Notes under the pieces: model-generated
What the model saw: only the letters and a program-made list of their open reading frames with translations
Databases searched by the model: none
Told to the model about the DNA's origin: nothing
Shown here: in pieces, positions 1-64,000 of the stretch
How the letters are laid out: the number at the start of each line of letters is the position of its first letter
Numbering within the stretch: the first letter of the stretch is position 1
Program-made: the position numbers and the translations under genes
Assembly: GCA_002269645.1 (NCBI GenBank)
Contig: NIVC01003027.1
Location: 60,593 to 124,592, forward strand
From: Macrostomum lignano
Taxonomy: Eukaryota
Reading direction: 5' to 3'
Length of the DNA stretch: 64,000 nt

Positions 1-333
1 CTCTTAGCTGTCTGACTTGATTTCTTTGTTCAATTAATTTTTGTTTAAAACAGCTCTTTTTATATAAAAAAACTTGTTCGTCTTTAAAACTGTTACACCA
101 TATCGTTGCTCTGTGTCTTCCCAAGTTTTTATTGAAACAAATTAGGGTGCTTTCTGTCCTTAGTTCTTATCAGAATACTTCAAATTTGTCAGGTTAATTG
201 TGCGCAACATTTTTCCAACACGAGTATAGTGTAGTTAAAATATTCAACTCTTCAACTGTTCTCTGAGGCTTTCAGATCCTTCTTTTAAGATTCTAGTCCT
301 TTAGAATCTGTTAAATCCCTTTTTTGGGTGTTT

Positions 334-1529
334 GTCGATTCCTCAAGAATCCCAGAGAATCTGTTGGGATCCCATTTCTGGTTGTCGATTCCTCAAGAAT
401 CCCAGAGAATCTGTTGGGATCCCATTTCTGGTTGTCGATTCCTCAAGAATCCCAGAGAATCTGTTGGGATCCCATTTCTGGTGTCGATTCCTCAAGAATG
501 CCAGAGAATCTGTTGGGATCCATTTCTGGTGTCGATTCCTCAAGAATCCCAGAGAATCTGTTGGGATCCCATTTCTGGTTGTCGATTCCTCAAGAATCCC
601 AGAGAATCTGTTGGGATCCCATTTCTGGTTGTCGATTCCTCAAGAATCCCAGAGAATCTGTTGGGATCCCATTTCTGGTTGTCGATTCCTCAAGAATCCC
701 AGAGAATCTGTTGGGATCCCATTTCTGGTGTCGATTCCTCAAGAATCCCAGAGAATTCATTGGGATCCCATTTCTGGTTGTCGATTCCTCAAGAATCCCA
801 GAGAATTCATTGGGATCCCATTTCTGGTGTCGATTCCTCAAGAATCCCAGAGAATCTGTTGGGATCCCATTTCTGGTGTCGATTCCTCAAGAATCCCAGA
901 GAATCTGTTGGGATCCCATTTCTGGTGTCGATTCCTCAAGAATCCCAGAGAATCTGTTGGGATCCCATTTCTGGTGTCGATTCCTCAAGAATCCCAGAGA
1001 ATCTGTTGGGATCCCATTTCTGGTGTCGATTCCTCAAGAATCCCAGAGAATCTGTTGGGATCCCATTTCTGGTGTCGATTCCCAAGAATCCCAGAGAATC
1101 TGTTGGGATCCCATTTCTGATGTCGATTCCTCAAGAATCCCAGAGAATCTGTTGGGATCTCATTTCTGGTGTCGATTCCTCAAGAATCCCAGAGAATCTG
1201 TTGGGATCTCATTTCTGGTGTCGATTCCTCAAGAATCCCAGAGAATCTGTTGGGATCCCATTTCTGGTGTCGATTCCCCAAGAATCCCAGAGAATCTGTT
1301 GGGATCCCATTTCTGATGTCGATTCCTCAAGAATCCCAGAGAATCTGTTGGGATCTCATTTCTGGTGTCGATTCCTCAAGAATCCCAGAGAATCTGTTGG
1401 GATCTCATTTCTGGTGTCGATTCCTCAAGAATCCCAGAGAATCTGTTGGGATCTCATTTCTGGTGTCGATTCCTCAAGAATCCCAGAGAATCTGTTGGGA
1501 TCTCATTTCTGGTGTCGATTCCTCAAGAA
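334..1529. repeat. 49-50 bp minisatellite (GTCGATTCCTCAAGAATCCCAGAGAATCTGTTGGGATCCCATTTCTGGT), ~24 copies
   Basis: Direct tandem repetition. It explains the overlapping ORFs at 324-1681, which are not genes. Confidence 0.95.
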
Positions 1530-2451
1530 CCCCGAAGCAGAAATCAGTCTACAAAAATTTTCCTGAAATTTTCTACGACTATCTACAGATACTACTTACA
1601 GTACTGTATTTTGATCTAGCTTTTAGTAGGCTCTGCGAGTTCTCAAAGTCGTCATTCTGGTCGCACAAGCCTACAGTGTGATATCTATATATAATTATTA
1701 TGAGCAGGAGCAGAATAGCATATGTGTAAGTAATGATAGATAATTTATATACATTAATATTACGCGCCTGTTGCATAGAAATTAGTTTTACAATTAATTT
1801 ACTACTCAAACTGATTGAGTATATGCCTAACACACATACGGTTCTGATTGCAAGCAGTGGCTCTTCATTTTGTATTAAATGGTTTTTTTTCTTTCGCATC
1901 GCGCCTTCGCTAACTCTAATCTGCTTGCTTGTAAAGAATTTCATTCAATTGAGAAAATTAAATCATTTTTTGGTTATACATTTAGTTAGTTGCGCTTTTT
2001 TTTAGCCACTTTATTGCTGATTAAAATGATTTTTTGGCGATGGGTGTCTGGAAAGCAGTGTTACGAAAAGAGACGGTTAGTTGATTGAATAAAGCAACTC
2101 GCTCAATCAAAATGACACCAAATTTTGCACCCACCCTAAACTCACTACGGAGTGTCTTGGGCTACCTAAAATTTCCTAAATTAAAATGCTTCCTGTCTAA
2201 AAGGGAAAAATCCTCCATAGCGTTGCTTCACTTTACCAATCCTATTCAAATTTGACACAAAAATCTTCAACTATTTTGGTCATTAATTCTGAACGGCGCT
2301 GTGCACTTTTAAAGTTGGCTTGTTTTTTTTTCAGAGCGACAACCACCCCAACCTTTGCTTGGCTCCTTCCTTATCTGGCCAGATGTGTAAAATCTTGCAA
2401 CTTTCTTTCGCACGCATTCGCTGTCTATGACCAAAACCAAGACAGTAAACG

Positions 2452-2767
2452 ACACACACACACACACACTCTCTCTCCCTCTCTCTCTACCCTCTCTCCT
2501 CTCTCTCCCTCTCTCTCTACTCTCTCTCCCTCTCTCTCCTCTCTCTCTACTCTCTCTCTCTACTCTCTCTCTCTCTCTCTCTCTCTACTCTCTCTCTTCC
2601 TCTCTCTCTCTACTCTCTCTCCTCTCTCTCCCTCTCTACTCTCTCTCCTCTCCCTCTCTCTCTCTACTCTCTCTCCCTCTCTCTCCTCTCTCTCTACTCT
2701 CTCCTCTCCCTCTCTCTCTCCTCTCTCTCTCCCTCTCTACTCTCTCTCCTCTCTCTCTCCCTCTCTC
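2452..2767. repeat. CA/CT-rich microsatellite tract
   Basis: (CA)n followed by degenerate (CT)n. Source of the Ser/Leu low-complexity ORFs. Confidence 0.95.
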
Positions 2768-3399
2768 AGTGGAACCAATTGTGTGGGCCCTGCGGTTTTT
2801 ACTAACAATGAGCTTCGATCAAAAGTAGCACTACTTTCCGGACGTCCCTCGTACTTTTTTTTAAGATGACGCGTATTTCTGCTTTTCTCCATCCAATTAT
2901 TACAGATTCTTAAGAGATGAGAAACTCCCTTGAAATTAGCGCATTGGATTTTATTTGTACTCTTGAATGCTGCGTGATTTTTTAAGGAAAAAACTGCACA
3001 ATTGTCTTTGCTTTTTGAGTTTTATTTTGTTTGTTTGTTTGCGTCCATTTTTTCGTCGCGTTAAGTTGGGACCCAGTCTTGTCTGTTAACCCTCTTTGTA
3101 GGACTCTTTTTGTTTAAAATATATAGTGAGAACCTCTGCAATTTTTTAAGTGTTCGTCTTTTTTTCGCTTTTTAATATTATTTCTATTTTTAAATCCGAT
3201 TTAGCTCCCGTGAGGAGAGTCAAATTGCTAGTCTAATATACTAAGAATTTCGTTTCTACAAATTAAATGAGGAACTATTTTAGTAAATGAAGCATAACAC
3301 AAAGCTAATTTAGCCAAATTATCAATGAGAAAATTTGGTTACCTGAAAATCCCTCAAATATTCCTTAATAAGATTCCCTATTCCCTGAGATCCAATGCC

Positions 3400-3680
3400 C
3401 AGGACTTTATTGGGACTCCCAGAACACTCAGGGCTTCAAGATATCCCATTGGGACTTCCAGAACACTCCAGTGCCTCAAGATATCCCATTGGGATTCCCA
3501 GAACACTCCAGTGCCTCAAGATATCCCATTGGGATTCGCTGAACACTCCAGTGCCTCAAGATATCCCATTGGGATTCCCAGAACACTCAGTGCCTCAAGA
3601 TATCCCATTGGGATTCCCAGAACACTCAGTGCCTCAAGATATCCCATTGGGATTCCCAGAACACTCAGTGCCTCAAGATG
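3400..3680. repeat. 39-40 bp minisatellite (GCCTCAAGATATCCCATTGGGATTCCCAGAACACTCAGT)
   Basis: About 7 tandem copies, sharing CTCAAGA-ATCCC and TGGGAT-CC words with the 334-1529 array. Confidence 0.9.
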
Positions 3681-3734
3681 CCCCGGATTTCGAATATTTA
3701 ATCTTTCTCGCCGTCCCGAACCGCCCGCCGCCAG

Positions 3735-6543
3735 CGCGCAGCCCACCCGCCGTCAAAGTGTCGCTCTCACGCATAATCGAAGACGTGACGACGCGGGCGG
3801 CCGCGGCAGCGGCCGACGCCGCAGCGGCGGCCGGCGGCGGCGATGCGTCCTCGGTGACGCCGCCGAGGCCGGCAAAGCCGCGCAAGCCGGCTGGCACCGG
3901 GCGCCGGTCCCGGCAGGCGCGCCGCGATCCCCAGGAGCCGGTGAATCCCCGGTCGGCCTACACCGTATTCGTCAAAGAGAAGATGGAGCAGCTTGGCGCG
4001 CATATTAAAGACACGCCGGAGCTGAAGCTGAAAGGTCGCGACCAGATTAAAGTGGTAGCGCAGCAGTGGCGCGACCTGTCAGCGGATGAGAAGCAGCGCT
4101 ACCAGCAGCTCTATACCAAAGCGTTCGCCGCCTACGAGCAGGAGTTGTCAGCCTACAAGCAGACTGAAGCGCACCGGGCCTTTCAAGAGAAGCTCAAAGC
4201 GTTGGACGCGCAACGGTCGGCTAGCAATCATCCGTCTACGTCGGCGCCAAGTCCGGCTAAGAGAGCCAAAACTGGTTCCGGCGCTGGCAGCGGCGCGGGA
4301 AGCGGCGCCGGAGCTCGTCCTGGCGGCGCCGCTGCGGCGGGGGCGGCGGCGACTGCGCCGGCCGCTACTGCTGGCGTCCGGAAATCAACTGGGGACGAGT
4401 CGTCCATTCTCAATAATAGCCAAGCGGCCGGGTCTGTTGTTGTCAACCAGCAGCAACCGCAGCAGCAACAGCAACAGTCACTTCAGCAGCAGCTGCTGGT
4501 CCCGACTACAGTGGGCCACCAGCAGCTGCTGGTACCGGCTGGTCAGCAGCAGATGCTACTACCGGCTGGAGCTCAACAACAGGTGCTGGTGCCCGCTAGT
4601 GCTCAACAACAGGTACTGGTGCCCGCTAGCGGTCAGCAACAGGTGCTCGTGCCTGCTAGTCGTCAGCAACAGATGCTGGTGTCTGCCGGAGGTCAGCAGC
4701 AGATGCTAGTGCCCGCTAGTGGTCAGCAACAGGTGTTAGTACCAGCTAGCGGTCAGCAGCAGGTGCTGGTGTCTGCCAGCGGTCAGCAACAGGTGCTGGT
4801 ACCAGCCAGCCAGCTGTCCGGGCTGAATACTGGGCAGCAGCAGTTCCTGGTTCCGGCGGGCGGGCAGCAACAGGTGAGCTCGAAATTCTGTGCTTAATTT
4901 GATATGCTCGGGAGTGAGATTTCCAGTGTGCCAGTCCAGATAGAGTGAGATTTCCAGTGTGCCAGTCCAGATAGAGTGAGATTTCCAGTGTGCCAGTTCA
5001 GATAGAGTGAGATTTCCAGTGTGCCAGTCCAGATAGAGTGAGATTTCCAATGTGCCAGTCCAGATAGAGTGAGATTTCCAATGTGCCAGTCCAGATAGAG
5101 TGAGATTTCCAATGTGCCAGTCCAGATAGAGTGAGATTTCCAATGTGCCGGTCCAGATATAGAGTGAGATTTCCAATGTGCCAGTCCAGATATAGAGTGA
5201 GATTTCCAATGTGCCGGTCCAGATATAGAGTGAGATTTTCAATGTGCCAGTCCAGATATAGAGTGAGATTTCCAATGTGCCGGTCCAGATATAGAGTGAG
5301 ATTTTCAATGTGCCAGTCCAGATATAGAGTGAGATTTCCAATGTGCCAGTCCAGATATAGAGTGAGATTTCCAATGTGCCAGTCCAGATATAGAGTGAGA
5401 TTTCCAATGTGCCGGTCCAGATATAGAGTGAGATTTTCAATGTGCCAGTCCAGATATAGAGTGAGATTTCCAGTGTGCCAGTCCAGATAGAGTGAGATTT
5501 CCAATGTGCCAGTCCAGATAGAGTGAGATTTTCAATGTGCCAGTCCAGATAGAGTGAGATTTCCAATGTGCCGGTCCAGATATAGAGTGAGATTTCCAAT
5601 GTGCCAGTCCAGATATAGAGTGAGATTTCCAATGTGCCGGTCCAGATATAGAGTGAGATTTTCAATGTGCCAGTCCAGATATAGAGTGAGATTTCCAATG
5701 TGCCGGTCCAGATATAGAGTGAGATTTTCAATGTGCCAGTCCAGATATAGAGTGAGATTTCCAATGTGCCAGTCCAGATATAGAGTGAGATTTCCAATGT
5801 GCCAGTCCAGATATAGAGTGAGATTTCCAATGTGCCGGTCCAGATATAGAGTGAGATTTTCAATGTGCCAGTCCAGATATAGAGTGAGATTTCCAATGTG
5901 CCAGTCCAGATATAGAGTGAGATTTCCAATGTGCCGGTCCAGATATAGAGTGAGATTTTCAATGTGCCAGTCCAGATATAGAGTGAGATTTCCAATGTGC
6001 CAGTCCAGATATAGAGTGAGATTTCCAATGTGCCGGTCCAGATATAGAGTGAGATTTTCAATGTGCCAGTCCAGATATAGAGTGAGATTTCCAATGTGCC
6101 AGTCCAGATATAGAGTGAGATTTCCAATGTGCCAGTGAGCTCTTAATTCTGGTCTCTATTGAATCGGTGAATTCGGATTTCAAGCAGTGGCTCTGAGCTC
6201 CATCACCCCCCATATTTGCCAGCAGATGCTGATGGCGGGCGGGCCGGGCGGGCAAGGCCAGCAGCTGCTCATGCCGGCTGGTCAGCAGCTGATGCAGCTC
6301 CAGAATCTGCCTGGCCTGCCGCCTGGCACAGTGGCTCTGCTAGCTGTCACCCAGGGTCCTATGCCCGGCCTCGCTCAGGTGGCCACAGTTGGTGGACAGT
6401 CTCTGTCCAGCTTCCAGGAGCTTGTACAGTCGGCTCAGCCGCAGCAGCAGCAGCAGCAGCAGCAGCCTCAGCAACAGCAGCACATGTCGACGCAGATTCA
6501 GCAACAGCAGCAACAGCAACAGCCTTCTCAACAGCTTCATCAT

Positions 6544-6581
<38 letters not shown>

Positions 6582-6894
6582 GCAACAGCAACAGCACATG
6601 CAGACTAGCAAAGCCGTCAGCACAGCAGATTTGGCAGCCAGCATTCAACGCATAGCGGAAGATTTTAACGCCGGATCAGAAGACCGACTGCGAGCGGCGG
6701 AAGAATCTGTCCGACAATTGCGCGCCAGAATGACTGACGTTCAGGCGGCCTACAGGCAGCAGGGCCTGGCGCAGAACTTTGTGCCGGATTTGCAAGCTCA
6801 GATTGACCGGGTGCTGCCAGCTCTGAGCTCCGTCAGGCCGGATGTGCTGGCTAATCTGCAGGAACTGGTTCGCTCGCTGATTTTGCCCACCTGA
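3735..6894 (+). CDS. HMG20A/B-like HMG-box protein with Gln-rich middle and C-terminal coiled coil; exons ~3735-4873 and 6223-6894; true start codon not identified
   Basis: HMG box RDPQEPVNPRSAYTVFVKEK...VVAQQWRDLSADEKQRY...YEQELSAYKQTEA. C-terminal FNAGSEDRLR...DVLANLQELVRSL resembles the HMG20 coiled coil. Phase-0 intron with CAG|GTGAGC donor (4874) and TTTGCCAG acceptor (6222). GC-rich codons. Confidence 0.75.
4911..6135. repeat. 30-32 bp intronic minisatellite (GAGTGAGATTTCCAATGTGCCAGTCCAGATATA)
   Basis: About 38 tandem copies filling the HMG gene intron. Explains the ORFs at 4736-6138. Confidence 0.95.
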
Positions 6895-7063
6895 CGCTAG
6901 GCTGAGACAGGGTGATGAAGTGTTGCTAATTCAAGTCGTGGCAAAATTTGAATATGGTAACTGGATTAGTCCTTTGTGTCACTCATGTTGCAGTCACTTG
7001 AAAGCTTTCTGCCACGATTTGAAAGTGCACAGGTCTTCTTCCCGTTCTTGTCTCATTCTCTCA

Positions 7064-7135
<72 letters not shown>

Positions 7136-7214
7136 TCTCTTTCCCCCCTCTCTCACTCTCATTCTTTCTCTCTCATTCTCTCTCTCTCTCTCACTCTTAT
7201 TCTTTCTCTTTCAT

Positions 7215-7249
<35 letters not shown>

Positions 7250-7290
7250 AACATTCCTCTCTCCATCCCTCTCTTCATTTCTATCTCCCT
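7064..7290. repeat. (CT)n/(CA)n microsatellite
   Basis: Dinucleotide runs 3' of the HMG gene. Confidence 0.9.
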
Positions 7291-8360
7291 CTCAGCCCAG
7301 CTTCTTAATTAGATTCAATCGTACGAGTATATGTTGTGTTGTTTGTGTTAATTATAATTAATATAATTATTTGTTTCCGCGTTGTAATTTATCCAATTGT
7401 ACGATTTTCTCTGTTGTTATTACTAAATTTTATTAAATAATCATGGCCGACAGTTTCCTGATTAATTCTATATACATTTATTAATTTTAATATCTTATTA
7501 AATGATCATCTTGTTTCACTGACGCACCAACAGTTTCGGTCCGATGCGGCAGTTCTTGTGTGTTGTTGTCTGTTTTTAAATTTTTTGCAAAATTATCCGA
7601 TCGGAAACTTTTAGACGCACACGTCCGCAAAGAATTCAAGCATAGAGAGCCGATTTTTTCCTGAGTTTGCTCCTTTCCTCTGCTTTACTTACTAATCTCC
7701 CGCTTTTTGAAAATGTTTCATTTCTACCAAATATCTTTGCTTGTGTAGCAGATTTGACTTTGTTTTAATCATTTGATTTGTCAAATGGCGGCAATTTTAA
7801 AATGCCGTCTGTGTCCTGCTCCTTGCGGGCCCCGTTCGCGGGCCTCTGTAATCATGTCTGTCTCTCTTACAAAAGCAGCTAATTTATATTTATTTAATCT
7901 TGCATTGATGATATATCTTACATTATAATTGTGTACATAAACTTGCACTTCAGTACAGTCACTATCTGTTTGTCTGTGTACACCGTGCGCATTGTGTAAG
8001 CCGCTTTAACGACTACACATTTAATACAACAAGTTAATAAATTGTTAATTATTATTACCTAATTACACTTATTGCGCAGTCAGCCCCGCCCTCTGTGTCA
8101 GCTTGGCCCAAATTAAGCTGGGGTGATTTCTTTGACAATTAGTACTTTTATATACAGTAGTATAAAACGTTTTGCTAGCTTAAAATGTGCGGTTTTTTGT
8201 CTGTTCTGCATACTTTGCCGCTCTTAATAGTTTGTTGAAGCAAACAAACTCTTTTTTTATTCTCTAAGCGCTCTAGTCTGAACCTGTAGTGACATCGCTA
8301 TGGTTATGATTATGCATATATGATCATCTTGTACGAATGATTCCCTACTAAAGTCTAGAT

Positions 8361-9489
8361 CAGGGTTCGGCAATTTTTTTATCTCAAGGGTCAGATAGAG
8401 AACCTAGCGCATCACTGCGGGCCAGAGGAGGGGAGAGAGATGAGATATAAGAGAAAGGAGAGGAAAGGCAAAGCGAAAAGCGAGGAGACGAGAGAAGAGA
8501 GGAGAGGAAAGAAGAGGAGAGGAGAGGAAAGAAGATAGGGGGAAAAGATAGGGGGAAAGAAGAGGAGAGGAGAGGAAAGAAGAGGAGAGGAGAGGAAAGA
8601 AGAGGAGAGGAGAGGAGAGGAGAGGAGAGGAAAGAAGAGGAGAGGAAAAGAGAGGAGAGGAAAGAAGAGAAGAGGAAAAGAGAGGAGAGGAAAGAAGAGG
8701 AGAGGAAAGAAGAAGAGAGGAGAGGAGAGGAAAGAAGAGGAGAGGAGAAGAGAGGAGAGGAAAGAAGAGGAGAGGAAAGAAGAGGAGAGGAGAGGAGAGG
8801 AAAGAAGAGGAGAGGAGAGGAAAGAAGAAGAGAGGAGAGGAGAGGAAAGAAGAGAGGGGGAAAGAAGATAGGGGGGAAGAAGATAGGGGGAAAGAAGATA
8901 CATGTAGGGGGAAAGAAGATAGGGGGGAAGAAGATAGGGGGAAAGAAGATAGGGGGGAAGAAGATAGGGGGAAAGAAGAGGAGAGGAGAGGAGAGGAAAG
9001 AAGAGGAGAGGAGAAGAGAGGAGAGGAAAGAAGAGGAGAGGAAAGAAGAAGAGAGGAGAGGAGAGGAGAGGAAAGAAGAGAGGAGAGGATAGGAGAGGAA
9101 AGAAGAGAGGAGAGGATAGGAGAGGAAAGAAGAGGAGAGGAGAGGAAAGAAGAAGAGAGGAGAGGAGAGGAGAGGAAAGAAGAGGAGAGGAGAGGAGAGG
9201 AAAGAAGAAGAGAGGAGAGGAGAGGAAAGAAGATAGGGGGGAAAGAAGATAGGGGGAAGAAGATAGGGAGAAAGAAGATAGGGGGGAAGAAGATAGGGGG
9301 AAAGAAGAGGAGAGGAGAGGAAAGAAGATAGGGGGGAAAGAAGAGGAGAGGAGACGAGAGGAGAGGAAAGGAGAGGAGAGGAAATTAGAGAGAAGACAGC
9401 TGAGAAGACCCTGAGCGGGCCGGATTGCTATTGTGAAGTTTCAAAGGATCGGATAGAGAGGTTCTGCGGGCCTGGTTTGCCGACCCCTG
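8361..9489. mobile_element. non-autonomous hAT (Charlie-like) element with an internal GA-rich microsatellite
   Basis: TIRs CAGGGTTCGGCAA ... TTGCCGACCCCTG. Flanks GTCTAGAT and ATCTAGCT (6/8 match, NTCTAGAN-type target). Interior 8425-9395 is GA-rich. Confidence 0.7.
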
Positions 9490-10425
9490 ATCTAGCTCGT
9501 TGATTAACAGAAATAGTTCAGTAATAATAATAATAATCTGCATATATGTATGCAGTTCATCGCATCCATTTTTAAATCTGACCCAATTGTGTCAGTTTTT
9601 CAATGTAAAACTACCTTACTATATTCAATATTCTGTAGTCTTAAAACATTCACTGCAATCTAAATATTGCTAGTGGTGTTAGTTACGAACTGTAATCCAC
9701 ATGGCTATTATAATAAAAACCAATAATTTACATTTCTCAACGCGTATTTTAACCGCGTGGACGTCCTTTTACAAAATAGTCAAGCTAAAAGTGCTATCTA
9801 TGCGTTAGATGACATCGGAGTTCGGTCTTGAAACTTGGTTTGTTATTTTTCTTTTTCTGATTTTTGGGGGGTCAGTCAAAAGTTAGGGCCGCTGTACACT
9901 CCTGTGTGTGTGCCTGTGATAATGACTGCGTACGTATCCGCGCGCTTGTGTGCCTGCTTAGGGGAGTCGGCGGAATGGGCAGTAATGCCTCTTACCGATT
10001 GTGACAATGTCGCTTAAAGTGCTCTACTAAGGTGCACACAGCTCCTCGCCTGTTATAAGACGTGTACCACCTGTTGTGCCAAGTTACTCTGGGGGCTGCT
10101 AAATTCAAATCGTAGAGGGTGTACACGCCTGAGGATGAGAAAGTCAGGGCCGCTGTTCACTCAGTGTGAGTGTGTACTTGTTGCGTATAGACTGCTTGCT
10201 CACTCCAGCTGCAAACAGACTTGACAGACAGAACTACATGTGGGCGTTTGCTAACGCCTGCCGAAGACTCACTGACTGGATTAGTCTATGGCTCTTAGAG
10301 CAAGAGACAGTCATCAGGAGCTTTTTACTCAGGCCACCCGACTTATCAGTCGAGTCAGAGAAGCAAGCGCTCGAGCTGGAACTATTTAATAATACTACAA
10401 AAGAGAGTGCTCAGTACTGCTCAGC

Positions 10426-10836
10426 ATGACCGGACTCAAAACTTGCGGCGGTGGTGGCGGCGGATTTGCCAGCTGCGCAATGGGCAGCGCCACCGACTTG
10501 GCCACTGAGAGCCAGGAGACCTGCGGCAACAACAGCGGCGGCGGCAACTCTGGCGAGGAGCGCCGGCCTTCCATCGACTTGAGCGCGTTGGAGCGCAAAG
10601 CTGTGCGCGGCGGCATCACCCGGTTCCACTGCCGCTACTTCCTGCGCCAGAGACAGTCGGATATGAAAAAGCAGCAGATGCAGCTGCAGCACCAGAACGA
10701 TGAGGACGAGCATCAGGACGACCAGCAGGCCAAGCAGCAGGATGAGCGGCCTGAGCAAGACAACCAGGCCGACACTGAGCAGCCGGAGCAGCAGAGCAAC
10801 CGGTTCGGCTCGAAGCGCTCGCAGAAGAAGAAATGA
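10426..10836 (+). CDS. small orphan protein (136 aa), Gly/Gln/Asp/Glu-rich with basic C-terminus
   Basis: GC-rich host-like codon usage in an AT-rich context, CAG immediately before the ATG, and AATAAA at 10951. Confidence 0.55.
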   Translation: MTGLKTCGGGGGGFASCAMGSATDLATESQETCGNNSGGGNSGEERRPSIDLSALERKAVRGGITRFHCRYFLRQRQSDMKKQQMQLQHQNDEDEHQDDQQAKQQDERPEQDNQADTEQPEQQSNRFGSKRSQKKK

Positions 10837-11865
10837 AAAAACATCAAATCCTTCGCTAACAGTTGAAAACAATTTAGAAAAATGGTTTCAGTTGACTGCG
10901 TGATCAAATTTTCACTTTTCACTTTCACTTCCGCCCGCCTGACGGCTTCCAATAAAGCTTATTTTTCTCCAGTCGGACCCTATTTGACTGTCGAGTGTCG
11001 GCTGCCGTCGCGCTTCAAGATTGTCGGCGCTTTGAATTGCTTTTGCTAATTTTTGCTGCAAGTGTTCATCTTGTATTGGCTTATTTTGCTTGTCTACAGA
11101 GCAACTGAAATCTGGCCTAATACTAATACTACTAATAATAGTATTAGAATTGATAATGAGTACAGGAGGGCCGTGGGCGCCCTGGCAACAACGCTTTCGG
11201 CGAAATTAATCCCCACAACCAGCGCTGACGGCAATTCCGCCCGTTCCGCTGACTCGTGAGTCATACGAACCTTTTAAATAATTTTTAACTGCGAGCCGCA
11301 GAATCGAACTTAGGAGACTTAGACACAAGAATCCCGAATATCTTGAGATCAACTCCGGTGTTGACCGGTTCTTGTGCCTGTCGACTGAGTTAAAATGCCA
11401 TTTGATTAATCGAAATTCTGAAAAACACCTTTGAAATTCATTAAAACAATCATCATTCTAAACAAAATTCAATTATATTGACAACGCTTCAACATCCGAT
11501 TTATTTCAGATTAATTTGAAAATACTTAAGATTATTTAGCAAAAAGTAGGATGTTAACTGTAAATTAAGAATACGGATTCTTTAGAACTCATGCTCGGAG
11601 GAAAAAAATGTCTCACAAGCGCGGAAGCTGACAATAAGACGCAGTGAAGCTGAAACTTACAAAAAATTAAAAAAAACATTTTAAAGGTTTAAAAAATTGA
11701 GAAGTATTGAAAATGTCTACCGAAACTCAACCGTTGCTTAGTATAATTGGCCAGGCAAATAAATATTTTAAATTAAACAAAAGCCCAGTGAGTGCATCTG
11801 AAATTCTCTAACCTAGCCCAGCAATGATCCAAATGAACCGTCGGCCGGATGCTTTTGAGCAGGTC

Positions 11866-14861
11866 TCAACGCTGCGACCCGGTTTTGATGTAGGAGATCG
11901 TGGTTGGCAGGTGCAGCTCTTCGAATGTGCATAGGAATGCGTCTGCGCTCTGCGGAATTAATGAGATTTCTTGTTTGGGTCTTCTGATCCTACAGAACAC
12001 GATCGAGCCACATGCATTACTCTAGCTGTCCTTAAATTGCCTGTAGTACCTTTAAAACACATGCAGGTATTTTTACTTAAGCTCCACTATAGGACAGGAG
12101 AGGGACAGTGGCGCTCCACCTCACAGGATGGGAGAGGGGCAGTGGCGCTCCACCTCACAGGACAGGAGAGGGACAGTGGCGCTCCACCTCACAGGACAGG
12201 AGAGGGACAGTGGCGCTCCACCTCACAGGACAGGAGAGGGACAGTGGCGCTCCACCTCACAGGACGGGAGAGGGGCAGTGGCGCTCCACCTCACAGGACG
12301 GGAGAGGGGCAGTGGCGCTCCACCTCACAGGACAGTAGAAGGACAGTGGCGCTCCACCTCACAGGACAGTAGAAGGACAGTGGCGCTCCACCTCACAGGA
12401 CGGGAGAGGGGCAGTGGCGCTCCACCTCACAGGACAGTAGAAGGACAGTGGCGCTCCACCTCACAGGACGGGAGAGGGGCAGTGGCGCTCCACCTCACAG
12501 GACAGGAGAGGGACAGTGGCGCTCCACCTCACAGGACAGGAGAGGGACAGTGGCGCTCCACCTCACAGGACAGGAGAAGGACAGTGGCGCTCCACCTCAC
12601 AGGACGGGAGAGGGGCAGTGGCGCTCCACCTCACAGGACGGGAGAGGGACAGTGGCGCTCCACCTCACAGGACGGGAGAGGGGCAGTGGCGCTCCACCTC
12701 ACAGGACAGTAGAAGGACAGTGGCGCTCCACCTCACAGGACAGGAGAGGGACAGTGGCGCTCCACCTCACAGGACAGTAGAAGGACAGTGGCGCTCCAAC
12801 TCACAGGACGGGAGAGGGGCAGTGGCGCTCCACCTCACAGGACGGGAGAGGGGCAGTGGCGCTCCACCTCACAGGACGGGAGAGGGGCAGTGGCGCTCCA
12901 CCTCACAGGACGGGAGAGGGGCAGTGGCGCTCCACCTCACAGGACGGGAGAGGGGCAGTGGCGCTCCACCTCACAGGACGGGAGAGGGGCAGTGGCGTTC
13001 CAACTCACAGGACGGGAGAGGGGCAGTGGCGCTCCACCTCACAGGACAGTAGAGGGGCAGTGGCGCTCCACCTCACAGGACAGTAGAGGGGCAGTGGCGC
13101 TCCACCTCAACAGGAAAGTAGAGGGGCAGTGGCGCTCCACCTCACAGGACGGGAGAGGGGCAGTGGCGCTCCATCATGCACTATGGTAAAAACTGTCGCC
13201 TGGTTTCTGCTCACCTTCTCGTCCGGCAGGCAGGGTCCCAGCGCCTGCAACAGCAGCGGCTCCTCTGCCACCATGGCCTTGAATTGGGCATAGTCAATGA
13301 CTCCCTTCTTCTGCGTGTCCTGCAGTAAGGGTTGTTTGGCCAGTGCTAAACTATAATAGTACATCTTTATTGGCGGGTGGCCTATAGTCGCTAGCTTGTA
13401 CTTACGAATTTTTTGAAGACAATTTCTACCAGATCGCGGACACCCTCGTCCGGGTCCTCCTCTACGGGTTGCTAAAATTTTGTGGCGAGTTGAATGGACA
13501 TTATATACAATTCTGGTGACCTCTTTGACCTTTGACCTGGAGTTCAATTACTAGCCAACTATCGTTTTCAGATATTAGTGCTTGCGTACTTTTAGAAGAC
13601 AACTAAACTTTATTATCTCATACTTTTGGAGTGAAAGTCGAAGCTTTAATTCGCCTATTAAAAGTACACGTAATTCAAAGTGCAAATGTACTTTAATAAT
13701 AGTACAAATACGACTGCGTGCATAAAAAAGTACAAGTGGAGGCCTATAGCCCAAACACACACAACAGTTCAGATTGTCATTACAATGCAAAAAGCTTTTT
13801 AAGACTGTCGAACCAACCGACCTTAATAAGGGTGGCCTTCAACAGCTGGAAAATCTCCTCGCGGCTGATCATTCCATTCGAGTTCAAATCGTAGGCGCGG
13901 AAAGCGACTAAAATGTTTTGAAGTTTTTATTAATACATTTGCAAAAGTTGAAAAAAATTAACTAATTAAATTTAACAAAAATTAACTCCTTACACTGCGT
14001 CTTCTCGTCTAGGGTGCCCCTCAGAAAGGTGGACATTCCCTTTAGCCACTCCTCTTGGCTGATGCTGGAGTCAAAGTCGGTGTCGAATGCCCGAAAAACT
14101 GGTTGAAAAAAAACAGTTAATAATTGAAAGTGCTTAATTTGTTTGACAATGAATATTTTGTCAAAATATCCAGCCCGATCGACCAGCCTCACCGTGGTCA
14201 ATCATCATAGCGTCGGTCATGCCGAACGAACAGTGCAGGATGTCCTTAAACTTGCTCCTGTCCAGCTTCACATCATCAGCTCCGGCCAGCTCTCGATACA
14301 TGTGCAGCAGATGCTCGCATTCCTTTTTAGTAACTGATTTGGAGGCGAAAATGACGTGTATTTAATGATTAAATTATTAATTAATTAGGTAAAATTAATA
14401 TATATATAATATATTAAATCATTAAATTTGTTGTGGGAATGCGAATCTAATTATATATATATAATTATCAATTATATTAAATTCTTATTAAATTCTTCTC
14501 TTATTAAATTAAATTCGTACTGTGATTTTAAGTATGTACAGCAGCAGCAGTTTTATTAAATAAAATTATTAATTAATAAATTCATTTATTTGAATACCGC
14601 AAATATAAAAAAAATGAATAGACAGCTACTATATACTAAACACTAAAATGATCTACTAATAAGTCAAAAATATATTAATAAACTTAATTGGTAAAAATCA
14701 GATTTTAAAATAAAGATCAAAATATTTCTAGACTTTTTTAATACTGAGCAGTGAAAAGCACTACTTGTAATATGACTAGTGCAAAGGTAACACTTACAAT
14801 TCGTTTGCTTGTGCAAAGATTCAGCTAACTTTGAGATAGCTGTCTTAGCTGAAACGTCCAT
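11866..14861 (-). CDS. CLXN: calaxin (EF-hand Ca-binding axonemal dynein regulator), 216 aa; exons 14861-14798, 14333-14193, 14098-13994, 13907-13822, 13471-13406, 13319-13215, 11949-11866
   Basis: All introns are GT-AG with compatible phases, 651 nt total. Spliced protein contains [67 protein letters not shown] and [14 protein letters not shown], matching the calaxin/EFCAB1 family. Confidence 0.92.
12091..13170. repeat. 34-bp intronic minisatellite (GTGGCGCTCCACCTCACAGGACGGGAGAGGGGCA)
   Basis: About 31 copies in the last calaxin intron. Explains the ORFs at 11971-13189. Confidence 0.95.
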
Positions 14862-16605
14862 GCTGATATGCAATACAATAATTGGCTCAAGACTCAAAAG
14901 GAATTCAGAAAATAATAAAATTTTGGACATGTTAAAAAATATTTGTATTGTTCCTAGCGACCTGCAATTTAGATTTCACAAGTTTAAACAAAATCTGGTA
15001 AATTAAATTAGTTTTATCACAATTATGTATCCATAATGTTTAGAAAACAATAACAACTTAACAGTAAAAGAGTTAAAGTAGAAAATGATTACTTTCGAGC
15101 TTTAGTTATTTTTCGTCTCCAATACCGACAGGGGCTCGATGCGATAAAGATTCGCTTCACTTCATGCTCAAATATCTTCAAAGTTTCATATTAATTTATA
15201 AAATTAATGGAATATATTCACGGATTTTGTGATCCTTGCAACATGCGTGGGCAAATAATCACCAGTGTGTTATGGACAAGTACACAATATGCGCTTGTTC
15301 AAGTACATGTATGTAGCACGTAGTGTATACGTGTAAAACGGCCAATTGCTATTTGTTAACATTTGAAACAACGCTGAAGCTCGATCAGCTCACGGTCGAT
15401 TTGAATAACCTAAGAGTACAATGGTTTCGAGTGCATTAGTGGACGAGTATTAATACATGGACCTTATTGTCATAATCTTTTCTTGAGTGCGAGTCAGCTA
15501 CATTCTGTTGTACTTCGCGGTCAAATATACATGTAAACGCAAATTCTATACCCAACAACATTGTAGTGTACTACATGTAATTTAAAGGAATTTAAAGGCT
15601 ATCTCCAACAATATTTTTCTGCAAAAAATGAGCATTCACTGTCTTCATTTTGACTGCATGTAACATGCATATGTGTATATATATATGCAGTTTCTTTTTG
15701 GGACACCCGCTACATGTACAAAAATGTACGAGCTAGATGTACGTAATTGTTATGGTGCATACAGTAGAAAATGCCGCCTTTGTCGGGCAAGTGGGAACAG
15801 TGAAAAAGCGCGACTGAGTTGCGACTTCCATGTACATATACAGTTTTTACCGCCCTGTTTAGTTGTTAGGTCTATCGAATATTCAAGCTGTCCAATGCGA
15901 TGAAACACTAATAGCTCGTAGTATACACTTTTTCCCTTGCTTTTGCTATGTGAAATTAGAATAAAACTCGCGACTGATTTTGAGCACGATTAATTTGTCT
16001 CAATTTTCGTTCGTTCTGTTGCAGATGCAAGCTACTCAACACATGCCGCTTTCCATGAGCAAGTCGGCTTATTCTGCATATTCTTAATTATTAGAAGTGC
16101 AAAATTACTGTCTGCATAGTGAACACTGATACTAGAATATTATCTTTTTATTAGATAGGCCACATCTTTAGTTAATTTCACAACTTTATTCGGGCGTAGC
16201 TGCAGTTTACAGTTATACAGTGTGACAATTTCGCATTTATTTTAATCATCCATGCGCTCAATAAAAAAAAGATATATAAGAAATAACGCTTTCCCAATTC
16301 TGGAAAGATTTGCTTTTTTGAACAATAAAAACTTTCGAGTCAAGACGCAGTAAACCCACTTGAGTTTACAATTCATATTATATTATTTCCTAAACGGCAC
16401 GAGAAGAGTGGGATGGGGAAGCACAATAATGGAAATCCTAAATGTGCGTACAAGATACGTACATAATGGGAAGAGCAAGCGAGCCTGCATATAGGAAGAA
16501 TGATGCAATATTTGACCATAAAAATAAATAGTACCAGCAACATGTAATTGAAAATATCAATAATAGCTACACTACACAAGTAATTTTTGTCGTTTTCATT
16601 GCCAA

Positions 16606-17148
16606 TCAAGAGAGAGGGGAGAAGAAAGGGGATAAGAGAGAGGGGAGAAAAGAGAGGGGATAAGAGGGGAGAAAAGAGGGGGGAGAAAAGAGGGGGGAGA
16701 AGAGAGTGGGGATAAGACAGAGAGGGGAGAAGAGAAGAGAAAGAGGGGGGAAGAGTGAGGGGAGAAAAGAGGGAGAAAAAGATGGGAGAAAAGAGGGGGG
16801 AGAAGAGTGGGGATAAGAGAGAGTGTGGGAAGAAAGTGGTGAAAAGAAAGAGGGGAGAAAAGAGAGGGGAAGAGAGAGGGGAGAAGAGGGGAGAAAAGAG
16901 GGGGAAAAGAGAGTGAGGATAAGAGAGAGGGGAGAAAAGAGAGGGGAAGAGAGAGGGGAGAAGAGGGGAGAAAAGAGAGGGGAGGAGAGGGGAGAAAAGA
17001 GAGGATAAAGAGGATAAGAGAGGGGGAAGAGAGAGGGGAGAAAAGAGAGAGGCGGGTAAAGAGAGGGGGAGAAGAGAGGGGAGACGGGAGAAGACAGCTG
17101 AGGAGACAAGGAAAACTTTAAGCGGATGGGAGTCACGCCGACCCCTGC
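16606..17148. mobile_element. partial copy of the GA-microsatellite-bearing hAT family
   Basis: GA-rich tract followed by AGAAGACAGCTGAG and the terminal GCCGACCCCTG, both shared with the right end of 8361-9489. Left TIR not found. Confidence 0.5.
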
Positions 17149-17482
17149 TGTAATAATGCATACTATGGAGTATTAGGATGTGCGTCTATTCATTATTTTC
17201 GGCAAAATTGAACATTAGTTTTAATACACACTTACCAAAACAAAATTTTGTTTGATTGTAAGCAAATTTATTATAAATTACATGCAAAAAAACTAGAAGA
17301 TTTGAACTTCTCAACAAGTGCTTTTTCAGTGCTTAAATAATTAACTTACAGCGTTTCATTTAGTTTTTTTTGAGAGATCAAGCAACACTTGCAGTCTGAG
17401 AGCGTTTTGCATTCAAGGGTGCATTGCCCAGCGGTTAGAAAGGGGGGCATTTTTAAAATCATTTTTAGTATATAGGACTAGC

Positions 17483-17812
17483 CAGTGGCCTAGCCAGGAA
17501 TTTCAATTGGGGGGGGGGGGGGGCGGGTTGGCCTGGCTGGCCATGCCTTATGCCATTGCCACTTTTGGCGCCGCAGGCACTCATTTTGACGCCGCAGGTA
17601 CTCATTTTGACGCCGCAGGCACTCATTTTAGCGCCACAGGCACTCATTTTGGCGCCACAGGCACTCATTTTAGCGCCGCACGCACTCATTTTGGCGCCGC
17701 AGGCACTCAATTGCCTCATGGTTGGTTTTTGGTACCCACCGCGCCCAACCCCCCAAGGCGATTGGGGCGGGGGGGCTGCGCCCCCCCCCCCGGCCCCCTG
17801 GCTACGGCACTG
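17483..17812. mobile_element. hAT MITE with internal 21-bp tandem repeat
   Basis: TIRs CAGTGGCCTAGCCAG / CTGGCTACGGCACTG with a perfect 8-bp TSD GGACTAGC. About 7 copies of GCCGCAGGCACTCATTTTGAC inside. Confidence 0.85.
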
Positions 17813-18769
17813 GGACTAGCAATCAGCGCCCCCCGCTGGGAAGCAAAAAAAATTGAATTAACTACTCGTCTCGTGTTTTAGTATCCTAACTAAATAAACT
17901 AATGGTTTAAGCAACAAAGCATCTGTCCTGAAAGCCGGCTATCTGGCCCAAGATATCAGCATCCCCTGTGAGCTTTGGCATCAAAGCCTCCATTTGACCC
18001 ATGGCTTAACTTAACCCTCCCTTTGATCGACCAGCAACCGATCTCAGCAACCCCCATGAGCCACAATATTTCAGCAACCACCCTTGACATCTCAGCAATT
18101 CTCCCAGAGTCATAGAATTTCAGCAATCCCCCCGAGCCTCGACATCTCAGCGATTCCACCATGACATGAGCATTGTCATGTCAGCAACTCCACCCGTGAG
18201 CCCTGATATCTCATATCTCAGAAACAAACATATCTGATATACTTGCTAGAAGCTTAAACGTGGTGTCGAGAATTTAATATCTAGTCGAATTCTATTCGTT
18301 AATCGATATATACTGTATAGTCGCGAGAAGGGTTTCAAACACATGGCGCATTGAAATAAAGCATCTTAAAAAATCAAAGCCACTAAAATATTAGCACTGT
18401 TTAGGTCTAATTGCGACTGTAAATTGCTGCAGTGATTTGAAAAAAAATAATATGGTAAAAGACAAATAGCAACGCGAGAAATAAAAATCGCATCGAGAAA
18501 AAGTTTTTTAACCGAGTTCACAAAGTATTGTGTTTAACAAACAAAAACAAATGAATACCTAAGCCTTTACCAAAATTTGCACAGATAATTAATCAGTAGT
18601 AACCAAAATACACTAATAACCGTTACGATTTTGTTATTTCATCATTGTTAGCCAGATTAAGGACCATATCTGAAAGGAAAAATATTTTTTTAAAGTTGAA
18701 AGCAAGGTTTTGTTAGCAAAAAGCTGTTGGAGCTATTTGTCTGGTAAGCTCTATGAAATCGATGTAGCG

Positions 18770-21700
18770 CTAAGCTAGTGCAAGAATCAACAGGTGCAAA
18801 AGGACCAACCTGGGCCCACTGGGAGGCGGAAATCTGCCACCCATAAACGGATCCGTATAAAACGAGGACGGAGGCCGTGGTCCGAAAAATGCAGGATGCA
18901 CCGGCGGTCCCAGGCCTCGACCAGGGATAGGTGGTGGATGCTGCTGGAAGCTCCATTGCTGCGGCTGCATCCGTGGCGCCGGTCTGCGACGTAGCGGCAT
19001 CTCCTGCGGAGCTCCGGGCATGGAGATGAGCATTGAGTCGAGCTTGCAGCCGCACTGCCCGACAGTCAAGCTGGAGTCGCCGCGGCAAAACGCTTCCTCG
19101 AGCTTGTCGTTGAGGCCGGGCTCTGGCAGAATCTCAACGGAGCTCCAGGCGCCGTGGCTGCCAAGGAAGAACCAGAGCCAGTTGGTGGCCAGGGGCCGGT
19201 GGAGGCTGGCGCGGCTCTCCGTGCGGAGGCAGCGGAGGCCGCCGGGAGGCTTCAGGTGTCCCGAGACCGACCGAATCTCGAATCTATCGGCCGAACCGGC
19301 AACGAACGACAGCGTCAGCTGACCGGGGAACTCGGAGCCGAGCTCCCCGCTGCCGACCGTCACTAAGTCGGAGCGGTCGGGCTGGCAGAAGGCCGCCTCC
19401 AGCTGCTCGTTCAGCGCGGCGTCCACGTCCTGCCAGCGGCTCGGCGGCCAGTGGGCGGCCCGCCACTGCCACAGATAAGGGACCTTGTGAGGGCAGTGCC
19501 GCCGAGGACAATTCTGGGAGAAGCATTCGTGCCGGAGGAACTCCTCGCACAGGGTTTCCTCGCTAGGAGCAGCACGAGACGCCTTTGGATTGGCGGCGGC
19601 TGAGGCAACGGACGGCTTTTGCTGAGCTTTTGGGCTGCTGCCGAGTTTCAACTTTGCAATGTTTGGCACACTGCCTGCGGACAGCTTGCTTTGGCGCTTG
19701 CTTTGCAAGTCAGCCTTCTGCTGCTGTTCTGTCGATTGCTGATGACCTCGGAATTGGTGCTTGCCCGACTGGTGCAGCCCAATTGGCGGCCTGTTTGTAC
19801 GAATGCCAGAGCGATCCAATTTAGTTCAAGTGCACATCGTTGAGAGAAAAGGGGTGGCGCCCCAGCCCCAACCAGGCCGATAAACATTTTCCGGCCTCCC
19901 TCCTTACTGCTTTCTCATTGGCTGAGCTAGATTGGGCCTGTCCTCTAGGCTCTTTCCTTACTGCTCTCTCATTGGCTGAGCTAAATTGGCCCTGCCCACT
20001 AAGCTGAGTTTCATTTGTCTAACTGTGACCTCTCTCCTTACTGCTTTCTCATTGGCTGAGCTAGATTGGGCCTGCCCACTAAGCTGAGTTTCGTTTGTCT
20101 AACTGTGACCTCTCTCCTTACTGCTCTCTCATTGGCTGAGCTAGATTGGGCCTGTCCTCTAGGCTCTTTCCTTACTGCTCTCTCATTGGCTGAGCTAAAT
20201 TGGCCCTGCCCACTAAGCTGAGTTTCGTTTGTCTAACTGTGACCTCTCTCCTTACTGCTCTCTCATTGGCTGAGCTAGATTAGGCCTGCCCTCTAGGCTG
20301 AGTTTCGTCTGCCTTGGGTTCACTTGTGTAAATCGAATTAGTTGTCTGTTCATTCTTCACCCCCATATGCTCCAGAGGACGCAAACCCCGAGAAAAGAAA
20401 TTTTAAATGCCACAGTAAACTCTTAATAACACTTCGTCCAGACTAACTCATGTAAAAAGAGTATACGATCTACTTTTTCACAACAAAAATGTAGTGTCAG
20501 CCGTGTTAACTAATTAAGTCTTTCACAATTAGGGAGCCTTTAAAAAAGTTTTTTGAGTCGATCAGAGCGCCAAAACAAAAATGGCAGTTTGAAGGACTGG
20601 TAAAAAACAATCTTACCTAGGACCATGTTGCGGCTGCGGCATAAGCGGCGCAACATTTGACGATTGCTGTGGAGCATTGCTTCTAGGAGGCTGATTAACG
20701 TTAGCAAAAGCAGCGGGTACTGGATTCGAATTGGTGTAAGGCAGCGGGGCGGGAATCAAGAAAGACCTGAGAACGTGACCAGGCTCCATCTCGTCCATGT
20801 CGAAGGGGTTCAGCTTCATCTTGGTCTGCTCATCCATGCTCAGCACGTGCTGCCTGCTGCAGCGGCACTTGCCGCACTGCTTGAACTTGACGTTGTTGCA
20901 CAGGTGAATGTCGGCACAGTCAGCTTGTTGACAGCCGGATTCTGAGTTGTAGGCTGAGCACACCTTCGGGTGGCTGGCCAGCAGCAGGTTGAGCACCTCC
21001 CGCTGTTTCAGGCCGTCTGCGATGCCCAAGGCGCTGCGAATTCGGTGGTTGCGGCCGCTGAGGTCGTGGCAGAGCCTGCAGTCCGCCTGAGGAATGCGGA
21101 TGGGGCATTGGGGCATTTTTAATGAGGGACTTTGAGCTGTGGGATTCTGAGCAGTGGGATTCTGAGCAGTGGGGCTGAGAGCTGTCGGATTCTGAGCAGT
21201 GGGGCTGTGAGCTGTGGGATTCTGAGCAGTGGGGTTCTGAGCTGTGGGGCTGTGAGCTGTGGGATTCTGAGCAGTGGGGCTGTGAGCTGTGAGATTCTGA
21301 GCAGTGGGGCTGTGAGCTGTGGGATTCTGAGCAGTGGGATTTTGAGCAGTGGGGCTGTGGGCTGTGGGATTCTGAGCAGTGGGATTCTGAACTGTGGGAT
21401 TCTGAGCAGTGGGATTCTGAGCTGTGGGGGGATTCTGAGCAGTGGGGCTGTGAGAGTCTGAGCAATGGGGTTCTGAGCTGTGGGGGGATTCTGAGCTGTG
21501 GGATTCTGAGCTGTGGGATTCTGAGCTGTAGGATTCTGAGATGAGTAATTAACTTCAAGTTGCAGACTCAGTTGTGGGATGAGACTGAATGCAGGAAGGG
21601 GATATTGATCAAATCAAATTGCACAATTCAAACGCATCTCCCCACCTTATCATGCACTTTGCCGTCGGGGTCGGCCAGAAACCACAGGCACAGGTGCAGC

Positions 21701-24700
21701 TGGCAGCAGTCCGCATTCTGGCAGGACTTCGGTGCCCCGTTGTGCATCGGGCAGATGCGGAAGCGGCGAAACACATTCACGCTGACCGGCTGTCCGCTCA
21801 CAGCATCCTTGTAGATGTCAATCATGCTCTGCAGCGGCTTCATCAACTCGTCGATGCTGTCCCGCCACTGCTCCAGCGGGAAGCCGCTCGGCAGTTTCAG
21901 GTCGGCCAGCAGCTCCGACGGTGCGGCTCGGCCGCTGCGGCGAATCAGCGCGGCGTAGGCGGTGCGAAGGCCGAGGCCGAGGACCGACACGTCGGGCAGC
22001 GGGGGCGGCAGGCTCGGGGCGGGCGCAGGGGCGGGCGCAGGGGCGGGCGCAGGGGCGGGTCCGGGGACACCGGCCATGGCAGGCAGGGAGTTCCGCAGCG
22101 CAGCGGGCACCAGGAAGGATCTGGCGAGGAAGTTCAGGTTGCTGTCGTCCAGGCCGAACCTGGCCAGCTTGACCGCCGTCTCCGGGTCCTTGGCGGCGGG
22201 CTCCAGGACGTGCCGCCTGTGACACGGGCACAGCTGCTTAGCCAGCTTGTTTTCCCTGTGCAGCGCGTTGTTGCAAATGTGAATGTCGGGGCAGCGGGCA
22301 TCGGAACACCCGCTGTCTGTGTTGTACTTGGCGCACACTGCCGGGTGGCTCGCACGCAGCAGCTCGAGGACCTTCTGGCTGCCGACTGCGCCGAGGCCAA
22401 TGCGGGCAAGCAGCTGCGGGCGGGTGAATGATTAGATGATGGCTGTGATGACGAGTACAACTGGAGCTGCAGGTGACTGATTGGATGATGGCTGTGATGA
22501 CGAGTACAGCTGGAGCTGCAGGTGACTGATTAGATGATGGCTGTGATGACGAGTACAGCTGAAGCTGCAGGTGACTGATTGGATGATGGCTGTGATGACG
22601 AGTACAGCTGAAGCTGCAGGTGACTGATTGGATGATGGCTGTGATGACGAGTACAACTGGAGCTGCAGGTGACTGATTGGATGATGGCTGTAATGACAAG
22701 CAGGTGAATGATTGGATGGCTGTGATGACAAGCAGGTGAATGATTGGATGGCTGTGATGACAAGCAGGTGAATGATTGGATGGCTGTGATGACAAGCAGG
22801 TGAATGATTGGATGGCTGTGATGACAAGCAGGTGAATGATTGGATGGCTGTGATGATGAGCACAGCTGGAGCTGCAGGTGATAGTGGGAAATCGCGATGA
22901 ACAGCAGTTTTTGACAGCATGAAACAGCACAAAACAGCAATTACTGACAGCACAAAACAGCATTATTTACAGCCTAAAACAGCAATCAGCAATCACTAAA
23001 AGCATAAGACAGCAATTGCTCATAGCACATAATAGAATATACTGTGTCACTGACAGCATAAAACAGCATAAAATAGCATTACTGACAGCATAAAACAGCA
23101 CAAAACAGCAATTACTAACAGCATGAAGCAGCACAAAACATCAGTTACTGACAGCACAAAACAGCAATTACTGACAGCATGAAGCAGCACAAAACAGCTA
23201 TTACTGACAGCATGAAGCAGCACAAAACATCAGTTACTGACAGCACAAAACAGCAATTACTGACAGCATGAAGCAGCACAAAACATAAGTTACTGACAGC
23301 ACAAAACAGCAATTACTGACAGCATGAAACAGCACAAAACAGCAACTACTGATAGCACAAAACAGCAATTACTGACAGCACGAAGCAGCACAAAACATCA
23401 GTTACTGACAGCACAAAACAGCAGTTTACAGACCTCCTTATTGCGCGCATCTCCCAGTCCGTGAACCAGACCGCACTGTCCATTGTGCACCCTTCCATCT
23501 GGGTCGCCCAGCCACCACAGACAGAAGTGCAGCCGCTTGCACTTCGGATTCGTGCAGCTGTCCTTGGCGCCATTGTAGAACTGGCAAATTCGAACACAAG
23601 GATAAGCATTGAGCCGCCCCTCACACAGAATGAGCTTCCCGCCTGGCTGATCTGACAGCCACTGATCCAGTGGGAAATTTGATGCCAATGCGAATCTCTT
23701 CAGGAATTCTGGCACCGTGGCGCTGCCGCCTGCAGTCAGCAGGAAGTTCAACACATTGTCCAGCGTCAGCAATGGCGCTGACTGAATGTGCCGAAACACA
23801 TGGTCAAAGTTCAGAGCGTCCTTGTATGGGTACTGCTTCTCTGGCCCAGCCTGTTAGTAAGGAAAACAAAGCTTTCAGTGACTATAGGGAGGCTTTTTAC
23901 TGACTATAGGGGAGCTTTCACTGACTATAGGGGAGCTTTCACTGACTATAGGGGAGCTTTCACTGACTATAGGGGAGCTTTCACTGACTATAGGGGAGCT
24001 TTTACCGAGTATAGGGGAGCTTTGACACAATCGGAAAGCAATCTATTGAATGCATTAGCTAAATGTCAATAGCTTTCATAGTTAAAAATTTGATCAATAT
24101 TTCCTCAAATTCCTTACAATGTTTTTCGGCAAACTCTGTGGCGGTCCTAAATCCTTCAGATATTCCGCCTCTTCAATGTCGATTCCATCTGCCTTTTGAC
24201 CGTCGTCCTCTTCTGTAACATCGACCAACAAATCGTCATCGACAAAGTCGCCATACGAAGCAACGTCCGATTCGTCAGCGTTGTCGTCGTCCAAGTCGCC
24301 GACGCTCGACTGGTTGTCGCCGACGCTGGACGCGGCTGAGGTTAACGACTCGGCTCGGCTGCTAATTCCAGCGTCGCCTGCGGCAGCTGCCTGCTGACTG
24401 CGACAGCGTCTGCAATGACAGGCGCGAGCTCTGCGCAGCTTGGCCTGGTCGTACGGGTCGCTCACCACAACGAATCGCCACGCCACCTGCAGTACACAAT
24501 ACACACATTTCTGTATATTGTGCCAGTTCTCTACACGCGATGGCTACAAGCGAGGAGTGAACCTGCACTCAACACTCCTAGCCGCCTAGCTAGAGGGGGT
24601 GGGTGCACTAAGAATAATAATAATAATAATTGATTACACCTGCCCCAGATAGCAGATGCGCAACCGACAGCACAGCCGCAGCGCATCTGAAGGGTGCGTA

Positions 24701-25507
24701 CGGCTGTTCAGTCCAAGGACTGGGGGGGGGGAGGGGGGTCACCGCACACACCCTCAATTACCCCAGCTAATGCTGGCACCCATTTTACAGCTGGGTGAAC
24801 TGAAGCAATGCATAGTTGAGTGTCTTGCTCAAGGACATAAATAGTTCTAGTGGGATCGGGAATCGAACCCCCGACCTTCAAGTTGTAAGTCCGACGCTCT
24901 AACCACTAGGCTACAACCCCTAAATAGTTGAGAGACTGCGATAACACTTTGACAATTCGATAGAACTGACTATTCTATATTTTAAAATATTTTGAATACA
25001 ATTATAAGCATAACTCGCAAAAAAATTCATACAGACCTGCACATCCACCCAGTCGGCAGGGATATGAATATTGCGCCGCGCAATAGCCTCTCGATCAAGC
25101 CGATGACTCAGTCGGCACTGCGCATCTCGTGGGCATTTCTTTCCTAGTGCAGTTGATGGACAGCAGTGCAAATTGGGACACTTGGCTGGTCCTAGACGAC
25201 ACTTGCCACGCCAATAGTGCGTGCAGGGTCGAACAAATGCTTGCCGAAGGATGTACCTGTGGCGCTGTGCCTCGCACTTTGGTGACAACTTTGGAAAATA
25301 GTGTTTCAATATATTCTCATTATGCATTGTCAGGGTTGAATGCGCCATTTTACAGTTGGACTCGGCTTTGCAATAGCCAGCCAGCCACCTTGAGCATATG
25401 TGGAGACTGCAGCACTGTTTATCCTTGCAAATTGCAGCATTCCTATACATTGAGCACAGTTGTAAACTTTTGGGAAAATGGGTGCCCTGTTGATGCTTAG
25501 GAGGCAT
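18770..25507 (-). CDS. ZAP(ZC3HAV1)/PARP12-like CCCH zinc-finger WWE protein, ~1171 aa; exons 25507-25037, 24486-24118, 23850-23434, 22413-21646, 21086-20617, 19790-18770
   Basis: Six exons join in frame through GT-AG introns (phases 0,0,0,0,2; 3516 nt). Three four-finger CCCH modules, e.g. [34 protein letters not shown] resembling the PARP12/ZAP N-terminal domain. Then ZnF5 ([18 protein letters not shown]), WWE1 (YLWQW...WQDV...EQLEAAFC) and WWE2 (WLWFF...W...KLEEAF...LRRRP). Confidence 0.82.
19900..20310. repeat. ~40-60 bp intronic minisatellite (CTCTCCTTACTGCTCTCTCATTGGCTGAGCTAGATTGGGCCTG)
   Basis: About 7 copies in intron 5 of the ZAP-like gene. Confidence 0.85.
21130..21540. repeat. 15-bp intronic minisatellite (CTGAGCTGTGGGATT)
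   Basis: Tandem copies in intron 4 of the ZAP-like gene. Explains ORFs 20920-21558 and 21132-21461. Confidence 0.9.
22430..23425. repeat. two adjacent intronic minisatellites (~49/34-bp GATGATGGCTGTGATGACGAG... unit at 22430-22880; ~23-32-bp ACAGCACAAAACAGCAATTACTG unit at 22905-23425)
   Basis: Fill intron 3 of the ZAP-like gene. Confidence 0.9.
23877..24020. repeat. 21-bp intronic minisatellite (ACTGACTATAGGGGAGCTTTC)
   Basis: About 6-7 copies in intron 2 of the ZAP-like gene. Confidence 0.9.
24613..24920 (-). mobile_element. tRNA-derived SINE with Deu/Nin-like central domain and (ATT)n tail
   Basis: Minus strand has A box TAGCCTAGTGG and B box GGTTCGATTCC in a tRNA-Val(TAC)-like head. 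Core TGTCCTTGAGCAAGACACT...CACCCAGCTGTAAAATGGGT, then an (ATT)n tail. Confidence 0.85.
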
Positions 25508-26954
25508 TGCTATGTAGATTGTTTATGTTTATAACTGAAAACATAAAGCAGTATTTATTATAATGGTGTAAAAGGTTAAGTAGTATTTTGCAAATGTGTT
25601 ATTTAATTTAACCAGGCCAATCAAAAGATTATTAAAAACAAAAATAAAAATGCATAGTTGAAAAAAATAGTTCTTTGTTTAGTGTAGCATTTCATTTTGA
25701 ATGTATAGAATACCACTAATTAAAATCATGAAAAATGACAAATTGAAATATGCTAAGAATATATAAGTATAGCACTTAGCCAATAATTTAGCTAGGTAAA
25801 GAGGCTACTAGACAAGGTAAGTCATAAAGTTATTGTTTTATACATCCATATCTGTGATAGATTCCAGAAAATATGGCTCAATTCTTTTTAAAAAACTTGA
25901 GCAATTTGACTTTTTTTCCATTATGGTACACGTGTAAGGCTTTTGAACTAATCCCACCATTAGGCTACCAAGTTGTGATAGGGGTATAAGATGATCTTAT
26001 TTCTGACCCAAAGTTGTTACAGTGGTCTACTACTCCTACTAGCCTACTTATATATCTTTTATGCATAAATAGAACTTATTAGCAGAGCATGTAGTATCTA
26101 CTATAGCATTTGTACTACTTGTATTTACTGGCCTGAGTGGCTATATGGCACTGTCTATCCTATTCCTATGTTCTATGTACTCCTATGAGGGGATTTCTCT
26201 GTTTGGGCATTTCTGAGATCAGAGGGTCATAGCTTCATTAGGTTTTTACTGCCTAGGACAATTCAATTTAAACTACTGAGCAATTTCTCACTTTTAGCAG
26301 GTTTCTATTCTTCCAATGTTAGGGTTTCTTGAAGGAATAAAAAGAAGAATTTCAATTGAAAACTTTCAATTGAAATAAGTTAATAACTAAAAGGCTCACA
26401 AATCACAAGCAAGGTTTTTGCTCTATCAGTTTTTGGTCTTCTATTTATACTGGCTAAAAAATCATTTTAAAACAAATTTACTTGTAGAATATTATTTGGA
26501 AACACTATAGTTGAACAAAATTGGGGCAGGAATTTAAATATAATTTCTAAGAAACTTTTCTAAGAAATTTTCTAAGGCAATTTTCTAAGAAACAGCAAAT
26601 TAGAATTGTAGCAAAACAGTTTTATACTATAAAAAGAATATAAAGAACATATTATATTGCATTACTGTGAAAAATGCACTACTTCATTAGAAGAAATTGA
26701 CAAAGAAAAGGAGTTTGGAATTGATGTAAAAATACAAAAAGAAATGCCAGGACCCTCTTATCTTATTAACAAATAAGACTAGAAGTAATACATAAGATAC
26801 ATATACTAGGGCCTAGTAAAACCACCTAGGCTAGAACACATTGCCAAAAATGCTACTAGAATGACCAGAACTGCTATCATCCAATCCCATCCCATCCCAT
26901 CTATCTATCTATCTTCTAATCTATCTATCTTCTAATCTAAATCTTCTAATCTAA

Positions 26955-27530
26955 ATATACTAAATCTCTAAGGTTTGTTTGTATGTTTGTCCATAACGCT
27001 CTAGAGATTGCAATTCTTCACCGATTTTCATCGCGTTTTCGCCAAAAGATTCGTAATCAGCCTGGGATTGTATGGTTAAAATTTCTTGTATCTGCTTCAA
27101 TGCTAAAGGGATTAAATATTCGAAAAACTGTTTTAAATGGGCGACTTCAATGTATTTTTTATCAACCTGCTCGCAGCGAGAGAATTTCACAGCCAATTTT
27201 AATGATTGCGCCAGAGCCAACTGATCAGAAAACTCAGTGAGCCCCACTGCCCAGATAATTACTTTATTTAAATTGCGCAACCATACCAGGGGTCAAAAAT
27301 AAAATTACTCTGAATGCTGGGCATATTCTAAAACTCTAATCTATGTCCATGTAAAACGCTCTACAGACTGCAATTCTTGACCAATTTTGATCGCGTTTTT
27401 GCCAAAACATTCAAAATTGTCTGAAAAGAAGACAGTTAAAATTTCTTGTAGGTGCTTTAATGTTAAAGGTATTAAATATTCGAAAAACGAGCTTTTCGAA
27501 TGCTTTTAATGAAAGGCCGAGCAAGGTTGA
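26955..27530 (+). mobile_element. non-autonomous Helitron-like repeat (two tandem partial copies)
   Basis: TATACTAAAT...GTTTGTTTGT...CCGATTTTCAT start, reminiscent of Lep1-type Helitrons. GCTAAAGG-ATTAAATATTCGAAAAAC is shared with 33899-34260. Confidence 0.5.
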
Positions 27531-27783
27531 ATTCTTGACTGGCTGAATTTTCATTCTAATTATAATTGCGCCACAACAGCGTTCTGCATATTCTCGCTAT
27601 AAACTGACTCTGAGCTTTTTAGGTGGACGCAGTGTGCCAAGCATTGCGCAAGCATTTAACTGCTCAGTGGCTGTGTGTGCATTCTTCTGACCCTGGCTGA
27701 ATGGCTCCATCAGAACCAAACCTGTGCACACTGAGCATGCCTAACACTGCTATGTATTTGACTGCAATGTCGAAGCATATATG

Positions 27784-30000
27784 TGATGTAACCACGCTCT
27801 GGTCGCGGGATAGGGCATGGGAACTTTTTCGAAAGTGCCTCCTATCCCGTGCACCCTCTGCACAGAGCTGTCGAGACTCGGCCAGGTCTCCGACCGGGCC
27901 TGGAGACTCCCGCTCTGCTGCACCCCTCCTGCTGCCTTGGTCCCGTCTCTCCTGCCGCCACACCTGCCTTTCCGGAGCCCCTACCCCTTTCTGTACCTCC
28001 CCCTCGACCCTATCTCTTCTGTTCCCGCCCTATTCTTCCTGTACTTTCTCTACCTCCTCCTTTTTTTTGTCTCCCTCTGCACTCTTTTCCTGCGCTGTCC
28101 CCTCTTTCCCTGTGTCTACTTACAGTACTTTGTGTGCTCACCGTCTCCCCATCCCCTCTCAAACTCCCAAACGGTGACGCAAGTCGTGTGACCCCTTCTC
28201 CCCCTCGGTGACTCATCGATGACTCATCCCCCTCTCTTGCGCAACCTTTTCTCACGCTATTGTTCTCCTTCCCAAATTTCTCATACGACACCCACCCCAC
28301 CTCCGCTTCTATTGTTCTCGTTTTTGATTCTTTTGTTCTCTCGACCCCCACCAATTATCACATTTTCTCCGATTTTCTCTTTCTTTTGTTCTCGTTTTCG
28401 CACCTAATTATCACCTTTTCTCCAATGTTTACTTTTCCATTGTTCTCAGTTTTCCCCAATTATCCCCGATTTCCAATTCCTTTGTTCTCGACCCCAGCCC
28501 TATTGTTCTCAATGTTTGCTTGCGCAACACTTTCGCGACCACCCGCTGCGCCAATTATCCCCCACCCCACCTCCGGATTGCGCAATTTCCCGATTTCTCA
28601 TGTTGCTATGCCGGTCTCATGCTTCTCATCATGACTCATTCTGACGTCATTCTGCCGGCAGCCAATCAGAGAGAGGGAGCCATGGTAACGACCTTGAGGA
28701 GGCGGCTGTGAGGTCTATAAAAGGAAGCGATTTCGGCATGAGAATACTCAACTGAGTTTATCTCTGTTCCTCTCCTCGTCCTTCTTTGGACTTGCTGTCA
28801 GATTGAGTTCTGACCCATTCGTCTATAAGACGAATCCCTGCCGGTCCGCGGTCTGTTACCGCCAAGTTATCCTTAGCTCCCCAAGTGAGCTCGCCTATCG
28901 GCCAGCGGTCTGATACCGCCCAGCATCATCAGCATCGCCTGATCTACATCAGCGCCTCGTCGCTCCAGCGCATCGCCGCTTCACCGTCTGCCTGACTGCA
29001 GCCTACAGCCGCCCTCGGTCACTCCGCCTCTCTCTCTCTCTGTGCAGCTGCCGGTAAGTTCCTGCTACTAATTTGTGCTCTAATTGCCTTTGCTTATCCG
29101 GGGTTTGCCTATTTTCCATTGTCTGATTAGAGAGCTGAGCCAATTGTGATACCGTATCTTTTGCTGTATTTTACTCAATAGTGAAGCCGCCTAATTGCCT
29201 GCTTATTTGCCTAAGGGCCTAATTATTAACTATTAACTAACTTCATCATTATTCAATCTTTCACCATCATTTCACTCATGGCTTGCTAAGCCTTTCCCCC
29301 GGGGTGGCAAAGCATAAGGAAGTTTGGGTAAGCTAATGGCCTCTCCCCGTGCACAGCCCGCCTGTGAGTGCGTGCTGCGGGGCCGCGTGTGCGTGCAGTA
29401 GAGGGATTAGCGAGTCTTGGCACAGAATGGCAGTAGGAAGGTTGCAACCCCATGCTAACGCGTCCCTTCGCCCTGAGCAATCTAAACTGTAGATAGTACA
29501 TGTTCGCCTCATACTACTCTTAGTAATCAAAGTCGCAAGTCAGCCTCGCTCACAGCCACAAAGGATCCCCTGCTGAGAAATCCTCCAGGATTGAGCCCAG
29601 AGTTCCCGATCATGCCCCAAGCAGAGTCCCTGTACTCGGCTGCATGCGTCTCCCCTGTTAGCCTAAATCCCCTGGTAACCAATCCAGGCGGGGCTCTAGC
29701 CTCGAGAGGTCTGGTAGAAAGATCCAGGTGCGCCAGGTCACATAGAGTGGTGGCAGCCACTCGGTCATACCATGACCGAGTGACCAACTATTGCACCTTG
29801 GCTACAGGTGGGGTCCATGTGGGTCCTTGGCCCTCTGGTCACGAAGCGCTACCAAAGCTACTAATCATGTGGGCGGGACAGTCTGGTGCTGGAGGTCCGT
29901 CAGGTCATTGCCCGGTCATAGGCAGCCTACGGTCATTGCCCCCTCTAGCCATGCGTTCGTCTCTCTACGGAGCGGACAGGCGACAAGGGCGGTTACATCA
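27784..30000 (+). mobile_element. long solo LTR (2217 bp), probably Ty3/Gypsy type
   Basis: TG...CA ends with inverted termini TGATGTAACC / GGTTACATCA and a perfect 4-bp TSD TATG (27780-83, 30001-04). Internal CCAATCAG and CTATAAAAGG near 28665-28722. No internal coding sequence. Confidence 0.7.
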
Positions 30001-31009
30001 TATGGCTGATTTTTGCGCCCTTCCATCAGTAGGCGGAATAGCCGCAGTGTAGGCACTAGGTCTAGGTTTAGGCTAGGCGTAAGGTCCCAGGTTCGAGTCC
30101 ACCTCGGTGGATAATTAAAACAAATTAATTCATTCATTTGTAGCTTGTGACTCGACTGAATATAACATTTTTTATTAATTTTAATTGCAACATTTTTTAT
30201 TAATGCAAATTAATTTTTGCTACTTGGCACAAGCCACTTATCAAATTTGATTTTAAAAAACTGCTTTGTGTATTACTGATCCCATCAATGAGTACTGCCT
30301 AGCTCCATGAAAGTATGAAATTGCTATTAAACTGCAGACTATTCTGCTAAAATTGCTTAAAGGTATTGCTAAATTTTGAGCTTTTTAAGAATGCCGATAT
30401 GAATTGAAAATTGATTAGTGAGCCGTAAAATGCTGAGCACATTTTTATATTATTGGAGATGAGAACTGCAGATGCTGAGGGGAACTGCAGATTGTCGAAG
30501 CTATCATTCATGCACAGTGGATACTTGCAGGCTGCTAAGAGTATGACTGCAGTCTGTTTGCGGGATTAGAAGTGATAGCTAATTTCAGGTTGTTGTGGAG
30601 ATAACTGCCGATTTCTGGGGGGAGGGGTTAACTTCAAACTGCTGAAGTTACTAAACCTCTTGAATAGTATAAGGCTTTTAGTAGAAGGTCGGAAGCTCGA
30701 GTCTGTAGTGAAGCAGCGAATTTATCTTTGTGACAATAATCATTGTTTCCTATGAGTATTCATGCAAATTTTTAGCATTTTCATTTTGTAGATACTTTTG
30801 CTGGGGCTACGCTAAGCTTTAAGAGCAGCGCTAATCGGGGAGAGCAGTGCTAATCTGATGTATAAAATAAAATAATAAATATGTAAGGGGATTACAAATC
30901 AACTTTAACCTGCAAGTTGACAAAGCATTTCATATGGTTTCGATTATCCAGAAACAATATGGCAATAAGCAAAGATTAGAGGCCATCTGCCCACTGATTG
31001 TGCAAAACA

Positions 31010-32060
31010 GTGCTGGTGAATCATTGCTAAACTGCTGGTGAAGCATTGTTAAACTGCTGGTGAAGCATTGCTAAACTGCTGGTGAACCAGTGCTGAAATG
31101 CTGGTGAACCATTGCTGAAATGCTGGTGAACCATTGCTAAACTGCTGGTGAAGCATTGTTAAACTGCTGGTGAAGCATTGCTGAAATGCTGGTGAACAAT
31201 AGCTAATGCAAACTGCTGGTGAAACATTGCTAAACTGCTGGTGAACCATTGTTGAAATGCTGGTGAACCATTGCTGAAATGCTGGTGAACCATTGCTAAA
31301 CTGCTGGTGAAGCATTGTTAAACTGCTGGTGAAGAATTGCTGAAATGCTGGTGAACAATAGCTAATGCAAACTGCTGGTGAAGCATTGCTAAACTGCTGG
31401 TGAACCATTGTTGAAATGCTGGTAAAGCATTGCTGAATGCTGGTAAACCATTGCTGAAATGCTGGTGAAGCATTGCTAAGCTGCTGGAGAACAATTGCTG
31501 AAATGCTGGTGAACCATTGCTGAATGCTGGTGAAGCATTGCTAAACTGCTGGTAAAGCATTGCTCAACTGCTGGTGAACCATTGCTGAAATGCTGGTGAA
31601 CCATTGCTAAACTGCTGGTGAACCATTGCTGAAATGCTGGTGAACCATTTCTGAAAGGCTGGTGAAGCTTTGCTCAACTGCTGGTGAACCATTGCTGAAA
31701 TGCTGGTGAACCATTGCTAAACTGCTGGTGAACCATTGCTGAAATGCTGGTGAACCATTTCTGAAAGGCTGGTGAACCATTGCTAAAACTGCTGGTGAAG
31801 CATTGCTCAACTGCTGGTGAACCATTGCTGAAATGCTGGTGAACAATAGCTAATGCAAACTGCTGGTGAAGCATTGCTAAACTGCTGGTGAACCATTGTT
31901 GAAATGCTGGTAAAGCATTGCTGAATGCTGGTAAACCATTGCTGAAATGCTTGTGAACCATTTCTGAAATGCTGGTGAAGCTTTGCTAAACTGCTGGTGA
32001 ACAATTGCTAAACTGCTGGTGAACCATTGCTGAAATGCTGGTAAACCATTGCTAAACTGC
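31010..32060. repeat. ~20-bp minisatellite (CTGCTGGTGAACCATTGCTGAAAT variants)
   Basis: Tandem copies. Explains the minus-strand ORFs at 31049-32161. Confidence 0.9.
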
Positions 32061-32979
32061 AGAAAGCTATGGTAAAATATTGTATTTTTTTTAATAAAAA
32101 CTTTTAAAGAGAAGAAAACACAACGCAAGAAAAAGCGAACAAGAATCATCATATCAATCATAAATGAAGCGCCCTGTCGAACGTAAAAGTCTCATCGGGA
32201 ATTGCTTAGACTGTTAAGACTGCTAAGACTATTGCTGCGAGCATAATGCTGGTATGGGAAATTGCTGTGATATCAAGACTCACGGTAGAATTTATAAGAT
32301 CTCAAGGCTCAGGGGGAATTGCTATAATTATGTTATTCTGGGGAGAATTGCTTTGATTTCAAGTATCATTTGTGAAATTGCTGAAATTAATTGTTGAAAT
32401 GCAAGTTCAAAGATATCAAAAGGTTAGTCACTCAATTTTCAGGCTCATGGGGAAATTGCTAACATTTCCAAAGCTCATTGGGGAATTGCTGAAATTCTAC
32501 TACAAGGGTTATGGTTTTGGTTCAATTATAGAGCGATCGTCGTGACAATCGTTAATGATCCATCGAGGAGTTGCTAAGATTAAATGCTCTTGGGGGAAAA
32601 CTTAAATGCTTTGGCTCTACTACGGGGAATTGCTGACAGGTCAAGGCTTTCGGTGAAATTCTGATTACAAAGCTTATTTATGAGGAAGTTACTTTAATGC
32701 TGAGGCTCAAGGCTTATGGTGGAAATTTCCAACACGCCAAGACTCACTTATGGGTTAGGGTGACCATTAATTAAAGACTTGTTTAGATATAATCAAAGTT
32801 CATTGTGGAATCGCTCTGTTGACAAAGGTCATAAAGAAATTGCTGAGTTATCAAGGCTTATAAGGATATTGCTGAATTCTTGGGAAAAGGGAGTTGGGTT
32901 GTTGGTATGTCAAGGCTTACTGCGCTGGTAGAATTGCGTGATGTCAAGGCTCGAGTTTAATTGCTGTGATGTCGAGGCT

Positions 32980-33365
32980 TAATGGGATAACTGCTGAGAT
33001 GTCAAGGCTTACTGGGGGAATTGCTGAGATGTCAAGGCTTACCGGGGGCAATTGCTGAGATCTCAGAGCTGTTGGGGGGAATTTCTGAGATCTCAAGGCT
33101 TACTAAGGGAATTGCTGATATGTCAAGGCTTACTGGGGAAATGCTGAGATGTCAAGTCTTACTGGGAATTGCTAAGATTTCAATGCTTACTGGGGGAAAG
33201 CTGAGATTTCAAGGCTTACTGGGGGAATTGCTGATATGTCAAGGCTTACTGGGGCAATTGCTGAGATCCCAAGGCTTACTGGGGGAATTTCTGATATGCC
33301 AAGGCTTACTGGGGGAATTGCTGAGATGTCAAGGCTTACAGGGGAATTGCTGATATGTCAAGGCT
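32980..33365. repeat. ~30-bp minisatellite (TGCTGAGATGTCAAGGCTTACTGGGGGAAT)
   Basis: Tandem copies, with degenerate relatives at 32200-32980, 36100-37100 and, inverted, at 17950-18220. Confidence 0.85.
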
Positions 33366-33898
33366 CATGGACGATGGCTGAATTTTGGGGGGGGGGGTTA
33401 CTAGGTTATTGGGCGATTGTCAGATAGTCAGGTAGTACGGCTCAAGTAGCTCATGTAATTCAGATAATGAAAAAGTACACAGAAGTGATGCTGATTTCTG
33501 CTAATAGGAAATACCAGCGCATTTATTAAAGGTTTTGATCCTTTGATTTAGGCTAATAAACAGAGAGGGTCTAAGGCCGTCAGGGATTTGCATTTTGAGC
33601 TCCTGCTGCGGATCAGAATATGCCCCGGCCAGTGACGATATTCACTAAGAGTTTGTGCTTGAACGGATAAGCACTATTTGCTGATTGAGAAAGGGTTTTG
33701 GGCTGATGAAGGAAACTTTGGCTAATGAAAGTTCTGATTCATGGCAACTTATTTTTTCAAACGTGAGAAAAGGTAATTTTTGATTAATGAAAATCAACAT
33801 TTTGGATAATTATAGTAAGGTTGCTGTTGTGCCAAAATAAAAACCAATTGGTGTCATTTTCAAGGCTCCCCAGAGGGGGGCTAAATGGCTAGTCCCAA

Positions 33899-34260
33899 TA
33901 TACTAAAAATGTGATGTTTGTTTGTTTGTACGCAATCGATTAGAGAAAAAATGGCTGGACCGATTTTCATGAGACTTGCACTGTTTGATCAGAAATTTTC
34001 CCGTGACGGTACATGCATCGTGGCTAAGAAATTGCTCGATGCTAAAGGCATTAAATATTCGAAAAACATGCTTTTTTGCAAAGGTCAAGCAAAGTTTTCG
34101 ACTTGAAATGCATTGTAAGAATGCTAGAGAAAAAACTGACTGGTTGAATTCTGATTCTGAAATAGATTGCATCATAACTGAATTTTAACTCCGACTTGAA
34201 TTGAAAATGCAGTGTGGAAGCGTAGCACCAGACTTGATTTAAATTGCGTAACCATATTGT
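33899..34260 (+). mobile_element. Helitron-like non-autonomous repeat (same family as 26955-27530)
   Basis: TATACTAAAAATGTGATGTTTGTTTGTTTG...CCGATTTTCATGAGAC and the shared GCTAAAGGCATTAAATATTCGAAAAAC. Confidence 0.5.
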
Positions 34261-34514
34261 TAACTGATACTGACTGACTGAGAAACTGATTATGTCATAA
34301 CTGCTTCGTGTGATTTACTCTATGCTTGGATTTAAAAGTGTTGAATTATATAAGTGCAAAATTTGATGTTATCAAAACGATGAGAGCTAGCCTAAAGGTG
34401 AACAAACTGAACTGCCAAATGCAGCGACGATGGTTCGAATTTTCATAGAGTATATTTTTTTAATTAAAGCTTTTCAACGTCAGGAAAACTAAAAGACTTT
34501 TTAAAAAGAATTGC

Positions 34515-36090
34515 GTCATGTAAAATCATAGAAGCGTCATGTAAAAATCAGAGAAGCGTCATGTAAAAATCAGAGAAGCGTCATGTAAAAATCAGAGAAG
34601 CGTCATGTAAAAATCATAGAAGCGTCATGTAAAAATCATAGAAACGTCATGAAAAAATCATAGAAACGTCATGAAAAAATCATAGAAGCGTCATGTAAAA
34701 ATCATTGAAGCGTCATGTAAAAAATCATAGAAGCGTCATGTAAAAATCAAAGAAACGTCATAAAAAAATCATAGAAGCGTCATGAAAAATCATAGAAGCG
34801 TCATATAAAAAATCATAGAAGCGTCATGTAAAAAATTATAGAAGCGTCATGTAAACAATCGTAGAAGCGTCATATAAAAATCATAGAAACGTCATGTAAA
34901 CAATCATAGAAGCGTCATGAAAAAATAATAGAAGCGTCATTTAAATAATCGTAGAAGCGTCATGCAAACAATCATAGAAGCGTCATGTAAAAATCATAGA
35001 AGCGTCATGAAAAAATAATAGAAGCGTCATTTAAAAATCATAGAAGCGTCATGAAAAAATAATAGAAGCGTCATATAAACAATTATAGAAGCGTCATGTT
35101 AAAATCATACAAGCGTCATGCAAACAATCATAAAAGCGTTATGTAAAAATAAAAAAAAGCGTCATGTAAAAAATCATAGAAGCGTCTTGTAAAAATCATA
35201 GAAGCGTCATGAAAAAATAATAGAAGCGTCATTTAAAAATCATAGAAGCGTCATGTAAACAATCATAGAAGCGTCATGTAAAAATCATAGAAGCGTCATG
35301 AAAAAATAATAGAAGCGTCATATAAACAATTATAGAAGTGTCATGTAAACAATCATAGAAGCATCATGCAAACCATAATAGAAGCGTCATGAAAAAATCA
35401 TAGAAGCGTCATGCAAACAATCATAGAAGCGTCATGTAAAAATCATAGAAGCGTCATGTAAAGAATCATAGAAGCGTCATGTAAACAATCGTAGAAGCGT
35501 CATATAAAAATCATAGAAGCGTCATGTAAAAAAATCATAGAAGCATCATTTAAAAAAGCATAGAAGCGTCATGTAAAAAATTATAGAAGCGTCATGTAAA
35601 AATCGGAGAAGCGTCATGTAAAAATCATAGAAGTGTCATGTAAAAAATCATAGAAGCGTCATGTAAACAATCATAGAAGCGTCATGAAAAAAAATAGAAG
35701 CGTCATGTAAAAATCATAGTAGCGTCATGTAAACAATCATAGAAGCGTCATGTAAACAATCATAGAAGCGTCATAAAAAAAAGAAGCGTCATGTAAAAAT
35801 CATAGTAGCGTCATGTAAAAAATCATAGAAGCGTCATGTAAACAATCATAGAAGCGTCATGCAAACAATCATAGAAGCGTTGTGTAAAAATCATAGAAGC
35901 GTCATATAAACAATCGTAGAAGCGTTGTGTAAAAATCATAGAAGCGTCATGAAAAAATCATAGAAGCCTCATATAAAAACTAATGAAAGTGTCATTAAAA
36001 AAATTAAGAAGCAAAATGGAAGAATATAAGAAGCGTCATGTAAAAATCAAAAGAAGCGTCATGTCAGACATGAAAGGTGTCATATAAAAA
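34515..36090. repeat. 22-23 bp AT-rich satellite (AATCATAGAAGCGTCATGTAAA), ~70 copies
   Basis: Direct tandem repetition, with a short relative at 37350-37445. Confidence 0.95.
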
Positions 36091-36893
36091 TTAAATGAAG
36101 CTATAGTACAGCACTGTTCTGGGGAGAATTACTGAGACGTCAAGGCTCACAGAGAATAACTGAGATTACAGGGGGGGGGCTCTGAGATGTCAAAGCAAAA
36201 GTCAGAAGCTACTTCAAAGTTCATGTACTTTACTCAATTTTTTAATTACATTCTTTGTTGGCTCGCCACGGGGGGGGGGGCGCTGATAGAAGCAGAGTCA
36301 TGTAAAAAATAAAAGTAGCACTATGTATACATAAAAGAAAAGTCATGTCGAAGTTAAAAGATTCATTTGGGAATTGCTACGATGTCAAAGCTTGGTGGAA
36401 ATCGTTATAGTGCTGTGATTCTTAAAGAAGGAATCACTAAAATTCCAAGGCTTAGGGGAGAAGAATTGCTGAGATTTCAAGGCTTTAGGTTGGGTTAAAG
36501 TTAGGTTTAGGTCAAGTGTGGGTTGAGGGTTATATTTTATCGGGTTTCAAGGTTAACAAGGGATTTTTTAGATTTCAAGATTTATGGGGGGCATCGCTGA
36601 CATGTCAAGGCTTACGGGGGGAATAGCTGAGATGTCAAGGCTCACGGGGGTATAAATAAGATTTCAAGGCTTAAGTCAGAAGCTACATGTAGTTTATTGA
36701 AAACTTTTTATTCCATTATTTGTTGACTCCTCAGGGCTCGCTGATAGAAAAAGCGTAATGTAAAAATAAAAGAAGCTTCATGTCAAAGTTAAGAGATTCA
36801 TTTGGGAATCCCTACGATGTCGAGGCTTGCAGGGAATCGCTATAATGCTGTAGTAGTGCTATAATGACTCAGAATTACTGAAAATTCAATGCT

Positions 36894-36955
36894 TTAGGGT
36901 TAGGTTAGGGTTAGGGTTAGGGTTAGGGTTAGGCTAGGGTTAGGGTTAGGGTTAG
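36894..36955 (+). repeat. interstitial (TTAGGG)n tract
   Basis: About 10 near-perfect TTAGGG units. Degenerate tracts also near 36490, 37220-37310 and 46650. Confidence 0.85.
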
Positions 36956-59859: not shown

Positions 59860-61047
59860 TTTTTGTTAAACCGTGAAAGCAAAAGTTCTCTTGCTCTTTT
59901 ATCGATATATTTTCTCTCAAGCATTTTGTCCAGGATGTTGACAAATTCTTTTCTATTCTCGTCTTTCATTCCGGTCTTTGCCGCTCCTAGAAGAACAGCT
60001 AACCGCTTGTAGAATTCAGGCATGCCTTTTCCGGAAGAGCTTGGAGGTGATTCGAATGATTGGTCAGAGGAGGAACTGTCATGTGGCGCTTGTCTTTGTT
60101 GAGGTGTGAATACTCTGTCATTGATTCGCTTCATTCGTTCTGGGGAGACTGCTCTAATTGTCGCCAGTATCTGGCGCTGGTTTCTGTACTGGGAAATCTC
60201 ATTTGGCCCTGCTTTTTCAAGCGCTTCTAGTACTTGTTCGGGTGTGATTTGTTGCTGTGGCGGTGGAGGTTGTTGTGGTTGTGTGGTTGTGTTTGTGGTT
60301 GCTGCTGTTGTGGTTGTTGTAGTTGTTGTTGTGTTTTGTTTTGGTTGCTGCTGTTGTTGTGGTTGTTGTCTTATGACCTCTTCTTGATCTGGCAAACCAA
60401 ACCATTGTTTAAAGTATTTGTATTTTCTAAACCTGTTCAAGTCAATCCTGTTTTCATGTAAAACTTTCAAAACACCGTTGTTCTTGAGAATGTCTATATC
60501 CCTCTCTAAAGCGAAGGTAACAAGATCTTTGTAATTTCTTTAATTGCTTTTCGGACGTTTTCTCTGATTTTTAGTCATGTATCAAGTAAACTTTGAGTGT
60601 AGGATTCTTTAGTTTCTGCACCTTTATTGATTGAAATAGTTTCCTTCGTCACTTCAATGTTGTAATCCACCGGTTCCTTGGTAATTTTTTTCGCCAGGCG
60701 CTAATTCCAAAATATATATTTTCCATCACCATTACGGGGCCAAAAAAGTTATCCGTCACTTTCATCTGCACTGGTTGTCCTGGTTGCTGAGCCTGTGGTT
60801 GTTCCGGTGAAGATGGGATTTTACCCAATGTGTTTTGCAACTGGCTCTCTTGAATATCATCAATTGTTTCCTTCACAGTGTCGATGTTTTTCTTCGCTTC
60901 TGTGTATCCAGGTTTGTGAAATTCGGTGGCTGCTTGGACGAATTCATTGTAAGATTGTTGTTCTTTGTTGATTAGTCCGGTAACTCGTTTCTCTGCTTGC
61001 GCCAGCTTTTCTAGTTCAGAGATATGATATGAACTTTTCCGCTTCAT
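59860..61047 (-). CDS. conserved Polinton hypothetical protein with Gln/Thr-rich insert (several frameshifts)
   Basis: N-terminal coiled coil (AATEFHKPG), central NYKDLV...KYKYFK and C-terminal GKGMPEFYKRLAVLLGAAKTG...EFVNILDKML, resembling the L.RL.LL.AS..AGN...E...I.D.L motif of Polinton proteins. Confidence 0.55.
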
Positions 61048-61077
61048 TTCTTATTTTATTTTATTTTTAGTTAAAAA

Positions 61078-62360
61078 ATGAACGACCCACTGACACCAGT
61101 TTTCTACAAATTAACAAGCCTATTTTGAGTGATGATAGCACAATCAAAGCGACTCACAAAGAGTTCCGAGTCACGAAAATCAGAATGAAACTAATCTTGG
61201 TCCTGGTCAAACACTGACGTTTACATACAATGGATGTTCGTCTCTGGTTAGTGTGCACAGTCTTAAGAGCGGCTTCCATATGACATTTCAATTCAAGACA
61301 AAAGGTGGTGCGGATGCGGCTCGTGCTAACGTTGACAAGCATGATGCGGATGTGGCTCTGATCAGTAACTTTTGGGCGTACATGTTCAAGGAGTTTAGTG
61401 TATCGAATGGGAGCACAGAGTTGGAGCGAATCGCCAACTTTGGAATTGTCTATGACGCTCATTGTTTGATCGAGAATCCTGATTTTATTCAGTTGGGAAG
61501 TGGTGCGGGTTTTATTGCAGATGAAAAAGAAGGAGACATCAATGACAGTGGCTATAAAAAGAGGAAGAAGAGATACAACTATGCATTGCAAGGTGCTGAT
61601 GATGCTGCTAAGAACCCGCAGTATCGGTCTGTTGATGTATTTGTACCATTGAGATTCATGAGTGGATTCTGTAATACATTTAATCGACTGACTAGTAACT
61701 TTAGCTACACCTTTAGGATGACTAGAGATGATCGCAGTAGAGTGTTGTGGACTGGGCGGATCACACAAGGATGGAGGTGAAGCTAACCGGAATCGAGCTG
61801 TATTTGGAAGTCATTGAGCCAAAGACTGCACTAAAAGCAGACTATCTTAAGGCAATAGAGAAGGACATTGATGTTGCATACACAGCCTACATGTGTCGAG
61901 ATGAGCGAAACGAAACTAGAACAAACATCTGCATTAAAGAGGGATCATGCAGCAATCCAAGGTATATCATTATTACATATGAGAAACCCAAATAGCATTA
62001 TACGCTACATGCATGGAGACGTGCGGTCCATTCAGCATGAAATCAGTGATAATCTTTACCCTGCACTGCCACAAAATGGAGATTTCAGTCAGAACAAGAT
62101 TAGCAAATTTTACAGCGAGTTAGTCGACTTGGCTGTGAAAGAGAACAATGGAATTGCTATCACTGCTCTTCAATATGGAACTCTATATCCGATGTTTGGA
62201 GCTGATGTGTCTGCCAGACAAATGCCTACTGATAACAGCCCTGTGAATATCGTGACTAACATTGAAGGACTGTCGCAACACCCGTGGACCTGTACATTAT
62301 CTATGCATTTGAGAGGAAGGTGAAGCTTAACATGATCAACAATTCATCCAGTAAAGTTAA
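61078..62360 (+). CDS. double jelly-roll major capsid protein (hexon/PY), frameshifted; end approximate
   Basis: Segments ALISNFWAYMFKEF, VFVPLRFMSGFCNTFNR, VKLTGIELYLEVIEP, NPRYIIIT and YGTLYPMFGADVS occur in the order of Polinton MCP motifs. Confidence 0.88.
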
Positions 62361-62380
62361 ATATTTTTTTATGTGAAAAA

Positions 62381-63232
62381 ATGGAAGCGATTGCTGAAAG
62401 ACTAAATAATGTTTCGCACTCTAAGGAGAGCATTCCTATTACAATAACTGGGCGAATTAATGACTCAAACGGGATATTTGTTCAAAAATTAGAGCAAGCG
62501 ATTCGCTGGATCCAGGCGCTAATTACCATGTCTATCTTAACGACTTCACCGGTTGGTCAAACGTTCCCAATGTGTCGGCAGCAAATAATAAGTTTTATTA
62601 CAAATGGAAAGGTGAAGCAGAACTGTGGTATTCCATGTGAGCACGCAAAGTGTGGATACTCACAATTACTTTCTAGAAAACGTCTTTACTAAAAGAGGCC
62701 ATTTTGAGACACCTGATGAGTAAGCCAGATAAAAAATTGTTCCCTGTCAAACTACCTATGATCTCACTGTAATGAGAGTGGTCATGCAAGTTCACAAAGA
62801 TGCGGAGTTGAGTTTAAAGATGACACTTGGTATAGGGAATTGGATTCGTGAAGAAAGTTTATAAGGCAGAATCCACAGCGCGGACTGTCACTCAAGCGAC
62901 GGGGGCCGTTTAGCATGGCCCGGGAAAGTGTACGCGGTTTGTTCTTAGCACCCAATATAGCAGACATTGTAAAGGGTTTGAATATTCTAATCAGAACTAA
63001 TCTCAGTCTTGATTGGGTATTTAAGGAAAGCGAACGAATATTTTGTGTACAACATCTCCAACTCTGTTGCTGGAGGACAGATGGTGGTAGAGAAACCAAA
63101 TCCAGTGAAAAGAGTTGTATTGAGTAATAAGGAGATTCACGAGATTGTGCTACAGTTTGAGACTGAAGATGGGTAGGTGTTGATTTCAACGGTGAAGAGT
63201 TTGTATTGACGTTGATCATTGAGAGAATGTGA
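62381..63232 (+). CDS. single jelly-roll minor capsid protein (penton/PX), frameshifted
   Basis: Joined frames give IRLDPGANYHVYLNDFTGWSNVPNVSAANNKFYY ... NILIRTNL ... VEKPNPVKRV...IHEIVLQFETEDG.VDFNGEEFVLTLIIERM*. Confidence 0.85.
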
Positions 63233-63442
63233 GAAATCACAATTGCTTAATGATTTCTGCAAAGTTATAGTAGCTGTCGTAATCGTTTAATGATTACTCC
63301 ATACTTATGAAACCAGTGTCTTTGGAGAGCTAGATTAATATTAGGGACATTGATATCAACGTTGGGCCAATATTTTCTCATGTACTCGCTGCATTCAAGT
63401 TTGATTGGTACTTGGATTTGTAATTAGGCTCGTGCCGCTTTG

Positions 63443-64000
63443 TAATAAGAACCTGGAGAGACAACTGGAAACATTTTTTAGAGAAAATTTAATTTTTTTT
63501 CAAAGGTAAGGACCCTGGGTTAGGGGATTTAAAGTTTTAGGGATGTGGTAGCACGTTGCAAATTGAATGTGCGGGAGAAGAATGCAGATTATTTCTGATT
63601 GTTTCTGGTGGATGTTAGTGGATTATGTCAGTGTCAGTGAGTATAACAGGTGTTAGTGGACATCTGTTATGCACTGATTCTGTCAGGGATAATATGGATG
63701 GATTAATACGATTATGTCGAAGTTTTCGGAGCAAGTGCGACCCCTCCACTTTTTCATGATTCTGTCGGGGATAATATGGATGGATTTAGGTGAATTATGG
63801 AGGATGTTTTGTGAGCGAGTGCGACCCCCCTTTTTTTCTGATTCTGTCAGGGATAATATGGATGGATTTAATGGGATTATGTTCGAAGTTTTTGGAGTAA
63901 GTGCGACCCCCCCTTTTTTCTGATTCTGTCAGGGATAATATGGATGGATTTAGGTGGATTATGGAGGACGTGAAAAATTTTGCTCCCAGAAGCCCCCTCA
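63443..64000 (-). repeat. right terminal inverted repeat (truncated by the window edge)
   Basis: Reverse complement of 47948-48499. Confidence 0.95.

What the first reader, a model, noticed from the sequence alone, without database searches (positions are those of the whole stretch)
18770..25507. ZAP/PARP12-like antiviral gene with three tandem four-finger RNA-binding modules
Seen: the spliced ~1171-aa product has module 1 (exon 1) and modules 2 and 3 (exons 3-5). Modules 2 and 3 are each preceded by a helical segment ([11 protein letters not shown]...FPLDQW; [10 protein letters not shown]...FPLEQW). That gives about 12 fingers plus ZnF5-WWE1-WWE2. Established: vertebrate ZAP and PARP12 have one four-CCCH N-terminal domain, in ZAP binding CpG in viral RNA, and ZnF5-WWE binds poly(ADP-ribose). 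Inference: a multivalent RNA sensor built by internal duplication in an invertebrate, about 22 kb from an endogenous DNA virus. I cannot confirm from memory whether this architecture has been described.
Basis: partly seen in the sequence, partly recalled or inferred. Interest (0 to 1): 0.8.

Follow-up and report, generated by a model that had tools for sequence, protein, structure and literature searches.

The report
Flatworm PARP12/ZAP relative, three RNA-binding modules
An intact, transcribed gene of the flatworm Macrostomum lignano encodes a relative of the vertebrate antiviral proteins ZAP and PARP12 with three copies of their zinc-finger RNA-binding domain instead of one; the design is real, but it is common among invertebrates and this gene is already in GenBank as a 'hypothetical protein'.

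Summary
On the minus strand, GT-AG exons join into one open reading frame with three collinear four-finger modules, followed by ZnF5-WWE1-WWE2.

One correction: exon 6 ends at a donor at 18810. A 13-nt seventh exon (18669-18657) closes the frame, giving 1162 aa rather than 1171.

The window is Macrostomum lignano. A collinear copy that is 94-97% identical carries the RNA-seq-derived GenBank protein PAA76514.1 with the same exon joins.

Profiles built only from other species score all three modules at 66-116 bits. The family profiles match the whole ZAP N-terminal domain (E 2.7e-26) and ZAP ZnF5-WWE1-WWE2 (E 7.8e-43). An AlphaFold model of module 2 finds only ZAP structures, though it superposes loosely (TM 0.45).

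There is no PARP catalytic domain. The four ZAP CpG-contact residues are not kept, so CpG sensing and an antiviral role are not shown.

The architecture is not unique. 30 of 148 related protein clusters have three or more modules. A nemertean protein has the identical layout, and a coral protein has three modules plus PARP.

The neighbouring 16-kb Maverick/Polinton-like element shows no link to the gene.

Verdict: a real gene and a new variant of a known kind, of moderate interest.

The parts
25037..25507 (-). Coding exon 1 (aa 1-157): start codon and module 1
   Evidence: The ATG at 25507 is the first in-frame ATG after a stop. The donor is CAG|GTCTGT. PAA76514.1 has the same start and join.
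24118..24486 (-). Coding exon 2 (aa 158-280): Ser/Asp/Glu-rich acidic linker, probably disordered
   Evidence: AG/GT borders, phase 0. Present in PAA76514.1. No Pfam domain.
23434..23850 (-). Coding exon 3 (aa 281-419): helical segment and fingers 1-2 of module 2
21646..22413 (-). Coding exon 4 (aa 420-675): fingers 3-4 of module 2, Pro-Ala repeat linker, helical segment and finger 1 of module 3
   Evidence: The Pro-Ala repeat length differs between the two genomic copies.
20617..21086 (-). Coding exon 5 (aa 676-831): rest of module 3 and start of the Pro/Gln-rich linker
   Evidence: The other copy has an extra in-frame 252 bp here.
18810..19790 (-). Coding exon 6 (aa 832-1158): linker, ZnF5-WWE1-WWE2 and Pro-rich tail.
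18657..18669 (-). Coding exon 7 (13 nt: last base of the Arg codon, then Tyr-Gly-Pro-stop), after a 140-nt intron with a polypyrimidine tract and AG
   Evidence: A pattern search found one site. It gives the same C-terminus as PAA76514.1, and the homologous L002 block translates exactly.
25085..25474 (-). Module 1 (aa 12-141): four-finger core only, with no preceding helical segment. All 16 ligand positions are canonical.
   Evidence: 66 bits against a profile built from other species. Pfam zf-CCCH_PARP12 at 28.4 bits against a cut-off of 27. Ligand table.
22144..23763 (-). Module 2 (aa 310-509, interrupted by intron 3): winged-helix-like segment plus four fingers, equivalent to a complete ZAP N-terminal domain
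   Evidence: 116 bits. AlphaFold pLDDT 81 with H-E-H-H-E-E then the finger region. Foldseek finds only ZAP N-terminal domain entries.
20766..21972 (-). Module 3 (aa ~567-782, interrupted by intron 4): helical segment plus four fingers; paralogue of module 2
   Evidence: 116 bits. 44% identity and 114 bits to the module 2 core. 100% bootstrap with module 2.
18974..19564 (-). ZnF5-WWE1-WWE2 central domain (aa 908-1104)
   Evidence: The family profile A3 matches ZAP ZnF5-WWE1-WWE2 (7kzh, E 7.8e-43) over its full length. Alignment. Pfam WWE.

Best explanation
What it is. This is an intact, expressed Macrostomum lignano gene of seven coding exons (18657-25507, minus strand, 1162 aa). It encodes a PARP12/ZAP-family protein that has no ADP-ribosyltransferase domain.

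Layout. It carries three tandem copies of the ZAP-type N-terminal domain. Module 1 is the four-finger core alone. Modules 2 and 3 each have a winged-helix-like segment plus four CCCH-type fingers. The modules are separated by disordered acidic and Pro/Gln-rich linkers. The ZnF5-WWE1-WWE2 domain follows.

Shown here: the anatomy, the homology, the single-transcript organisation in the sister copy, and the same layout in a nemertean.

Inferred mechanism. The three modules bind single-stranded RNA side by side, so that affinity and selectivity come from avidity for long or repeated sites. ZnF5-WWE docks the complex onto ADP-ribose marks or partner proteins made by other enzymes. The protein would then act as a scaffold that hands bound RNA to repression or decay machinery, as the short ZAP isoform does.

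Likelihoods. RNA binding, about 0.6. Targets being non-self RNA (virus or transposon) rather than the worm's own mRNAs, about 0.35. Human-ZAP-style CpG specificity is not expected.
For: Gene model.

Organism and deposited model: the protein is 97.7% identical to PAA76514.1 (BOX15_Mlig005624g2). The PAA76514.1 locus L002 is collinear with the window at 94-97% identity through gene and flanks. Its exon blocks translate exactly to the deposited protein. That annotation was built from an RNA-seq genome-guided transcriptome (PMC5730564).

Integrity: both copies keep open frames and splice sites. dN/dS is 0.44, from 18 synonymous and 26 non-synonymous differences.

Module homology.

Link to ZAP N-terminal domain: the four-finger profile against the PDB gives 6uei at E 7.6e-24. 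The full-module profile gives 6l1w at E 2.7e-26, covering ZAP residues 12-208. AlphaFold pLDDT is 81. Foldseek's only significant hits are five ZAP N-terminal domain entries with probability 1.0.

Central domain: 7kzh at E 7.8e-43.

No PARP domain: tblastn of the window finds none, and none is in PAA76514.1.

Same layout in Tubulanus polymorphus XP_074654097: core-only module 1, two full modules, ZnF5-WWE, no PARP.
Against: No functional data exist for this protein or any invertebrate relative.

Fold match is loose. The global superposition on ZAP has TM 0.45 and rmsd about 10 A, so local fold and topology match but the domain arrangement is not shown to be the same.

Weak single-sequence signal. 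Single window modules do not find ZAP in the PDB by sequence. Pfam barely sees the full protein; WWE scores 20.8 against a cut-off of 21.1 in PAA76514.1.

Finger 2, the CpG-binding finger in ZAP, lacks its second Cys in modules 2 and 3.

The ZAP CpG contacts are not kept, and human PARP12 gave no detectable RNA crosslinks (PMC8102003).

In WWE2 the family motif M-x-Q-x-N reads M-L-I-S-M, so ADP-ribose binding may be weakened or lost.

dN/dS rests on only 44 differences, and module 3 alone gives 1.15.
Confidence: 0.65

Rival explanations
1. It works like tetrapod ZAP: a sensor that picks out CpG-rich viral RNA against a CpG-poor host transcriptome, made stronger by three CpG-binding domains.
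For: Each module is homologous to the complete ZAP RNA-binding domain. The window is moderately CpG-depleted, with CpG observed/expected 0.69.
Against: Mapped through the invariant ligands, the four CpG contacts named in PMC8102003 become S/L/L for K89, K/G/R for K107 and M/L/L for Y108. There is no aromatic residue in the loop that holds Y98.

Finger 2 is non-canonical in modules 2 and 3.

The gene's own coding sequence has CpG observed/expected 0.89, so the contrast with host RNA is small.

The literature places the ZAP-type domain at the lungfish/tetrapod ancestor (PMC12204182) and found no PARP12 activity on CpG-rich targets (PMC8102003).
Confidence: 0.1
2. It is a regulator of the worm's own mRNAs (storage, localisation, translation or decay, for example in germline or stem cells) with no role in defence.
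For: CCCH tandem fingers are common in mRNA regulators; CPSF4, MBNL and TTP are the next-best PDB matches of the finger profile. The same layout is conserved between a flatworm and a nemertean, with moderate constraint. This fits a conserved cellular role at least as well as an arms-race gene.
Against: The only characterised relatives with this whole domain set, ZAP and PARP12, act in antiviral or stress responses. Modules 2 and 3 group within each species, and copy number varies widely across taxa. That pattern is more typical of fast-turning-over defence genes.
Confidence: 0.2
3. The three-module protein is an artefact: neighbouring genes wrongly joined, or a decaying pseudogene.
For: Introns are full of minisatellites that create long spurious ORFs. 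Older predictions split the gene into P0001 (783 aa) and P0002 (581 aa). The flatworm makes polycistronic precursors that are cut by trans-splicing (PMC5730564).
Against: All junctions are GT-AG and in frame. The RNA-seq-derived GenBank model of the sister copy joins all the modules. Both copies are open. A nemertean RefSeq gene has the same order of parts. Short intron-free contigs from other organisms carry module 1, the linker and the start of module 2 in one ORF: P0045 is 390 aa on a 1509-bp contig.
Confidence: 0.03
4. The gene is functionally tied to the Maverick/Polinton-like element 22.5 kb away, for instance as a guard against it.
For: Proximity only.
Against: More than half of this genome is repeats (PMC5730564), so such neighbours are expected by chance. 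The fetched part of the sister locus shows only an EF-hand gene and one small gene as neighbours. The nemertean orthologue shows that the gene is far older than an insertion whose terminal repeats are still 99% alike.
Confidence: 0.02

Closest known systems
Macrostomum lignano PAA76514.1 (BOX15_Mlig005624g2, 'hypothetical protein', 1158 aa; contig NIVC01000815.1 of GCA_002269645.1)
   Same: It is the same gene in a duplicated or allelic copy. The protein is 97.7% identical, with the same exon joins and the same C-terminus. The locus is collinear at 94-97%.
   Different: There are 26 substitutions and a shorter Pro-Ala repeat. That locus also holds an extra in-frame 252 bp after module 3 that the window lacks. 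It carries no functional name. UniProt's automatic name for the related fragment A0A1I8GJV8 is 'PARP12'.
Tubulanus polymorphus (Nemertea) LOC141908132, XP_074654097 and isoforms, 'uncharacterized protein'
   Same: The architecture is identical: core-only module 1 at the N-terminus, two full modules, ZnF5-WWE and no PARP domain. Its module 1 groups with the window's module 1 at 99% bootstrap.
   Different: Only about 30-35% identical. Its modules 2 and 3 group with each other, not with the flatworm's (91.5% and 100% bootstrap).
Tetrapod ZAP (ZC3HAV1/PARP13), short isoform
   Same: It has the N-terminal winged-helix-like segment plus four CCCH fingers, ZnF5-WWE1-WWE2 and no PARP domain in the short isoform. 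Profile matches cover ZAP residues 12-208 and the full central domain.
   Different: ZAP has one N-terminal domain, not three. The CpG-contact residues are not kept here. Fingers 2 of modules 2 and 3 are non-canonical. There is no CaaX end. By the literature, ZAP arose in the lungfish/tetrapod lineage (PMC12204182), so this is not an orthologue.
PARP12
   Same: It is the family from which ZAP arose and has relatives in cnidarians and molluscs (PMC8102003). Pfam zf-CCCH_PARP12 matches module 1.
   Different: PARP12 has one N-terminal domain and an active PARP catalytic domain. Here there are three N-terminal domains and no catalytic domain.
Montipora 'zinc finger CCCH-type antiviral protein 1-like' (XP_068694759); Branchiostoma and Pomacea PARP12-like proteins
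   Same: These carry tandem complete ZAP-type modules: three in the coral, two in amphioxus and the snail.
   Different: The coral and amphioxus proteins keep the PARP catalytic domain.

Membership tests
PARP12/ZAP family (CCCH-finger, WWE-containing PARP relatives) | N-terminal domain of four CCCH fingers homologous to the ZAP RNA-binding domain | tested here: met
   The family profile matches ZAP N-terminal domain structures at E 7.6e-24 and 2.7e-26. The three window modules score 66-116 bits against profiles made without them. Foldseek finds ZAP only, though at TM 0.45.
PARP12/ZAP family (CCCH-finger, WWE-containing PARP relatives) | Helical (winged-helix-like) segment before the fingers | tested here: met
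   Met for modules 2 and 3: the profile aligns to ZAP from residue 12, and the model shows H-E-H-H-E-E. Not met for module 1, which starts at finger 1. Pfam itself gave no HTH-type hit.
PARP12/ZAP family (CCCH-finger, WWE-containing PARP relatives) | Fifth CCCH finger followed by two WWE domains | tested here: met
   Profile A3 matches 7kzh and 7sz2 (ZAP ZnF5-WWE1-WWE2) at E 7.8e-43 over the full length. Pfam WWE is above its cut-off on the exon 6 product.
PARP12/ZAP family (CCCH-finger, WWE-containing PARP relatives) | C-terminal PARP (ADP-ribosyltransferase) fold | tested here: not met
   tblastn with an amphioxus catalytic domain finds nothing in the window. There is no PARP hit in PAA76514.1, and the reading frame ends 58 residues after WWE2. 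The short ZAP isoform, and family members from 'a few species' (PMC8102003), also lack it. So this makes the protein a PARP-less member rather than excluding it.
ZAP in the strict sense (CpG-specific antiviral sensor of tetrapods) | CpG-binding pocket residues K89, Y98, K107, Y108 in finger 2 | tested here: not met
   Mapped through the invariant ligands: module 1 has S, none, K, M; module 2 has L, none, G, L; module 3 has L, none, R, L. The mapping assumes that the PDB chain index is the residue number plus 2, which puts K, Y, K and Y exactly at the four named positions.
ZAP in the strict sense (CpG-specific antiviral sensor of tetrapods) | Orthology to the tetrapod/lungfish ZAP clade; dependence on TRIM25/KHNYN; CaaX membrane anchor in the long isoform | not testable with these tools
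   The literature places ZAP's origin in the lungfish/tetrapod ancestor (PMC12204182). A flatworm gene can only be a relative of the PARP12-like ancestor. The protein ends ...RYGP, with no CaaX. Cofactors were not examined.
WWE domains that bind ADP-ribose | Intact ligand pocket in WWE2, centred on W611 of human ZAP (PMC9720839) | tested here: inconclusive
   ZAP's W-I-W-Y-W strand reads W-L-W-F-F in the window, so two Trp are kept and the third is Phe. The family motif M-x-Q-x-N reads M-L-I-S-M. Which Trp is W611 could not be fixed from the tool output.

The most novel reading that the evidence does not exclude
Tandem arrays of complete ZAP-type RNA-binding domains may be an old, conserved design of invertebrate PARP12/ZAP relatives. 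The same three-module, PARP-less protein occurs in a flatworm and a nemertean. Proteins with two to five modules occur in corals, snails and amphioxus. On this reading the one-domain vertebrate proteins are the reduced form, and the arrays work as multivalent readers of long or repetitive foreign RNA. I found no paper describing this architecture.
Probability: 0.2. Interest if true: 0.7.

Novelty: new variant of a known kind. Interest (0 to 1): 0.45.

Why it matters
ZAP and PARP12 are studied almost only in vertebrates, where each has one RNA-binding domain. Published surveys of invertebrates looked for that 'five fingers plus WWE' layout (PMC8102003).

The analysis here shows that many invertebrate relatives carry two to five complete domains in a row. 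One exact layout (three modules, ZnF5-WWE, no PARP) is shared by two spiralian phyla.

If the modules bind RNA, this is a natural experiment in how valency sets target choice in an innate-immune RNA reader. It would also change the picture of the ancestral protein.

For this genome the practical gain is a name and a corrected seven-exon model for a 'hypothetical protein' that standard domain searches hardly recognise.

Tried and rejected
Searches that failed or found little:
- Two word-index homology searches, with the full protein and with module 2, timed out.
- A third search, with exon 3 alone, found nothing at E <= 0.001.
- The one metagenome scan gave a single weak locus, L001, which I did not pursue.
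- Sequence searches of single window pieces against the PDB found no ZAP. The best hit was CPSF4 at E 0.008, and the C-terminal part found nothing.
- The single-sequence AlphaFold model of module 2 was useless, with pLDDT 40.
- Pfam found no helix-turn-helix family for the helical segments.
- No paper mentions the locus tags or a multi-module ZAP/PARP12. That library lacks most subscription journals.

Readings I considered and rejected:
- A PARP catalytic exon downstream in the window: tblastn finds none.
- The divergent linker and tail of P0002/PAA55276.1 as alternative exons of this locus: they are absent from the window and belong to another copy.
- The hydrophobic end ...[12 protein letters not shown] of the six-exon model as a membrane anchor: it is intron read-through.
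- A common 'module 1' clade across all phyla: only 1.5% bootstrap.
- The tRNA hit in intron 1 as a gene: ARAGORN does not call it.
Full report
1. What is in the sequence

The minus strand between 25507 and 18657 holds a chain of open reading frame segments. They are separated by introns full of minisatellites with units of 15, 21, 33, 49 and 80 nt. Those repeats produce many long spurious ORFs on both strands.

Every acceptor is AG and every donor is GT. The phases are 0,0,0,0,2 and the product is 1171 aa.

The 3' end needs a correction. The deposited relative ends ...SGPRYGP, whereas the six-exon model ends ...[16 protein letters not shown]. The window has a donor, CAG|GTTGGT, exactly at that point. 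A pattern search found a single site 140 nt downstream with a polypyrimidine tract, AG, and then A-TAT-GGT-CCT-TAA. With this seventh exon (18669-18657) the protein has 1162 aa and the same C-terminus as the deposited protein. The hydrophobic tail of the six-exon model is therefore intron read-through.

2. Whose gene it is, and whether it is real

An exhaustive HMMER search of 1.84 billion representative proteins found 284 relatives at E <= 0.001. The two best are Macrostomum lignano predictions. The cluster of the first also holds PAA76514.1, BOX15_Mlig005624g2, a 'hypothetical protein' of 1158 aa.

PAA76514.1 is 97.7% identical to the window's product and has the same exon joins. Its locus is L002, on contig NIVC01000815.1 of assembly GCA_002269645.1. 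L002 is collinear with the window at 94-97% identity through the gene and both flanks. The homologous exon blocks of L002 translate exactly to PAA76514.1.

The GenBank annotation of that assembly was derived from a genome-guided RNA-seq transcriptome (StringTie/TACO, TBONE, TransDecoder). The sequenced line also carries large duplicated blocks that are at least 95% identical (PMC5730564). So the window is an allelic or duplicated copy of a gene whose single mRNA joins all three modules and the WWE region.

Both copies keep all splice sites and an open frame. They differ by 18 synonymous and 26 non-synonymous changes, giving dN/dS 0.44. That is too few changes to say more than 'not decaying'.

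Two further points:
- The 'g2' in the locus tag means the second gene of a transcriptional unit. An AG 28 nt upstream of the ATG could be the trans-splice acceptor. This is inference.
- The older, shorter predictions P0001 and P0002 explain why the architecture is easy to miss. So does the fact that Pfam hardly recognises the full protein; WWE scores 20.8 bits against a cut-off of 21.1.

3. The modules

Modules 2 and 3 are plain paralogues: 38% identity over 244 aa, E 7e-46. Module 1 aligns weakly but in the same register.

To avoid circularity I built profiles from the modules of other species only.
- The four-finger profile scores module 1 (aa 12-141) at 66 bits, module 2 (aa 364-509) at 95 bits and module 3 (aa 632-782) at 96 bits.
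- The longer profile includes the preceding helical segment. It scores modules 2 and 3 at 116 bits each, starting at aa 310 and 578.
- Module 1 matches that longer profile only from position 79, so it has no helical segment.

Sixteen Cys/His columns are conserved in 94-100% of the other species' modules. The window keeps 45 of the 48 positions. The exceptions are:
- the second Cys of finger 2 in modules 2 and 3, which is Val with a His next to it;
- the second Cys of finger 4 in module 2, which is Asn with another Cys seven residues further on.

The intron inside module 2 lies between fingers 2 and 3. The one inside module 3 lies within finger 2. So the copies do not share intron positions.

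4. Relation to ZAP and PARP12

Single window modules do not find ZAP in the PDB by sequence. The family profiles do.
- The four-finger profile matches human, mouse and rat ZAP N-terminal domains (6uei E 7.6e-24) in one collinear stretch over ZAP residues 73-207.
- The full-module profile matches ZAP residues 12-208 of 228 (6l1w E 2.7e-26).

Each full module therefore equals a whole ZAP RNA-binding domain, helical part included.

An AlphaFold model of module 2 built with that alignment is confident: mean pLDDT 81, pTM 0.61. It shows helix-strand-helix-helix-strand-strand before the finger region. Foldseek against the PDB returns five significant hits, all ZAP N-terminal domains (E 7e-7 to 7e-6, probability 1.0, about 200 aligned columns). 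Nothing else scores below E 0.4. A model without zinc and with flexible subdomains may account for the gap, but that is not shown.

The C-terminal profile matches the ZAP ZnF5-WWE1-WWE2 structures over their full length (7kzh E 7.8e-43, 7sz2 E 3.4e-39).

There is no PARP catalytic domain in the protein or anywhere in the window.

5. What the sequence says about function

PMC8102003 names K89, Y98, K107 and Y108 as the key CpG contacts of human ZAP. In the alignment these fall right after the first Cys, in the loop after the second Cys, and right after the third Cys of finger 2. This assumes chain index = residue number + 2, which places K, Y, K and Y exactly at those positions.

The window modules have the following at those positions:

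| ZAP contact | Module 1 | Module 2 | Module 3 |
|---|---|---|---|
| K89 | S | L | L |
| Y98 | no aromatic residue in the loop | no aromatic residue in the loop | no aromatic residue in the loop |
| K107 | K | G | R |
| Y108 | M | L | L |

A human-type CpG pocket is therefore not predicted.

CpG observed/expected is 0.69 in the window and 0.89 in the gene's own coding sequence, which gives little contrast to exploit. The same paper reports no detectable RNA crosslinking for human PARP12. So even RNA binding is an inference from ZAP.

In WWE2, the ADP-ribose pocket of ZAP is centred on W611 (PMC9720839). The window keeps two of the three Trp of the W-x-W-x-W strand and has Phe for the third. 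The family motif M-x-Q-x-N reads M-L-I-S-M. ADP-ribose binding is therefore open.

My best reading is a catalytically silent scaffold. Three RNA-binding domains on flexible linkers would give avidity for long or repeated single-stranded sites. The ZnF5-WWE unit would connect to partners. Whether the targets are foreign or the worm's own RNAs is not decided by any evidence here.

6. How unusual the architecture is

Of the 148 best representative clusters outside Macrostomum, the numbers with full modules (at least 75% of the four-finger profile) are:

| Full modules | Clusters |
|---|---|
| 2 | 33 |
| 3 | 24 |
| 4 | 5 |
| 5 | 1 |

So 30 clusters have three or more. Several of the multi-module proteins also carry ZnF5-WWE and a PARP domain. 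The list is biased, because a three-module query favours multi-module hits, and many entries are fragments.

Named examples:
- Montipora 'zinc finger CCCH-type antiviral protein 1-like', with three modules, WWE and PARP;
- Branchiostoma PARP12-like proteins, with two modules, WWE and PARP;
- a Pomacea PARP12-like protein, with two modules;
- Tubulanus polymorphus LOC141908132.

Some multi-module proteins sit on 5.8-6.7-kb contigs that they almost fill. That is what transcripts look like.

The nemertean protein has exactly the window's layout: core-only module 1 at aa 14-152, full modules at 269-470 and 492-698, ZnF5-WWE at 786-976, and no PARP.

In a neighbour-joining tree of the modules of six proteins:
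- flatworm module 1 groups with nemertean module 1 (99% of 200 bootstraps);
- modules 2 and 3 group within each species (100% and 91.5%).

So module 1 is old and positionally conserved. The module 2/3 pair was either duplicated independently in each lineage or homogenised by gene conversion. I cannot tell which. A single module-1 clade across all phyla is not supported (1.5%).

I found no paper that describes multi-module ZAP/PARP12 relatives. [quoted passage not shown] The searchable library is incomplete, so this is absence of evidence only.

7. The neighbourhood

From about 47965 to 63982 lies a 16-kb element with terminal inverted repeats; the best pair is 158 nt at 99%. It has ORFs for an rve-type integrase, a protein-primed B-family DNA polymerase and an A32-like packaging ATPase. 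That gene set is the one known for Maverick/Polinton elements (my own knowledge of the family; no database comparison to a named Maverick was run).

Nothing links the two. The genome is more than half repeats (PMC5730564), and the gene is far older than the insertion.

8. Verdict

The family assignment and the internal repetition are supported. 'Antiviral CpG sensor' is not.

The gene is already deposited but unnamed, and the architecture is widespread though apparently undescribed. I rate it a new variant of a known kind with moderate interest.

Noticed in passing
window 47965-63982: A 16-kb Maverick/Polinton-like element. Its terminal inverted repeats are built of sub-repeats (arms about 47965-48500 and 63440-63982; best pair 158 nt, 99% complementary). 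The integrase ORF (50847-51884, +) and the A32-like ATPase ORF (58390-59409, -) are uninterrupted. The protein-primed polymerase region (about 53.7-56.3 kb, +) is spread over three reading-frame pieces. That would mean two frame changes if the downstream pieces belong to it, or else introns; I did not verify this. Pfam recognised no capsid or protease gene.
   Followed up: partly
window 24851-24920 (-), inside intron 1: A tRNA-like sequence scores 37.8 bits against Rfam tRNA (cut-off 29). ARAGORN does not call it. It is probably a tRNA-derived repeat or relic.
   Followed up: partly
L002 15595-15846 versus window about 20750: The sister copy holds an extra in-frame 252 bp (84 codons) in the linker after module 3. 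It is flanked by a repeated stretch coding PLPNTN, and the window lacks it. The deposited protein PAA76514.1 leaves it out, whereas the paralogue PAA55276.1 keeps a similar segment. The linker therefore varies between copies and possibly between isoforms.
   Followed up: partly
window 19895-20308, 21126-21540, 22423-23423, 23870-24023 (introns 2-5): Dense minisatellites with units of 15, 21, 33, 49 and 80-214 nt fill the introns and create ORFs of up to 241 aa on both strands. Intron 3 is 1020 nt here and 1770 nt in the sister copy.
   Followed up: no
window 3395-4897 (+): A 500-aa ORF with an HMG box (Pfam E 7.8e-9) inside a Gln-rich, low-complexity region. It is probably an exon of a neighbouring gene.
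   Followed up: no
P0023 / XP_074654097 (Tubulanus polymorphus) and the module tree: Flatworm and nemertean proteins share the whole layout, yet modules 2 and 3 group within each species. This could be independent duplication or gene conversion between the modules. It is unexplained.
   Followed up: partly
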